A program made the translations under genes and the position numbers. Positions 1-61,586 of a stretch of DNA of 61,586 nt are shown piece by piece. Source of the stretch: Candidatus Nanoarchaeia archaeon (GTDB taxonomy: Archaea; Nanobdellota; Nanobdellia; Woesearchaeales; GW2011-AR4); the NCBI GenBank assembly GCA_035293285.1, contig DATDOM010000084.1:1-61586 (forward strand). Reading direction: 5' to 3'. Under the pieces are notes generated by a model. The model was not told the DNA's origin. It made no database searches and saw nothing but the letters and a program-made list of their open reading frames with translations. Each line of letters starts with the position of its first letter. Position 1 is the first letter of the stretch.

Positions 1-864
1 GACATTGACAATGATGCAAAAGCAGACAGGGCTATAAAAGTAATTGATTCGCTTGACAACCCCCACGGAATTGCATTTCTTGGTGACACAATTTATGTTG
101 CAAATGAAAAAAGCGTGATAAGCGCAAAAATGAATCCGGACCTGACTGCAGACCGGTCTTCAGTGAGAAAACTATTTGACCTGCCAGGCGGAGGGGGACA
201 CTGGACAAGGACGATACGAATCTATAATGGCAGCATTTATGTGAGTGTCGGCTCAAGCTGCAATGTATGTGTTGAAGAAAACCCGCAAAGAGCTTCAATC
301 CTGAAATGCTCGCTTGAAGGAAAATGCGAGGTATTTGCAGGCGGCACAAGAAACGCCGTAGGATTTGTATTCGGCAAAAACGGCACGCTGTATGCTACAG
401 AGAATTCAAGAGACCTTCTTGGTGATGACCTGCCTCCTGATGAAATCAACATAATCAAAAAGGGAAAAGATTATGGGTGGCCTTACTGCTACGGAAAGAA
501 CATTGAAGACCCGGAATACGGGGACGGAAAATGCACTTCAAGGGAACCTTCATTCATTGATTTGCAGGCCCATTCAGCTCCGCTTGGGATTGCAATAAAT
601 TACGGCGATGATTTTCACGAAGAATACAAGGGAAAAATGTTTGTTGCATATCACGGCTCGTGGAATCGCGAAATACCTACCGGCTATAAGATTGTCTCAA
701 TTGACATAAAGACAAAAGAGGTTTCGGACTTCTCAATTGGATGGCTCACCAAAGACAATAAAGTTTTAGGGCGGCCTGTTGATGTAATATTTGACAAAAA
801 CGGGATGATGTACGTGTCTGATGACAATGCAGGAATGATTTACAAGATTTTTTATGAGAACTGA
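1..864 (+). CDS. PQQ-dependent sugar (glucose/sorbosone) dehydrogenase-family beta-propeller protein, 5' end outside the window
   Basis: Frame 1 is open from base 1; the track only starts at the first Met (115). Motifs NPHGIAF, SSCNVC, PPDEIN, GKDYGWPYCYG, HSAPLGI, HGSWNR and GRPVDV...YVSDDNAGMIYKI are typical of the GSDH/sorbosone dehydrogenase family. Confidence 0.7.
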   Translation, partial: DIDNDAKADRAIKVIDSLDNPHGIAFLGDTIYVANEKSVISAKMNPDLTADRSSVRKLFDLPGGGGHWTRTIRIYNGSIYVSVGSSCNVCVEENPQRASILKCSLEGKCEVFAGGTRNAVGFVFGKNGTLYATENSRDLLGDDLPPDEINIIKKGKDYGWPYCYGKNIEDPEYGDGKCTSREPSFIDLQAHSAPLGIAINYGDDFHEEYKGKMFVAYHGSWNREIPTGYKIVSIDIKTKEVSDFSIGWLTKDNKVLGRPVDVIFDKNGMMYVSDDNAGMIYKIFYEN

Positions 865-873
865 CTTTATAAC

Positions 874-1839
874 CTATTTGTTCATTATGTAAATGATGCT
901 TTCAATCATGGCGCCATACATGCTGTCGCAGTACCCGTGGTTGCAGCTTGAATCATTGATGAGCGCAAATTTCTTTGGCTGCTGTGCATTTTGATACGTT
1001 GTTATTGCATTTTGCAATGGCACGCTTTTGTCGTAATAGTTCTGTATCATCACAATCTTTCTTGGTGATATGCTTGAAACATAATGGTCCGGGTCAATTG
1101 ATTTGAAGAAAATTTCTTTTTTCGTGTCGTTTAATTTCCCGACATTAAATCCTGCAGTGCTTATCGCGAGCGCCCCCCTTACATTTTTGTCAATGGCTGA
1201 AGCAATTATTGCAGTCCTTCCCCCAAAGCTCTCTCCTGCTATCATAACTCTTCTTGAATCAACAAACGGCGCGCCTTTTAGCAGGTCAAATGCCCTTAGT
1301 GCGTCAAAAACAACCAGGTGCTGGTATGGCTCTTTGCCTTCCAAAAACATTTTATAATCCTGCTCGAATGTGTTTATTGGCGATTTTGTTTCGCCAATAC
1401 CCCTGTGGTCTATTGTAAGCACTGCGATTCCAAGCTCCGCAATTTGCTCTGCAAGCGGCAGCTCGCTTTCCTTTGGCACTCCGGCACCTGGCAGCAGGAC
1501 AACTCCCGGCAAAAGGTTTGTGGCATTTTTTGGCAATAGCAATAATCCATATACATCCGTGCCGGCGCTTTCAAAAACTACCTTGCTTATCAAGAGCCTG
1601 TCAGTTTCCTTGTAATCTTCCCTGAGAAACTTAACTTCTCCCCGGTCCTCAGGATAAGCCAGGAAACCGTCAGAATCATAGGACCATAATGGATTTACAA
1701 GCGCTGAAACATTTTTATTTTCTTCAGGAGGATTAGGCGCCTGTTTTTTTGAATAGTTATTGTAGTAATAAAAACCACTTAAAACTACCAATGCCAGGAC
1801 AATGACTGCCCAAAAAATGCTTCTTTTCTTTATTTTCAT
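874..1839 (-). CDS. alpha/beta hydrolase (dienelactone hydrolase / S9-like) with N-terminal membrane anchor
   Basis: N-terminal hydrophobic helix IFWAVIVLALVVLSGFYY. Nucleophile elbow GESFGG. HRGIGET and a C-terminal NHGY region fit an alpha/beta fold. Confidence 0.65.
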   Translation of the reverse strand: MKIKKRSIFWAVIVLALVVLSGFYYYNNYSKKQAPNPPEENKNVSALVNPLWSYDSDGFLAYPEDRGEVKFLREDYKETDRLLISKVVFESAGTDVYGLLLLPKNATNLLPGVVLLPGAGVPKESELPLAEQIAELGIAVLTIDHRGIGETKSPINTFEQDYKMFLEGKEPYQHLVVFDALRAFDLLKGAPFVDSRRVMIAGESFGGRTAIIASAIDKNVRGALAISTAGFNVGKLNDTKKEIFFKSIDPDHYVSSISPRKIVMIQNYYDKSVPLQNAITTYQNAQQPKKFALINDSSCNHGYCDSMYGAMIESIIYIMNK

Positions 1840-3011
1840 ATTGCCTTGAGGATATTGTTTAGGTTTTGGATACTTATTGAGCGTTTATAAATTTTTGCCA
1901 ATGATATAATCCTGCTTTTGTCAATTGCAATATTTTTTCCACTTAATATTTTTTCCACGTTTCCGGATGTAATGAACTGGCAGAACTGCGTCACATTTTT
2001 TGGGTTTTCTGAACTCCGGCAGCGCTCAAAATCTATCATTTTCGGCGCAAGCGTTTTTCCTTTTTTAACTACAATTATATGCTTTACAGGATGGTGCATT
2101 TCTTCCTTGTCTATTTTTAATTTGTCCATTTTAAAGCACTGCCCGAGCGACTTTTTAAGAACATCCCTGATTTCATTTTTTTCATTATTTTTGAGAAATT
2201 CAATAATCGGAACACCATCAATGTAATTGTAAACAAAATAATCTTCTGAACCAAAAACCAGATTTGGCCCGATGCCGTGCCTGCTTAGGACCTTAATCCA
2301 TTTAGATTCGTTTGCAATCCTGTTAAATGCAGTGCTCTTTGGATTTTTTGCCTTGATTACAACTTTCTTTTTATTCAATATTCCTGTATATACAAAACCC
2401 CTGTGGCCTTTTGCGAGGTACTTTACATTTTTTATCCCCTTTGCTTCAAGAGTTTTCAAAAGACCACTTTTGAAAAGCCTGTAAACGTGCAAATCCTCAA
2501 AGAAAATGCGCATTCTTTCAAGCTCTTCAAAATCAAAAAGGATGCTTTTTACAAGCTCTTCCACCTTTTCTTTTTTTGTAAATGACGAGAAAACAATCAA
2601 AGCCAGCCCTTCCGGATTAAGATGGCCGCTTAAGCCACTGAGAAATTCCTCAATTACCTCATATCCTTTTTTTCCGCCTTCAAGCGCCAAGTCCCGGACT
2701 TTTAGCTCCTGCGGAAGATACGGCGGATTGAAAATTATTGCGTCAAACTTTCCTTTTATATTTTCAAACAGGTCTGACTGCAAAAATTTTATTTTCCTGT
2801 GCTTTATGTTTTTTTTGCAGTATTCGATGACTTCTTTTTGCACATCAGCTGCAATGACAGACTTAACTTTGCTGCTTTGCGCTGCTGAAATTGCCTGAAT
2901 CCCCGAGCCTGTTCCCATATCAAGCACTTTTCCAAAGGCAAATTTCCTGACGTGCTTTTCAAGCATTGTCGAGTCTTCCTGGGGGTCGTATACTGACTTG
3001 CAGTTTGGCAT
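1836..3011 (-). CDS. HemK/Mtq2-like SAM methyltransferase fused to a small Bud32/RIO-like kinase-fold domain
   Basis: The N-terminal half has VLDMGTGSGI (SAM motif I) and IIFNPPY (NPPY motif). The C-terminal ~190 aa has LAKGHRGFVYTG, VVIKAK and MIDFERC, which look like a kinase lobe. There is an ATGA start/stop overlap with the downstream hydrolase gene at 1836-1839. Confidence 0.55.
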   Translation of the reverse strand: MPNCKSVYDPQEDSTMLEKHVRKFAFGKVLDMGTGSGIQAISAAQSSKVKSVIAADVQKEVIEYCKKNIKHRKIKFLQSDLFENIKGKFDAIIFNPPYLPQELKVRDLALEGGKKGYEVIEEFLSGLSGHLNPEGLALIVFSSFTKKEKVEELVKSILFDFEELERMRIFFEDLHVYRLFKSGLLKTLEAKGIKNVKYLAKGHRGFVYTGILNKKKVVIKAKNPKSTAFNRIANESKWIKVLSRHGIGPNLVFGSEDYFVYNYIDGVPIIEFLKNNEKNEIRDVLKKSLGQCFKMDKLKIDKEEMHHPVKHIIVVKKGKTLAPKMIDFERCRSSENPKNVTQFCQFITSGNVEKILSGKNIAIDKSRIISLAKIYKRSISIQNLNNILKAI

Positions 3012-3122
3012 ATTGGATTTGAAGGCTTTGATGATTAATATCTTTTGTTATTTTTGTAATATTTTTGACAAACAGTTTTTTAGATTAATTAGCTATGTAC
3101 CACCAATATATATCAAACACAC

Positions 3123-3206
3123 GATAAATAGACTAGGCCTCGCCATTTCGCTCGGCATATATTGTTCATCAAATTCGCACATTCGCCCCATTTGGGCGAA
3201 AATTCG
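3123..3206 (+). repeat. intergenic structured repeat, family B copy 1
   Basis: GATAAATAGACTAGGCCTCGCCATTTCGCTCGGCAT...ATTCGCCCCATTTGGGCGAAAATT aligns with 5463-5566 and more loosely with 26234-26304. It contains two hairpins, the second being TTCGCCC/GGGCGAA. Confidence 0.7.
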
Positions 3207-3257
3207 CATACTGTGGTTACAGAACATTCTTTTTGTTACTATCATAAAATAGCAAAA

Positions 3258-3265
3258 TTTATATA
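3258..3265 (+). promoter_or_regulatory. TATA box (TTTATATA) for the 3290 gene
   Basis: The box centre lies about 27 nt upstream of the GTG at 3290, the same geometry as other genes here. Confidence 0.4.
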
Positions 3266-3289
3266 CTCGGAATAGATTTCACTAGCAGG

Positions 3290-4402
3290 GTGGTTAACAT
3301 CAATTACAGAAACATTTTGATTTTTTTAGTCGTTATGGTTTTTCTTGTCAATGTAGCGCACGCTGCAACAAACACAAAACTGATAATTACAGATGTTGAT
3401 GTAAACGTGGGCGGAAAAAGCTCAAAAAACCTTAATGACGGCGACCTGATAAGGCAGGATGCGGAGCCTGAAGACTCACTTGACTTCAAGGTAAATGTAA
3501 TGAACAATTTTTCTGATAATGAGGATTTTGACATTGATGACATTACGGTTACAGTCACAATAGACGGAATTGATGATGGGGATGACCTGGAAGAGGAGTC
3601 AACAGAGTTCGACTTAAACCAGGGAAATGACAAAAGCGTTTCTGTAAGATTTGATCTTCCACTCGAAGTTGAGGAAGACTCTTATGACGTCCATATTGTT
3701 GCTGACGGAAACGGCGAGGACGGAAACGACTATGGTGCAGACATCACTTTAAGGCTGGATGTGAACAAGAAAACACACCAGATCAAAATCACAAGATTCA
3801 CACTAAGGCCTGAGCAGGTATCCTGCAAAAGAAACAATCTGCAGCTTGACCTGGCTTTTGCAAACATAGGCGGTGATGACGAGAATGATGTTGTAGTAAG
3901 GATTACCAATGATGACCTTGGAATTGATTTTGAGGACACAATTGACGAACTGACAGCAGACCCATTTGACGATGACAGCAAATTTTCCGAGAACTTCAAT
4001 TTTGACGTTGCTGATGATTTGGAAGAGGGAACATACCCTATTGAGCTTAATGTATTATACAATAATGATAACGAGCGTGAAACTGCAACTGCAAGTTTGC
4101 AAGTTTCTGACTGCGGCTCTGCGGCACCGACGCAAAACGGCAATCAGGACACAAGCCAGAATTCACAGAATAACGTTGATGTAACAAATCAGCCAAGCGG
4201 CAATTCTAGAGGCACTCAGCCGCAGACAAACGCAAACAACAATCCGCCTCAATATGATTACACTGTTCCTGACGGTACTGTGGTTTCAGAGGAAGGCGTA
4301 GTGCAGAACGGGGCCTTGGTTGTAGGAATTATTATTGCAGAAGTTGTTATTGTAATAGTCGGAATTGCGCTTTTGATAATCCTGCTCAGGAAAAAGCAGT
4401 AA
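3290..4402 (+). CDS. secreted, highly acidic cell-surface protein with C-terminal transmembrane anchor (two CARDB-like halves)
   Basis: Signal peptide ILIFLVVMVFLVNVAHA/A. The body is very D/E-rich and has two similar beta-rich halves, followed by a Q/N/S/T-rich linker. The C-terminal helix GALVVGIIIAEVVIVIVGIALLIILL is followed by RKKQ. Confidence 0.55.
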   Translation: MVNINYRNILIFLVVMVFLVNVAHAATNTKLIITDVDVNVGGKSSKNLNDGDLIRQDAEPEDSLDFKVNVMNNFSDNEDFDIDDITVTVTIDGIDDGDDLEEESTEFDLNQGNDKSVSVRFDLPLEVEEDSYDVHIVADGNGEDGNDYGADITLRLDVNKKTHQIKITRFTLRPEQVSCKRNNLQLDLAFANIGGDDENDVVVRITNDDLGIDFEDTIDELTADPFDDDSKFSENFNFDVADDLEEGTYPIELNVLYNNDNERETATASLQVSDCGSAAPTQNGNQDTSQNSQNNVDVTNQPSGNSRGTQPQTNANNNPPQYDYTVPDGTVVSEEGVVQNGALVVGIIIAEVVIVIVGIALLIILLRKKQ

Positions 4403-4445
4403 TAACCTCATATATAATTACTTTAAAGTAGTTATAATGGAAACC

Positions 4446-4453
4446 TTTAAATA
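4446..4453 (+). promoter_or_regulatory. TATA box (TTTAAATA) for the TrmB-family gene
   Basis: The box ends 20 nt upstream of the ATG at 4474, implying a leaderless or near-leaderless transcript. Confidence 0.45.
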
Positions 4454-4473
4454 ATAAACAAATATTCCAGAAG

Positions 4474-5253
4474 ATGAAAATGCAGCAGGAAAAAAAATTT
4501 TTAATGGAGCTAAAACAGCATTTTAGGCTCAATATTTATGAAGTAAAAATATGGACTGCACTTCTAAGCAGGGGAATTGCATCCGCAGGCGAACTTGCCG
4601 ACATTTCAGGCGTTCCGAGAAGCAGGTGCTATGATGTTCTTGAAACCCTTGAGAAGAAGGGATTTATCATAATGAAAATCGGGAAGCCGATTAAATATCT
4701 TGCAGTGCAGCCGCAGGTGATTCTTGAGAGGGTCAAGCACAACATCAAAAGCGAGGCTGACGAGATTGCATCTCAGATTGAAAATATCAAGGAGACAGAA
4801 GAATTCAAGGAGCTTGAGCTTTTGCATACGACAGGAGTCCAGCATGTTGACATTGATTCGATTTCAAAATCCATTGTAGGAAGGACTGCAATCAACAGGT
4901 TCATCAAGGATATGGTTTTAAGCGCAGGGCAAAAAGTCGATTTTGTTTGCGCGCCTCAGAACACAGAAAGATGCGTCAAGCTTCTAAAAAACCTGCTTCC
5001 TAATCTTTCAAAGAAAGGGATAAACTCAAGAATTTTCTGCCAGTTTGACAATTCAATATCAAGGAAGCTTCAGAACTCTGAAGTAATTGACTACAATTCA
5101 AACACCACTTTTGTAAGCATAGACAACAAGGAAATGATTTTCTTGGTCTCAAATGAGAGCGCTGCTCCTGATTACGAAGTTGCAATCTGGATTAAAAGTC
5201 CTTTTTTTGTCAATGCGGTAAATATTCTTTTTGCATCAGGAAATTCAAGATAA
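4474..5253 (+). CDS. TrmB-family transcriptional regulator
   Basis: N-terminal winged HTH: IYEVKIWTALLSRGIASAGELADISGVPRSRCYDVLETLEKKGFI. The length and C-terminal domain are typical of TrmB. Confidence 0.75.
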   Translation: MKMQQEKKFLMELKQHFRLNIYEVKIWTALLSRGIASAGELADISGVPRSRCYDVLETLEKKGFIIMKIGKPIKYLAVQPQVILERVKHNIKSEADEIASQIENIKETEEFKELELLHTTGVQHVDIDSISKSIVGRTAINRFIKDMVLSAGQKVDFVCAPQNTERCVKLLKNLLPNLSKKGINSRIFCQFDNSISRKLQNSEVIDYNSNTTFVSIDNKEMIFLVSNESAAPDYEVAIWIKSPFFVNAVNILFASGNSR

Positions 5254-5321
5254 ACTAATTTTAGATTTTTTAATAATTCTTTTAAAGTTTTATTAGCCTA
5301 GAATAATCTAAAATTTTGCTA

Positions 5322-5433
5322 GGCTGCCGTCAATCTGCGAGCACCTTTGAGAAGTTGGTTTATGGAAAAAGAGGATTGCAAAGTGAATTTTTCCCTTAAA
5401 AGAACAACAAAAAAGTGCGAGCCGATGGCAGCC
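5322..5433 (+). repeat. intergenic structured repeat, family A copy 1
   Basis: About 85-90% identical by eye to the reverse complement of 12771-12872. It has a 10-bp terminal stem GGCTGCCGTC/GATGGCAGCC and an internal hairpin GGAAAAA-17 nt-TTTTTCC. Confidence 0.8.
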
Positions 5434-5462
5434 TAAAGCAGTTACTTTAATTTGAATCCTCT

Positions 5463-5566
5463 GATAAATTATATAGACTAAGGCTTAATAGTTACGCCTC
5501 GCCATTTCGCTCGGCATTTATTTATCACAAAATCTGCATATTCGCCAGCATTACGGGCGAAAATTG
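5463..5566 (+). repeat. intergenic structured repeat, family B copy 2
   Basis: It shares GATAAAT..TAGACTA.GGC, GCCTCGCCATTTCGCTCGGCAT and ATTCGCC...GGGCGAAAATT with 3123-3206, and carries an 11-nt insertion relative to copy 1. Confidence 0.7.
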
Positions 5567-5597
5567 CTGTTAAACAATCTTAACTAAATCAAAAAAC

Positions 5598-7028
5598 CTA
5601 TTCTGCTTTTGATTCAGAATTGCTTTCAGCCTTTGGATTATTTGATTGCTCCGAAGATTCTGATTTTTCTCCATGCCTGTCTGAATCTTCTTCTCTCGAT
5701 TCCATTTCACGGCTTTCATAGTTTTCTTTGGTAGGACCTTTTGAGTACATCTCCGATTTGCCGGTTTTTGAGCTTTTATAACTTCTTGATGATCTTGAAG
5801 AATGACTTCTTTGGCTCTTGGCTTCTGATTTTGAATTGGAGTCATTTACAATGCTTTCAAGATTTTCAGAATCAGAATTATCTTTGCCTTTATTTTTCGA
5901 ATACCCTCTGTATTTTTTGTTAAATGCCCGAAATGTGTAATTGGAACGGCTTTCAACATAATCATGAAGATCTTTTCCATTCAGCCCAAGCGCCTTTCCT
6001 TCTGCCTTGTAAGTTTGCTCAATTTTTTCAAGAATGCTGATTTCTTTGCTTGGCCTTGACTGAATTTTTTTGTAGGAATGGTTGGATGAGTAGGTTTTTT
6101 CATAATCACCTGCAATTTCTGCAAGCACACGATAAATATTTTCAAGCTTTTCTCCCTTGTGCCTTTGAGCCATTTTTGAATAGAACTCCATTTGCAATGC
6201 TCCCTGATATGCTTCAGAAAGCCTGTCGCCTTCAATTCCCAAAACGTGGGCAAACTCGTGAAAATAAATTGCACGTTTTTGTGCCTCGACTGCCTCCTTT
6301 CCTTCAAGGCCATAAGCAGAGCCCCAGTTTTTTACTATCTCTACAAATTCCTTGTTTCTTGCCAAAAAGCCGTGGTCAGGGTAATATGCTGCAACAAAGC
6401 TTGCATCCTGCACTCCAAGTGCAGTTATTCCCGGCCTCTGAGTTGACTTTGCGTCAATTCCTTTTTCTGAAAGAAAATCTATCCATTCTTCAAGCTCTGC
6501 TCTCATTTTTGGGTTGCTTAACATCTGCATCATGTCACCATAATGATTGCTGCGCTTTGAAACATAATATCCAACATTGTTAATTCCGACTGCATTTAAT
6601 ATTTCGTGCCCGACATATGTTTTTGTTGGAGTGTCCTGTCTATTTGGATAAAACTGCCTTAACTGGTGGCCTTCTATAAATCCCATATTTGGATGACTTG
6701 GAATTACGTTATAGTTTATTGGCTTAATATCAGTTCCTGCAGCTTTCCAGCCGTCGTGCCCAAACACATCATCAATTTGTGCTGAAAACCTTCCGTTTAC
6801 ATTATAATCTTTAATTGGAGAATACCATACATTGTTTGCAGACCTTTCAACTACGTATGAATCAAAAATCAAAGGTCCCCTGTCCTGAGCCTGCCCAAAT
6901 GAAGTCACTGTCAATGGAAGTGACTGCATTGATTTTATTTCAGAAGCATCAATTTTTAACTGGCTAGAGCGGCCTCTACCTCCAGGGTGCCCACTATAAT
7001 ATATTCCTCCTATCTTATTTTCTTTCAT
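5598..7028 (-). CDS. hypothetical protein with HExxH (HEFAH) zinc-metalloprotease-like motif and long S/K/E/R-rich disordered C-terminus
   Basis: Long ORF with no signal peptide. It has a single HEFAHVLGIEGD motif, and the last ~110 aa are low-complexity Ser/Lys/Glu/Arg. Confidence 0.45.
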   Translation of the reverse strand: MKENKIGGIYYSGHPGGRGRSSQLKIDASEIKSMQSLPLTVTSFGQAQDRGPLIFDSYVVERSANNVWYSPIKDYNVNGRFSAQIDDVFGHDGWKAAGTDIKPINYNVIPSHPNMGFIEGHQLRQFYPNRQDTPTKTYVGHEILNAVGINNVGYYVSKRSNHYGDMMQMLSNPKMRAELEEWIDFLSEKGIDAKSTQRPGITALGVQDASFVAAYYPDHGFLARNKEFVEIVKNWGSAYGLEGKEAVEAQKRAIYFHEFAHVLGIEGDRLSEAYQGALQMEFYSKMAQRHKGEKLENIYRVLAEIAGDYEKTYSSNHSYKKIQSRPSKEISILEKIEQTYKAEGKALGLNGKDLHDYVESRSNYTFRAFNKKYRGYSKNKGKDNSDSENLESIVNDSNSKSEAKSQRSHSSRSSRSYKSSKTGKSEMYSKGPTKENYESREMESREEDSDRHGEKSESSEQSNNPKAESNSESKAE

Positions 7029-7167
7029 ATTATCAATGATTTATTTTAGCGTGAAATCTAAATGCAGTTTGCCAACTATTTTACGATCACCTTTTTGAAA
7101 CCACCCTGATTTTTATAGAGTAACAGCTGAGAGAAAATTAAAATTAATAAAAAAAGAAAGAAATTAT

Positions 7168-7809
7168 TTAGTGGGCACCACTATATTGAGGTGTCATTTG
7201 ACCAGACATATAATCCTTCAAGCCTTTTATATACTCACTTAGCCTTCCTCTTGACATTGCTGCCTGAGCTTTTGAAAGCATGTCATTTAAAGCAGGACCC
7301 ACAGCCCTCAAGACACCCTCTTGGTCCTTTGCACTTTTTATATCTTTCACTGAGTCAAAATTTCCACTGGCATTAGCCAAGACTTCTGAATCGTGTGCTC
7401 CTGTTTTTACTGCAGACCTTAAGATGCCATTTTGCAATCTTCCTGAAGCATAAGATGATGCATTTTGAGTATACAACCCAAAAATCTGGTTAATAGCCGC
7501 CTCAGAAAACTTCCCATCTTCGATTGCACCCTCTGTCTTAAATATATCTCCGATCTCTCTGTCAGTAGGTGTAGTCTGTAATGGGTCAGTTTGATTTTTT
7601 GCTGCATAAGTTTTTCCATGGTCTGAAATATACCTCACTATTGCGGTTACATCTGGATGACCATCCTTATCTGCAGCCACATGGTACTCTCTTAATTCCT
7701 TTCTAAATTGATCAGGAGTCATAAAACTTCTGCTTATATCACTAATTAGCATTTCCAGCGGACCTGGAGTTGCGTGACTTTCTGAACCTGTTGTTTGTGC
7801 TGTTGTCAT
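7168..7809 (-). CDS. hypothetical protein
   Basis: 213-codon ORF preceded on the minus strand by AAAGGGGTGGATTAAAA-ATG (SD-like GGGGTGG). No motif recognised. Confidence 0.5.
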   Translation of the reverse strand: MTTAQTTGSESHATPGPLEMLISDISRSFMTPDQFRKELREYHVAADKDGHPDVTAIVRYISDHGKTYAAKNQTDPLQTTPTDREIGDIFKTEGAIEDGKFSEAAINQIFGLYTQNASSYASGRLQNGILRSAVKTGAHDSEVLANASGNFDSVKDIKSAKDQEGVLRAVGPALNDMLSKAQAAMSRGRLSEYIKGLKDYMSGQMTPQYSGAH

Positions 7810-8137
7810 TTTTAATCCACCCCTTTGGTATTGTTTTGTTCTTTTTATAGTTATTGTTGATTTTTATGTTATTGTGATTTGTTACTACTATACCATAGTA
7901 TCACTTGTATTTAAGCTTTTCGCTTCTGGAGTATCTATTTCTTAATCCAGGAAATTGGAGGTGTGATGGGCTGATGAGACCCACCCCACTAATATTCAAA
8001 AAGCTACTACTATTAAGTAATAAACTTATATTTAAATCTTTTGTTTTTGAGAATGGGTAGTATTTATTTACTATATTGAAAATAATAATCCTTTTGCTGA
8101 AATTATGATTCCCTTAGCTCTATAAAACTTTAATTGT

Positions 8138-8228
8138 GTTTTTACTTCAATCGGCCGTTTGACGGCCATGGTTACACTCGGCAAAATTTTTCCTGCCAAT
8201 AAAATTTTGCCTTGGAATATTGCAATGT
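8138..8228 (+). repeat. intergenic structured repeat, family C copy 1
   Basis: Aligns with 38867-38952. It has the hairpins GGCCGT-TTG-ACGGCC and GGCAAAATTTT-10 nt-AAAATTTTGCC, and a conserved GTTACACTCGG and GGAATATTGCAAT. Confidence 0.8.
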
Positions 8229-8286
8229 TAAGGCTAGAAAATACGAGGGGAACTTGGTAATTCATGAACTAAAGTGACAACAAAGC

Positions 8287-8294
8287 TTTATAAA
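8287..8294 (+). promoter_or_regulatory. TATA box (AAAGC-TTTATAAA) for the 8323 gene
   Basis: The box centre lies about 32 nt upstream of the ATG at 8323, which favours that ATG over the TTG at 8314. Confidence 0.45.
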
Positions 8295-8322
8295 TGAACT
8301 ATAATTAGCATAATTGGTTATA

Positions 8323-10275
8323 ATGCCAAAAAAAGAAAAGAAGCAATATAACGAAACCAAGAAGCAGGAGCCTCAAGAGTCTGGCGAGAAGCCAACAACA
8401 TCTGCCGAGGCAGAAGCTATTTCTAAACTGCCTGCCGACATTCAGGAAAAACTGAAATTAATACGCGAAAAGCTTGAGAAATTTCAAAAAAAAGTCATTG
8501 ATAAATTTGACAAATACATTTCAGGCATTGCACTTTTGCCGCCTCCAAGGCCTGAAACTCAGCAGCCTGTAATTGCGAACGAAGGAGTAAGTTCCCAAAT
8601 ACCCCTGCAAAACCCTGACTTAGGCCAGTCACTACAAACTCTCCCGCCAGTTATTGAGAACAAAGACCAGATTCACGTTCTTGTCTTGGTTGATGACTCT
8701 GACAGCAAGACAATGTCAAAGCAGGAACTAAAGGACAAGCTTACTGCGATAATCATCCAGATTGGCAAGGAAGTTGACCCAAATATCGTTCCTCAAACTT
8801 TGATTCTTTCCGAGCTTTGGCAGAATGTTTATGACGGAAAGCACGAGATGCTCCAGATGATTGCAATGTCTGCGCCGATTTTTGATGTAGGCATGCTTCA
8901 GGCGATAAAGATAGCCGAAGTTCACAAGACCATGGTTTTAAAGAAATTTGAAAAATACATTGTCTCTTATGTTTTGGCAGGCTCTCTTGTCCAGGGACGG
9001 GCAACGCAGACGAGCGACATTGACGTCTGGATTGTAATTGATGACACTGATGTCAAGAAAATGACGAGAGCCGAGCTTAAAGACAAGCTCCGGGCAATAA
9101 TAATCGGGATGGGGATTGAGGCAGGCGAATTGACCGGAGTTAAAAACAAGCTAAATATCCAGGTCTATATTTTGACTGATTTCTGGGATTCGTTAAAGGA
9201 AGCAAATCCCGTGATATTCACGCTTTTAAGGGACGGAGTTCCATTTTTTGACAGGGGAATCTTCATGCCCTGGAAGCACCTGCTAAAGATGGGCAAAATC
9301 AAGCCAAGCGCAGAAGCAATAGATATGTTCATGGGCTCTGGGGAGCAGATGCTGAGAAGAGTCCAGCTAAAATTGAATGAAATCGGGATGGAAGACACTT
9401 ATTATGCAATCCTTACTCCAAGCCAGGCAGCTCTCATGCTTTACGGAGTCGCGCCTCCTTCGCCGAAAGAAACTGGGCAGCTGATGCGAGAAATATTTGT
9501 AAAGAAAGAAAAGCTGCTTGAAGAAAAATATGTGCAGATTCTTGAAAGAAATGTTCAGATAAGAAAGGCAATTGAGCATGGAGAGAAAAAAGAGCTTAGC
9601 GGACGAGAGCTTGAAGAGCTTTTGACTGACGGCGACAAATACCTAAAAAGAATAAAACGCCTTTTTTCGCAGATTGAAAAAATAAAGGAAGAAAAGGAAA
9701 TGCTTAATCTCTATGACACGATTACCACAGTCTTGAGGGATGTTTTAAAACTTGAAGGAGTCGAAAAAATAAAGGAAAACGAGATTCTTAAAATCACTGA
9801 AGACAAACTGGTAACTGAAGGAAAGCTTCCTTCAAAATTCTTTCGAACATTAAAAGACCTTTTCAAGTCAAAAAAAGATTATGACGAGAACAAGCTTTCG
9901 AAAGTTGAAATAGAAAAAATGCATATGGAAGCGGGGCCTGTTATCAAATTCTTAGTTGAGCACATGCAAAGAAAACGAGGGAGAGACATAGAGAGAATGA
10001 AAATCAGAATCAAATACGGCAATAAATTTGGAGAAGTAATGCTTTTTGGAGACTATGCCTTTATTATTCCTGATATCGAAGGGCAGGACAAGGAAATAAA
10101 CAGGGCAAAAATAAATGGGAACGGGTCGCTTGGACAAATGGAAAAAAGCAGCTTTGAGGAGCTTGAAAAATCAATTGCATCGCTTGAAGTGCTTTCGAGG
10201 GTATCAATCAAAAACCAGATTTTTGACGACCTAAAATTAATATTCGGCAACGATATGGAAATATTCATGAACTGA
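8323..10275 (+). CDS. tandem nucleotidyltransferase-fold (Pol-beta superfamily) protein with helical C-terminal region
   Basis: The second domain has a canonical GSLVQGRATQTSDIDVWIVIDD motif. A first, degenerate copy (IHVLVLVDDSDSKTMSKQELKDKLTAIII versus DVWIVIDDTDVKKMTRAELKDKLRAIII) shows an internal duplication. The K/E-rich helical tail contains RKAIEH. Confidence 0.6.
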   Translation: MPKKEKKQYNETKKQEPQESGEKPTTSAEAEAISKLPADIQEKLKLIREKLEKFQKKVIDKFDKYISGIALLPPPRPETQQPVIANEGVSSQIPLQNPDLGQSLQTLPPVIENKDQIHVLVLVDDSDSKTMSKQELKDKLTAIIIQIGKEVDPNIVPQTLILSELWQNVYDGKHEMLQMIAMSAPIFDVGMLQAIKIAEVHKTMVLKKFEKYIVSYVLAGSLVQGRATQTSDIDVWIVIDDTDVKKMTRAELKDKLRAIIIGMGIEAGELTGVKNKLNIQVYILTDFWDSLKEANPVIFTLLRDGVPFFDRGIFMPWKHLLKMGKIKPSAEAIDMFMGSGEQMLRRVQLKLNEIGMEDTYYAILTPSQAALMLYGVAPPSPKETGQLMREIFVKKEKLLEEKYVQILERNVQIRKAIEHGEKKELSGRELEELLTDGDKYLKRIKRLFSQIEKIKEEKEMLNLYDTITTVLRDVLKLEGVEKIKENEILKITEDKLVTEGKLPSKFFRTLKDLFKSKKDYDENKLSKVEIEKMHMEAGPVIKFLVEHMQRKRGRDIERMKIRIKYGNKFGEVMLFGDYAFIIPDIEGQDKEINRAKINGNGSLGQMEKSSFEELEKSIASLEVLSRVSIKNQIFDDLKLIFGNDMEIFMN

Positions 10276-10332
10276 TTTTTTCTATAGAAACATTAATAAA
10301 CTTTGAAATCAGGAAATCCCCTGGTGGTTGAA

Positions 10333-10887
10333 ATGAAAACAGGATACAGTGTGCACGAGTGCATGACGACAAAACCAATTTCTGTTTCTGATTCTGATAC
10401 TCTGGAAGACTGCGCAAAAGTAATGAGCAAAAACCACGTTGGCGCCCTTGTAGTCAAAAAAGGGGTCGAATCGCATGGCATAATTACCGAGCAGGACATA
10501 GTCAGAAAGGTTGTGGCAAAGGGCATAAACCCTGTTGGAAAAAAAGTCAGGGACTTCATGGAAAAAAAACTGATTACAATCAAGCCGACTGAAGACATCT
10601 ATAATGCATTAATCAAGATGAGGGATTCAAATGTGAGGCACCTTCCGGTTGTTGAAAACGGGAAGATGATTGGCCTATTGACGCTTAAGGACATCCTGAA
10701 AATTGAGCCAAGCCTTTTTGACCTGCTTGTGGAGAAATTTGAAGTAAGGGAAACCTCAAGAAAGCCTATCGGAAGATTTATTCCGAACGAGGCAATATGC
10801 CAAAGCTGCGGCGCTTATGTCGAAAACGCAAGGAAAGTTAAAAGTATGCTCCTCTGCGAAAGGTGCGCAAAGGAACAGAAAGTATAA
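10333..10887 (+). CDS. CBS-domain pair protein with C-terminal CxxC...CxxC zinc ribbon
   Basis: Two CBS repeats (HECMTTKPISV...HGIITEQDIV and MEKKLITIKPT...MIGLLTLKDIL). The C-terminus has CQSCG and CERC. The ATG at 10333 follows GGTGG by 5-6 nt. Confidence 0.7.
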   Translation: MKTGYSVHECMTTKPISVSDSDTLEDCAKVMSKNHVGALVVKKGVESHGIITEQDIVRKVVAKGINPVGKKVRDFMEKKLITIKPTEDIYNALIKMRDSNVRHLPVVENGKMIGLLTLKDILKIEPSLFDLLVEKFEVRETSRKPIGRFIPNEAICQSCGAYVENARKVKSMLLCERCAKEQKV

Positions 10888-10913
10888 ATAATTCTTATGT
10901 ACTTTTTTTTGAT

Positions 10914-11555
10914 ATGCCAAAAATAAAAATTGCGCCATCGATTTTATCCGCTGATTTTTCAAAAATCAATGACGAGATAAAACAGGTGGAAAAATATTCT
11001 GACTTAATCCACGTTGACATTATGGACGGGATTTTTGTGCCTCCGGCGACTGTTGATTCTCATTTTGTCAAAACAATAAAAACAAAAGTGCCGCTTGATG
11101 TCCACCTTATGGTGCATGAGCCAAGCGATGAGTACCTTAAGGGATTTATTGATGCAGGAGCTTATTCAATCACAATCCACCAGGAGGCGTGCCGGGACCC
11201 GATGCACCAGATTAATTTCCTGAAAAAACACAAAATTAAATCCTGCATCTCAATCAAGCCTAATTCACCTCTTGACAAAATTAAAAAATATCTTGATTAT
11301 GTTGATATGGTTTTGATAATGACTGTAGAGCCCGGCTGGGGCGGACAAAAATTCATGGAAAGCATGATGCCCAAGATTTCAGAACTCAGGAAGCTTTACC
11401 CGAATCTGGACATAGAAGTTGACGGTGGAATAAGCCCGCTGACTGCAAGGACAGCGCTTGACGCAGGCGCAAACGTTTTTGTTGCGGGAAGCGCAATATT
11501 CGGACAAAAAGACCGGGTGCTGGCTGTAAAAGAAATTTTGAAAACTTTGGGATGA
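10914..11555 (+). CDS. rpe: ribulose-phosphate 3-epimerase
   Basis: MPKIKIAPSILSADFSKINDEI, HVDIMDGIFVP, DVHLMV, IMTVEPGWGGQKF and DGGI are all present. The start is set at the ATG at 10914 rather than the overlapping upstream Met. Confidence 0.85.
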   Translation: MPKIKIAPSILSADFSKINDEIKQVEKYSDLIHVDIMDGIFVPPATVDSHFVKTIKTKVPLDVHLMVHEPSDEYLKGFIDAGAYSITIHQEACRDPMHQINFLKKHKIKSCISIKPNSPLDKIKKYLDYVDMVLIMTVEPGWGGQKFMESMMPKISELRKLYPNLDIEVDGGISPLTARTALDAGANVFVAGSAIFGQKDRVLAVKEILKTLG

Positions 11556-11599
11556 ATTTTATGGCAAGATTTATAAAATCCCGCTCCTAAAAAAATCAA

Positions 11600-12727
11600 A
11601 TGACAAAAGATTTTGTAGTGACTCCATGGAATGTCAGCGGAAACATTGATTATGAAAAACTAATCAGGGATTTTGGTGTCAAATCCATTGATGATAGCCT
11701 GCTAAAACGAATTGAAAAACACACAGGAAATCTTCACCATTTTCTTACAAGAAAAATATTCTTTGCACATACTTATCTCGACACACTGTTAAATGACTTT
11801 GAAAAGAAAAATAAGTTTTATCTCTACACAGGACGAGCACCTTCTGGGCCGGTTCACCTTGGCCACATGACTCCTTGGATTTTCTGCAAATGGCTTCAGG
11901 ACAAGTTTGGCGCAACTTTGCTTTTCCAGATTCCTGACGAGGAGAAATTTCTTTTTAACGATAACCTCACACTTGATGACACAAAAAAATGGGCTTATGA
12001 AAACATCCTTGACATAATTGCAACAGGCTTTGACCCGAAAAAAACAAAAATATTTTTGGACACTGAATATTCGGGAATGATGTACAAGCACGCGTGCAGG
12101 GTTGCAAAAAAAGTAACGTTTTCGACTGCAAAATCCACATTTGGATTTACAGACTCAAATAATCTTGGGCAGATATTTTACACCTGCATGCAGTCTGTTC
12201 CTGCATTCTTGCCAAGCATTCTTGAAAACAAACCTACAAACTGCCTAATTCCATGCGCCATAGACCAGCAGCCCCATTTTTTTATGACAAATGATGTTGC
12301 GCCAAAGCTCGGATATCCAAAGCCGTCTACAATCCTTTCTAGGTTTCTTCCAGGGCTTGGAGGCATACAACAGGAGGGGAAGATGTCATCATCAATTTTG
12401 AATACTTCAATTTTCATGACAGACAATCCAAAACAGGTCAGGACAAAAATAATGAAGTATGCATTTTCAGGAGGAAAAGACACGATTGACGAGCACAGGA
12501 AGCATGGTGGAAATCCTGAGGTTGATGTAGCCTATCAATATCTCACATTCTTCCTCGAGGACGATAAAAAACTAAAGCAGATTTATGATGATTACAAATC
12601 AGGAAAGCTTTTGTCCGGAGAACTTAAGCAGATTGCAGTTGACGTGATAAACCATGAACTTGAATCCCATCAGAAAAGAAGGGAAAAAGCAAAGCACGAC
12701 ATTGAAAAATTCATGTTAAGGGATTAG
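11600..12727 (+). CDS. trpS: tryptophanyl-tRNA synthetase (archaeal/eukaryotic type)
   Basis: VTPWNVSGNIDYEKLIRDFG N-terminus, HIGH-type PSGPVHLGHM and KMSKS-type KMSSS. The length of ~375 aa fits. Confidence 0.8.
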   Translation: MTKDFVVTPWNVSGNIDYEKLIRDFGVKSIDDSLLKRIEKHTGNLHHFLTRKIFFAHTYLDTLLNDFEKKNKFYLYTGRAPSGPVHLGHMTPWIFCKWLQDKFGATLLFQIPDEEKFLFNDNLTLDDTKKWAYENILDIIATGFDPKKTKIFLDTEYSGMMYKHACRVAKKVTFSTAKSTFGFTDSNNLGQIFYTCMQSVPAFLPSILENKPTNCLIPCAIDQQPHFFMTNDVAPKLGYPKPSTILSRFLPGLGGIQQEGKMSSSILNTSIFMTDNPKQVRTKIMKYAFSGGKDTIDEHRKHGGNPEVDVAYQYLTFFLEDDKKLKQIYDDYKSGKLLSGELKQIAVDVINHELESHQKRREKAKHDIEKFMLRD

Positions 12728-12770
12728 GATTCTTTTTTGAGAATTATTAAAAATTTATTTTTTATCTTCT

Positions 12771-12872
12771 GGTTGCCATCGGCTCGCACTATTTTGTTTT
12801 TCTTTTAAGGGAAAAATTCACTTTGAAATCCTCTTTTTCCATAAACTAATCCTTAAAAGGTGCTCGCAAATT
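12771..12872 (-). repeat. intergenic structured repeat, family A copy 2 (inverted relative to copy 1)
   Basis: Its reverse complement aligns with 5322-5433. It has a perfect terminal stem GGTTGCCATC/GATGGCAACC and an internal GGAAAAA/TTTTTCC hairpin. Confidence 0.8.
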
Positions 12873-12889
12873 GATGGCAACCCTTAAAC

Positions 12890-15367
12890 TCAACTAAAAA
12901 ATCCTTCCAGCTTTGTTTGCTCTTTTTTCTCAAGCAAATCTTCTTTTGTGTAACCCAAAACATTGAAAATTCTTTCTACCGACGGAATAACTTGATTATT
13001 AATATAATAGTCAGCGTCATACTCATTTCCTTTTACCTCTTCAGGCAGTTTTGAGCGGTTGCTTATTATTTCGTTGCCCTGAGTCACAATATATTTTATC
13101 ATTGTCCCAGGCCCTATTGGGATTCCCTTGTTTTTCATTCTTTGTGCGACAACTACATGGGGGCCTTTGTTTGCGTAATCCAGAATTTCCTTTTGTAATT
13201 GCATGTGGATAATGACTTTTTCGACAGGTATTGTCCTGCTACGCAGCGACTTGATTGTTTCAAGAACATACTTCAATGCCTTTTTTTGGTCATGCTCAAT
13301 CAAAATTATATTCAGCGTATTTTCCTGTACTTCTTTTGCAATAAGCGACCAGTTTCTCCTCACAGTTTCAAATCCCCTTATCTTCAGTGTGCCGTCTTCG
13401 CGTGCGAGTGCATATTTTTTCTTGGCGCCAAAAGCTCCAATTTTTGCAGAGACAAAAATCCCGCTTGGATAAAACCCCTCGTAATCAAGCTCCATTAATC
13501 CCGGAAGCTGCTTGTTAACTTCCTCTTTAAAACTAACTGCATCCTCTTTTGTCTTGTTTTCGAGTGAAAGAAAAATGCTGTCTGTGTCACTGTACAAAAC
13601 CCTAAAGCCAGCCTTCTGCGCCTCTTCAATAACCTGCCGGATGTGGAATCTTCCCCATGCTGTCACGCTTTTTGCAGAATCCAAAGAATAACCCCTCGCA
13701 CCAAAGAATCCAAGATACCCATAAAATGAATTTGCCATGAGCTTTAATGTATTTTGCCTGGCGTCGAGAAAAACAATATTTTCAGAATTTCCCAATCTTT
13801 TTTCTTCTTTAATAAGCTCTTTTATTTTTGTCCTTCTTGAAATCAGGTCTTCAATGAGGGTTGGAATCAGCCCCTTCTTTTTTTCACAAAACCAGAATCT
13901 TTCGTTTCCGTCTCCAGGAGTCAATTTTGCAGTGTTTTGGCAGCAGTCGCAGTTTATTGTGTCAGGCCCTATGTTATGCGAGCTTATTATTGTCGGATAT
14001 AGGCTTCTAAAATCAAAGACAGCTATGCTCTTGAATACGCCCGGCGTCGGCTCAAAAACAAAGCCTCCTTCATAAGTCTGCATTCGCCGCGTTTGCACGT
14101 CACTGAATTCAGGCTTGTTTGGCATTATTTCATTAAAGTTAACTGCCTGCTTCATTATGTACCACTCCACAAGCTGCGAAAATCCCATCCTGTTGACATC
14201 AAAAATGGGAAGACCTACAATCTTTACCATCTCTATTATTGTGGGCATCATCTTGACTGCAAGGTTATATGTCAACCTGGCGTCATGAAGATTGTACTCG
14301 CAATATTTTTCAAGTTTTTGCGGTTCATTGTCCCAGATTTGAGGAAGCTCTGCAAGTGAGATTTCCTTTTTATTCTCATTTAACAATGCGCTTGCAACAC
14401 TGTCAAGATCATAAGCCTGGACATCAACCTGCCCGCGCATCACTTTTTTTATGAACTTGAAAATGTCCAGATGGGTGATTCCGTTAATTGAAGCGGATGT
14501 TTCCTTTCCGCCCTTGATTCTTAAGTCTGAATTATCAAGGCCTAAGTCAAATTTTATTCCGTTTTTTGAAGCCCTTGTTTTTAGGTACGGCAGGTCAAAG
14601 CCGTCAGAGAAGTATCCTGTTATTATGTCAGGATTAAAATCTTCAATTGCTTTTTTGGCTTTTGAAATCAGTTCTTTTTCAGATTCTGCAAACTCCATAT
14701 ACTCAAGGCTTGTCTCAAATTTTTTCCAGCAAAAAACTTTTGCAAATCCCTCCCCGTAGAGCGCAATTGTAAGGACAGGATTTTTTTCCATGTCAATTGC
14801 CATTCCAAAAGGGCTGTAAGTTTCAATGTCTATCGCAAGGACTTTTGGATTTGTCAGTGTATCGGTACTTGATTGCCGGATATGCCCTGCTCTGAAAACA
14901 TCAACTTTGAATTTGCTCTCTGTTTTTTCCAAAGATGATTCGTGCAGCATCATGGGCGTTATGTTTTTATCAATCAGGTATCTGCGAACGTATGGTATAT
15001 CATATTCATATACTCCGTCGACAGAATCCCACCCTTTTATGACTTGGGCAACAGGAGGGACTGCTGCCGGAATGTTTGTAAAAACCTTGATTGCACTGAC
15101 TTCCCTTCCCAAAAACTTCTTTTGAACCTGCTCAGTTCTTATTACAAAGAAAACTTCATTTTCCTCTTCAACTCTTATTTTAATTATTTTTTCGCTGATA
15201 CTTGTTTCATTCTCTTTTGGTATGACATAGAAATAGGGCTCAAAATCTTCATCAGTTATACAAATTTGGTTTCCATCCCCTAAGCGGCAGAACAAGTGCA
15301 CTACAGGCTTTTTGCCTATTATCTTGTATGTTGCGTCAAGCAGGAAGAACTTAAGTGTTTCTGGCAT
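12890..15367 (-). CDS. polB: family B DNA polymerase
   Basis: Exo I is LAIDIET, Exo II is GFDLPYL and Exo III is YNLHDARLTY. Pol motif A is DFRSLYPTII, motif B is KLMANSFYGYLG and motif C is YSDTDS. No intein-sized insertion is present. Confidence 0.9.
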   Translation of the reverse strand: MPETLKFFLLDATYKIIGKKPVVHLFCRLGDGNQICITDEDFEPYFYVIPKENETSISEKIIKIRVEEENEVFFVIRTEQVQKKFLGREVSAIKVFTNIPAAVPPVAQVIKGWDSVDGVYEYDIPYVRRYLIDKNITPMMLHESSLEKTESKFKVDVFRAGHIRQSSTDTLTNPKVLAIDIETYSPFGMAIDMEKNPVLTIALYGEGFAKVFCWKKFETSLEYMEFAESEKELISKAKKAIEDFNPDIITGYFSDGFDLPYLKTRASKNGIKFDLGLDNSDLRIKGGKETSASINGITHLDIFKFIKKVMRGQVDVQAYDLDSVASALLNENKKEISLAELPQIWDNEPQKLEKYCEYNLHDARLTYNLAVKMMPTIIEMVKIVGLPIFDVNRMGFSQLVEWYIMKQAVNFNEIMPNKPEFSDVQTRRMQTYEGGFVFEPTPGVFKSIAVFDFRSLYPTIISSHNIGPDTINCDCCQNTAKLTPGDGNERFWFCEKKKGLIPTLIEDLISRRTKIKELIKEEKRLGNSENIVFLDARQNTLKLMANSFYGYLGFFGARGYSLDSAKSVTAWGRFHIRQVIEEAQKAGFRVLYSDTDSIFLSLENKTKEDAVSFKEEVNKQLPGLMELDYEGFYPSGIFVSAKIGAFGAKKKYALAREDGTLKIRGFETVRRNWSLIAKEVQENTLNIILIEHDQKKALKYVLETIKSLRSRTIPVEKVIIHMQLQKEILDYANKGPHVVVAQRMKNKGIPIGPGTMIKYIVTQGNEIISNRSKLPEEVKGNEYDADYYINNQVIPSVERIFNVLGYTKEDLLEKKEQTKLEGFFS

Positions 15368-15412
15368 AATTTAAGGAAGAAAGGATTGTATATAAATTTT
15401 GGTGATAAAACT

Positions 15413-16960
15413 TCAATCTCTATAGAAAATCAATGTCCCTTTTGGTATCTTTCTTGGGTCTACGTCATCTCCGTTTATCATCTTTCCATTTGGCAGCCTG
15501 TAATAAGTTGACGGAAAGTTCCATTCTCTTGCTATTTCTGAGGGAGGCCTGTCTGCAGTAACATGCCCCCCATACACATATCCTACCAAAACTTTTGTTC
15601 CTTTTGGCAATGCATTAAGCTGCGAAGATTTTACCTGTTTACCAGTCCTGACTATTCCATCCTCAAAGAAATATATTGTCGTTGAACTGTCATATTCATC
15701 TCCTGCTATGCTCCAGGCAGTGGTATTTTTCTTATTTATCTCGCTAAAGCCTGCCGGCCTTTCGTCTTTTTCATCCGGCTCATCTTCGTCTTTTTTTATT
15801 TTAGTGGCCTTTTCAATTTTTATCGGAGTTGTTTCCCTTCCATATATTACTCTTGCAAGATACGGATCAGCATTAACCAATCTGCCTGCTTTGATATCGG
15901 GGTCGAAATGAGGCTTGTCTGCTATGCCTAACCTTCTCCTTACTTCCAAAGTTGCAAATTGCATTCCACATCTTTTTCTCCCCCTATGACTCCTTCGATG
16001 GTATCTGTTTGGCCTGCCAAAGGCAACCATCGAATGAGTCAATACTTCATTATCTGAAATTCCCGGATATCGTGACTGAATATACCTTATCAAGGAGCTT
16101 AATGAAGCATATTGGGCACCGGTTATGGACTTATAGTGATATCCGCAGACTTCTATCCCAACTGAATGGCTGCTTATGTTTGACAAGCCATCCCACATGC
16201 TTCTGCCTGCGTGTTTTGCCAATCTTCCCAGTTCTATTGTGTTATACACTGTTCCATTTGTTGCAACAATAAAATTTGCGGTTCCATCTTTGTGTATGCT
16301 TCCTAAAGAACTCCTGTCACTTGCTTCTGTTGTATGCAGAATAATAAATTTTGTAGATGGCCTGATAGGTCTTCTGGAGTTTCTTGGACTAAGGTGTGAT
16401 ACAATTAAACTGCCTCTTCTTTGCTGCGGCGCTTGTCTTTTTTGAGGCTCTGCCTTTTTTACACTGATTTTTTTATTTCTCGACCTCCCTTTTCCAAAAC
16501 CAACTACTGAAGCTGCTGCGACGCCTGCGGTTGCCAGACCTAATCTTTTAATTGCACTCCTTCTTGATAAATCTACTTTTTGCTCTTCTTCTATATCTTC
16601 CAAGATTTTGGCAAGGTCTTTGTAAATTAACTGAATCCATTCATTGCTTGGCTGCTTATTGCTCAAATCAGACAGGAATGTGTCTATGTCATTCATTTCT
16701 TGGCTATAAATTCCGCTATCGCTGTCCTCCCTTTCTGATTTGTAGTGCTTATGAAGTTCGCTTAAAATTAGCCTTATCTTTTCAGTCTCTTCTGTAATCT
16801 CTGAAAAATTCCACTTTACCCTCTCAATCCAGATGTTTGCAACATCCCTTTGAAGATACGGCTTTATATCTCCCCACAAGCTTATCAGCCTGTATTTTTC
16901 TATGCCCAGCTGAGTGAACTCGTCCCTTCTCCAGGGTAGAATTCTATCAAGTATTCCCAT
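15413..16960 (-). CDS. N-acetylmuramoyl-L-alanine amidase (amidase_2/PGRP fold) domain protein with internal Tat-like signal/TM segment
   Basis: The amidase_2 core is FIILHTTEA...NFIVATNGTVY...AKHAGRSMWDG...SVGIEVCG...LTHSMVA. Residues ~132-156 (SRRSAIKRLGLATAGVAAASVVGFG) look like a twin-arginine signal. The C-terminal ~100 aa form a beta-rich domain. Confidence 0.7.
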   Translation of the reverse strand: MGILDRILPWRRDEFTQLGIEKYRLISLWGDIKPYLQRDVANIWIERVKWNFSEITEETEKIRLILSELHKHYKSEREDSDSGIYSQEMNDIDTFLSDLSNKQPSNEWIQLIYKDLAKILEDIEEEQKVDLSRRSAIKRLGLATAGVAAASVVGFGKGRSRNKKISVKKAEPQKRQAPQQRRGSLIVSHLSPRNSRRPIRPSTKFIILHTTEASDRSSLGSIHKDGTANFIVATNGTVYNTIELGRLAKHAGRSMWDGLSNISSHSVGIEVCGYHYKSITGAQYASLSSLIRYIQSRYPGISDNEVLTHSMVAFGRPNRYHRRSHRGRKRCGMQFATLEVRRRLGIADKPHFDPDIKAGRLVNADPYLARVIYGRETTPIKIEKATKIKKDEDEPDEKDERPAGFSEINKKNTTAWSIAGDEYDSSTTIYFFEDGIVRTGKQVKSSQLNALPKGTKVLVGYVYGGHVTADRPPSEIAREWNFPSTYYRLPNGKMINGDDVDPRKIPKGTLIFYRD

Positions 16961-17008
16961 AAGCTTTTCTTTTAAGATGTATTATTTATATTTTGGTAAT
17001 TTTTGATT

Positions 17009-18238
17009 TTATTTGAAAGAAAAAGAATAATCTAGCTTTTCCGGATTTGACTTTTTAATTTCTTCAATACGCTTTTCTATATCTTTTTTCCCCTGATGGC
17101 CGAGCTTTATTGCATTTTCATAACACTTCATAGCATCGTAAGGGCTGCCTGCCTTATCCAATGATACTCCAAGGTTGTAGAATCCTATAGGGTTGTTTCG
17201 GTTCAATTTAATGCTGATTTTTAATAAGTCAATTGCCCCTTTATAATTTCCGAGCTTTTCCAAAACTGCACCAAGGCTATTATATATTAGGTAATTGTTT
17301 GGATTGAGAATAATCGCTTTTGACAAATTCCTTTTTGCTTCTTTTAGCATTCCTTTCTTGAAATAGCAAGTTCCAAGATTCAGAAATGCCGTGCTGTCTT
17401 TCTTAATCCTTAAAGACTCGGTGTAATTGCTGATTGCACCATCGTAATTTCCTTCATTTTCATTTATTACCCCAAGCTCAAAAAGCGCATCGCTGTTTTT
17501 CGGCTCAAGGCTTAATGATTTTTTGAAAGCGTTACTTGCATCACTGATTTTCCCATTTTCCCTAAACAAAACCCCTAATTCATGGCATGTCTTACTGCTC
17601 GGAGTATTCTTGGCTTTTTTCTTGCAAAGCTCAAGGTAAAACAGATGCTTCTTCTTTAAGACTTCAACATCAGTATTTCCAAAATTGCTAATGATTATAT
17701 TTGAAGGTTTAATCAATCCTTTTTTTGATTCGATTGAGGGCTCTACAAGCTCGTGAACAGTCCCTTCAAACTCAAAACCCCTGTTATTCCTAAAAAGCCT
17801 TACAATTGCCGAGCCAAACCAGCCAGGATATGAATTCTTTTCTGCCTTTAAACTGTCTGTAATAAATCCTGCAGTCTTGGTATTATTAGTGTAATTTTTT
17901 TGTATTATCAGAAACCCATCTGCTTTTTCATCCTTTATAGATTCTTTAATCAGTTGCAGGCTTTCTTTGCTGACCAGTTCGTCAGCATCAAGCGTCAAAA
18001 TCCAGTCCTTCGTTGCGTGTTTTAGGCTCTCATTTCTTGCAGCACTAAAATCATCCTGCCATTTGTAATCTATGACTTTTGCGCCCAGCTTTTTTGCAAT
18101 CTCCTTTGTCTTGTCCCTGCTGCCTGTATCAACTATGATTATTTCGTCGACAATACTCTTGACAGAATCAACACATCTACTCAGGTTGTCTTGTTCGTCC
18201 TTTACTATCATACACAGAGATATTGTTGGGTTTGTCAT
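17009..18238 (-). CDS. family 2 glycosyltransferase fused to TPR repeats
   Basis: SLCMIVKDEQDNLSRCVDSV...IIIVDTGSRDKT...LDADE is GT2-like. The C-terminal half has repeated TPR-like units (A..Y.kAl.l.P.n..a..nLG). Confidence 0.75.
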   Translation of the reverse strand: MTNPTISLCMIVKDEQDNLSRCVDSVKSIVDEIIIVDTGSRDKTKEIAKKLGAKVIDYKWQDDFSAARNESLKHATKDWILTLDADELVSKESLQLIKESIKDEKADGFLIIQKNYTNNTKTAGFITDSLKAEKNSYPGWFGSAIVRLFRNNRGFEFEGTVHELVEPSIESKKGLIKPSNIIISNFGNTDVEVLKKKHLFYLELCKKKAKNTPSSKTCHELGVLFRENGKISDASNAFKKSLSLEPKNSDALFELGVINENEGNYDGAISNYTESLRIKKDSTAFLNLGTCYFKKGMLKEAKRNLSKAIILNPNNYLIYNSLGAVLEKLGNYKGAIDLLKISIKLNRNNPIGFYNLGVSLDKAGSPYDAMKCYENAIKLGHQGKKDIEKRIEEIKKSNPEKLDYSFSFK

Positions 18239-18417
18239 TGCTTTTAGAATTAAATAACCATATTTAAATTGTTCGATAAAGTGTTTTTTGCTTATTCAAA
18301 ATGAAAACTAATATATAGAATGGTATACCCAAAGCTAAAATCAATTATTTTCATACGTAAAAATCTTAATGTCTATACTAAAATATATATCTTTTAGTAT
18401 ATAATATTACCAAAAGC

Positions 18418-18425
18418 TTTAAATA
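18418..18425 (+). promoter_or_regulatory. TATA box (AAAGC-TTTAAATA) for the S-layer-like gene
   Basis: This is the same AAAGC-TTTAWATA pattern seen at other promoters, but here it lies ~117 nt upstream of the ATG, implying a ~90-nt leader. Confidence 0.4.
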
Positions 18426-18526
18426 TGGATGTTATTACTTTGACTACAACGAACTTCCTAAGGGGATGTTCTATGGTATAATATTCATACGATATTATAC
18501 GAGAAGACTAGTAAAATAAAACACTT

Positions 18527-18533
18527 GGAGGTG
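18527..18533 (+). promoter_or_regulatory. Shine-Dalgarno site GGAGGTG
   Basis: GGAGGTG lies 8 nt upstream of the ATG at 18542. Confidence 0.6.
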
Positions 18534-18541
18534 TTTAGAAG

Positions 18542-21181
18542 ATGAGATTTCAAAAAGCTATAAAGAGAATGATTGCATTAGGTACAGGCGCAATTATGGT
18601 TGGATCGTCTGTATTTGCAGCAGCAGATTTGGCTAATTTTCCATCACCATTTATTAAGGATGGCAAGTTCAATGGGATAATCGTTGTTGGCGACACAGCA
18701 AATGCACAGGATGTTATCGGCATGTCGGACGTCATGGCAAGCCTGCAGTTCGCAGCAACAAAGAAAGCTCCAGTAGGCGGTTCGGTAAATGACCCTGCCC
18801 CTGAAGGAGGAGACAGCTGGAAGGTTGGATATGGTTCAACAAAAATTCTAGAGATGAGCGAGAACCTTAACACAGGAACAAACCGAGAATCAATCGCGAC
18901 AATCACATCGGGAAACTTTATTGATGAGTCTGAGATGCCAGAACTATTGGCTCACCAGATGGTCAATAATCCAAAAGGAGATGCTGAGTACGACCAAAGA
19001 TTGTACTTTGAAGACACATCAACTGGTTTTGTTACCTACACTGAAAATGATGACGATGTAACTGCAGATTTCTTGTTCTTTGCAAATGGAAGGCAAATTG
19101 CAAGATATGAAGCTGAATTCACAACATCTCTTGAAAGCGATGTGGATGATTCAACAGGAGCATCATCAACAACAGGGACTTTCCTTACAGATTTTGAGGA
19201 TGTTCAGTTCACAATGCTTGGCAAGAAGTTTGAAGTTGTTACAGCAAGAAGGGTAAGTTCAGCAGGTAATAGCATCATCTTGACCTTAATGGGCGGAGCT
19301 GCTAAAGACACTTTGCTTGAAGGCCAGACAAAGACATACACAATTGACGGCAAGGATTTTGAAGTAACCTTGAATTATGTCGATGGTGATGAAGCTCAGT
19401 TTACGATAAACGGCCAGACAACAAGGAAGCTTGTTGATGGAGACACCGACAAGTTGTCGGATGGAACCACTGTTGGCGTGAGTGAAATCTTATACCAAGA
19501 TTACGCAGGCGGTATTCACAGCGCAACTTTCTTTATTGGAGCGCAGAAGATTGAGTTGAGAGACAACTTAATCACGGATACTGCAAGCGACCACGAGTTG
19601 GAAGTTGACGATGAAACAATCGACAATGCCGATGTTGTAATAACTGGTAGCGATGACAACACCACTTTCAGGATAGATTCAATCGTCTTGAACATAAGTG
19701 CAGATGATGACTTCTTTGTGCCTGTTGGAGGAAAGCTGAGTGATGCTATCAAGGCAGCTGACACAAAGAGTGGCGAGCCGGAAGCAATATTCACAAACAA
19801 CTGGGATATAGAATATCTTGGATTGAGTAACCAGCCTTTGGCAGAAATAAATGTCAAGTCCTCTGGAAGCGACGAATACCAGTTGACTTTCCAGGATGGA
19901 AAGGGGAATATGGCAAAATTGCCAATTGCTCATTCGCCATCCGCAAGTACCTTGGTATTTGGTGACGACGATGACAATTTGATCATAAGAGAAAACCAAA
20001 TTATTATGAAGGACGATTACTTCATCGTTACAGATATGACTGACACAGATGGAGAAAGGCAGTCCTTTGCTCTGAGGTATAGGAAAGCAGACAGATCGAC
20101 CAAAGACAACCCAATCTTCAGATTTGATGACTTGGGAAGTGGAAACAGCATTGAAGAGAGTGTTAAAGTATCAAGTACTACGACTGTCTTTAATGGTGTA
20201 ACTACAGCAGTGGCTGGTATAATAAACCTTGGAGGGGCAAAGTTTAATGTGTACAATGCATCCTCGCACCTTTTGGACGACTTTAACTTGTTTGTGGATT
20301 TGGACGCGGGTTTCACTTCAGGCCTATCTGATGTAAATTCGTCTTCAGTTGTTATAAACACCAAAGATGGAGCAAGTGTTAACTTGACCAATGGTTCTTA
20401 CTTCAACTCAAGCGTTGGGTGGATAGGCGGTCATGTAGTGGTAGACATCAAAACACCAAACACTGATGACTTTGATGATTTGGTACCAACTGCAGTGAGC
20501 TTTAATATCACTGCTGACTCTAACGGAGAAGTTAGAATGAACAAGGCAGCTGGACAGAACATTAACTTTATCAGCCCAGAGGATGACGACGATAATGAAT
20601 ATGCTTTCACAAGCCAGGGTGCTTTTGTAAAGTACTATTCAGCAAGCAGCGACCCGCAGGAATTGACTGTATGGTATCCAAAAGAGCAGAGGGTTCCTTT
20701 AGTGTATGTAACATCAATAGGAACAAGCTTTATGGAAGCAGCAGCATCAGAAACAGACCCTGTATTGGTACAGAGAATCCAGGTTGGGGCAGCTAAACTG
20801 GCTTCAGAAGTAGCTGACATAAAGGCACAAAACACCATCCTTGTAGGTGGTCCATGTGCAAACGCAGGTTCAGCAGCAGTTATGGGTGCTTCAAGCGCTG
20901 ATTGTACAGCAGGATTTGAACCGGGAGTTGGACTAGTCCAGCTTTGGGAGCACGCTAACGGAAACGTTGCAATGCTAGTTGCAGGTTACTCTGGATTGGA
21001 CACACGAAACGCAGCACAGGTTGTTGCTAACTACAAAGAATATGCCGGAAAATTGAAAGGCATGAAAGTAGAAGTAAAGAAAGTCCAGAACCAGTTGACT
21101 GTTGCAGCACCAGCACCAAAAGCAATGGAAACTCCAGTAATGGATGATTCCACTGTGGACGACACTGAGGTTGTAGCTTAA
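18542..21181 (+). CDS. S-layer / major surface (glyco)protein candidate
   Basis: Signal peptide MIALGTGAIMVGSSVFAAA. The protein is an 879-aa acidic, T/S/D-rich beta protein with many N-x-S/T sequons. Its C-terminal ILVGGPCANA segment resembles archaeal S-layer C-terminal domains. It has a strong SD, a long leader and a hairpin terminator. Confidence 0.6.
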   Translation: MRFQKAIKRMIALGTGAIMVGSSVFAAADLANFPSPFIKDGKFNGIIVVGDTANAQDVIGMSDVMASLQFAATKKAPVGGSVNDPAPEGGDSWKVGYGSTKILEMSENLNTGTNRESIATITSGNFIDESEMPELLAHQMVNNPKGDAEYDQRLYFEDTSTGFVTYTENDDDVTADFLFFANGRQIARYEAEFTTSLESDVDDSTGASSTTGTFLTDFEDVQFTMLGKKFEVVTARRVSSAGNSIILTLMGGAAKDTLLEGQTKTYTIDGKDFEVTLNYVDGDEAQFTINGQTTRKLVDGDTDKLSDGTTVGVSEILYQDYAGGIHSATFFIGAQKIELRDNLITDTASDHELEVDDETIDNADVVITGSDDNTTFRIDSIVLNISADDDFFVPVGGKLSDAIKAADTKSGEPEAIFTNNWDIEYLGLSNQPLAEINVKSSGSDEYQLTFQDGKGNMAKLPIAHSPSASTLVFGDDDDNLIIRENQIIMKDDYFIVTDMTDTDGERQSFALRYRKADRSTKDNPIFRFDDLGSGNSIEESVKVSSTTTVFNGVTTAVAGIINLGGAKFNVYNASSHLLDDFNLFVDLDAGFTSGLSDVNSSSVVINTKDGASVNLTNGSYFNSSVGWIGGHVVVDIKTPNTDDFDDLVPTAVSFNITADSNGEVRMNKAAGQNINFISPEDDDDNEYAFTSQGAFVKYYSASSDPQELTVWYPKEQRVPLVYVTSIGTSFMEAAASETDPVLVQRIQVGAAKLASEVADIKAQNTILVGGPCANAGSAAVMGASSADCTAGFEPGVGLVQLWEHANGNVAMLVAGYSGLDTRNAAQVVANYKEYAGKLKGMKVEVKKVQNQLTVAAPAPKAMETPVMDDSTVDDTEVVA

Positions 21182-21210
21182 GGGTTTAACCCTTTATTTT
21201 TTTTCTTTTC
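21181..21210 (+). terminator. hairpin plus T-tract after the S-layer-like gene
   Basis: AGGGTT-T-AACCCT is followed directly by TTATTTTTTTTCTTTTC. Confidence 0.5.
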
Positions 21211-21287
21211 TTATTATTTTTTCTTATATATCTAAAAAATTTCAGCAATTCTCCAAATCATATCTTTTTATGATTATGAATCAAACT

Positions 21288-22514
21288 CTAATTTAGTAAT
21301 TCTCCAAGAAATATATTATGCTTGGTTCGCTTTATCTTTAATCTTACCTTGGAACCTATGTCTTTATAGCAATTAGGGACTGAAATAAGCCTTTCCTTTG
21401 CCAAAGCAAGCTTTTCATTGCCTATCCTTCCTGGCAGCACAACCTCTGCTTCTATAATATTGTCTTTCTTGAATGGTTTTGGATACTCCGGCAAGTCTTC
21501 GATTTCAAAGGACATCTTGTCTATAAGGAGTTTAATGTTGTGCTCTTTTTCAAGTTCTTTCATTTTGTTGTAGAATACCTCCATCGGCACTTCTTCAATC
21601 GGATTCCTGCCAAGCTTGTAGTTTAGCATGTTTTGAATGCCTATTGGTGGACAGTTTTTGCCGGCACCAATTTCCTTGGCAAATTTGGCTAATTTAGGCA
21701 TTTCTTCATCATTATAACCGGGCATCCAGACCGGAACTATTATCAAGTCTATTTTTGTTTTTGGAATATACCTTGCGATTTCAATAACCTTGTCAAGATT
21801 GTAAGGATAGCCTGCAAGCTGGTTTGCTTTTTCTTTATCAAGAGCATGCAATGACAAGTTAATTCTTGTAAGGCCTGCATTGGCAAGCTCATCCACAAGC
21901 TGCTTATTCAACAGAAGCCCATTTGTGTCAATAGAGCTTGTTTTGACTCCTTTTATTGACATGACGTCTCTTACAAGCTCAACCAAATCAGAATACAAAG
22001 TAGGCTCGCCTTGCGCGTTTATATGGGCATCAATCTTGTTGCTTTTCTTAAACTCAACAATTTTTTTGAACTCCTGCACCAAATAATCCTTTTCAACGAC
22101 ATAATCAACCCTTCTTTTGGATTTTGGCCCTTCATCAACAGAACAAAATATGCAGCTTATGTTGCAGCTCGTTATTGGCTTTATCTCAATTATGTTGCTT
22201 CCCCTGTCAATTATCCCAAAATAGTTGGTGCCGATTAATGGAATTCCTGAAGACTTGTGGATATAAACTGTTGTCTTGTTATTGAGCCTGTTTTTCAGGT
22301 TTTTAAACCCATTAAATAGGAGGTAATTGAACCTGTTCTGGGCATTGTGCTCAGACATTCCCTTAAACGATACACTGTTTTTTGTTATTTGATAAGGTCC
22401 TATGTTTCTAAGCTCCTCATCGCCAAGGAAAAAATAGAAAATCTTGAGAAAATTGACTTTTATCTTGTCTTCTGCTCTCTCAAAAGACAAGTCCTTGAAT
22501 GTTAATTCTGCCAT
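21288..22514 (-). CDS. radical SAM protein (archaeal COG2100-like) with C-terminal beta-barrel-like tail
   Basis: The CNISCIFC motif (CxxxCxxC) is followed by TIM-barrel-like GEPTLY and INLSLHA segments. Confidence 0.65.
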   Translation of the reverse strand: MAELTFKDLSFERAEDKIKVNFLKIFYFFLGDEELRNIGPYQITKNSVSFKGMSEHNAQNRFNYLLFNGFKNLKNRLNNKTTVYIHKSSGIPLIGTNYFGIIDRGSNIIEIKPITSCNISCIFCSVDEGPKSKRRVDYVVEKDYLVQEFKKIVEFKKSNKIDAHINAQGEPTLYSDLVELVRDVMSIKGVKTSSIDTNGLLLNKQLVDELANAGLTRINLSLHALDKEKANQLAGYPYNLDKVIEIARYIPKTKIDLIIVPVWMPGYNDEEMPKLAKFAKEIGAGKNCPPIGIQNMLNYKLGRNPIEEVPMEVFYNKMKELEKEHNIKLLIDKMSFEIEDLPEYPKPFKKDNIIEAEVVLPGRIGNEKLALAKERLISVPNCYKDIGSKVRLKIKRTKHNIFLGELLN

Positions 22515-22554
22515 TTAATATAGCGGGGAATACATTTTTAAAAAGGTATCTGGT

Positions 22555-22929
22555 TTAAAAACCCGTTATATGAGTTACCCCGGATAACGTTGCACCCATA
22601 AAATGCGGCCTTTTATATTTCCCAAATGGATTGTATAATTCGAGAGTTTCATAAACCGTGTTTTTCATGCCCCTAAGGCTTAGGTATTCTAACGGATTAG
22701 TAGCCAGTTTTACAGTATATTTTATACCTGCCCCCAATGTTTTTGCGCCAAAATAAAAAAGTGCAGACATCCCGGCAACAATACCTGCCGGATAGCCTGC
22801 TGCTATCGCCAACAAACCAACTTTTACTGCCTTGCTTGAACTGTAAGCTGAAACTAAAAAATCCCAAATCCCGGATTTTTTGTCGCTTTCCGTTTTGCTT
22901 ATCTTACCTTCAAGTGTTTCAGCTTCCAT
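22555..22929 (-). CDS. small membrane protein, unknown function
   Basis: 124-codon ORF with a glycine-rich hydrophobic core: VGLLAIAAGYPAGIVAGMSALFYFGAKTLGAG. Confidence 0.4.
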   Translation of the reverse strand: MEAETLEGKISKTESDKKSGIWDFLVSAYSSSKAVKVGLLAIAAGYPAGIVAGMSALFYFGAKTLGAGIKYTVKLATNPLEYLSLRGMKNTVYETLELYNPFGKYKRPHFMGATLSGVTHITGF

Positions 22930-23015
22930 AATATTGGGAATCTAATCCACGTCTTAAATTTTAGTTGTTGTATACTACCACAACATTTATAAAAAAGAGC
23001 GATGTTAGACAAAAC

Positions 23016-23741
23016 ATGATAGAAGAAATTATGGTAAAACTTGGCTTTAGCCCCTCAGAAATCAAAATTTATCTGCATTTGCTGAAAACCGGCAGCAGCT
23101 ATGCCAATAAGATAAGCTTTGAGACAAAAATAAACAGGACAAATGTCTACGAAGCATTGGACAGGTTAGCTGCCAAAGGAGTTATTTCGCATATATCTAA
23201 GAACAAAGTCAAATGGTATGAGGCGACTAATCCGGATTCATTAATTACATTTGTTACAGAAAAGGAGGAAGAATTAAATATCACAAAGAAGGAACTTTTA
23301 ATCAGTATAAAAGACGTGGAAAGACTAATAGACGTTGACAAAACACCACTTGAAGCTTCAATTTTTACCGGAAAAAAAGGATTAAGAATGCTTTTTGAAG
23401 ATATAATCCGGGCCCAAAAGCCTATTTCATTGATAGCTGCAGAGCTGCAATTTAGGGATTTTTTTGGCCCATATTTTGAGCTTTGGCATAAAAAAAGAAT
23501 CGAGAAAAAGATAATGCAGAGGACAATCTTCCCTATGAGAGTTAAAAATAAAGTGGAAAAAAGAAAATTTTTGCAATACAAATTTGCAGATTATAAATTT
23601 ACAAACCCGACCACTACAATAATTTACGGTAATAATTGCTTATTTATCCAGTGGTCCAAAGAACCGATTGCAGTTAAAATTACAAATAAAGAAATCGCCA
23701 AATCACATTTAAATTATTTTGATGTTTTGTGGGTTTCTTAA
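23016..23741 (+). CDS. TrmB-family transcriptional regulator
   Basis: LGFSPSEIKIYLHLLKTGSSYANKISFETKINRTNVYEALDRLAAKGVISHI is a winged HTH. The start is set at the internal ATG (MIEEIMVKLGF). Confidence 0.7.
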   Translation: MIEEIMVKLGFSPSEIKIYLHLLKTGSSYANKISFETKINRTNVYEALDRLAAKGVISHISKNKVKWYEATNPDSLITFVTEKEEELNITKKELLISIKDVERLIDVDKTPLEASIFTGKKGLRMLFEDIIRAQKPISLIAAELQFRDFFGPYFELWHKKRIEKKIMQRTIFPMRVKNKVEKRKFLQYKFADYKFTNPTTTIIYGNNCLFIQWSKEPIAVKITNKEIAKSHLNYFDVLWVS

Positions 23742-24028
23742 CTTTTTCTTAATCTGCTTTATTTTTTGATATAAAACTCATCTCATAAAAGCCGTTTTTG
23801 ATAAAAATAGTGCGCTCTCGTTGAGTGTCTACAAGCCATTTCTGGACCGGGGGCGAATGCACAGTAAATATAGGATATAATGACTTAGAAAAAGCCTTGG
23901 ATTGCATAATGACCAAGAGCGGCATCACAATGTTTTTGTCCAAATGGAAACTCTACACTTAGGGTGCGTGAGGTCAGATTTCCAACTTACACTGATTAAT
24001 AAGTTATTTAAGCGCAAATCTATTTACT

Positions 24029-24904
24029 ATGCCTATGGATCAAAAAGACATAAAGAAAATAGAAAATGTTGTCTTAATATCCGCAATAGTTCTTGTACTT
24101 ATTGGGGTGGTGGAGATTATTGTAGGCTACTACGTAAATAGCGTTGGCCTTATAGCAGATGGGACAGACTCAATAAGCGATTCTGTCATTTCATTTATGG
24201 TTTGGTTTGGGCTTCGGATTTCAAGAAAAAGGGCAAACAAAAAATTTCATTTTGGCTATTACAGGGTTGAAACTCTGGTCTCATTTATAGTCGCAATTCT
24301 CATGATTGCAATGAGTATCTACATCATTTACAATGAATATTTAAGACTGAAAAACCCTGTTGAGCTGGATTACCCGATTATAGGGATGATCACCTTGGTA
24401 GCAGGCGGATTTATTTCGTTTTATTTGTCCATTATTAAAACCAGGCTTGCAAAAAAATATAAACTGCTTTCACTTGATGCAGACGCAAAGACCTCTACAA
24501 AGGACTGGACAAGCTCATTTGTCATACTAGTCGGAGTTTTTCTCTCCTACCTTGGATTCACATGGGGTGATGCGATAGGAGCTTTTATTGTCTCTATATA
24601 CATTATGTATATGGCTATCTCAATAATAAAGCAGGCTTCCTTGATTCTTATTGACGGATTTAATAATCCGGAACTCATGAAAGATATTGCGAGAATAATC
24701 CAAAAATACCCTACAGTTAAGATCAAGGAGATGAAGCTGAGGATGACAGGCCCCTACATAACGGGCGAGATAGTTATAAGCGTGGACAATGATATGACGA
24801 TAAAAGACGCTTACTTAATCAAGAAGAAGATAGAACATCAGATTATGGAAAGAATAGACGGCGTCAAGGACTTGACCATTCTTGCAGACCCTGAAAATTC
24901 TTGA
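24029..24904 (+). CDS. cation diffusion facilitator (CDF) family metal efflux transporter
   Basis: Six predicted TM helices, a DGTDSISDS motif in TM2, and a C-terminal cytoplasmic domain with ...GEIVISVD.... Confidence 0.8.
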   Translation: MPMDQKDIKKIENVVLISAIVLVLIGVVEIIVGYYVNSVGLIADGTDSISDSVISFMVWFGLRISRKRANKKFHFGYYRVETLVSFIVAILMIAMSIYIIYNEYLRLKNPVELDYPIIGMITLVAGGFISFYLSIIKTRLAKKYKLLSLDADAKTSTKDWTSSFVILVGVFLSYLGFTWGDAIGAFIVSIYIMYMAISIIKQASLILIDGFNNPELMKDIARIIQKYPTVKIKEMKLRMTGPYITGEIVISVDNDMTIKDAYLIKKKIEHQIMERIDGVKDLTILADPENS

Positions 24905-25025
24905 TGCTTCGCGTGTGTATACTGATTTTTAATATTTCTTTGTCTTTGGGCGTATAATTGGGTAAACTTATAGCTAATTTCAATCCATTAGTTAATATGT
25001 TAACGTCTTTTTCTTAATCAAAACC

Positions 25026-25033
25026 TATTTAAA
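25026..25033 (+). promoter_or_regulatory. TATA box (TATTTAAA) for the GINS-like gene
   Basis: The box centre lies about 34 nt upstream of the ATG at 25064. Confidence 0.4.
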
Positions 25034-25063
25034 CTTTAGAGAATACTGTTGCTATGAACGGGG

Positions 25064-25714
25064 ATGGTACAGGAAGTTGTAATTACTTATGAAACCCTTT
25101 TTGAGCTGTTAAAAAGGGAAAAAGAAAGAATCGAGCTGCAGAAGCTTGAGCCTACTTTTTTTTCCGATACGATAAGCTACATAAAGGAAAAGAAAAAAAT
25201 TCTTGAGGCAAAAAGCGATGACTCGGTTTTTGCGGGCGATGAACGGAAAAAAACAGAAAAGCAGCTTGAAAACATCTTTCGGATTCTTAAAGAACTTTAT
25301 GAAAGAAGGGAAAAGAAAATAGTTACAATTGCCCTTGATAAAAGCAGGCTTAAGTCGAATCTTATTGATACTTCCTCACTTTTAAAAGAGGAAAAAGTCC
25401 TTTTTGATGCGCTTAACAATATTTTTAACACATACAGGGAAGCAATTCTTTTCAGTGTTTTAAATGAAGAAGAGCCTTTTATGAGGCCGATTGAGCATAG
25501 GCAAATGGAAACTCAAAAGCCGCAGGAAACACATCAGGCTCCAAAGAAAAACACAAAACTTGTGAGATTCACACATAAAGTGCCTAAATTTGTCGGGCCC
25601 GAGCTTGAAGAATACGGGCCATTTGAAGAGGAAGACATTGCAAACCTTCCAGTTGAAATTGCTGAAGTTTTGCTGTCAAAAGGAAAAGTGGAAGAAATAA
25701 ACGAAGACGAGTGA
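25064..25714 (+). CDS. GINS-family (Gins51-like) replication protein candidate
   Basis: The N-terminal ITYETLFELLKREKERIELQKLEPTFF and the C-terminal VRFTHKVPKFVGPELEEYGPFEEEDIANLPVEIAEVLLSKGKVEEI match the pattern I associate with archaeal GINS subunits. Confidence 0.5.
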   Translation: MVQEVVITYETLFELLKREKERIELQKLEPTFFSDTISYIKEKKKILEAKSDDSVFAGDERKKTEKQLENIFRILKELYERREKKIVTIALDKSRLKSNLIDTSSLLKEEKVLFDALNNIFNTYREAILFSVLNEEEPFMRPIEHRQMETQKPQETHQAPKKNTKLVRFTHKVPKFVGPELEEYGPFEEEDIANLPVEIAEVLLSKGKVEEINEDE

Positions 25715-25720
25715 TTTAAT

Positions 25721-26227
25721 TTATTTAAAATATTTTTCAACTTCTGGCGGGAGTGGCGTGCCTGAGTTTATGTGTTCTTTGAGAATAACTCTTAATTCCA
25801 GACCTTCATTGGCAGTGCGCTCAAGCTCATCTCGCGTAAAATTACTATTTTCCATGATAAACCCGGCCACGTATGCGTTTTTTAAGGCATTGTAGTTGGA
25901 TTCCTCAACTGAACCTGGCTCAAATCTTTTTCTTTCGTTCCTGAAAAGATAATCAGATACCCTCTCCATTAAATTTCTGAGACGCTCCTCTTTATGACCT
26001 CTGTCATATCCAATACTGTGACCGTGTAATGCAGCAAGCGGATAAACAAATCCGCCGGAGACCAGAGCTCCAACAATTATTCCAATCATTAATCCTCTTT
26101 TTGGAGACACTTCCTTTTTCTCTTTATACGGCATTTGTACTTCATAAATTGGCATATAACTGGTAATCCACGGCCTTATATAAATTTTTTTAACTAATGT
26201 TTGGCCCGAGTGAAAAAGACGCTGCAT
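25721..26227 (-). CDS. hypothetical single-pass membrane protein
   Basis: 168-codon ORF with one TM helix (LMIGIIVGALVSGGFVYPLAAL). The true start may be an internal Met. Confidence 0.4.
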   Translation of the reverse strand: MQRLFHSGQTLVKKIYIRPWITSYMPIYEVQMPYKEKKEVSPKRGLMIGIIVGALVSGGFVYPLAALHGHSIGYDRGHKEERLRNLMERVSDYLFRNERKRFEPGSVEESNYNALKNAYVAGFIMENSNFTRDELERTANEGLELRVILKEHINSGTPLPPEVEKYFK

Positions 26228-26233
26228 AATAAT

Positions 26234-26304
26234 TAGGCCGCACCATTAGTGCGGCGAATATTCATCTTCAAACCCGCACATTCGCCTGCATTTGAGCGAA
26301 AGTT
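26234..26304 (+). repeat. intergenic structured repeat, family B copy 3 (divergent)
   Basis: TAGGCC is followed by a perfect hairpin GCCGCAC-CATTA-GTGCGGC, then GCACATTCGCC..CATTTG.GCGAAAGTT. The order and spacing match copies 1 and 2. Confidence 0.55.
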
Positions 26305-26316
26305 AATGCTTATTTC

Positions 26317-26414
26317 GTGGATGAACACCGAATGCAGAGGGAAAAACTCATGAGAAGTGTGAGTTTTTACCTTTGTGAGTAGGGTTTTCACAAAGAAAAC
26401 CCGTGTGTGAATCC
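26317..26414 (+). repeat. intergenic structured repeat, family D copy 1
   Basis: Aligns with 38974-39069. It has a closing helix GGATGAACAC/GTGTGAATCC, a long hairpin CAGAGG-G-AAAAACTCA/TGAGTTTTT-A-CCTTTG and a hairpin GGGTTTT/AAAACCC. Confidence 0.8.
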
Positions 26415-26574
26415 TAAATTTAGAAATTTTTAGCGTTAAATTAATGAGCCGCCTATCTATCGCGGAGCTTATTTTAGAATAATTTGCAAATCTAAAACCA
26501 TCTGTAAAACTAATGTTTTCACTTAATTTTTGAGATAGGTACGAAAGAAATTCCAAATACCTTATTAGAAAGCT

Positions 26575-26582
26575 TTTTAAAT
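26575..26582 (+). promoter_or_regulatory. TATA box (AAAGC-TTTTAAAT) for the rpl44e operon
   Basis: The box centre lies about 26 nt upstream of the ATG at 26604, implying a leaderless transcript. Confidence 0.5.
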
Positions 26583-26603
26583 GAACTAACACTTCTTCTC
26601 GTT

Positions 26604-26912
26604 ATGAAAATGCCTAAAATTATGAAAAGATATTGCCCTCACTGCAAAAAGCACACAGAGCATAGCGTTTATCAGAACAAGAAAAAAAATCCGTCAAGCC
26701 TTACATACGGCTCGAAATTCAGGGCTAGAAAAAGAGGCCAGGCGAGAGGAAGAGGAAACCTCGGAAGATATTCAAAACCTGCTATAAGCAAGTTCAAGAT
26801 GACCGGAAAGAAATCCACAAAAAAGACTGACTTTAGGTATGAGTGCAAGACATGCAAAAAAGTCCAGGTTCAGAGAAAGGGATTCCGTGCAAAAAAAATA
26901 GAATTCAAGTGA
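26604..26912 (+). CDS. rpl44e: 50S ribosomal protein L44e (eL42)
   Basis: [20 protein letters not shown]...CKTCKK: a zinc-ribbon r-protein of typical length. Confidence 0.9.
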
Positions 26913-26917
26913 TTACT

Positions 26918-27103
26918 ATGGCAAGAATAAAAGAACCGACAAGCAAATTCATAAAGATAAGATGCCCTAAGTGCAAGAATGAGCAGATAACTTTTGGAAA
27001 GACTTCTACAAAAGTTGACTGCCTTGTATGCGGAAAGACACTTGCAGAACCAACTGGCGGCAAAAGCCGGGTCAAGGCAAGAATACTTGAAGTCCTGGAG
27101 TGA
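26918..27103 (+). CDS. rps27e: 30S ribosomal protein S27e
   Basis: [49 protein letters not shown] has a C4 zinc ribbon. The start is at the internal ATG at 26918. Confidence 0.9.
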
Positions 27104-27149
27104 CCCATTTACTTTTTATTTTAATTGATTCATCCTATTATATTTCAAA

Positions 27150-27935
27150 ATGCTTTTTAAGAAACAGGGATTTCCAGAAGACGGCGAATTAGTTCTTTGT
27201 ACAGTCACAAGTGTCCAATTTCATTCTGTTTTTGTTGATATTGATGATTATGCGCGTGGCGGCATGATACATATTTCTGAGGTTTCTCCCGGAAGAATAA
27301 GAAACATACGTGATTTTGTAAAGGAAGGCAAAAAAGTTGTCTGCAAAGTCCTTAGAATCAATGAAGAGAAAGGATACATTGACCTGTCATTAAGGAGAGT
27401 AAACGAGACAGAGAAGCGGAGGAAAATTGAGCAGGTCAAACGGGAGCAGAATGCAGAGAAAATTGTGGAAATGACTGCTGAAAAGCTTGGGCTGAAAACG
27501 CAGGAACTCTACAGCAAAATACACGAAAAAATGGCTGAAAATTACAGCTCACTTTATGCGCTATTTGAGGAAGCATCAAAGGATGATTCAGTGCTAAAAA
27601 AATTAAAGCTTGAGGACAAGTATACTGAACCGCTTTTAAGCGCAATAAAACTCAGAATAAAGCCTTCAGAAGTCGAAATAAAAGGCTCAATGAAAATCAC
27701 AACATACGCCCAAAACGGCGTTGAAATGATTAAAAGCTCGCTAAAAAAAGCAGATGAGCTTGGCAAAGGACAGCTTTCAATAAATTATCTTGGCTCAGGC
27801 ACATACAGATTTTTGGTGAAGGCCAAAGATTACAAGGAAGCTGAAAAAATAATGGAAGTTTCAACGACAAGCGTCATAAGCTTCATTTCAAAAAACTTGG
27901 GCGTTGCAGAATTCAAAAGGGAATCTGAAAAATGA
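27150..27935 (+). CDS. eif2a: translation initiation factor aIF2 alpha subunit
   Basis: The N-terminal S1 domain is GELVLCTVTSVQFHSVFVDID...GMIHISEVSPGRIRNIRDFVKEGKKVVCKVLRI...IDLSLRRV, followed by helical and alpha-beta domains. Confidence 0.9.
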   Translation: MLFKKQGFPEDGELVLCTVTSVQFHSVFVDIDDYARGGMIHISEVSPGRIRNIRDFVKEGKKVVCKVLRINEEKGYIDLSLRRVNETEKRRKIEQVKREQNAEKIVEMTAEKLGLKTQELYSKIHEKMAENYSSLYALFEEASKDDSVLKKLKLEDKYTEPLLSAIKLRIKPSEVEIKGSMKITTYAQNGVEMIKSSLKKADELGKGQLSINYLGSGTYRFLVKAKDYKEAEKIMEVSTTSVISFISKNLGVAEFKRESEK

Positions 27936-28105
27936 GGCACATATTCAGATGCACTCACTGCAAAAAATTCACAATGAGTGAAATCTGCACCTGCAGCAGT
28001 CCAACTTTGTCGATAAAACCCTTGAAATACTCGCCGGATGACAAATTCGGCGCCTACAGGAGAAAATCCAAAGGAGAGGAATACAAAAAAAGAGGGCTTT
28101 TATGA
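27932..28105 (+). CDS. nop10: H/ACA RNP protein Nop10 (57 codons, absent from the ORF track)
   Basis: My own translation gives MRHIFRCTHCKKFTMSEICTCSSPTLSIKPLKYSPDDKFGAYRRKSKGEEYKKRGLL. It has a zinc-ribbon-like CxxC...CxC followed by P.K.SPDD..G.YRR. ATGA overlaps link it to both neighbours. Confidence 0.8.
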   Translation: MRHIFRCTHCKKFTMSEICTCSSPTLSIKPLKYSPDDKFGAYRRKSKGEEYKKRGLL

Positions 28106-28899
28106 GGGAAAAATACTGGAACATAAAGCAGATTGGGAAAATTCCAAAACTGAAGAATGCAGTTTTTATTGAGGGCCTTCCAGGAATAGGCAATGTCGGA
28201 AAGGTCGCAGTTGATTTTCTGATTGATGAGCTAAAGGCAAAAAAACTTTATGAAATAACCTCTTACACTTTTCCCCATTCTGTTTTTGTGAACGAGGACA
28301 ACCTGGTCGAACTGCCAATTGTAGAGATATTCTACAAGCAGACTCCAAAGTTTGACCTGCTTTTTTTAGGGGGAGACGTGCAGCCTGTTGACGAGATAAG
28401 CTCTTATGAATTCTCAGAAAAAATGCTTGACATTGCCCAAGCATTTGATGCTAAGGAAGTCATTACTCTTGGCGGAATCGGGCTTAATGAAATTCCAAAG
28501 AAGCCAAAAGTCTACTGCACCGGAAACTCAAAAAAAATTATTTCAAAGTACAAAAGCAGTCTTGTAAATAATAACCTTTATGGGGTTGTCGGCCCGATAA
28601 TCGGGGTTTCAGGCCTCTTGGTCGGGCTTGCATCAAGAAGGAACATTGATGCAATATCACTTTTGGCAGAGACTTACGGCCATCCGATGTACCTTGGAAT
28701 AAAAGGCGCAAAAGAGATTTTAACAATATTGGGCAAGAGTTTTGACTTAAAGATTGACATAAACAAGCTTGACCGGGAAATCAAGGACATAGAAGGCGAG
28801 ATTTTGAAAAAATCAGAACAGATGACAAAAGCCACAAAACAGATTGCATTAAATAAAATCCAGGGCAAGCTTGGAAAAGAAACAGATTATATAGGCTGA
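28102..28899 (+). CDS. PAC2-family proteasome assembly chaperone-like protein (COG1938)
   Basis: IEGLPGIGNVGKVAVDFLI and GGIG...GVVGPIIGVSGLL are typical. The position after nop10 matches the conserved archaeal cluster. Confidence 0.7.
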   Translation: MREKYWNIKQIGKIPKLKNAVFIEGLPGIGNVGKVAVDFLIDELKAKKLYEITSYTFPHSVFVNEDNLVELPIVEIFYKQTPKFDLLFLGGDVQPVDEISSYEFSEKMLDIAQAFDAKEVITLGGIGLNEIPKKPKVYCTGNSKKIISKYKSSLVNNNLYGVVGPIIGVSGLLVGLASRRNIDAISLLAETYGHPMYLGIKGAKEILTILGKSFDLKIDINKLDREIKDIEGEILKKSEQMTKATKQIALNKIQGKLGKETDYIG

Positions 28900-28906
28900 T
28901 TTTATT

Positions 28907-29602
28907 CTATGATTTTGGCTTTGGCTTGTAGACAGTTATTCCCATTTTTCCTATTTCTAACGGCACAAGACCGCGCGTATGGCCTGTTCCGCGCATCTTT
29001 ACAATTCTTATTGCCCGCCCAAGCTCTCCGTGCTGGCCGACATAAGAAAGCAAGACAACACTGTCGCAAAACTCATCAAAGCTGAAGTGCGGCATTGAGG
29101 AAGTTGTGTCTGAAAGGCTTTCCTCTTTCTTTCCTGAAGTTATTATTGTCGTGCAGTTCATTACCTTCAAAATTTCCCTGACCTTGAAAATCTGCTTTTT
29201 TCGCTCAAAGTCGTCTTCCATAGGAAGAATCAATGCATTAATCGAGTCTATTACGACCCTTTGCGGCCTAAAAGATGAAATCTCCTGGTTTAAGACAGTA
29301 AGAAAATTTGTCACGCTGTAAGGGGGTATGTAAAATACTTTTATCTTTCCCGCAAGGCCCTCAAAATTCAAGCCAAGGCTTTCAACATCGAGGCGCAGGT
29401 CTTCTTCGGGCTCCTCAAAGGAAATATAGATTCCGCGCTCGTTCAGATATTTTGCACCGTTAATCAGAAACTGGAGTGAGAATATAGTCTTGCCTGTCCC
29501 TGTGACTCCCCCGAGGAGATTTATGGAATTTTGCACAAATCCTCCCTGAGTCATCTCGTCAAACCCGCTTATGCCGCTCTTTACTTTTTTTATCATGGTC
29601 AT
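28907..29602 (-). CDS. KaiC/RecA-superfamily ATPase (single KaiC-like domain)
   Basis: GISGFDEMTQGGF...LLGGVTGTGKTIFSLQFL gives the Walker A motif, VVIDSI the Walker B motif, and MRGTGH also fits. Confidence 0.75.
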   Translation of the reverse strand: MTMIKKVKSGISGFDEMTQGGFVQNSINLLGGVTGTGKTIFSLQFLINGAKYLNERGIYISFEEPEEDLRLDVESLGLNFEGLAGKIKVFYIPPYSVTNFLTVLNQEISSFRPQRVVIDSINALILPMEDDFERKKQIFKVREILKVMNCTTIITSGKKEESLSDTTSSMPHFSFDEFCDSVVLLSYVGQHGELGRAIRIVKMRGTGHTRGLVPLEIGKMGITVYKPKPKS

Positions 29603-29937
29603 TTAAAGAAACTGTCAAGCATGTCATCGAGTATTTTTTCTTCCTGGTTTAAAACCCGATGGTAAGATATAACTGACGCTACAAGAACCAGGATTCCCAA
29701 AATAAACAATACATTGATGTAAACCTGAGTGATTAGGTTATATATCCTGCCAAATACAGCAATTATTATGAAAGCAAAAAAAATGAGAAATCCCTTGTTG
29801 AGGATTGCCATCGAGCGCTCTCTCTGCACTTTTGACTTTTCAATGAGGATGAAAATCATCTGTTTTTCTATATCAGAAAGCTTCCTGCTGGGGAGAGTCC
29901 TAAATTTATCTAGCCATTCCTCTTTTTTTAAATCCAT
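29599..29937 (-). CDS. small two-TM membrane protein co-transcribed with the KaiC-like ATPase
   Basis: Its stop overlaps the ATPase start by 4 nt. Hydrophobic helices are FLIFFAFIIIAVFG and VLFILGILVLVASVI. Confidence 0.45.
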   Translation of the reverse strand: MDLKKEEWLDKFRTLPSRKLSDIEKQMIFILIEKSKVQRERSMAILNKGFLIFFAFIIIAVFGRIYNLITQVYINVLFILGILVLVASVISYHRVLNQEEKILDDMLDSFFK

Positions 29938-30047
29938 CTGATTAGCCTGTATTTAGCTTATTTATAAAATTATCTTTTATTTTGTGCAACTCTTTCAAAC
30001 CCAAATCTATTTAAACCTCTCTTCATAACAACACTTAGGGTGGAAAA

Positions 30048-31031
30048 TTGATAAAAGAGCACTTTAAGCTTATATCCGGAACTGCAAATTTGGCGCTTGC
30101 AGAGGAAGTGGCAAAAATTCTTGATGTGCCGCTCACGCCAGTCCAAATCAAGAAATTTTCTGACGGAGAAATTTACTGCAGAATCCTTGAGAGCGTCAGG
30201 GGATGCGATGTTTTCATAATCCAGCCGACGTCAAGCCCTGCAAATGACAATCTCATGGAACTTCTGATAATGGTTGACGCACTTAAAAGGTCATCACCAG
30301 AAAGAGTTAATGCAGTTATTCCTTACTACGGATACTGCAGGCAGGACAAGAAATCAAAGCCGCGCGAGCCGATTACTGCAAAGCTTGTCTCAAACATGGT
30401 GCAGGGGGCTGGAGTGAGCCGTGTAATCACATTTGAGCTTCACGTGGCGCAGGTACAGGGTTTTTTTGACATACCAAGCGATAATCTTGATGTTATCCCC
30501 TTATTTGCAGATTACATAATCAACAAAGTCAAGGGCGAAATAGTAATTGTGAGCCCGGATGCAGGAGGAGCTGCGCGTGCGCGCTCTTATGCAAAAGTAT
30601 TCAATGCGCCGATTGCAATCGTTGACAAAAGAAGGCCTGAACAGAATGTTGCAAAAGTTGAAAATGTCATTGGAGATGTCAAGGGAAAGACCGCAGTATT
30701 AATCGATGACATGATAGACACTGCAGGCTCGGTAACTGAGGCAGCGGCAATTTTGAAAAAATTTGGCGCGAAGGAAGTTTATGCGCTTGCAACTCATGGG
30801 GTGCTTTCAGACCCGGCAATAGAAAGAATTTCAAAATCACAATTAAAGGAAGTTGTAGTCACAAACACAATAAACATCCCAAAAGAGAAAAGAATAAGCA
30901 AGATCAAGATATTGTCAATTGCGCCGCTACTTGCCGAAACCATAAAGAGAACCCATGAAGGGCTTCCGATGGGTGTGGTTTACGAAGAAATGCACAAAAA
31001 ACTGAAAAGGAAGATTGGAAAGCATGAATGA
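30048..31031 (+). CDS. prs: ribose-phosphate pyrophosphokinase
   Basis: ELHVAQVQGFFDIP, VSPDAGGAARA and VLIDDMIDTAGS are present. The TTG start lies 6 nt after GGGTGGA. Confidence 0.85.
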   Translation: MIKEHFKLISGTANLALAEEVAKILDVPLTPVQIKKFSDGEIYCRILESVRGCDVFIIQPTSSPANDNLMELLIMVDALKRSSPERVNAVIPYYGYCRQDKKSKPREPITAKLVSNMVQGAGVSRVITFELHVAQVQGFFDIPSDNLDVIPLFADYIINKVKGEIVIVSPDAGGAARARSYAKVFNAPIAIVDKRRPEQNVAKVENVIGDVKGKTAVLIDDMIDTAGSVTEAAAILKKFGAKEVYALATHGVLSDPAIERISKSQLKEVVVTNTINIPKEKRISKIKILSIAPLLAETIKRTHEGLPMGVVYEEMHKKLKRKIGKHE

Positions 31032-31446
31032 ACCTGAAAAAAAAGCGCAGCAGCTCTACTCTGAATTTCAGATGATAGATGCGAACGTAAAGCAGCTTCA
31101 AAGGCAGCTTGAGCTTGCAACACAGCAGATTATGGAGATATCCTCAACAAGCCAAAGCCTTGACGAATTTGAAAAAATCCAAAGCGGAAAGGAAATCCTG
31201 GTGCCGCTTAGTTCCGGTATTTTTGCAAAGGCATCAATTAAGGATAACTCTGAACTTTTGGTAAATGTCGGCTCAAATGTAGTAGTTTCCAAGGATGTCG
31301 CTTCAACAAAGGCGCTTTTGCAAAAACAGCTTGAAGAGGTCAGAAGCGTGCATTCCCAGATGAATAATGAGCTTGAGAAGATGATCCACAGGGCAACAAA
31401 AATACAGGTTGAACTCTCCGGACTGGTCGGCGAAAATAATTTCTGA
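31024..31446 (+). CDS. pfdA: prefoldin alpha subunit
   Basis: Coiled coil, then the beta hairpins ILVPLSSGIFAKASIKDNSELLVNVGSNVVVSKD, then coiled coil. It lies upstream of ftsY, as in many archaea. Confidence 0.7.
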   Translation: MNEPEKKAQQLYSEFQMIDANVKQLQRQLELATQQIMEISSTSQSLDEFEKIQSGKEILVPLSSGIFAKASIKDNSELLVNVGSNVVVSKDVASTKALLQKQLEEVRSVHSQMNNELEKMIHRATKIQVELSGLVGENNF

Positions 31447-31451
31447 ATAAA

Positions 31452-32981
31452 ATGTTCAAGTTTCTTAAAGAAAAGCTGAAAGGCGCAATTTCAAAGATTT
31501 CTGAGGGCGTTGAAAAGGAAGGCAAGGTAGAGGAAACAATAGTTGAAAGGGCTGCAGAGGAAAATCCTAAAGAAGGAAAAGGATTTTTTTCAAAGCTAAA
31601 AGAAAAATTTACCGGAAAAGAAGAAACAAAAAAAGCTGAAGAACCTAATAGCGGGAAAATAATAGCTGAGGCGAAAAAAGCAGAAGAAAAAAAACATGAA
31701 CCTGCCCAGGCGAAAAAAGAAGAGCCTGTTTTTGAAAAGCCAAAGCTTGAGCATCATGAGCCAAAACACAAAGAGGAGGTTAAATTAAAAGAAGAAATAA
31801 AAGAACACAAAAAAGAAACTCATCATATTAAAGAAGAACCAAAAAAGGAATTTAGGCATGAAATAAAAAAACACGAAGAAACGCTTGAGAAAAAAGAAAT
31901 AATGGAGTACAAGCATGAGACAAAGGCTGAGCAGGAAATTTCTCTCAAAAAACCAAAATTCGAAGTAGAAGAAAAAAAAGAGATTGAAGTCAGGGAAGAA
32001 GCCCGGGCATTAGAAGAACCCATAAATGAGCAAACTCCCCAATTAAAAACTGAAACAAAAACAGAAATAAAAAAAGAATCCATACAGGAGCCTGAAAAGA
32101 AGGGATTTTTCCAGACTATAAAAGAAAAAATCATAACGACAAAAATCAACGAAGAGCAGTTTCAAAACTTATTCTGGGAGCTTGAGCTTGCACTTATGGA
32201 AAACAATGTCGCAGTTGAGGTCATTGATAAGATAAAAAATGACCTGAAATTGCAGCTTGTTGAAAAGCCGATAAGGCGAACAAAAGTTGAGGAGACAATT
32301 GAAGAAACTCTTAAGGATTCAATTAAAAGCCTTTTCCAAAATTCTGATTTTAATCTGATTGACGAGATAAAACAGAAAAAGGAAAAGCCCTATGTTATTG
32401 CATTTATCGGAATAAACGGAAGCGGAAAGACAACAAGCATTGCAAAGCTTGCAAATTTGCTAAAGGAAAATGGATTTTCTTGTGTTCTTGCAGCTTCAGA
32501 CACATTCCGGGCAGCGTCGATAGAGCAACTTCAGCTTCACGCTGACAAACTTAATATTAAGATGATTAAGCATGATTATGGCTCAGACCCTGCTGCCGTT
32601 GCATTTGACGCAATCAAGCACGCAAAGGCAAAAAACATTGATGTTGTCCTGATTGACACTGCAGGAAGAATGCACTCAAACTCAAACTTAATTGACGAGA
32701 TGAAAAAAATAATGAGGGTTGCAAAGCCAGACATCAAGATATTTGTTGGTGAGAGCATAACTGGAAATGACTGCGTTGAGCAGGCAAGGACATTTAATGA
32801 AGCTGTTGGGATTGACGGAATAATCCTTTCAAAAGCAGACATTGACGAGAAGGGCGGCGCCGCAATTTCTGTTTCTTATGTTACAAAAAAACCCATTTTG
32901 TATTTGGGGATGGGGCAGGAATACAAGGACCTTGAAATTTTCAGCAAAGAAAGGATAATTAAAAATATCGGGCTTGAATAA
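31452..32981 (+). CDS. ftsY: signal recognition particle receptor FtsY with long K/E-rich N-terminal region
   Basis: The NG domain has GINGSGKTTSIAKLA, DTAGRMH and LSKADIDEKGG. The first ~230 aa are a Lys/Glu-rich low-complexity A-domain. Confidence 0.9.
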   Translation: MFKFLKEKLKGAISKISEGVEKEGKVEETIVERAAEENPKEGKGFFSKLKEKFTGKEETKKAEEPNSGKIIAEAKKAEEKKHEPAQAKKEEPVFEKPKLEHHEPKHKEEVKLKEEIKEHKKETHHIKEEPKKEFRHEIKKHEETLEKKEIMEYKHETKAEQEISLKKPKFEVEEKKEIEVREEARALEEPINEQTPQLKTETKTEIKKESIQEPEKKGFFQTIKEKIITTKINEEQFQNLFWELELALMENNVAVEVIDKIKNDLKLQLVEKPIRRTKVEETIEETLKDSIKSLFQNSDFNLIDEIKQKKEKPYVIAFIGINGSGKTTSIAKLANLLKENGFSCVLAASDTFRAASIEQLQLHADKLNIKMIKHDYGSDPAAVAFDAIKHAKAKNIDVVLIDTAGRMHSNSNLIDEMKKIMRVAKPDIKIFVGESITGNDCVEQARTFNEAVGIDGIILSKADIDEKGGAAISVSYVTKKPILYLGMGQEYKDLEIFSKERIIKNIGLE

Positions 32982-32996
32982 ATATACTTTCTGATT

Positions 32997-33659
32997 TTAT
33001 TGAAATTCAATTTCCCCGTCAAGGTAAACTCCCTGATAAAGCTTTACCGGGCGCCAGTCATCAAAAACCAAATCTGCTTCAAGCCAGTCAGCAAGCTCTT
33101 TTGCATTGCCTATTGTTGCGCTGAGGCCAATGACCTGGAGATTTTTCAGCAGCTTTTTCAATATTGTGATAATAATTTCAAGAGTAGGCCCTCGCTGCTG
33201 GTCATTCAGAAGATGGATTTCATCAATAATCAATACAGTTATTGAGCTTAGCCACTGCGCATTGTGCCTTGTAAGCGAATCGAGCTTTTCTGAGGTTGTT
33301 ACAATCAAGTCATATTCTGAAAGATAGTCGTCCGCTGAATCAATGTCTCCAATTGTGAGGGCGACTTTTGCCAGGCTTCCATATCTTTTTTTAAAGTGCT
33401 TGTATTTTTCGGAAGCGAGCGCCTTTAGGGGCGCAATGTAAATTGCCTTTCCGTTTTCTGAAACTATCGACTTCATTGCTGCAAGCTCTGCAACCAAAGT
33501 CTTGCCTGATGCTGTTGGAGTGCACACCAAAAGATTTTTTTTGTCAAGCAGGCCTTTTTCTATTGACTTTTCCTGCGCAGGCCTAAGCTCTTTTATTTCT
33601 TTTTCGAGAATTTCATAAATCTCTTTTGGAATGCTGTTTTTAATCTGTTTTAATTCCAT
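32997..33659 (-). CDS. Hel308/Ski2-like helicase, N-terminal RecA1 domain only (truncated or split gene)
   Basis: Motifs Q/I (VCTPTASGKT), Ia (APLKALA), II (DEIH) and III (SAT) are present. The ORF stops right after WRPVKL, about 220 aa versus the ~700 aa expected. No second RecA domain is nearby. Confidence 0.6.
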   Translation of the reverse strand: MELKQIKNSIPKEIYEILEKEIKELRPAQEKSIEKGLLDKKNLLVCTPTASGKTLVAELAAMKSIVSENGKAIYIAPLKALASEKYKHFKKRYGSLAKVALTIGDIDSADDYLSEYDLIVTTSEKLDSLTRHNAQWLSSITVLIIDEIHLLNDQQRGPTLEIIITILKKLLKNLQVIGLSATIGNAKELADWLEADLVFDDWRPVKLYQGVYLDGEIEFQ

Positions 33660-33683
33660 TGTGATAGTAAACCCATGTTGTTT

Positions 33684-34466
33684 TTAAATATTTTGAGTTG
33701 CGGCATGGCCGTTGGAATAAATTTCAAGCAATGTTTTGGCACCTATGGCCCGTCTATGATGCTCAACAACCCCCCTTCTGAAATCCCGATACTGCTTGTG
33801 GGTAAACGGCATTTCAACAGAAGACGTTTCTTGGAATTTATGGCAAATTGAACTTATGTTTGATTCTTTAGGTGTTACCATAATAAGCCCGGAGTTTTGG
33901 AAAATATAGGGATATTTTCTTTGCTGCTCCCTAAAATTATGGTGTTTTGATTCCATATATTCTTTCCTTCCGTGTAATGTATATTCACATATTGCAATAA
34001 CCCTGTAAATTCCATTGGCTTTTTCAATCAACAATCCGTCAGGAACTCCAATTCCTTCAATTGAGCTAAGGTCAAAATCCTGAGATAATACTTCCCTGTT
34101 TGAATAAATCCATCTAAAAAAATTTAAAGTATTGTTTGGTGAGACAACAACTCTATCAGGGGGCTGAAGTGAAGTGAAATAATGGTGGGACATGGATTCA
34201 TATAATCCTCCTGCCAATTCCCTTTCGAATATTGGAATTTTCTCCTGTTCCAAGATTATTGCTTTGTCCACAGCTTCTTCGTAAACACGCCTAAAAGATG
34301 TACTTTTTTTGAACCAGCTCATCAGCTCCTTTCTGTTGTTTCCGGAGCTATATTTTTCATCACCCTGCTGTTGCAGTGCAATATAATCCAGCACACTCGC
34401 TATTAAATTAGCCCTAAAATCTTCCAAAACAACAGTGTCCAATGTGTTGAAAGCAGCTGCGCTCAT
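33684..34466 (-). CDS. hypothetical protein, possible PD-(D/E)xK-like nuclease fold
   Basis: The ORF lies 24 nt upstream of the truncated helicase on the same strand. The segment GVPDGLLIEKANGIYRVIAICEYTL is a weak PD...E.x signature. The start is set at MSAAAF to avoid overlapping the divergent gene. Confidence 0.35.
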   Translation of the reverse strand: MSAAAFNTLDTVVLEDFRANLIASVLDYIALQQQGDEKYSSGNNRKELMSWFKKSTSFRRVYEEAVDKAIILEQEKIPIFERELAGGLYESMSHHYFTSLQPPDRVVVSPNNTLNFFRWIYSNREVLSQDFDLSSIEGIGVPDGLLIEKANGIYRVIAICEYTLHGRKEYMESKHHNFREQQRKYPYIFQNSGLIMVTPKESNISSICHKFQETSSVEMPFTHKQYRDFRRGVVEHHRRAIGAKTLLEIYSNGHAATQNI

Positions 34467-34551
34467 TTGACATAAGAAATTGAGTATCATAATAAACTTT
34501 ACCCTCTCCAATAGGCTAATTTTATAAACATAAGCAAATGCTTTCAAAAAA

Positions 34552-34998
34552 ATGAAAACATGGGTACATACACTTGCTTCTTTGATTTTGGCGGCAATCC
34601 TGTACAAATGGGCAGGCTTGCTTTCTGGAATTGTCCTGATAAGCGGTGTTTTAATTGACGGCGATCACTTCTTATGGCACCTTTACAATACAAAAAATTT
34701 TAGCCTGAAAAAATGCTATGATTACTTCATCAAGACTTCTGAAAAAGGAAGAGTTCACGAAAACGACGGCATTTTGCTAATCTTCCACACAATTGAAGCC
34801 CTTATAGCTTTAGCGGTTTTGTCATTTTATTCAAAAATTATTTTGGTTTTCACAATTGGGATACTCCTGCACTATGCACTTGATTTAATCTGGCTGTATA
34901 GCATCCCTGGCTCGTTTATTGCCGACCATTCATTAATCCACTGGATTATAAAAACAAATTCAAAAGCTTTAAATAACTTAAACCTTAAGAAACCCTGA
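34552..34998 (+). CDS. small integral membrane protein
   Basis: Four hydrophobic helices. Its TGA overlaps the ATG of the downstream galT-like gene. Confidence 0.45.
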   Translation: MKTWVHTLASLILAAILYKWAGLLSGIVLISGVLIDGDHFLWHLYNTKNFSLKKCYDYFIKTSEKGRVHENDGILLIFHTIEALIALAVLSFYSKIILVFTIGILLHYALDLIWLYSIPGSFIADHSLIHWIIKTNSKALNNLNLKKP

Positions 34999-35936
34999 TG
35001 GGAATTTTAAGAAAGGATTATATTCTTGACCGCTGGGTTTATTATGCCATAGACAGAAAGAAAAGGCCGCACGATTTCAAGTCAGTTGAATTAAGGGAAA
35101 AATCAAAGTTCTGCTTTTTCTGCCCGTCAAATGAGCACCTTACTCCGGAAGAGATAGGCAGGCTTGAATACAAGAATGACTGGAAAATGCGCTGGTTTCT
35201 AAACAAGTTTCCTGCAATTGAGCAAAAAGGGAAGCCATTTTTTAAATCAAAGAAATTCTTTTTTGAGGGCAATGCTTACGGAATCCATGAAGTCATAGTT
35301 GAAACAAGGCATCATAAATCCCAGCTTGCTGATTTGCCTGTAAGCGAGATTGAAGAGCTTTTTGGAATCTACAAATTCAGGATAAATTACCTAAGCAGGA
35401 CAAAGGGGATAAAATATGTTTTGGTTTTCAAGAATTTTGGAAAAGATGCCGGCACTTCGCTTTCGCACAGCCATTCCCAGGTTGTTGCACTGCCACAGGT
35501 CCCTTCTTTGGTCCAGGCAGAATGCGATGCTGCCAAGAAATTCAAAAAATGCCCCCATTGTGAAATCATAAGACTTGAATTAAATTCAAAAAGGAAAATA
35601 TTTGAAACGGAAAATGTCATAGCAATTGCGCCTTACGCGTCAGTGTTTAATTACGAGGCGCACATATTCGTCAAAAAACACAAAAGGACTTTTGATGAGC
35701 TTGAGGAAAATGAAGTCAGGGATTTGGCAAGAGCACTCAAGCTTATAATTGTAAAATTAAAATCCATCAATGCGTCCTACAACTATTATGTACATTACTC
35801 TCCCAAAAACGAGGACCTCCATTTTCATATCGAAGTAACTCCGAGGACTGCGCTTTGGGGCGGATTTGAGCTTGGAACAGGATGTATTATCAATTCTGTG
35901 ATGCCGGAAGATGCTGCAAAGTTTTACAGAGGATAA
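34998..35936 (+). CDS. galT: galactose-1-phosphate uridylyltransferase-family (HIT superfamily branch III) nucleotidyltransferase
   Basis: It has the CFFCP zinc site and the active-site SHSHSQVVALP (HxHxQ), with two HIT-like halves. Confidence 0.7.
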   Translation: MGILRKDYILDRWVYYAIDRKKRPHDFKSVELREKSKFCFFCPSNEHLTPEEIGRLEYKNDWKMRWFLNKFPAIEQKGKPFFKSKKFFFEGNAYGIHEVIVETRHHKSQLADLPVSEIEELFGIYKFRINYLSRTKGIKYVLVFKNFGKDAGTSLSHSHSQVVALPQVPSLVQAECDAAKKFKKCPHCEIIRLELNSKRKIFETENVIAIAPYASVFNYEAHIFVKKHKRTFDELEENEVRDLARALKLIIVKLKSINASYNYYVHYSPKNEDLHFHIEVTPRTALWGGFELGTGCIINSVMPEDAAKFYRG

Positions 35937-35941
35937 GAAAT

Positions 35942-37354
35942 TTATGCAGCATATACCAGCTTGTCATTAATGATTTTTGGACTAATCCCCTTGAAAGCAT
36001 TTCTGACGTTTTCTTCTAGCACTCCCTTCCATCCTTTTGGTCCGAGAACGAGATACTCTCCTGTTACAACATGCCGGTATTTATTGTCCCTCACTTTATA
36101 ATACATTTCTTCAGGAGCAATATGGACTATCCTGATTTCTTTGACTTTTTTGCATTTTTCAATCATATACCTTAAGGAAGAATCTTCCATTAGGTGCCCT
36201 TCTGTGTTGTCAGGCCTTCCATATTTGCCAGTGCCTTCTCTGGAGATACCCCCTTCCAACAATTGAGTTGCCGTTCCAATTTGATGCATTTTGTTGTTGC
36301 GCTGGGCCCATCTCCAATTATATTCAACTAATTTTTTTAACAATCTGCTGTCAGGAAGCTCAAGCCCTAATGGATATCCCCTGTAAGGGTCAAAATCAAA
36401 CAAACCTGGAGTTCTTTTAAACAGGATTACTACTTCTGCTCCATAAAATTCCGCTATTGCCAGGGTTTGTGTGTCGGAATCTTGCAATGGTATTTGATAT
36501 TTGACACATATCCAGTGGGGCGGAGTCGCAAGCAGCACCACATTTTTTGACAACAATTTTTTGTCTATAAGATAGAAAGCGCCCGTTTTTATAAACTTGG
36601 CATTGCTTCCAAAATGAAATTGCAAGTCTTCCAAATTGTCCTCAAGGGCTTTTGCCATATTCTTTGGATAAGAATGTATGAATCTTGGATTATGGACATA
36701 TTTTTTTACCTTGGATTTTATTATTTCTCCTCTTTGACCAGCGCCAGAAGTAATAATCATACTCTGCCCTTCTTTTTGAATTTCAGCTAAAATCTGGCAC
36801 AAAGTTTCTGTATTCCAGCTGTTAGGGTTTTGCAGGTCAAAATCGTCGGCGCTTCCTCCGTATTTGCCCACTACCAGCCCCGGATTTTGCATTTCACTTC
36901 TGAAAATATTGGTAACCCATTCAATCAGCGCTTTTGTCTCCTGGGCGGAATAAACGGCACCAGCTCTTGCGCATCGTGAATTCAAATCAGTATCCAGCCC
37001 GGCCCCAACAACCATCTGGGGCATGAATGGGTCATGCCTTTTTATTTTGGAGATTTTACCAGCACTCCCAATCTCTCTTTCCACTTGGCCGGATTCGTAA
37101 ATCATTAGTGAATATTTGGGAGGCTCATATGCAGGATTTTCCCTGACTTTGCTGACTGACTCATCTAAATTATTAGTAAGTACAAATTCAACACCGCAAT
37201 ACTGGAACACGCCTAATTTTCTCATGTTGTCCACATTCCAGCTAAACGGCATTTCGCCGCTTCCGAACTTTTTGCTGAAAGCACCCATAACTCCCTGCAG
37301 TATCATGTTGTTTGGGTCGCAAACCAGCACTCTTGCCTCCAAGCCGTTTTCCAT
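35942..37354 (-). CDS. amino-acid-kinase (AAK) superfamily protein with ~170-aa N-terminal extension
   Basis: VVGKYGGS, IITSGAG and DSDTQTLAIAEFYGAEVVILFKRTPGLFDFDP resemble the AAK motifs of the uridylate/isopentenyl-phosphate kinase fold. The start at 37354 (MENGLEARV) fits a TTTTAAATA box centred ~33 nt upstream. Confidence 0.45.
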   Translation of the reverse strand: MENGLEARVLVCDPNNMILQGVMGAFSKKFGSGEMPFSWNVDNMRKLGVFQYCGVEFVLTNNLDESVSKVRENPAYEPPKYSLMIYESGQVEREIGSAGKISKIKRHDPFMPQMVVGAGLDTDLNSRCARAGAVYSAQETKALIEWVTNIFRSEMQNPGLVVGKYGGSADDFDLQNPNSWNTETLCQILAEIQKEGQSMIITSGAGQRGEIIKSKVKKYVHNPRFIHSYPKNMAKALEDNLEDLQFHFGSNAKFIKTGAFYLIDKKLLSKNVVLLATPPHWICVKYQIPLQDSDTQTLAIAEFYGAEVVILFKRTPGLFDFDPYRGYPLGLELPDSRLLKKLVEYNWRWAQRNNKMHQIGTATQLLEGGISREGTGKYGRPDNTEGHLMEDSSLRYMIEKCKKVKEIRIVHIAPEEMYYKVRDNKYRHVVTGEYLVLGPKGWKGVLEENVRNAFKGISPKIINDKLVYAA

Positions 37355-37403
37355 AAAATTCAACCAATGGGAAAACAAGAGGCTATTTAAAAGTTACCAC
37401 TTC

Positions 37404-37450
37404 AAAATAAATAAAAATCCTACCTGCCGCCCCGCCATAAACAGGACGGC
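37404..37450 (-). terminator. GC-rich hairpin plus T-tracts after the small-ORF unit
   Basis: The minus strand reads GCCGTCC-11 nt-GGGCGGC (7 bp, one G.U) followed by AGGTAGGATTTTTATTTATTTT. Confidence 0.5.
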
Positions 37451-37456
37451 TTAAAG

Positions 37457-37576
37457 CTATAAATGCGCATTTGTAGGGCCTTTTAATAACCTAAAAAGCC
37501 CATTTATTCCTAAGATTACTGAAACTAGTTTTTCTCCATTACTTGACACTTTGCACGGCCCGTTTTCTTTTTCCAT
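37457..37576 (-). CDS. small ORF 2 (39 aa), hypothetical
   Basis: MEKENGPCKVSSNGEKLVSVILGINGLFRLLKGPTNAHL. The ATG is preceded by AAAGGTGACAAA and lies 13 nt after the stop of small ORF 1. Confidence 0.3.
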   Translation of the reverse strand: MEKENGPCKVSSNGEKLVSVILGINGLFRLLKGPTNAHL

Positions 37577-37589
37577 TTTGTCACCTTTT

Positions 37590-37685
37590 TCACTTGTAGT
37601 CGTCATTCCTGTTGTTAAAATCAACGCATACAAGGTTCTCAAAAAAATCCTCTGCATTTGAATTGTTCATGTTTGCTCTATTCAT
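37590..37685 (-). CDS. small ORF 1 (31 aa, Asn-rich), hypothetical
   Basis: MNRANMNNSNAEDFFENLVCVDFNNRNDDYK. It is preceded by GGAAGGAGGTAAGAAA-ATG. The ORF is below the track size cut-off. Confidence 0.4.
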   Translation of the reverse strand: MNRANMNNSNAEDFFENLVCVDFNNRNDDYK

Positions 37686-37692
37686 TTTCTTA

Positions 37693-37697
37693 CCTCC
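37693..37697 (-). promoter_or_regulatory. Shine-Dalgarno GGAGG for small ORF 1
   Basis: GGAGG lies 7 nt upstream of the ATG at 37685. AT-rich TATA-like boxes lie at 37718-37743 on the same strand. Confidence 0.5.
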
Positions 37698-37829
37698 TTC
37701 CGTGTTTTTCATATAAACTATATAATGCCCCAAGTATATATTCTTTTTTTATATTAAATATATCCAGAATATAGCAACATATTTAGAATATACTCAAGCG
37801 ATATATTTATATAAACTAATCCTTTACTT

Positions 37830-38795
37830 ATGATTATGAAAAGAAAGCTTGTCAAGCAGGGATTGCGGGCGTTGACAATCACAGTTCCATCTTCGTGGGT
37901 GCAAAAGAACGACCTCAAAGCAGGGGATGAGATTGACATCAATGAGGCTGATGACAACCTGTTTATTTCCACTGAAAAACAGCGCCCCATCAAGGAAATA
38001 TCTGTCGATGTAAGCGGCATGCTGCCGAGGCTTGCTGACAGGTTTATGGCAAGGTCCTACCAAAAAGGATATGACAAGCTAAGGATAAAATTTGACTCAC
38101 CCGAACTGATGCTTGCGATAAAAAACAAGGTTCCTGAGCTGATGGGGTTTGAGATTTTAAGGATAGAAAAGAATGAAATGGAAATACAGGCAATAACGCG
38201 CGAGCTTGAGCTTGAGTTTGATGTCATGGTAAGGAGGGCATTTCTTATCTTAATGGATATGGCAAAAACGTGCCAGGATGCCTGGAAATCAAATGATTCA
38301 AAGGCACTTGAAAACGTTGTTTACCAGGATTTTGACGCTAACCGGTTTCTCTACTTTTGCCTTAGGGATTTAAGCAAGAACCAAAAGAGGATAAGCTTTG
38401 GAAGGCTTATACTCTATTACCACATTGAAACGCTTGAGGATTTAGGGGATGAGCTTAAGGAGCTTGCGACAACACTTTCGAGAATCAAGCCAGATAAACA
38501 GATTTTAGGCATACTAAACAAAATGAATGAGCTTTTCAGGATGTGCTATGAATTTTTTTACAAGCCGGAAAAAAACAAGGCGACAAGCGCTTACCTCTTG
38601 AGCAAGGAAATTTCTAAAATGATTTATGAGTCATTTGATTCCAAGAGCAAGGATTTAAACAAGGCTCTCATGCTCATAGAATGCTCTATTAGGGTAATGA
38701 CTTCGCTTGTAACTATGAGGCTTGACACGCTTAGCGAGCTTAAAGGATACCCTTTGAATGAAATTAAAAAAGATGATTTCGCGATGACGAGTTGA
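37830..38795 (+). CDS. AbrB/SpoVT-type DNA-binding domain fused to PhoU-like domain (archaeal PhoU-type regulator)
   Basis: The N-terminal RKLVKQGLRALTITVPSSWVQKNDLKAGDEIDI is a swapped-hairpin AbrB motif. The remainder consists of two helical PhoU-like repeats. Confidence 0.65.
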   Translation: MIMKRKLVKQGLRALTITVPSSWVQKNDLKAGDEIDINEADDNLFISTEKQRPIKEISVDVSGMLPRLADRFMARSYQKGYDKLRIKFDSPELMLAIKNKVPELMGFEILRIEKNEMEIQAITRELELEFDVMVRRAFLILMDMAKTCQDAWKSNDSKALENVVYQDFDANRFLYFCLRDLSKNQKRISFGRLILYYHIETLEDLGDELKELATTLSRIKPDKQILGILNKMNELFRMCYEFFYKPEKNKATSAYLLSKEISKMIYESFDSKSKDLNKALMLIECSIRVMTSLVTMRLDTLSELKGYPLNEIKKDDFAMTS

Positions 38796-38823
38796 ATTTT
38801 GAAAGGGAACACATCGGCAACTT

Positions 38824-38871
38824 CTTGAATTAAGATTCCATCGGCTCAATTCAAGATTTATTAATTTTTTT
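38824..38871 (+). terminator. hairpin plus T-tract after the AbrB-PhoU gene
   Basis: CTTGAATT-16 nt-AATTCAAG (8 bp) is followed by ATTTATTAATTTTTTT. Confidence 0.5.
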
Positions 38872-38952
38872 ACTTAAATCGGTCGTTTGACGACAAAAGT
38901 TACACTCGGCAAATTTTGATTAGCACTAAAATTTGCCTCGGAATATTGCAAT
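38867..38952 (+). repeat. intergenic structured repeat, family C copy 2
   Basis: Aligns with 8138-8228. Its hairpins are GTCGT-TTG-ACGAC and GGCAAATTTT-10 nt-AAAATTTGCC. Confidence 0.8.
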
Positions 38953-38973
38953 AACTTTGACTGATAGTAAAGC

Positions 38974-39069
38974 GTGGATGAACATCGAGTGCAGAGGGAA
39001 AATCCATGCGAAGTGTGGATTTTACCTTTGCGAGAAGGGTTTTGACAAACAAAACCCGTGTGTGAATCC
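38974..39069 (+). repeat. intergenic structured repeat, family D copy 2
   Basis: Aligns with 26317-26414. Hairpin 1 is AAAATCCA/TGGATTTT, and the closing helix is GGATGAACAT/GTGTGAATCC. Confidence 0.8.
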
Positions 39070-39141
39070 TTTATTACCCAAATCATAAAAATAAACAGTT
39101 GATAGCAGACTTGCCAAATACCGATGCGCCCGAGATGCTAA

Positions 39142-39900
39142 TTATGTACTCTTCGCCTTTCCCTGCGCTTTTATCTTGTCTATTTTCGCCGCTATCTCTT
39201 TTGGGTCTCCGAGAAAATAATGTTTTATCGGCTTGAGATTTTTGTCCAGCTCATAAACTAATGGTATTCCGGTTGGAATGTTGAGCTCGACAATTTCCTT
39301 GTCTGGAACATTGTCAAGATATTTGACAAGCGCCCTTAAGCTGTTTCCATGCGCTGAAATAAGGACTTTTTTTCCTGACTTCAATACCGGTACAATCTCT
39401 TTTTTCCAGTAAGGGACAAACCTTTCAACTGTGTCCTTTAGGCATTCTGCCAATGGAATATCTCTCTCGTCAAGTTCCTTGTACCTCGGGTCTTTTCCCG
39501 GATACCTCGAATCATTTTTTTTCAGTAAAGGGGGTTTTATGTCGTAGCTTCTTCTCCATATCTTGACTTGGCCTTCACCGAACTTTGCAGCCATTTCTGA
39601 TTTATTCAAGCCCTGCAGCGCGCCGTAATGCCTCTCGTTAAGGCGCCATGATTTTATTACAGGAATCCACATCAAATTCATTTCCTCAAGCACAATCCAC
39701 GTTGTCTTGATTTGCCTGTTATGCATAGAAGTAAAGACAATATCAAAATCAAAACCTTCTTTTTTCAAAACTTGTCCGGCTTTTTTTGCCTCTTCGACTC
39801 CAAGCTCCGACAAGTCGACTTCAGTCCAGCCCGTGAACCTGTTCTCCTTGTTCCAGACGCTTTCGCCGTGCCTCAATAAAACGAGCTTTATCATTTTCAA
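39142..39900 (-). CDS. gpmA: 2,3-bisphosphoglycerate-dependent phosphoglycerate mutase
   Basis: [27 protein letters not shown] and [10 protein letters not shown] are present. Confidence 0.85.
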
Positions 39901-39904
39901 CTTT

Positions 39905-40708
39905 TTATTTTGATATCTTAATTTCGTCTCCTATTTTCAGCTTATGCTTTTTGACAAAAGAGCCCTGGTTTGTTGCAATCTCAACCCTTCCAAAGTCGTC
40001 TTTCATTATTAAATCTTGCCATTTTTTAACTTCGCCAAAAGTGCTTCCAACAGGCAAATTGATTTTCATTTTTTTGCCCTGGATTTTCAATGGCTTATTT
40101 ACATCCTGAACAAATTTATCCCATTCTTTGTGCATGATATTCAGGTGCAAGGAGCCGAATTTGTTCACTGCAATGACTTTTGCCTTGATTGCCCCTTTCA
40201 GGATTTCGGCTTCTTCATAAGGAGCTTTTGCCAGCTCATTTGTTTTTAATTCCGGGCCGAATTCCTCAATCATGATTCCAGTTGAGAGGTATGCCGCGGC
40301 AGGCGTGAATATGTCCCTTCCGTGAAAAATCGGAGAGACCGGATTTTTCATGTATTTCGGGCTTCTTATCTCGACTGCCTTTTTTATCCCATTGAGAAAC
40401 CTTGTTGCAGGAATCAAAACTCCATTGTCAGGCCCGATGAGAAAATCACCTCTTTTTGTCTCTATGATTATCGGCTTTCTTGAAGTTCCAACGCCAGGAT
40501 CAACGACGCAGACATGATAGCCAATTTGCGTGCAGAATACCGATTCCAGTGTCCTTGCACCATATGCCAAGTCAAAATCCGGCAATCCGTGCGCAAGATG
40601 GACAACATTTGCATCCGGGTTTATCTCCAATGCGACTGCCTCCATTACGCCGACGCCGTGGCTTTGCACGCCAAAATCAGATGTAATCGTGATTAAGGGC
40701 TTTGTCAT
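39905..40708 (-). CDS. SAM hydrolase / SAM hydroxide adenosyltransferase family protein (DUF62, fluorinase-like fold)
   Basis: [21 protein letters not shown]...[12 protein letters not shown]...[10 protein letters not shown] match the family pattern. Confidence 0.7.
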
Positions 40709-41979
40709 TTTATCCTTGAAAACTCAGCTTTATTTCCAAGCTCTTCCTCAATTCTTAAGAGCCTGTTGTATTTTGCAGTTCTTTCGCTTCTTGCAGGAGC
40801 GCCGAATTTGCTTTGGGAAGCTCCCAATCCGACGGTCAAATCTGCAATAAAATTATCTTCTGTCTCGCCGCTTCGATGGCTTACAACAACATTCCATCTG
40901 TTTTTTGAGGCGAGGTTTGCTGCGTCAATTGACTCGGTTATTGTCCCTATCTGGTTTATCTTGAGGAGCAGCGCATTGCAGGCATTTTCTTTTATTGCTA
41001 TATCCATCCTTTTCATATTTGTAACGAGCAAATCATCTCCAACAATTTGTATTTTATTTCCCAATTTTTTGTTGAATAGGCTCCATCCCTTCCAGTCATC
41101 CTGCGCAAACCCGTCTTCAATTGAGATTATTGGGTATCTTTTTATCAAATCCGAATAAAAATCAGCCAACTCATCTTGGCTGTATTCGTTATCCATTATT
41201 TTATAATTATTTTTTTCTTTATTATAGAATTCAGATGCTGCGCAATCCAGCCCGATTTGGATTTTTCCGGAATATCCAGTTTCTTTAATTGCATGAAGCA
41301 TTAATTCAAGGCGCCTTTCAATATGCAGAACGTGGGGCGAAAAGCCGCCTTCATCGCCTAAAAGAGTTTCTTTAGCCCCGTATGTCTTTCTTAGGATTTT
41401 TTTGAGAGAATTATATGCCTCAACACCTGCCCTTAGTGCATCGCTGAATTTTTTAAAGCCAGTTGGTATTATCATATGCTCCTGCACGTCATTCTTGACT
41501 CCGGCATGAGCGCCGCTGTTTATTATATTCATCTGCGGCACAGGCAATAAAAGTTTTTTGGAATTTGACAATTGATGGAGGTAATTGTAAAGGGTTTTTC
41601 CAGAGCAGGATGCTCCTGCAATGCAATTTGCCATAGAAACAGCGAGAATAGCATTTGCTCCCAATTTTGACTTGTTATCTGTGCCGTCCAGCTCAATCAA
41701 AAGACTATCTATTTCTTTCTGCTTTGTGCAGTCTTTTCCAATTAATTTTTTTGAAATAATGCTATTTACGTTATTTACCGCTTTCAGGACACCTTTCCCA
41801 TTGTACCTTTTTTTGTCATCGTCCCTTAATTCAAGGGCTTCGTGAATTCCTGTTGATGCGCCGCTTGGGACAATCGCCCGAAAAAATTGAAGGCCAACAG
41901 ATAAGTTCACTTCAACTGTAGGGTTTCCCCTTGAGTCAAGAACTTCACTTGCCTTTATCTTTTTTATTTTGAAATCCAA
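40705..41979 (-). CDS. eno: enolase
   Basis: SRGNPTVEV, GGFSP, LLLKINQIGT and SHRSGETED are present. Confidence 0.9.
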   Translation of the reverse strand: MDFKIKKIKASEVLDSRGNPTVEVNLSVGLQFFRAIVPSGASTGIHEALELRDDDKKRYNGKGVLKAVNNVNSIISKKLIGKDCTKQKEIDSLLIELDGTDNKSKLGANAILAVSMANCIAGASCSGKTLYNYLHQLSNSKKLLLPVPQMNIINSGAHAGVKNDVQEHMIIPTGFKKFSDALRAGVEAYNSLKKILRKTYGAKETLLGDEGGFSPHVLHIERRLELMLHAIKETGYSGKIQIGLDCAASEFYNKEKNNYKIMDNEYSQDELADFYSDLIKRYPIISIEDGFAQDDWKGWSLFNKKLGNKIQIVGDDLLVTNMKRMDIAIKENACNALLLKINQIGTITESIDAANLASKNRWNVVVSHRSGETEDNFIADLTVGLGASQSKFGAPARSERTAKYNRLLRIEEELGNKAEFSRIK

Positions 41980-42063
41980 AACATCCCACCCGCTTTAAGA
42001 AAACAATAAATTGAAGGTATTTAAAGATTTCGGCATCATACTAAACAAAACCATAAAAGCAAC

Positions 42064-42071
42064 TTTTATAA
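42064..42071 (+). promoter_or_regulatory. TATA box (TTTTATAA) for tRNA-Tyr
   Basis: The box centre lies ~29 nt upstream of tRNA position 1 (42097). Confidence 0.45.
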
Positions 42072-42096
42072 ACAGAAAATTAATTCTTGATGATAT

Positions 42097-42331
42097 CCCC
42101 GTGTAGCTCAACCTGGTGGAGTGCTCGGCTGTAGAGAAATCATTTACTGACGTTGCATTTTGCAAAGAATGAAGTAAATCAGCACGCAGCTCCCGAGCGG
42201 TTGCTGGTTCAAAACCAACCTTTTGAGAAAAGCACTGCGGAAAACCATGCAATGCGGAATTTAATTTGATAAATTCCGCGGAACGATGGACTGCATAATT
42301 CATTTGGTTGCTGAAAGTCCGGCCGCGGGGA
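42097..42331 (+). tRNA. tRNA-Tyr (anticodon GTA) with two intervening sequences
   Basis: Exons are 42097-42134, 42192-42214 and 42319-42331; the second junction is ambiguous by up to 2 nt. The acceptor stem is CCCCGTG/CGCGGGG with C1-G72 and A73. The D arm is GCTC-AACCTGGTG-GAGT. The anticodon arm is CTCGG-CTGTAGC-CCGAG. The T arm is GCTGG-TTCAAAA-CCGGC. Intron 1 (42135-42191, 57 nt) lies at 37/38 with a 3-4-3 bulge-helix-bulge. The second insertion is ~104 nt (42215-42318). An oligo-T tract follows. Confidence 0.8.
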
Positions 42332-42347
42332 TTTTATTTATTTTTTA
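42332..42347 (+). terminator. oligo-T tract after the tRNA
   Basis: TTTTATTTATTTTTT lies immediately after the discriminator base. Confidence 0.5.
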
Positions 42348-42360
42348 AAGAGGAGCAAGA

Positions 42361-42368
42361 TTTAAATA
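42361..42368 (+). promoter_or_regulatory. TATA box (TTTAAATA) for the 42391 gene
   Basis: The box centre lies ~26 nt upstream of the ATG at 42391, implying a leaderless transcript. Confidence 0.45.
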
Positions 42369-42390
42369 ATGGACTTGGTGATTTTCACAA

Positions 42391-43068
42391 ATGGCAAACG
42401 GGATACTTTCTGAATTCAGTCAGTCTGACATTAACATTTTTATGCGTGATTTTATGCAAATCCTGAAATCAGGTTTTGGAATAGACAGAGTTTATGCGCA
42501 CCCTGTGCTAAGCCACAGCGGGAGCGTCATTGATGACTCAATAAAACAATTTGAACTGGCTGTTTCACAATTCAATAAAAAATATACTGGCATAAAGCTA
42601 AAGACAAGAAAAATGATTGACAGCTTTAACGTTGAGGTTTTTGTAAAGGAGAGGAATCTCAAGGACTTTTTCGCAAATTCGGCATCAAGAATTGCAGGCC
42701 TTAAATCAATCGGCAGCAGCCCTACATCCATGATTGAAGTTTCAAATGCAGAGTCCTTCTCAGCATTTATTGACCGGATGCAGGACAAGCTTTTTGTCCA
42801 GTACTCGGACCAGCAGAACGGAAGCAGCAGTATAAACGCAAGCTTTGGCAGCAAGGAAAAAATGGTGCAGATAATCTACGAGCAGTCAGAAATTACAAAT
42901 CCCAACTCAGCGTCATTCCGGGTTTCTGCATATTATTCGCTAAAAAACAAGTTCAACAGAAAAATAGAAGTTCATTCAGAAGCATCAAGATTCGGCTATT
43001 ACAGCTTATTGTCAGAGACTGAAAAAAGGGAATGGTATGATTTGCACAATCCGAGATTTTTGGAGTAA
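42391..43068 (+). CDS. hypothetical protein
   Basis: 225-codon ORF with promoter geometry as above. No motif recognised. Confidence 0.5.
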   Translation: MANGILSEFSQSDINIFMRDFMQILKSGFGIDRVYAHPVLSHSGSVIDDSIKQFELAVSQFNKKYTGIKLKTRKMIDSFNVEVFVKERNLKDFFANSASRIAGLKSIGSSPTSMIEVSNAESFSAFIDRMQDKLFVQYSDQQNGSSSINASFGSKEKMVQIIYEQSEITNPNSASFRVSAYYSLKNKFNRKIEVHSEASRFGYYSLLSETEKREWYDLHNPRFLE

Positions 43069-43134
43069 TACACTAGTACAATAAATCCAAACAAAGCACT
43101 TATTTTTTAGAATCCCGATAAACTTGCCATATCC

Positions 43135-43362
43135 TTACTTTGTTTGATATTCTGGATGTTTTTTGAGTAAATTATTAATAATTTTCCCACCCTCTTCTCC
43201 TCCCAAATAATCTTTTAACATCTTTTCTGCTAATTTAATGATTTCATTAGAATCACTCTCTTCATACATACCGGTAATGCCTTGTATAAACTCTGCCCCA
43301 AATATCGGCTCTAATAAATTAATGACTTCAGACCTGATGCTTAATGTTGTTTGGTTACTCAT
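43135..43362 (-). CDS. small hypothetical protein (75 aa)
   Basis: Its ORF overlaps the stop of the upstream membrane-protein gene by 8 nt, which suggests an operon. Confidence 0.4.
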   Translation of the reverse strand: MSNQTTLSIRSEVINLLEPIFGAEFIQGITGMYEESDSNEIIKLAEKMLKDYLGGEEGGKIINNLLKKHPEYQTK

Positions 43363-43747
43363 TCCTCTTCATGATAAAAGAAATGTGCTTTGAACTTAAT
43401 AGAATCAAAATTACAGCCAAATACCATAAAACCTCAAAAATAACCTGACTAAACAATCCTTCTATATGGGCAGCCTCCAAAAAAGCTCTCCAAATAAAAC
43501 TTAATAATATTAAGCCAATTGCAAAGGCAATTAATTTACTTGCTTTTCCAATCTTACCCCCCTTCATGGAGTTATAGTTCCGGTATGTTATAACCAATGC
43601 ATAAATACTTATTATTATTCCGATATACTCCAAACTTAAGAACCACAAGGGCTCATCATCTAATGCCCAAACTATGTTGCTTAGAACAACAAAAACAATT
43701 CCTACTATTAACATCAATGGAAAAACTTTATTTTTCATCATCTTCAC
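43355..43747 (-). CDS. four-TM membrane protein, unknown function
   Basis: Hydrophobic helices run throughout, for example VFPLMLIVGIVFVVLSNIVWAL. Confidence 0.45.
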   Translation of the reverse strand: MKMMKNKVFPLMLIVGIVFVVLSNIVWALDDEPLWFLSLEYIGIIISIYALVITYRNYNSMKGGKIGKASKLIAFAIGLILLSFIWRAFLEAAHIEGLFSQVIFEVLWYLAVILILLSSKHISFIMKRNE

Positions 43748-43881
43748 CCCTTTATTTTTCTTAATAATTATATCTATTTAAGTTTTACTAATAAATTATT
43801 ACGATACCAAAAAATTATTTTATATTTTTGTGCCTTATAGTTCTGATATTCTACAAGTTAATACCTTCCCAAATTAAATAA

Positions 43882-45240
43882 TCATCCACCCATCGGGAAG
43901 TTTCCGCCGAATTTTTTCATCATTTTTGACATATCGCCTTTGCTGCCCTTGAACATCTTGACCATTTTCTTTGACTGCCTGTACTGCTTTATCAATTCAC
44001 GGATTTCAGATTCCGGAACTGCGGAGCCTTTTGAAATCCTTTCAAACCTCTGCGCGTCCAAAATTTCATCCGGATTTTCAAGCTCTTCTCTTGTAAAGCT
44101 TGACATTGCGACTTTCCATTTTTTCAGCTTCCCTTCCTGGACCTGAAGCATTTCCTTTGGCATTTTTAATTGCCCAAAACCAGGAATCATCTCGACAATC
44201 TTGCTGAGCGAACCCATCTTGCTCATTGCTTCCATCTGCTCGTACAAATCAATTAAATTGAATTCCCCTTTTAGAAATCTTTTTCCCAAATCTTCTGCGT
44301 CTTCAACCTTGATTACTTCCCTTGCCTTTTCCAAAAGGGCTTCTAAGTCTCCCATCCCAAGAAGACGTCCTACAAAACCCTGGGGGTTGAACTGCTCAAG
44401 GTCTTCAATTTTTTCGCCGACACCGATAAACTTTATCGGCGCGCCTGAGACAGAGCAGGCTGTAAGCGCTCCCCCGCCTTTTGCGGTGCCGTCCATCTTT
44501 GTGACCATTACACCAGTAATACTGCAGCTTTTGTGAAACTGCTCTGCCTGCTTTTGAGCTGCCTGTCCGATGTCAGCTGAAATCACTAGCAGCGCCTCAT
44601 TTGGCTTTATTGCCTTTGTGACGTCCTCAATCTCTTCTATCAAGTCGTGGGAAAGCGCATCCCTTCCCGCAGTGTCTGCAATTATTATGTCAAATTCATT
44701 AAGCTCACTTTCAAATTTTTTCCATATCCCTACTGCGTCCTTTGTTTTTTTATCGGTGAAAACAGGAACGCTTGCGCCTTTTCCGACCTGCTCAATCTGG
44801 TCCATTGCCGCAGGCCTGTGGATGTCAAGACCTATGAGCGCAACTTTGTAACCCCTTTTTGTGTAGAACCTTGCAAGCTTGCCTGATGTTGTTGTCTTTC
44901 CCGAGCCGAACAGGCCGACAAGCATTATCTTAAACGGCTTTTGGTTTATCTCAATCTTGTGCTGCTCTTTTCCAAGAAATTCAACAAGCTCGCCGTAGAC
45001 TATGTTTATTATCTGCTCTTTTTTTGTCAGGCCTTTTGGAGCCTCCTCGCTTAACGCGCGCTTTTTTATCTTGTCTGTCAGGCTAAAAACAAGCTTTACG
45101 CTCACGTCCGACTGCAAAAGCGCCCTCTGTATTTCCTTTACAAGCTCATTAATCAGCTTTTCATCCACAAAAAGGGCTTTTGCTATTTTTTCAAGAGTGC
45201 TTTTTAATGAATCTCCAAGTTTTTCAAGGACCATGGCCAT
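43882..45240 (-). CDS. srp54: signal recognition particle protein SRP54
   Basis: The NG domain has GLFGSGKTTTSGKLA, DTAGR and TKMDGTAKGG. A Met-rich M domain forms the C-terminus. Confidence 0.9.
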   Translation of the reverse strand: MAMVLEKLGDSLKSTLEKIAKALFVDEKLINELVKEIQRALLQSDVSVKLVFSLTDKIKKRALSEEAPKGLTKKEQIINIVYGELVEFLGKEQHKIEINQKPFKIMLVGLFGSGKTTTSGKLARFYTKRGYKVALIGLDIHRPAAMDQIEQVGKGASVPVFTDKKTKDAVGIWKKFESELNEFDIIIADTAGRDALSHDLIEEIEDVTKAIKPNEALLVISADIGQAAQKQAEQFHKSCSITGVMVTKMDGTAKGGGALTACSVSGAPIKFIGVGEKIEDLEQFNPQGFVGRLLGMGDLEALLEKAREVIKVEDAEDLGKRFLKGEFNLIDLYEQMEAMSKMGSLSKIVEMIPGFGQLKMPKEMLQVQEGKLKKWKVAMSSFTREELENPDEILDAQRFERISKGSAVPESEIRELIKQYRQSKKMVKMFKGSKGDMSKMMKKFGGNFPMGG

Positions 45241-45283
45241 AAGAGCGAGATTTTGTATAAAAATGTTTGCAGAAAAAATATGA

Positions 45284-46219
45284 CTATTGTGTGCAGAAAT
45301 TGCCCATTCCGTTTCCTGTGTTCACAACAACAACAGTTGGGGGTTCAGTACTCCATTTCAAATATCGTTCTATAATCGCAAATCTGGATTCTGCTCTTTT
45401 TGGAAAAAACCTTTCAACTCCGATAAAAGCGGCTGCTGCGCTTGGCTCGCAGTTTATCTTATGATTTAGGCTTTGATAAACCCTGATTATTTCCTGTTCT
45501 GAAGCATCGATTGTCTTGTGCTTCCCGTTTTTGATTCCGTTAAGAGTGTATTGCGTAGGCTTGTATTTTGAATAAAGCATTGTTGCAACAGAGCCGGGAT
45601 TTTTTGTTGTGACTCCGATAATTTTTGTGTCTTTGTGAAAATAGTGGTGGGCTGCGGAAAGCATGAGCTCAAATCCCCCTGCAGGAACGATTACATAATC
45701 AGGCCTCAATCCTTCCCTTGCCAAATCCCTGTCAACCTCTTCAAAAACTGCGGTATAACTTCCTGGATTGAAATTTGTGACATCCTGAAGCTTTTTTCCT
45801 TCCAAATCATCCCTGATGCTTGCAGCAACTGAACCCATTTCAAGCGGATTCAAATACCTTCTTTCCAAATTCAATCTAATCAATATCGAGATTTCATCCA
45901 GCTTTCTGTCTATCTCATAATCCAAATCTTTTGACACAAAAAGAACGGGCTTTGTTCCCAATCGGTTCAATGCCTGCGCGAGTGCATATCCATAATTTCC
46001 AGACGTTATTGCAGCAGCGTAATCAAACTCCTTTCTTATTTCAGGCCAGGAATTTGCAACATTCACTGCCTTTCTTGTCTTGAAAGTTCCAAACTCGTTT
46101 TCACTTTCGTCTTTTACAAAAATTCTCCTTAGCCTTGTTTCAAGACCTAATTCTTCTGCGGAAAATTCCAGCAAAGGAGTGCTGCCGACTTTTATATCCT
46201 GCAAACTCGATACTGCCAT
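45284..46219 (-). CDS. PLP-dependent enzyme of the tryptophan-synthase-beta (fold type II) superfamily, divergent
   Basis: GTFKTRKA provides a candidate PLP lysine. TSGNYGYALA and VPAGGFE also fit. No specific subfamily could be assigned. Confidence 0.55.
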   Translation of the reverse strand: MAVSSLQDIKVGSTPLLEFSAEELGLETRLRRIFVKDESENEFGTFKTRKAVNVANSWPEIRKEFDYAAAITSGNYGYALAQALNRLGTKPVLFVSKDLDYEIDRKLDEISILIRLNLERRYLNPLEMGSVAASIRDDLEGKKLQDVTNFNPGSYTAVFEEVDRDLAREGLRPDYVIVPAGGFELMLSAAHHYFHKDTKIIGVTTKNPGSVATMLYSKYKPTQYTLNGIKNGKHKTIDASEQEIIRVYQSLNHKINCEPSAAAAFIGVERFFPKRAESRFAIIERYLKWSTEPPTVVVVNTGNGMGNFCTQ

Positions 46220-46234
46220 TTTAAATTTCCAAAA

Positions 46235-47338
46235 TTATGGTTTTGATGCATGATGCATTCCACCTTTCCAGTAAAGAACTCCTTCTTTGTTTAATGCACC
46301 AAGCAGCCTGCTGTACACGCTTCCTTTTGCCCTGTCGCTGTGGTCCAATGAGGGGACTGAGATGCAGAATATTGCATCAAATCCGTTGATTAAATCAGGA
46401 TTTAGTTTTCTTAAATCCATGTATCCAAATTTTACCCTCTCTTTGACCTGCCCTTCCTTAAATTTAAAGTACGCACCGGAGCGGTCAAAGTGAGCTAACT
46501 TGTCTTTCACAAAACCATAATGCAGCCTGTTCTGGCCAGCGTGGCCGATTACAAACTCATAGGCATGCCTGTTTAATGTTGCATACAAAAGCGCCAGGAC
46601 ATCATTGTCTACGGCAAAAACAAAACTGTTTTTTTTCCACTCCTGTGCTTTTTGCTCACTGAGTCCCCGATTTGAAAGAAAATCAATAACTTCCTCAATA
46701 ATGACGCTTTGGGAGTATGCTTCAAGACCCCTATTTGTCCCTGCGCTCATCAGCCTGAGACTGCGCGATTTCTCATCGGCTAAACCCTTGCTTATGCTTT
46801 GTTCAACGTGCTCAATCCTATCAATTAACTGATTGCCTAAATTCATATAGGAATTCATGCACCTGAAATAACAAGCTTCATCAGTATGCGCCGGCATTTG
46901 GTGGCTTCCATAAAAAATCCTGTTTAGCCTGATGATGGAATAATTGTCCTTAAAGACAACATTTCGTGAAATAAAATTCTCATATGCCAGAATTGAAGAA
47001 GGGACTGTCAATAATTCAAAACTGCCTTTTGGAATAAATGCGCTGTAGTCAATTCCTGTAAATTCTTTTCTTGCTTTTACTGCGCCGCCAAAAATCCCAA
47101 GTTGGATTATTTCTGCTTCCAAAGAATTTGCCATTTCTTCATAAGCTGGTAAAAAATTACCCCCTAATGAATTATTTATAATATCCAATTGGTTGAACTC
47201 CCCTAGTGCAGCGTTGACTAATTGGATGTCCGTGTCTTTTATATGCCCCCTTGCCCTGATAATGCTGTTTATTCTATCTTCTATTGACTTGTCCCTGTTT
47301 TTCGGCGCAATTATCTTTTGCAGTGTTGGCTCAACCAT
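46235..47338 (-). CDS. hypothetical protein, possibly a degenerate Rossmann/methyltransferase-like C-terminal half
   Basis: 367-codon ORF lying 15 nt upstream of the PLP enzyme gene on the same strand. Only weak LMSAGTNRGLE and FDAIFCISV segments are seen. Confidence 0.4.
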   Translation of the reverse strand: MVEPTLQKIIAPKNRDKSIEDRINSIIRARGHIKDTDIQLVNAALGEFNQLDIINNSLGGNFLPAYEEMANSLEAEIIQLGIFGGAVKARKEFTGIDYSAFIPKGSFELLTVPSSILAYENFISRNVVFKDNYSIIRLNRIFYGSHQMPAHTDEACYFRCMNSYMNLGNQLIDRIEHVEQSISKGLADEKSRSLRLMSAGTNRGLEAYSQSVIIEEVIDFLSNRGLSEQKAQEWKKNSFVFAVDNDVLALLYATLNRHAYEFVIGHAGQNRLHYGFVKDKLAHFDRSGAYFKFKEGQVKERVKFGYMDLRKLNPDLINGFDAIFCISVPSLDHSDRAKGSVYSRLLGALNKEGVLYWKGGMHHASKP

Positions 47339-47459
47339 TAGTTCGATAAAGTTTGATGATTTATAAACATTATTATTTTAATTATTTTATAGTGATGACA
47401 AGTCAGGTTACATGTTCTATGCTTAATAACTTCAACCCAATTCAAACCTATCGAAAGCT

Positions 47460-47467
47460 ATTTATAA
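47460..47467 (+). promoter_or_regulatory. TATA box (AAAGCT-ATTTATAA) for the ArsR-like gene
   Basis: The box centre lies ~26 nt upstream of the ATG at 47489. Confidence 0.45.
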
Positions 47468-47488
47468 GCCGTTTCATATATCAATTGC

Positions 47489-48184
47489 ATGGCAAACAAG
47501 AATTTTTTACTGCTTTCAATGGAAGACACCAAGATAAAAACAGTGTCAAACGTGATAAGCAATGAATCATGCCGAAAAATCCTTGATTATCTTGCAGACA
47601 AGGAATCTTCGGAATCTGAAATTTCTGAAAAACTGAAACTTCCAATTTCGACAGTCCATTATAACCTTCAGCAGCTGATGGAAGCAGGGCTTGTGAGCGC
47701 TGACGAATTCCACTACAGCAAGAAAGGGAAAGAAATCAGCCATTATAAGCTGGCAAACAAATATATCATAATAGCTCCAAAATCAACTTATGGCATCAAG
47801 GAAAAATTAAAGAGCCTTTTACCTGTTGCCTTGATATCAATCGGCGCTGCTTTTGTATTACAGTTTGCTTCAAAGTACCTGTATCCTGCTCCTGAATTAA
47901 CTCCTGCTCCGATGATTTTGGCAAAATCTGCTGTAGTTGATACAATAGCACAATCTGCTGCAACAGCAGAGCCCGCAGCAGGCGCATTGAGATCCATGGC
48001 ATCTCAAAATGCAACAAACGCAGCGCAGCCTGCGATGGATGCCCTAAATCAAGCAGCGCCTTTGGGGCAGCAACTTGTTCAAAATACATTTCCGAACATT
48101 GCATTGTGGTTTTTGGCAGGAGCAGTTTTTGCCCTCGCCGTGCACTTCGTAGTCGGCATTTTCAGGAAAAATTCAAGGCAATAA
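47489..48184 (+). CDS. ArsR-family winged-HTH regulator with C-terminal membrane-spanning region
   Basis: CRKILDYLADKESSESEISEKLKLPISTVHYNLQQLMEAGLV is the HTH. It is followed by the hydrophobic helices LLPVALISIGAAFVLQF and IALWFLAGAVFALAVHFVVGIF. Confidence 0.65.
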   Translation: MANKNFLLLSMEDTKIKTVSNVISNESCRKILDYLADKESSESEISEKLKLPISTVHYNLQQLMEAGLVSADEFHYSKKGKEISHYKLANKYIIIAPKSTYGIKEKLKSLLPVALISIGAAFVLQFASKYLYPAPELTPAPMILAKSAVVDTIAQSAATAEPAAGALRSMASQNATNAAQPAMDALNQAAPLGQQLVQNTFPNIALWFLAGAVFALAVHFVVGIFRKNSRQ

Positions 48185-48334
48185 CTTCAACTACATTAGA
48201 AACTATAACATCATATTTAAATATGCCCGCCATACCAATCACACAATAAAAGACTAAACAAATTAAACGTTCCGTGGGATTAAAAATCCTGCTAGATTAA
48301 GGTGGGCGGACTTAGCCGCTTGGAGGAAATCAAA

Positions 48335-50728
48335 ATGAAAAAACAAAAAATTATCTTTGCAATGCAAATAACGGCACTTGTGCTTATTGCATTATTTGTA
48401 ATATCCTGTAATCAGGCTGCAAAAACTGACGGCGGCACTGATGTGAAGCCCGGCGGTAAACTTGTCACAACTGACAATGCAGGAACCGGTACAAACAACG
48501 GCGGTGTCAATAATCTTGAATCAACCCAGGACTTGAAAAAGTTTACTTCAAGGCAGGACATAATCGAGTTTATTGAGAATTCTGCCAAGAATTCCGGCGG
48601 AACAGGCTATTATGCTTACGGCGGCGCTTCAAGAAATACAATGGCCACACTTTCAATGGAAAGTGCAGGTGCTGCTCCAATGGCAAAATCAGCAGGCATG
48701 GCAGCAGATTCAGGCGCTTCACAGTCTTCGGGTGCAAGCGATTATTCAAGCACAAACGTGCAGGTAAAAGGAGTTGACGAAGCTGATTTTGTGAAAAACG
48801 ACGACAAATACATTTACACAATTACTCAGAACAAGCTTGTGATTGTTGATGCTTACCCTGCGACGAATGCAGAAAAAGTTTCTGAAACAGAAATAAAGGG
48901 AAGGCCAAGAAACATGCTTGTCAATGGAGACCGGCTTGTGATTTTTTCTGATGACAACAGCGAGGCTTACACAATTTATCAGTATGACTTTGTTCCAAGG
49001 CCAAGCTATGCGCAGACAACACACGCTTATGTTTATGACATCTCAGACAGGTCAGATCCAAAATTACTGAAAGATTACAACATGAACGGCTATTATCTTG
49101 AATCAAGGATGATAAAGGACTATGTTTATTTCATTGTCCAGGACAACGTGAACTACTACAACAGGATTCTGAATGTGCCGATGGTAAAATCAGCAACAAA
49201 CGTGATTGTCGAGCCTGAAGTGTTTTATTTTGACAACCCTGAAACAAACTACAATTTCAACACTGTAGCTTCATTTGATATTTTTGGCGACGACAATGAC
49301 GTGAACGCAAAAACCTTCATGATGGGATACGCGGGCACAATTTATGTTTCAGAAAACAACATCTACATTGCATACCAAAAAAGCTTCCCTTACTATTATT
49401 ATGACAACCAGAATGAAGACAGGTTTTACAAGGTTGTAGTACCATTACTTACAAATGATGCACAAAACAAAATCAACGACCTAAAAGATGACAAGTCCTT
49501 GGATGCTTTTGGAAAATGGGATAAAATATCCTCAGTCCTTGAAGATATGTACAATGACATGGACAAGGATGGCAGGGAATCCATGGTCAACAGGATAAAT
49601 GATGCAGTCGAAGAATATGAATCGAGGCTTGAAGTTGAAAGAAGAAAGACCATAATTCACAGGATTGCAATTGACTCAGGAAAAATTGAACACAAGGCAA
49701 AAGGAGAAGTTTCAGGATATCTGCTTAACCAGTTTTCAATGGACGAGAACGACGGCAATTTGAGAGTTGCAACTACTTTTGAGTTTTATGGAAGAAGCCC
49801 GATAATGTTTGCAGAAAAAGGAATTGCAGTAGCAGAAGCAAGTGTTTCTTCAGCTTCCCCTGTAAGTGCATCAGCTGTTGCAGAATCATCTGATTCAAAA
49901 ATAGCAATGCCGGTGCCTATAACCAGAAATGAAAATGTGATGTACAACAATGTCTATGTATTAAACGAAGACATGGAACAGATTGGCGCACTTGAAGCGC
50001 TTGCTTTTAATGAAAGGATTTATTCGACAAGATTCATAGGTGACAGGCTTTACATGGTAACTTTCAAAAGAGTTGACCCGTTGTTTGTAATTGACCTGTC
50101 AAATCCTCAAAAACCTGAAGTGCTTGGGCAGCTCAAGATTCCCGGATTTTCAGATTACCTCCACCCATACGACGAGGACCACATAATCGGAATCGGAAAG
50201 GAAACTGAAGGAAATGAATGGGGCGGAGTTTCAGTAAAAGGCGTGAAGATTGCACTCTTTGACGTATCTGACGTTGAAAACCCAAAACAGCTTGCAAAGT
50301 ATGAAATCGGCGATTCAGGAACTGACTCAGAAGCACTGCGCGATCATAAGGCATTTTTGTTTGACCTGAAAAAAAACCTTCTGGTTATACCAATAACTGA
50401 AATAGACGGAAAGCCGGTTTATGACTCAAAGCTTGGGTATTACAGGCAGAACATGTGGCAGGGAGCTTATGTGCTTGATGTTTCACTTGACGGGTTTAAA
50501 GTCAAGGGAAAAATAACACACAACGACGGCAATGAAAGACAGGATTACTACTGGTATGGCTCTCCCAATTCAGTGAGAAGGTCACTTTTCATGGACAACG
50601 TGCTTTACACAGTATCTTCCGGAGAGATAAAAGCAAACGACCTTGACGATGTCGATAATGAGCTTGCTGAAGTGAAGCTGCCGTTTGAAGAGCAGAAAAT
50701 TTATGACTACCCGATTTACTGGCGATAA
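48335..50728 (+). CDS. secreted beta-propeller domain protein (COG4880 / Beta_propel family)
   Basis: GGAGG lies 8 nt upstream of the ATG at 48335. The signal peptide is lipobox-like (LFVISC). NVQVKGVDEADFVKNDDKYIYT and FIGDRLYMVTFKRVDPLFVIDLSNPQKPEVLGQLKIPGFSDYLHPYDEDHIIGIGKE match the family. Confidence 0.75.
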   Translation: MKKQKIIFAMQITALVLIALFVISCNQAAKTDGGTDVKPGGKLVTTDNAGTGTNNGGVNNLESTQDLKKFTSRQDIIEFIENSAKNSGGTGYYAYGGASRNTMATLSMESAGAAPMAKSAGMAADSGASQSSGASDYSSTNVQVKGVDEADFVKNDDKYIYTITQNKLVIVDAYPATNAEKVSETEIKGRPRNMLVNGDRLVIFSDDNSEAYTIYQYDFVPRPSYAQTTHAYVYDISDRSDPKLLKDYNMNGYYLESRMIKDYVYFIVQDNVNYYNRILNVPMVKSATNVIVEPEVFYFDNPETNYNFNTVASFDIFGDDNDVNAKTFMMGYAGTIYVSENNIYIAYQKSFPYYYYDNQNEDRFYKVVVPLLTNDAQNKINDLKDDKSLDAFGKWDKISSVLEDMYNDMDKDGRESMVNRINDAVEEYESRLEVERRKTIIHRIAIDSGKIEHKAKGEVSGYLLNQFSMDENDGNLRVATTFEFYGRSPIMFAEKGIAVAEASVSSASPVSASAVAESSDSKIAMPVPITRNENVMYNNVYVLNEDMEQIGALEALAFNERIYSTRFIGDRLYMVTFKRVDPLFVIDLSNPQKPEVLGQLKIPGFSDYLHPYDEDHIIGIGKETEGNEWGGVSVKGVKIALFDVSDVENPKQLAKYEIGDSGTDSEALRDHKAFLFDLKKNLLVIPITEIDGKPVYDSKLGYYRQNMWQGAYVLDVSLDGFKVKGKITHNDGNERQDYYWYGSPNSVRRSLFMDNVLYTVSSGEIKANDLDDVDNELAEVKLPFEEQKIYDYPIYWR

Positions 50729-50775
50729 GCCGGTAAGTTTTATTTTTTATTTTGGGCAACAATGAGAGGGTTAAT

Positions 50776-52374
50776 ATGAAAAACAAAAATGGTAGTTGGA
50801 GTGAAATAAATTTTGGCATCATCTTAGCCACTCTTTTTATTTTGATTTTTTCAAACATTGCTTTCGCAGAATCGATTTCAATTAGCCCATCGCAAATTAC
50901 AGTTTCTTCGTCATCTTCAGTTTCCCCCTCTGGAATTTCAGCCTCTGCCGGCGGAGGAATTGAAAGTGGAAAACCAACTCCTGCTCTTCCGCTTTGCGGA
51001 AACGGAATCTGCGAAGACGGGGAATATGACCATTGCCCAAGTCCCGGTTCAGGCGCATGCCCAAACCAGGAGGACTTTTGTTCCGGCTGCTACAAAGGAA
51101 CCTGCCCGCAGGACTGTAAAAAAAATGACAAGGATTATTTTGAAGTGAAAGTCCCTTCCACTTTCAGGCTTTTGGTCGGGGAAAGGGCTAAAGTTTTAAA
51201 CTATCAGGATATTGAAATAAGATTAAAAAATGTTATTTCGGGCGAGACACAAGTGTGCCCTGCTGATGCAAAGCTTTGCCCCGACGGGACAATCGTTGGA
51301 AGAATAGGTTCAGACTGTGATTTTGATTTATGCCCTTCACAAAGTGAGGATACAAATACTGGCCAAAGAACGGCTTGCTCAATGGATCCCAAGGAATGCC
51401 AGGATGGATCTTTTGTTAGAAGGGTTCCTCCAAGCTGTAATTTTGCAGCATGTCCTGGAGAAACTCAAGTACCCAATGACATAATAATCAAGCCCTCTGT
51501 TCCTGTTTCAATTAAGAAATCTTCAATTGCCCATATAGAAGTAACAACACCCGGAGGATGCGGGCTGGATGCAGATCCAAGCTGCTTAGGACCTCCAGCC
51601 TACCATGCTGAATTGAAATTATCAGAAGGCGAAAATGCAGAAGTTTTAGGAATTAACATAAAGGCATTTGATATTTATGATAACACTGCTTATTTTGAAG
51701 TTTCTTTTGCAGGTTCAAATCCCGGATGCAATGCTGATTTATGCAAAACTTACATCTGCTGTAAAGGCGATAACTGCCCGCTTGGCCTTCCAAAAGAATG
51801 CGGCACTTGCACGCAGTCAATTTGCAACTCGGATGCCCCAGTCTGCGATAAAGTGGGCACAAAGGAAGAAGGATGGTACAGGAATGGAAATCTGGTAAAC
51901 TATGACAAATGCGCGTGCACAGCTGTTTGCAAAAACACCGGAAAAGGCAAAGGTTACTTTAATTCCTGCAACGGCAATTTCATCCAGTTTGCAGACTGCT
52001 ATCCTCAGGAAAGCATCAGCGTAACTATCGGCACAAAAAAAGTTGAAGTTGTGCAGGATTCTTCAAATGAGTTTGTGTCTGTCAAGTCAGAAGCAACTGC
52101 CACAACCAAAGAGACTGTTTTGGTTGAAGACAACAAACTAAAACTTTCAACTGACTCTGGCGCCAAGGAGATAATGCTTCCTGAAGACGCAAAGCAAAAA
52201 GCAATTGATTCTGCAAAGCTGACAGAAGTCAGCAGTATAGAGCTTAAGCAGGAAAACGGCAAGGCAGTCTATGAAGTTGAGGGAAAATTTAAATCCTACT
52301 TTTTGTGGATATTCCCTCAAAGCAAGGATATAACTGTGAAAGTTGATGCAGAGATAAATGGAGTTGCGGAATAA
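50776..52374 (+). CDS. secreted cysteine-rich protein
   Basis: The signal peptide is ILATLFILIFSNIAFA/E. The protein has more than 35 Cys, including two tandem 4-Cys modules of the form C-x-x-D-x-K-x-C-x-DG-x-x-V-x-R-x(4-5)-C-x-F-x-x-CP. Confidence 0.55.
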   Translation: MKNKNGSWSEINFGIILATLFILIFSNIAFAESISISPSQITVSSSSSVSPSGISASAGGGIESGKPTPALPLCGNGICEDGEYDHCPSPGSGACPNQEDFCSGCYKGTCPQDCKKNDKDYFEVKVPSTFRLLVGERAKVLNYQDIEIRLKNVISGETQVCPADAKLCPDGTIVGRIGSDCDFDLCPSQSEDTNTGQRTACSMDPKECQDGSFVRRVPPSCNFAACPGETQVPNDIIIKPSVPVSIKKSSIAHIEVTTPGGCGLDADPSCLGPPAYHAELKLSEGENAEVLGINIKAFDIYDNTAYFEVSFAGSNPGCNADLCKTYICCKGDNCPLGLPKECGTCTQSICNSDAPVCDKVGTKEEGWYRNGNLVNYDKCACTAVCKNTGKGKGYFNSCNGNFIQFADCYPQESISVTIGTKKVEVVQDSSNEFVSVKSEATATTKETVLVEDNKLKLSTDSGAKEIMLPEDAKQKAIDSAKLTEVSSIELKQENGKAVYEVEGKFKSYFLWIFPQSKDITVKVDAEINGVAE

Positions 52375-52403
52375 ATTTATTTTTTTATTTAACACGATCA
52401 AAA

Positions 52404-52721
52404 ATGGACTGGAAAGAATTTTTCAAGCCTACTGTTGGGAAAATATTGGCTATTTTACTAATCTCTTTTGCAGCATTTTTTATCAATATCCTGGCATTGC
52501 AACAACCCTGCAATTGGAGAGAGATATGCCCAGATTACATAAGGACAGGAATTATAACAGCCCATCCAAATTTTTACAACCCTGCCGGATGCGGGTATGG
52601 CATAGGATACATCTGCTGGAAATCTTCATGGTCGATTTCAACTCTGATTTTTGATTTAATAATCTGGATTGCATTGAATTTTTTTGTTTTATTGTTTATT
52701 AATAAATTCAAGAAAAAATAA
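52404..52721 (+). CDS. small membrane protein with Cys-containing loop
   Basis: It has two hydrophobic helices flanking a loop with 4 Cys, and lies immediately downstream of the Cys-rich protein gene. Confidence 0.4.
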   Translation: MDWKEFFKPTVGKILAILLISFAAFFINILALQQPCNWREICPDYIRTGIITAHPNFYNPAGCGYGIGYICWKSSWSISTLIFDLIIWIALNFFVLLFINKFKKK

Positions 52722-52791
52722 CTATTGCAAAATAATTTTTCTATTTTACCAGACAAAAAAATTCTTAAATCCAACTTAATTACCAGATTTT

Positions 52792-53031
52792 ATGGATGGA
52801 AGAAGGCTAAGGCTAATTGAGAGATTGTCTCCTTTAAGAAAAGGGCTTGAGCGCAATGTCTCATTGGATGAATCTGAAATCCTTAACATTCATCCCTGCG
52901 GCGAAATTAGAAAAGGCTGCCCTGTTTACTGCATTTGGACAAAAGAAGATGTCATATTATATTATTTGAGGCAAAATGGGCAGCTTAATTACGCCGGAAC
53001 GGATGTAAACTTTAAGCGTTACAGAAAATGA
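52792..53031 (+). CDS. hypothetical small protein (79 aa)
   Basis: ORF only. No motif and no clear RBS. Confidence 0.25.
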   Translation: MDGRRLRLIERLSPLRKGLERNVSLDESEILNIHPCGEIRKGCPVYCIWTKEDVILYYLRQNGQLNYAGTDVNFKRYRK

Positions 53032-53130
53032 TTCTAATTAATTAATCAGTTAATTATTTAAATATCTTAATCTGTGATTTATTTGCGGGAGTTGAGACTT
53101 TACTATTAAAATAGGACTTATTTTTATTCT

Positions 53131-53302
53131 AAATATGTATTTGTCTTGATATTTTAATTAAAAGTATGTATAAATTCTATTAAAGTTGTATTATTTCTAT
53201 TGAAATTCTTGTATTTACACTAAGGATATGTATTTTTTATGATTTAATATGTAAAAATACAAATATTTATATATAGATTAAATCAAAATTTACATAATAC
53301 AT
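53131..53302. promoter_or_regulatory. very AT-rich upstream region with reiterated TGTAT/ATACA motifs
   Basis: ATGTAT, GTATGTATA, TTGTATTA, TTGTATTTAC, ATATGTATTTT, ATATGTAAAAATACAAATAT (TGTA-N4-TACA) and TACATAATACATATG recur at roughly 17-30 nt spacing, ending at the ATG of the tandem-HTH gene. Confidence 0.4.
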
Positions 53303-53854
53303 ATGAAAAGAGGGATTTTAGCTGAAAATAAGGGTGAAGTTCCTAGTTCCATCTCTTTAAACCTCAAAAAAAATTTGGATGCCCTTGATGTTTTTATCAA
53401 TAACATTTCAGATAAATACTCAATTTCTTTTGACGAAGTCATTTCGATGCTCAAGAAAAAAGACGAGGATTTTTTTGAAATCCCTTCATTTATTCTGCGC
53501 GATGAAAACCTTGGAATCCTTGAAGCTGTCACAAAATACCTCAAGGAAGAATTTGGCTTGACTTACCACAAGATTGCAAAGCTCCTAAACCGTGATGACC
53601 GGGTTGTGTGGGTTACATACAATAAGGCATCAAAAAAGAAAAAAGAAAAATTCTCAGTCGGCGAGCCAAACATTATGATTCCTGTTTTTGTTTTTTCAAA
53701 CACCTTTTTTGGGCCGCTTGAATCACTTTCAAAATACCTTGTTGAAGAGAAAAAAATGGACTTTATCTCAATCTCAAAATTGCTCAAGCGCGACAACCGC
53801 TCAATATGGGCATGCTATCACCGCTCAAAATCCAAATCACTTTTAACCAAATGA
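53303..53854 (+). CDS. tandem helix-turn-helix protein (two sigma70-region-4-like repeats)
   Basis: The two repeats are LGILEAVTKYLKEEFGLTYHKIAKLLNRDDRVVWVTYNKASKKKK and GPLESLSKYLVEEKKMDFISISKLLKRDNRSIWACYHRSKSK. An ATGA overlap joins it to the giant ORF. Confidence 0.55.
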   Translation: MKRGILAENKGEVPSSISLNLKKNLDALDVFINNISDKYSISFDEVISMLKKKDEDFFEIPSFILRDENLGILEAVTKYLKEEFGLTYHKIAKLLNRDDRVVWVTYNKASKKKKEKFSVGEPNIMIPVFVFSNTFFGPLESLSKYLVEEKKMDFISISKLLKRDNRSIWACYHRSKSKSLLTK

Positions 53855-56800
53855 AAAAAATAATCAAAAACGCACGCGAAAAAATAAAATACAAACTGCT
53901 TGATTACAGGCTAAACTCTGCGCTGAGAAAGGCAAAAAATGAAAGAAATTTTCCAATAGTTTCATTGAGAAATTTTGTAAGCTCCAATTACTACATTGCA
54001 ATTGCAATTCTTATTGTTGCATTTCTGGCAATAACACCGTACCTTGCAAGAATTTCAAGCCTGCCTTCAGGACCGATTGCCATCTCACTTGACTACAACT
54101 CCGGAACCAATTTTGACGAGAATGACGACGGCATCGAGCAGACCACAGGAGTTGTTGACTTCAGCCTGAAAAGTTCGCTGATAGACCCTGAGCTTGAGAA
54201 TACAAAACTTTCGGCAAAATGGGAGGTATATTCCCTTGATGACGGGACACTTACAACATTATGCCACGGCTCAGATGACGGATGCAGCTTCATAGGATTA
54301 AAATCCTCGTCAGAAAACTGGAATGACGCATTTTACCTGTATTACGGAAAAGACGGCGCAACTGAAAACAACATAGTAAGCGCTATGATTTTTTACTTTA
54401 ATTCAAGCGAAAGTACAGCAAGCACTCCGACAATATATTATTCAGGATGGCTAAACAGGTCGGCAACATTCCTGCCTGAAAAAATAACTTCAATTTGGGG
54501 CATTGAGCATACTTTGAATTGTGACGGGTGCGAGGGCAATAAAGTTCCGGAACAAACCAATGTAGAGATAAAAATAAGGGTTAACGGAAACATTACAAAC
54601 GAGACTTTTGAGTATTATTATCCGCCAAATTTGGAATATGGCGAAAATAATCCCTTGCAATGGGCAGAATTTAATTCAAGCCATAACATAATTCTCTGGA
54701 ACCTTGAAAATGTTGAAAACTCGGTAGAGCGGATTTTTGAATTCAAAAGCCCATTTTACAATAATGGCTCAAATGAATCCAATAACTACAATTTCCAGTA
54801 CTCAATCAAGAATCTTTCAGGAACCTATGATTTTATTGTGGTTCCGCTTAACAATACAGAAATAAACCTGTCAATGAACATTACACTCAACATAAGCACA
54901 AACCTCACTTTGATGAACATTTCCAATATTACTGAAAATGCTGCGCCCGTCTGCAATCTTCCTTTTGTCAGCATCTTAAAAAACACAGAATCACAAATCA
55001 ATCTTGATGAATACTGCACTGATGCCGAAGGGGACAAAATAGAATACTCATCCGGCTTGGCTGAAAACATCAGTGTCAATCTTTTCAACAGTACGCTTGC
55101 ATTGACTCCTGACATAAACTTTACCGGAATCAGATACTTGATTATTACGGCAAATGACAGCATTAATCATTCCTCATATAATCTCACACTTGGAGTTTTA
55201 GACGAAATTCTTCAAAAGCCTGTTTGCACACTGATTCCAAACATAACAATTGAAAAAAACAGCAACTTTACAATGAATTTGGGAGATTTCTGCAGCGATG
55301 CATCAAACAGCACACTTTACTTCTCATCGTATGAGACTGAAAATATTGAAGTTGGAATAAGCGGAAGTGATGCAATTATTATTCCAATCATAAACTTTAC
55401 AGGAACTGAGTTCATGTTCTTCACTGTAAACAATTCAAAATCAGTAACTGTGACAAATGTTTTCAGGATTGATGTGACTGAGATGAGCGAATCTGAAACT
55501 GTTATCCAGCTTGATGCGGAAATAAACAGGCCTGTGAAGTGGCAGAAAAAAGTGAAATATGGGGCTGAAAAGCAGACAGCAGAAATTAATGTCCCGAAAG
55601 ATGCGTTTAACATAAAAGTGATGAATTCCAAAGATGATTCAGTTTTAGATATTGAAGCTTCCAAAATAACAGTTGACGACAATGGCATTTCAAAAGGCCT
55701 TGATGAGTATGAAACCGATAAGCAGATTGACCTTCTTAACAAAAAGCTGAAAAGAACTTCTGACAAATTTAAAAAGTCAGAGATACAGTCAAGACTTTCC
55801 GAATTTGAAGACAAGAAATCATCAATCGGCAGGGCCAGAAACAAGCCTTTTTTCTCATCAATAATAGGTATTTTTGCAAATCAAGAAGAGCAGGCCGATG
55901 AAAACAAGATAATCATAAATGAATCAGCAAAAGAGCTTTTGGTTGAGTTTGAGACAGAAGGCCCTGAAAAAGAAGAGTCTTTTGACGGAAAAACCAGGAC
56001 TGTGAAAATATATTCTGATTTGCATTACGAGAATGTTCTGGCATACACAGATATTCCGGATGCGCAGGCTTATACTATCAACATCCAGTGGATAAATAAC
56101 GGGACAAACGTGCCTTTCACAAACTACACTTTGCTTGACATGAACTCAAACGGGCTTCCTGACAGGATAGAGTGGAGAGTGCCGCACCTTTCAAACCAGA
56201 CTTTTGAAATTGGCCTGCAGATTTTAAACGTGCAGAGCTATCCCATTGTAGGCGGAAACTGGACAGTCTCATTTAACACACTCGGGACTTCAAACCTTAC
56301 AATATCGGCGCAAAGCCCGACATCATATTCCGAGAAGGCAATTGACAAAACAGCAACCTTTAACGATTTAGATGTCCTTGAAATAAAATGCAACTCAACA
56401 ATTTTATTCAATTATGGCCTTGGAATAATCAGCGCAAATGTCTACTTAGTAAATGGGACGGGCCAGAGGCTTAAGATAAATGACACAATGGGAAAATCTG
56501 CAAACATAAAATCCGTTTTTGTGCAGGATTACAACTGCGACAACCAGACAGGATACTTGACTGTGAGAGTCTTGTCTCAGGGAGTGCATATCCAAAGATT
56601 TGATTTTGGAAACCTGACAGCTTATGCAAATAATTATGCCCTAAGCGGCCCTGTATTCCTTGATGACACTGATATTGATTTTAGCAACAGCGCTTTGTTC
56701 AGGACTAACATCTCAGGCAGCGGCGCTGGCGCAAATGTCACCTTAAATTACACAATAGAAAACACGTTCCAGGTTTACAACATGTCAGGCAACTTTACTT

Positions 56801-59800
56801 CAAGAATTTTTAATACAGGACAGAACCATACTGTTTTTGACAAGATTGCATGGGAGCCACTCCTTCCAAACTCAAGCGAAGTAGTCGGCTACACATCCCA
56901 CACAACTGCAGGCGACATCGCAGTCTTCTACAGAAACGGAAGCTTCGCAGTAAACCTGACAACTGCAGCATTAACTGCAAATATCGGCTTTCGGGAAGGC
57001 GGATTAAGAAGATACACAATTCCAGCAGGATTTGATTACAATGACATAATAGGATTTGCATCAAGGGACCAGACAACTGACGAGTTCGTGTTTTACATAA
57101 ACGGAAGCACGTCTGCAGACACAACGCAGGCTGACTACACTTCGGACATAGCATACGCAAACGGGCAAAACACCTGGACAATTCCCGCAGGATTTAATGC
57201 AACTGAAATAATTGACTTTGAAATAAACTCAGATGGCACAGATTCCGCGGTGTTTTTCAAGAACGGAACATTCATAGTTGCAGCTGCAGAAACTCCTCCT
57301 TTGGCATTTGCGACAGTAAGATTATATACAGTTCCGGCGGGCTTCAACACAAGGGACATAATCGGATTTTCCTATCACGAGGGTGCAAACGACGTAGTTG
57401 CATTCTTCAGAAACGGAACGATTATTTCTGACACAGCCCAGCTGAATTTTGGCTCGGATATAGCGTTTGCCACAGTGCTTAATTCAATTTATCCGACTGA
57501 CTTGAACCTTACTGAAACTACAAACATAACTTTGCAGACAAGAATAAGCAATGACAGTACTACGTTCACAAACTGGAGCAGCGTTTATATTGATCCAAGC
57601 GGAGCCCAGACACTTGATGCACAATACGGAAAATTCATCCAGTACAGGGCTGCATTTTATTCACCCTGGGAATACATCACCCCATTCCTGCAAAATGTTT
57701 CAATAAACTACACGCTTGACCTTTTGTTAACGTCAATAAATGCTTCAATAAATAATACGTCGCCCCGAATAGGAATGAACATAAACATCACTGCAAACCT
57801 AAGCGATGTTTCAGGAGTGTTTTTATGCCAGTTCATTGACAACCAGTCTCTAAACGGCGCAAAGAGGTCCTTTAATTTTACACTTTCACAAAACGATGGA
57901 AAATGCTCCCAGAATTTCACCATTTCAAGAAGCCGCGGCAATGTGATAAATTTTTCAGCTGTAGGCTACGACATTTACAATAATACAAACCAGACTGATT
58001 TCATAATAACTGTTGCAAACACTGATGTGGGCACGCCTACAATACTTTATCCGATAAACCAAAGCTTTGTAAGCCAGCAGCCTCTTCCATTTAACGTTAC
58101 ATTTCCCGGAGATGCTGACGGCGACCCGATAGACATAACGTTTTACATTAATGGAATAATAAACCAGACTACGCAGATAAACACGACATTTAACGCAAGC
58201 GACGGAACTTACATCCTGAATGTCAGCATTTCTGACGGATTTTCAGTTTCACAAAATGTCTCAATAAATTTTACTTTGGATACAACACTTCCTTCAATCA
58301 ACGGCAGCCTTAACAAATCTCCTGATTCAATCCGGACAGGAAATTCAATCAATGCCACTTTCAATGCAACGGATAATACAGGCCTTGACACGGGACAAAT
58401 ACTTGTCAATGACACAGGCATTGTCAGGATATTTAATTTCTCATTAAACGGAGTCAAAAATGCCCAATTTTCCCAGAACATAACGATAAGCTGCACAAGG
58501 GGGTGTGTTGTAAACATTACAGGAATTGTTAATGACAGTGTTAATGGGATGAGGCAGAACTCAACAGTATTCACAGTTGGAAACACTGCTCCGGCAGCCC
58601 CGACAATTTTATTCCCCACGCAGGACTTGTACACTTCAAGGCAGCCACTTCCAATCAATGTAACATTTCCTGCAGATGCCGACAATGACCCTATTACAAT
58701 AAGATACTACATTAATGGAATTCCGAACGGGACTTCACTAGTAAACACGACATTTAATGCAAGCGACGGCTATTACATCCTCAATGTCAGCCTTTTTGAC
58801 GGATTTGACTCAGGACCTAACGCAACAGTCAACTTTACTCTTGACACAACGCCGCCTTCAGTAATGCTCGTTTATCCGGAAAACGCGACTTACAACACAA
58901 GCGGATTTTTGCAGATGTCCTACACTGCAACTGACCAGTTAATAAGCCAATGCCAGCTTTACACAAACTTTTCAGGAGTATGGAAGCTTAACCAGACAAA
59001 CTTGACTCTTGCAAGCGGCGTTTTAAGCTTCTTTAACCGGACTCAAAATACTGAAGGAAGATTTGCCTGGGATGTTTTTTGCAATGACACATTAGGAAAC
59101 TCAAGATTTAATTCAAGCAACTTCACGGTCATTGTTGATGTAACTTTCCCAAAGATTGAGTTTGCAAATCCAACACCGCAAAACAACTCAAACCTTTCTT
59201 CGCCGACACAAATATTCAACGTGACTTATTTTGAGAACAATCCTGGTACTTTGATATTTTCCCTAAACGGCTCATTGCCGAATGAATCAATGAATTATTA
59301 TAACGGGCCTTTGAATTTCACGAACCTGACAAAAACAGGATTGTACGGCACCTACGACTTTTACTTCTGGGCCAATGACAGTGTCGGAAGAAACAACCAG
59401 ACGGAAATAAGGACAATAAACATTGACACAGGATTTCCAAGAGTATCCCTTGAAGCGCCCCTGAACAATACATGGAACAATTCAGAGCCACAATTATTCA
59501 CTTACATCCCAACTGATTATTTTACCGGCGTGAAAAACTGCAGCATAGTGTTTGACACAGGCGCAGTTATTTCAACTAACATCACAAGCGGCAATCTTAC
59601 CGGCACTTATGCGGATTTTGGCGGCAACTATACAAACATTACGGGAAAAAACGACAACTCCTTTTGGTTTTTTGGGCAGGTAAACACTGATGGGCTTCCG
59701 TTTGTAATTGACGCAAGCGCGAACATAACTTTTAATGCAAGCGGCATAAATCCGAGCATAGTAAAAAGCCTTGACTTTGACATAAGCTACTGCCACAGCG

Positions 59801-61586
59801 GAAGCGCGCCTGGGAGCATCGGGTGCAGCGGAGTTGCCCCTTCGGCAACAATTGAAGTTGAGCAGGAGGTTTCAGTCTATAATTTTTCTTCAGGAAATTG
59901 GGTGCTTATCGGAAACCTTCAGAATGACGCGGACGGCACTGGAGGAAACCTTGTGAACGACAGGTTTAACATAAATGGAAATCTGAGGGACATGGTCAAC
60001 TCAAGCAATCAGATGAGGCTTGGAGTAAGGTCCAGGATGACTTCAGTAGTCATAGGAAACTCCTTCCTTGTGCTTGATTATGTGAACCTCACAGTAGTGA
60101 CTTCAATAAATGAAAACGACATAGCTGATGATACGACAGAGATGTTCAGCAACAATCTTGACAACGGCGACTATAACTGGAGAGTTGAGTGCAGTGATTA
60201 TGCATCAAATCTTAATTCATCTGAAACCCGCATTCTCAGAGTTGACAGGACTGTTCCTTCAATTTTCAATGAATCAATAAACTCTACAAGCATCGGCATA
60301 AACAGGCAAATCTGCCTCAATGTCACAGTACACGACACCATCTCAGGCCCGAAATACGTTTACGCAGAAATTGACAGGCCCCTCTCAGGCCTTACAAACA
60401 AGTCCATGACAAATGACACTCAGGACCCAAATAGCTGCGGCGGACAAGGAGGCAATGTATGGAGCTTTGCTTATACTGCCCTTGAGGACGGAATGGCAAA
60501 CTGGACTTCAACTTATGCCGAGGATTATGCAGGCAACATCAATTCAACACACACTTTCGGCCTGAACTGGAGCCAGACAGCTTCAGTGTTTGTGAATTTA
60601 ACAATAATGCAGCCGCTTTTTGACATAACCATAAATGAATCAGACCTTGACGTGAATTATTCCTTCATGATGGGCTGCAACCTGACCTGCAGGCCCGACA
60701 GCGCTGTGTTATGCAACGGCACTTACATAAAAGCACAATATTTCAACAATTCCTGGAATGACATAACAAACTTTTCGTCGCAGCTTTTTACTGATAAATT
60801 AAACAAGACCTGCGGCAATCTTGCAATAGGGCAGTCCTGCAATGCCACTTTCAACATAACTTCCTCGACATCGTCAGGCAATAATATTTTCCCATTAAGA
60901 TGCTACGGAAAAGGCTTTAACACTCCGCAGGACTTTTCGGAAATAGTTCCAAATGTCACAATAAATGACCACCCGACAGCATTGTTCACATCCCCTGCTG
61001 ATTCACAGGTCATCAGCGGATTTTTAATAATCAATGCCTCCGGCTCATTTGATGACTTTGTCGTATCAAGATACCAGATTGAACTCGATGACAATCCCCT
61101 CTTTGGCTCGCCATCAGCGCTGTGCGACACAAATCTTGCAAACTGCACTTTTAACACATTTGCGCAGACGCAGTGCGCTGAGGAAAATTCTGAATGCTAC
61201 CTAAGGCTGAATGTTACTGACAATAACAGCCTGAAAAACTCAACTTTCATCCGGACAGAAATAGACAACATTGCCCCAATAATCAGGCTTGAAACTCCCC
61301 TGAATAATACATATTCTTCTATTGCAGGCATTGACTTTATTTACACCCCTATTGACGGGAATATTTTGTCCTGCAGCCTGTACAACAACGAATCAGGAAC
61401 ATTCCAGATTATGGAAACCAATGACACAGTATTAAACAACTCACAGGACGTGTTTTTTGAAACTTTACCGGAGAAAAACATAATCTGGAACATAGGGTGC
61501 AACGACACCGCGGCAAACTTTGCTTTTAACTCGACAAACTTTACACTGACAATAGACCTGTCAAATCCCAAGATTGATTTTACTTT
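53851..61586 (+). CDS. giant cell-surface protein (more than 2578 codons, 3' end outside the window), signal-anchored, sequon-rich, multi Ig-like/beta-repeat adhesin candidate
   Basis: I translated the frame from the ATG at 53851 by eye and found it open to the last base. It is missing from the track, presumably because it has no stop in the window. An N-terminal TM lies at about codons 46-66 (YYIAIAILIVAFLAITPYLA). N-x-S/T sequons are extremely dense, and there are several internal repeat families. Confidence 0.85.
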   Translation, partial: MKKIIKNAREKIKYKLLDYRLNSALRKAKNERNFPIVSLRNFVSSNYYIAIAILIVAFLAITPYLARISSLPSGPIAISLDYNSGTNFDENDDGIEQTTGVVDFSLKSSLIDPELENTKLSAKWEVYSLDDGTLTTLCHGSDDGCSFIGLKSSSENWNDAFYLYYGKDGATENNIVSAMIFYFNSSESTASTPTIYYSGWLNRSATFLPEKITSIWGIEHTLNCDGCEGNKVPEQTNVEIKIRVNGNITNETFEYYYPPNLEYGENNPLQWAEFNSSHNIILWNLENVENSVERIFEFKSPFYNNGSNESNNYNFQYSIKNLSGTYDFIVVPLNNTEINLSMNITLNISTNLTLMNISNITENAAPVCNLPFVSILKNTESQINLDEYCTDAEGDKIEYSSGLAENISVNLFNSTLALTPDINFTGIRYLIITANDSINHSSYNLTLGVLDEILQKPVCTLIPNITIEKNSNFTMNLGDFCSDASNSTLYFSSYETENIEVGISGSDAIIIPIINFTGTEFMFFTVNNSKSVTVTNVFRIDVTEMSESETVIQLDAEINRPVKWQKKVKYGAEKQTAEINVPKDAFNIKVMNSKDDSVLDIEASKITVDDNGISKGLDEYETDKQIDLLNKKLKRTSDKFKKSEIQSRLSEFEDKKSSIGRARNKPFFSSIIGIFANQEEQADENKIIINESAKELLVEFETEGPEKEESFDGKTRTVKIYSDLHYENVLAYTDIPDAQAYTINIQWINNGTNVPFTNYTLLDMNSNGLPDRIEWRVPHLSNQTFEIGLQILNVQSYPIVGGNWTVSFNTLGTSNLTISAQSPTSYSEKAIDKTATFNDLDVLEIKCNSTILFNYGLGIISANVYLVNGTGQRLKINDTMGKSANIKSVFVQDYNCDNQTGYLTVRVLSQGVHIQRFDFGNLTAYANNYALSGPVFLDDTDIDFSNSALFRTNISGSGAGANVTLNYTIENTFQVYNMSGNFTSRIFNTGQNHTVFDKIAWEPLLPNSSEVVGYTSHTTAGDIAVFYRNGSFAVNLTTAALTANIGFREGGLRRYTIPAGFDYNDIIGFASRDQTTDEFVFYINGSTSADTTQADYTSDIAYANGQNTWTIPAGFNATEIIDFEINSDGTDSAVFFKNGTFIVAAAETPPLAFATVRLYTVPAGFNTRDIIGFSYHEGANDVVAFFRNGTIISDTAQLNFGSDIAFATVLNSIYPTDLNLTETTNITLQTRISNDSTTFTNWSSVYIDPSGAQTLDAQYGKFIQYRAAFYSPWEYITPFLQNVSINYTLDLLLTSINASINNTSPRIGMNINITANLSDVSGVFLCQFIDNQSLNGAKRSFNFTLSQNDGKCSQNFTISRSRGNVINFSAVGYDIYNNTNQTDFIITVANTDVGTPTILYPINQSFVSQQPLPFNVTFPGDADGDPIDITFYINGIINQTTQINTTFNASDGTYILNVSISDGFSVSQNVSINFTLDTTLPSINGSLNKSPDSIRTGNSINATFNATDNTGLDTGQILVNDTGIVRIFNFSLNGVKNAQFSQNITISCTRGCVVNITGIVNDSVNGMRQNSTVFTVGNTAPAAPTILFPTQDLYTSRQPLPINVTFPADADNDPITIRYYINGIPNGTSLVNTTFNASDGYYILNVSLFDGFDSGPNATVNFTLDTTPPSVMLVYPENATYNTSGFLQMSYTATDQLISQCQLYTNFSGVWKLNQTNLTLASGVLSFFNRTQNTEGRFAWDVFCNDTLGNSRFNSSNFTVIVDVTFPKIEFANPTPQNNSNLSSPTQIFNVTYFENNPGTLIFSLNGSLPNESMNYYNGPLNFTNLTKTGLYGTYDFYFWANDSVGRNNQTEIRTINIDTGFPRVSLEAPLNNTWNNSEPQLFTYIPTDYFTGVKNCSIVFDTGAVISTNITSGNLTGTYADFGGNYTNITGKNDNSFWFFGQVNTDGLPFVIDASANITFNASGINPSIVKSLDFDISYCHSGSAPGSIGCSGVAPSATIEVEQEVSVYNFSSGNWVLIGNLQNDADGTGGNLVNDRFNINGNLRDMVNSSNQMRLGVRSRMTSVVIGNSFLVLDYVNLTVVTSINENDIADDTTEMFSNNLDNGDYNWRVECSDYASNLNSSETRILRVDRTVPSIFNESINSTSIGINRQICLNVTVHDTISGPKYVYAEIDRPLSGLTNKSMTNDTQDPNSCGGQGGNVWSFAYTALEDGMANWTSTYAEDYAGNINSTHTFGLNWSQTASVFVNLTIMQPLFDITINESDLDVNYSFMMGCNLTCRPDSAVLCNGTYIKAQYFNNSWNDITNFSSQLFTDKLNKTCGNLAIGQSCNATFNITSSTSSGNNIFPLRCYGKGFNTPQDFSEIVPNVTINDHPTALFTSPADSQVISGFLIINASGSFDDFVVSRYQIELDDNPLFGSPSALCDTNLANCTFNTFAQTQCAEENSECYLRLNVTDNNSLKNSTFIRTEIDNIAPIIRLETPLNNTYSSIAGIDFIYTPIDGNILSCSLYNNESGTFQIMETNDTVLNNSQDVFFETLPEKNIIWNIGCNDTAANFAFNSTNFTLTIDLSNPKIDFT
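54946..55491 (+). repeat. two tandem ~91-aa domains inside the giant ORF
   Basis: PVCNLPFVSILKNTESQINLDEYCTDAEGDKIEYS...ITANDSINHSSYNLTLGV compares with PVCTLIPNITIEKNSNFTMNLGDFCSDASNSTLYFS...FTVNNSKSVTVTNVFRIDV. The period is 273 nt. Confidence 0.6.
56881..57471 (+). repeat. four ~51-56-aa repeats inside the giant ORF
   Basis: The unit (I/V)(I/V)GF..(6-9 aa)..(V/F)(F/A)F(Y/K/R)NG(S/T)....(20 aa)..(T/Y)(I/V)PAGF(D/N)... recurs. Examples are IAVFYRNGS, FVFYINGS, AVFFKNGT and VAFFRNGT, each followed by IPAGF or VPAGF. Confidence 0.65.
58036..58299 (+). repeat. 88-aa module copy 1 inside the giant ORF
   Basis: PTILYPINQSFVSQQPLPFNVTFPGDADGDPIDITFYINGIINQTTQINTTFNASDGTYILNVSISDGFSVSQNVSINFTLDTTLPSI. 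Confidence 0.7.
58600..58863 (+). repeat. 88-aa module copy 2 inside the giant ORF
   Basis: PTILFPTQDLYTSRQPLPINVTFPADADNDPITIRYYINGIPNGTSLVNTTFNASDGYYILNVSLFDGFDSGPNATVNFTLDTTPPSV. It lies exactly 188 codons after copy 1. Confidence 0.7.

Follow-up and report, generated by a model that had tools for sequence, protein, structure and literature searches.

The window, by which we mean the whole 61,586-nt stretch of DNA that was analyzed, contains a lineage-specific segment of ∼890 nt (25715–26603) between the genes for Gins51 and rpl44e. This segment comprises an orphan open reading frame (ORF) for a 168-aa membrane protein, a family B repeat module (26228–26318, plus strand) and, directly downstream of the module, the first copy of a structured element that we call D (26319–26414, plus strand). 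Copy 1 is 96 nt long, forms a complete three-way junction and scores 98–104 bits against the family covariance model (E ∼1e-23 to 1e-25). Its closing helix, P1, pairs the 5′ strand GGAU-GA-ACAC (26319–26328, plus strand), with the tandem G.A at 26323–26324, to the 3′ strand GUGU-GA-AUCC (26405–26414, plus strand). P1 encloses two hairpins. The longer, P2 (26335–26375, plus strand), has a CAGAGG/CCUUUG base with a G.U that is invariant across the family, a variable upper stem and AAGU in its apical loop. The shorter, P3 (26382–26402, plus strand), has the form GGGUUUUC-ACAAA-GAAAACCC; like the 3′ strand of P1, it is supported by both folding and family covariation. Beyond a poorly conserved ∼35-nt spacer lies a downstream motif, GAGCCGCCTATCTATCGCGGAGCTTATTTTAG (approximately 26446–26478, plus strand).

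Copy 2 lies at 38976–39069 on the plus strand (94 nt; 109–114 bits), with P1 at 38976–38985/39060–39069, P2 at 38992–39030 and P3 at 39037–39057. The two copies are 88% identical, and a covariance model search with filters off finds exactly these two in the 61.6 kb; a conserved 19-mer and a conserved 26-mer each occur twice in the window, against an expectation of zero. The original prediction had described both copies, although its starts took in two extra bases relative to the core boundaries given here. The three helices that it drew, including P2 as CAGAGG-G-AAAAACUCA...UGAGUUUUU-A-CCUUUG, are all borne out by the sequence, as are a paired change in P2 of copy 2 from CUCA/UGAG to UCCA/UGGA and a C-to-U substitution in P1 of the same copy that yields a G.U. 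The P3 stem, GGGUUUU(C)...(G)AAAACCC, is also correct, but what had been taken for a difference in its loop is a flip of the eighth pair from C-G to G-C.

RNAfold predicts the same junction of P1, P2 and P3 for both window copies. Plus-strand energies are −39.0 kcal/mol for copy 1 and −40.5 kcal/mol for copy 2 (z = −6.4 and −6.1, respectively), with none of 200 shuffles as good; the minus strands fold more weakly (−30.1 and −28.8). In a model-fitted alignment of 11 copies, pairing is kept in 97.7% of pair cells, and changes on both sides are seen in 18 of the 32 pairs, a level reached by none of 500 shuffles, with slid controls giving at most 8. An independent MAFFT and RNAalifold run on the 11 copies recovers the same junction with 14 of 29 pairs compensated. 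Covariation, which the original prediction had named as a test, lies far above both the shuffled and the slid controls. In the family alignment G.U cells outnumber A.C cells by 23 to 2, which identifies the plus strand as the folding strand. Pairs in P1 covary across the family, from A-U to G-C and from C-G to A-U; the tandem GA is retained in 11 of 11 copies, the junction GU is conserved, and all seven modelled pairs of P3 show double-sided changes somewhere in the family. Conservation ends abruptly, exactly at the ends of P1, in every one of the 11 copies, and in several the complementarity extends past the 3′ end of D. The D fold is under selection. With DNA parameters the fold still forms (z = −6.1 on the plus strand, versus about −3.9 on the minus strand) and P1 is barely stable, that of copy 2 falling outside the minimum-energy structure, whereas P1 is stable with RNA parameters. 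This marginal stability of P1 under DNA parameters makes us lean slightly toward RNA, rather than single-stranded DNA, as the selected form.

Public scans and the covariance model bring the family to 11 distinct copies, all in Woesearchaeota-type contigs. The earlier count of two is thus true of the window and too low for the family: the additional copies that the original prediction required exist as nine further distinct ones in related genomes, including three in 15 kb of L007/L024, two in 8 kb of L002 and two in 6.7 kb of L005. Were the window considered alone, with only two, closely similar copies, the likeness might be put down to chance, or to one segment having simply been duplicated recently, free of any constraint on structure. 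This reading is refuted. The sequences flanking copies 1 and 2, checked with the larger recent duplication raised by the original prediction in mind, are unrelated, so the two copies are not one segmental duplication; the nine other copies are diverged and keep the fold by compensatory change, and covariance model E-values range from 1e-13 to 1e-28. Six loci from the metagenome scan (L008, L009, L013, L014, L015 and L016) carried only the anchors, were GC-rich and had no fold, and were discarded. A strict pattern scan of viral contigs gave one GC-rich false positive, a degenerate pattern scan of them gave nothing, and BLASTN of plasmid and phage collections returned no match. Coding potential was rejected: the short ORFs that overlap the copies agree in neither frame nor length, and 1-nt indels fall on both arms. 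Searches of the literature on DPANN/Woesearchaeota MITEs, repeats or non-coding RNA, and on archaeal PATEs, turned up no account of the element. D is a family of dispersed non-coding elements that had not been described before and is present in a few DPANN (Woesearchaeota) archaea.

Rfam 15 at the gathering threshold gives no match anywhere in the window, and at a permissive threshold the two D loci and four related loci give scattered hits that are far below threshold and inconsistent between copies, in agreement with the original prediction, which did not recognize D as any known archaeal RNA family. ARAGORN finds no tRNA in the window. D could in principle be a divergent known RNA, such as a reduced 5S rRNA, a C/D-box or H/ACA sRNA, a self-cleaving ribozyme or a TnpB/IscB guide-RNA scaffold: its closing helix and two arms give a 5S-like topology, GGAUGA is superficially like a C box, and CUGAAGAG in some copies is like the hammerhead CUGANGA. 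However, no Rfam 15 family is consistent across copies even at the permissive threshold, and no TnpB or IscB gene is adjacent. For 5S rRNA, 400-nt stretches give no RF00001 match even at E ≤ 10, and three copies in 15 kb together with absence from relatives exclude it. For a C/D-box sRNA or K-turn, inspection by eye shows Watson-Crick pairs on either side of the tandem G.A and no 3-nt bulge; the 3′ strand reads GUGA, not CUGA, and a CUGA D box is lacking. The window copies do not have the hammerhead-like string, which sits inside a helix; no Rfam ribozyme matches D and, by eye, the junction strands vary and no GAAA follows P2. We consider the known-RNA reading largely refuted and very improbable.

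Comparison with relatives shows that D copies have been gained or lost between close lineages. In L024, D occupies the PfkB|epimerase, cupin|NTP-transferase and STT3|FAD-oxidoreductase spacers, of 148, 301 and 299 nt. In the syntenic loci L027, L028 and L030 the same spacers measure 0, 109–126 and 73–111 nt, with no D in 20 kb of each, giving three orthologous sites without D in relatives at 77–84% protein identity. The Gins51–rpl44e spacer is 31–72 nt long in relatives, and the ∼890-nt insert is absent from L019–L023. No D was found at the relative loci L034–L038; a protein search with the HAD hydrolase encoded between L002a and L002b yielded few homologs and added only two more relatives, both without D. 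Since copy number varies widely from one genome to another, and syntenic relatives as well as all other Woesearchaeota loci examined lack the element, D is dispensable. The relatives without D differ by 16–30% at the protein level and their spacers do not allow a base-by-base alignment, so no precise empty site is defined. The original prediction had proposed that D is either a functional RNA or a mobile element that depends on structure; this is supported, with nothing in the results to refute it, and presence or absence at orthologous sites pushes it toward a mobile or dispensable module.

All D copies are intergenic, some only 10 nt past a stop codon or 27 nt ahead of a start codon. Copies within one contig share a strand (2/2, 3/3, 2/2 and 2/2; four contigs only, chance ∼1/32), although neighboring copies belong to different subfamilies, and this holds whatever the gene orientation. 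GC skew on the D strand changes sign between loci and is uninformative on replication strand. L002a and L002b are antisense to both neighboring genes. No TATA box stands at a fixed distance across the copies: TATA-like boxes are centered near −27 at L007b, L002b and L005a, and no consistently placed promoter motif is found at copies 1 and 2 (c1, c2), L006, L005b, L007a or L002a. Given the lack of a fixed TATA box and the proximity of some copies to stop or start codons, D is not an independent gene in every case.

These features bear on a serious rival explanation, in which the D copies are paralogous small-RNA genes, for a trans-acting sRNA or an RNP scaffold, each yielding a discrete ∼96-nt RNA with a host protein on P1 and the P2 base. 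The sharp stop of conservation at the P1 ends, the invariant non-Watson-Crick tandem G.A and G.U, the conserved junction GU and the stability of P1 by RNA but barely by DNA parameters would all be expected of such an RNA; the three TATA-like boxes point the same way, and the antisense copies L002a and L002b would need their own transcription. Set against this are the six copies with no promoter at a consistent distance, the copies squeezed against stop and start codons, and the dispensability and variable copy number of an element that syntenic relatives do without. On balance we judge dedicated small-RNA genes somewhat unlikely.

We tentatively prefer the reading that D is a non-autonomous, structure-constrained mobile intergenic module of certain Woesearchaeota, spread at the DNA level by a trans-acting protein. 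The ∼96-nt element would be one module in a set of structure-constrained dispersed intergenic repeats. When single-stranded, its plus strand would fold into the three-way junction, with a putatively sheared tandem G.A (UGAA/UGAA) in P1, the G.U in P2 and a short P3, and a structure- and sequence-specific protein may recognize the conserved P1 and P2-base helices. Orientation bias and the lack of duplications would, by analogy, place such spread closer to HUH “peel-and-paste” (IS200/IS605, REP/RAYT) than to MITEs moved by DDE transposases. Where transcription of neighboring genes reads through it, D would form a highly stable fold at the ends of mRNAs, like REP/BIME, ERIC and Correia elements; read-through cannot explain L002a and L002b, because of their antisense position. 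This preference for a mobile module has to accommodate the conservation of P1 sequence, tandem G.A and G.U across lineages, which would equally fit a host-protein-bound RNA, as well as the outcome of our search for hallmarks of mobility.

By eye, no target-site duplication abuts D or the outer stem in the flanks of all 11 copies, which hold only loose 6–8-nt repeats at variable offsets, compatible with chance, and the borders share no common 4–5-mer, target or cleavage motif. Across ∼300 kb of loci there is no transposase, HUH, TnpB or integrase gene, save one Xer-like recombinase beside L005a, and no autonomous insertion sequence (IS) with D-like ends; no flanking protein at the loci examined has a Y1/HUH or TnpB Pfam domain. 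The 168-aa ORF beside copy 1 was rejected as a transposase, having a membrane segment and no Pfam match. An integron attC site was rejected as well: by eye, the termini of neither strand of the window copies fit the core sites RYYYAAC/GTTRRRY, and, rather than belonging to cassette arrays, D copies separate housekeeping genes that adjoin each other in relatives. The P1 strands GGATGAACAC and GTGTGAATCC form an 8/10 imperfect inverted repeat, a counterpart of the terminal inverted repeats of MITEs. In this, and in being ∼100 nt, non-autonomous, intergenic and polymorphic for presence, D is like the prokaryotic MITEs (Correia/NEMIS, ERIC, RUP, Sulfolobus SM1-4). Unlike them, it lacks a target-site duplication and, in the loci examined, a parent IS that shares its ends, and its interior (stems, G.U, loops) is under a structural selection that a DDE transposase does not need.

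Absence of a target-site duplication, strand-specific single-strand structure, a derivative form that is non-coding and a presence in archaea are features of IS200/IS605-derived PATEs and TnpB guide-RNA (omega/reRNA) scaffolds (PMC3119063; PMC10055086), and D shares all of these. It could be a purely single-stranded DNA recognition structure of an HUH-type element (IS200/IS605-, PATE- or REP/RAYT-like), acting on the lagging-strand template with no part for RNA. The fold forms with DNA parameters too, its compensatory stem changes are as in REP elements, and its single orientation per contig, independent of gene orientation, would be expected. In contrast to PATEs, however, D has no TnpA or TnpB nearby, no Y1/HUH gene at any locus examined, no pair of similar hairpins at its left and right ends and no conserved target tetranucleotide or 4–5-nt cleavage motif at its borders, and its complementarity runs beyond the 3′ end in several copies. 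Such elements usually carry a simple subterminal hairpin, not a three-way junction; P1 of copy 2 is missing from the DNA minimum-energy structure, and GC skew lends no support. We consider this DNA-only reading unlikely. Less probable again is that D is the RNA part of an archaeal mobile system that is new to science, either SINE-like through an RNA intermediate and a DPANN reverse transcriptase, or as guide or scaffold for an unrecognized RNA-dependent recombinase or nuclease, which would explain the RNA-type constraints (tandem G.A, G.U, sharp P1 ends), the insertion polymorphism and the lack of target-site duplications together.

DPANN archaea have small, tightly packed genomes and, to our knowledge, almost nothing is known of their non-coding RNAs and mobile DNA. 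D is a well-supported structured element: its 11 copies are diverged and covary strongly, it falls into no Rfam family, and its gain and loss between syntenic genomes are clear. As a mobile module it would imply an uncharacterized archaeal structure-dependent mobilization that leaves no target-site duplication, and a BIME- or BOX-like modular repeat system outside bacteria; as an sRNA it would represent a new class of RNA, with a defined helix of protein-binding-like character. Either way, the covariance model is a marker with which to track these lineages and annotate their intergenic regions.

The modular setting of D has bacterial parallels. Copy 1 is part of a ∼300-nt composite of family B, D and the downstream motif, and this composite is found again at L006, a locus unrelated to the first. 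The partners of D vary, being B, C or an outer stem; the outer-stem motif, searched for as an independent repeat, is found only beside D, and the tandem-GA helix of D does not occur in families A, B or C. Bacterial REP/BIME and REPIN sequences are likewise short, strictly intergenic, multicopy and non-coding, with compensatory changes in their hairpins; they also form mosaics with other small motifs without target-site duplication, and are often co-transcribed at mRNA ends, which we count as a further likeness. REP, however, is a simple GC-rich hairpin of ∼35 nt with a conserved GTAG that occurs hundreds of times and is linked to a RAYT gene, whereas the archaeal D is an AU-rich three-way junction of 96 nt that contains a tandem G.A, is low to moderate in copy number and has no RAYT-like gene in view. 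The boxA, boxB and boxC modules of pneumococcal BOX elements, which form modular intergenic combinations and stable RNA structures, parallel the mosaics of A, B, C and D modules here, but differ in sequence and host and keep a fixed order, A-Bn-C, in contrast to the changing partners of D.

Repeat family D is established as a new family of structure-constrained, dispersed and dispensable intergenic elements. Its two copies in the window lie where the original prediction placed them, with every described helix present in the sequence; the conserved core occupies 26319–26414 (96 nt) in copy 1 and 38976–39069 (94 nt) in copy 2, both on the plus strand. Pairwise identity is ∼88% within the core and at background level outside it, and the window contains the conserved terminal 19-mer and 26-mer exactly two times each, where zero are expected. 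RNAfold predicts an identical plus-strand three-way junction for both copies, at −39.0 (copy 1) and −40.5 kcal/mol (copy 2), comprising a closing helix with a tandem G·A (P1), a long hairpin (P2) and a short hairpin (P3). The z-scores are −6.4 and −6.1, respectively, with 0 of 200 shuffles folding as well, and the minus strand is far weaker (−30.1 and −28.8 kcal/mol). What had been read as a loop difference in the second hairpin (CACAAAG versus GACAAAC) is actually an eighth base pair flipped from C-G to G-C. A covariance-model search of the 61.6-kb window, with filters off, finds exactly these two copies; the next best match, at 15 bits, is only the long hairpin read in antisense. The window itself lies within a 90.9-kb ENA contig, in which the 9 kb beyond the window's start contain no further copy.

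Scanning a genome collection with a two-anchor pattern recovers two copies, each on a separate contig of the same MAG. Metagenome contigs, scanned with a three-anchor pattern, yield 13 loci: three (L003, L005 and L006) are new members, some are duplicates of the window or the MAG, and six, all GC-rich, are false positives. These exact-match patterns missed four more diverged copies because their P1 helix had changed; all four were found in the same loci by a covariance model seeded with seven sequences. Its calibration was shortened, so its E-values are approximate. The pattern scans and the model together give 11 distinct copies: two in the window, three within 15 kb in L007/L024, two within 8 kb in L002, two within 6.7 kb in L005, and one each in L003 and L006. 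Locus L004 matches copy 1 identically, flanks included, and shares its metagenome of origin with L006, which makes at least a third copy probable in the organism of the window or in one of its close relatives. The best named homologs of the window's eIF2-alpha (∼70% identity) belong to Candidatus Woesearchaeota/Nanoarchaeota. The same holds for the NDP-sugar pyrophosphorylase of the lineage of MAG CAZTWQ01 (L001/L002; 84% identity), so the title of that MAG, “uncultured Methanosarcinales archaeon,” is probably a taxonomic mislabel.

Aligned with MAFFT and folded with RNAalifold, with no model fitting, the 11 cores recover P1, P2 and the base of P3, and 14 of 29 predicted pairs are compensated on both sides. 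In the model-fitted alignment, standard pairs make up 97.7% of 352 pair cells and both-sided changes affect 18 of 32 pairs (50 cells), statistics drawn from only 11 distinct copies, which represent four or five lineages. Covariation scores 0.46 versus 0.15 in shuffles, none of 500 shuffles attains any measure, and sliding the partner by 1–3 columns as a control leaves at most eight both-sided pairs and at most 60% pairing. The probability that the similarity reflects chance or duplication is close to nil. P1 itself covaries (GGAU/AUCC to GGGU/ACCC; ACAC/GUGU to AAAC/GUUU), and three features are invariant in 11 of 11 copies: the tandem G·A/A·G at the center of P1, the G·U in the P2 base (CAGAGG/CCUUUG) and the GU linker between P3 and P1.

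Had the minus strand been the folding one, A·C or C·A cells would be expected as its trace. There are two such cells versus 23 G·U or U·G, so the plus strand is the one that folds. Under DNA parameters the plus strand again beats the minus (z about −6.1 versus −3.9), but P1 of copy 2 is absent from the minimum-energy structure, which we take as mildly favoring RNA. We consider it unlikely that D is purely a single-stranded-DNA substrate of HUH enzymes; no HUH protein, transposase, TnpB or Cas protein is seen among the flanking proteins and Pfam annotations of the window or any locus.

The prediction that D resembles no recognized RNA family is borne out by Rfam 15, which at gathering thresholds gives no match in the entire window. 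Permissive searches of both D loci and four related loci give only scattered sub-threshold matches that differ between copies, and D is very unlikely to be a diverged representative of any known family. ARAGORN detects no tRNA gene in the 61.6 kb, although the original prediction refers to a tRNA. A shared peptide is ruled out because 1-nt indels on both arms shift the frame and the overlapping ORFs differ. The mechanical ORFs across copy 1 (26233–26592, minus strand, 119 aa) and copy 2 (38874–39086, minus, 70 aa; 38933–39088, plus, 51 aa) lack conservation between copies and are best regarded as spurious.

Orthologous sites bear on dispensability. The Gins51-rpl44e spacer is 31–72 nt in Woesearchaeota relatives versus ∼890 nt in the window, where a lineage-specific insert (25715–26603) contains an orphan 168-aa membrane-protein ORF, the intergenic repeat family B and D; none of these relatives has D in the 20 kb examined of each. 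The D sites of L024 lie in spacers of 148 nt (PfkB|epimerase), 301 nt (cupin|NTP-transferase) and 299 nt (STT3|FAD-oxidoreductase). In three relatives with the same gene order (NTP-transferase identity 84, 77 and 78%), these three sites show overlapping genes, 109–126 nt and 73–111 nt, respectively, with D nowhere in ∼20 kb of each relative. Where the L024 spacers can be aligned, promoter boxes are recognizable on both sides, with an extra ∼180–235 nt between them. D is likewise missing from relatives of the L002 locus. This absence from syntenic relatives indicates, at the level of gene order, that gains or losses of D occur over short evolutionary times. D is limited to a few lineages, yet the same subfamilies are common to them.

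The best single reading, which we advance tentatively, is that D is a non-autonomous mobile module, recognized in single-stranded form by a trans-acting protein and propagated without target duplication. The features recognized would be the P1 and P2-base helices, whose sequence is conserved; transcribed D would probably form a stable RNA structure at mRNA ends. No target-site duplication abuts any of the 11 copies, and for this reason D fails membership among DDE-type MITEs. It is closest in behavior to REP/BIME and IS200/IS605-derived elements, but so far fails membership of the REP/RAYT and IS200/IS605 classes, as the transposase and target motif are missing at the loci examined.

In L007b, L007c, L005a and L003, an extra 14–17-bp helix formed by the flanks encloses the core (regions L007 2100–2250 and 11720–11870, L005 5255–5395 and L003 4640–4790), for example CAAAAUCCCAACAA[D]AUUGUUGUUGGGAUUUUG. 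Its sequence differs from copy to copy, and the 3′ flank regularly opens with YUUGUUGUU and closes with a U run. The flanks of L002a/b are imperfect and direct-repeat-like; the window copies have neither feature. The outer helix may have arisen by insertion into hairpin loops already present, may belong to a longer version of the element, or may be an inverted flank duplication made upon insertion.

Copy 1 and L006, two unrelated loci, share a ∼300-nt composite (window 26190–26480; L006 1130–1400, minus strand) that comprises a ∼35-nt leader, family B, D, a poorly conserved ∼35-nt spacer and a conserved ∼30-nt motif, AGCCKMCTATCGCGRAGCWTATTTTAG. Copy 2 has family C upstream instead of B, and D accordingly behaves as a single module of a mosaic system, closest in modularity to pneumococcal BOX. 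D is much more conserved than the surrounding spacers. The leader includes the ATG and first 4–5 codons of the 168-aa ORF (25721–26227, minus strand), which does not exist in L006; its start may therefore come from the repeat, or the ORF call itself may be wrong. A second B-like module lies further upstream in L006, at about 1410–1445.

All copies are intergenic, beside genes that are unrelated from one locus to another: ribosomal protein, GINS and enolase-region genes, a glycosylation cluster, restriction-modification genes, an Xer-like recombinase and FabZ/biotin carboxylase. Orientation relative to genes is variable, with several copies immediately before or after a gene of the same orientation; L007a begins 10 nt after a stop codon, L005a stops 27 nt short of the start codon called for the Xer-like tyrosine recombinase, and L002a/b are antisense to both neighbors. 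A TATA-like box is plausible at L007b, L002b and L005a and absent or misplaced at copies 1 and 2, L006, L005b, L007a and L002a; across the copies inspected none lies at a constant upstream distance. A dedicated small-RNA gene family would explain the sharp ends of D at P1 and its RNA-type invariants, but the copies lack consistent promoters and are dispensable, and we regard this explanation as possible though rather unlikely.

Within each contig all copies share a strand (2/2, 3/3, 2/2 and 2/2), a pattern with a probability of ∼1/32 under random orientation, from four contigs only. Local duplication of neighboring copies is ruled out because they belong to different sequence subfamilies. In L005 (4337–5884), two copies lie in tandem orientation directly upstream of the recombinase gene, whose product has Phage_integrase and SAM-like N-terminal domains. 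In L003 (3288–7237), D is flanked on one side by a gene for an Mrr-like endonuclease and on the other by a DpnII-like endonuclease paired with an N6/N4 methylase. DUF2779 proteins, 47% identical, lie ∼1.5 kb from D in L002 and L003, on opposite sides of it. Elsewhere in the window, a 166-nt direct repeat (58077–58242 and 58641–58806, 77% identity) occurs, and because ORFs of ≥100 aa are sparse in the last ∼5 kb, a long ORF that contains repeats may extend past the window's end.
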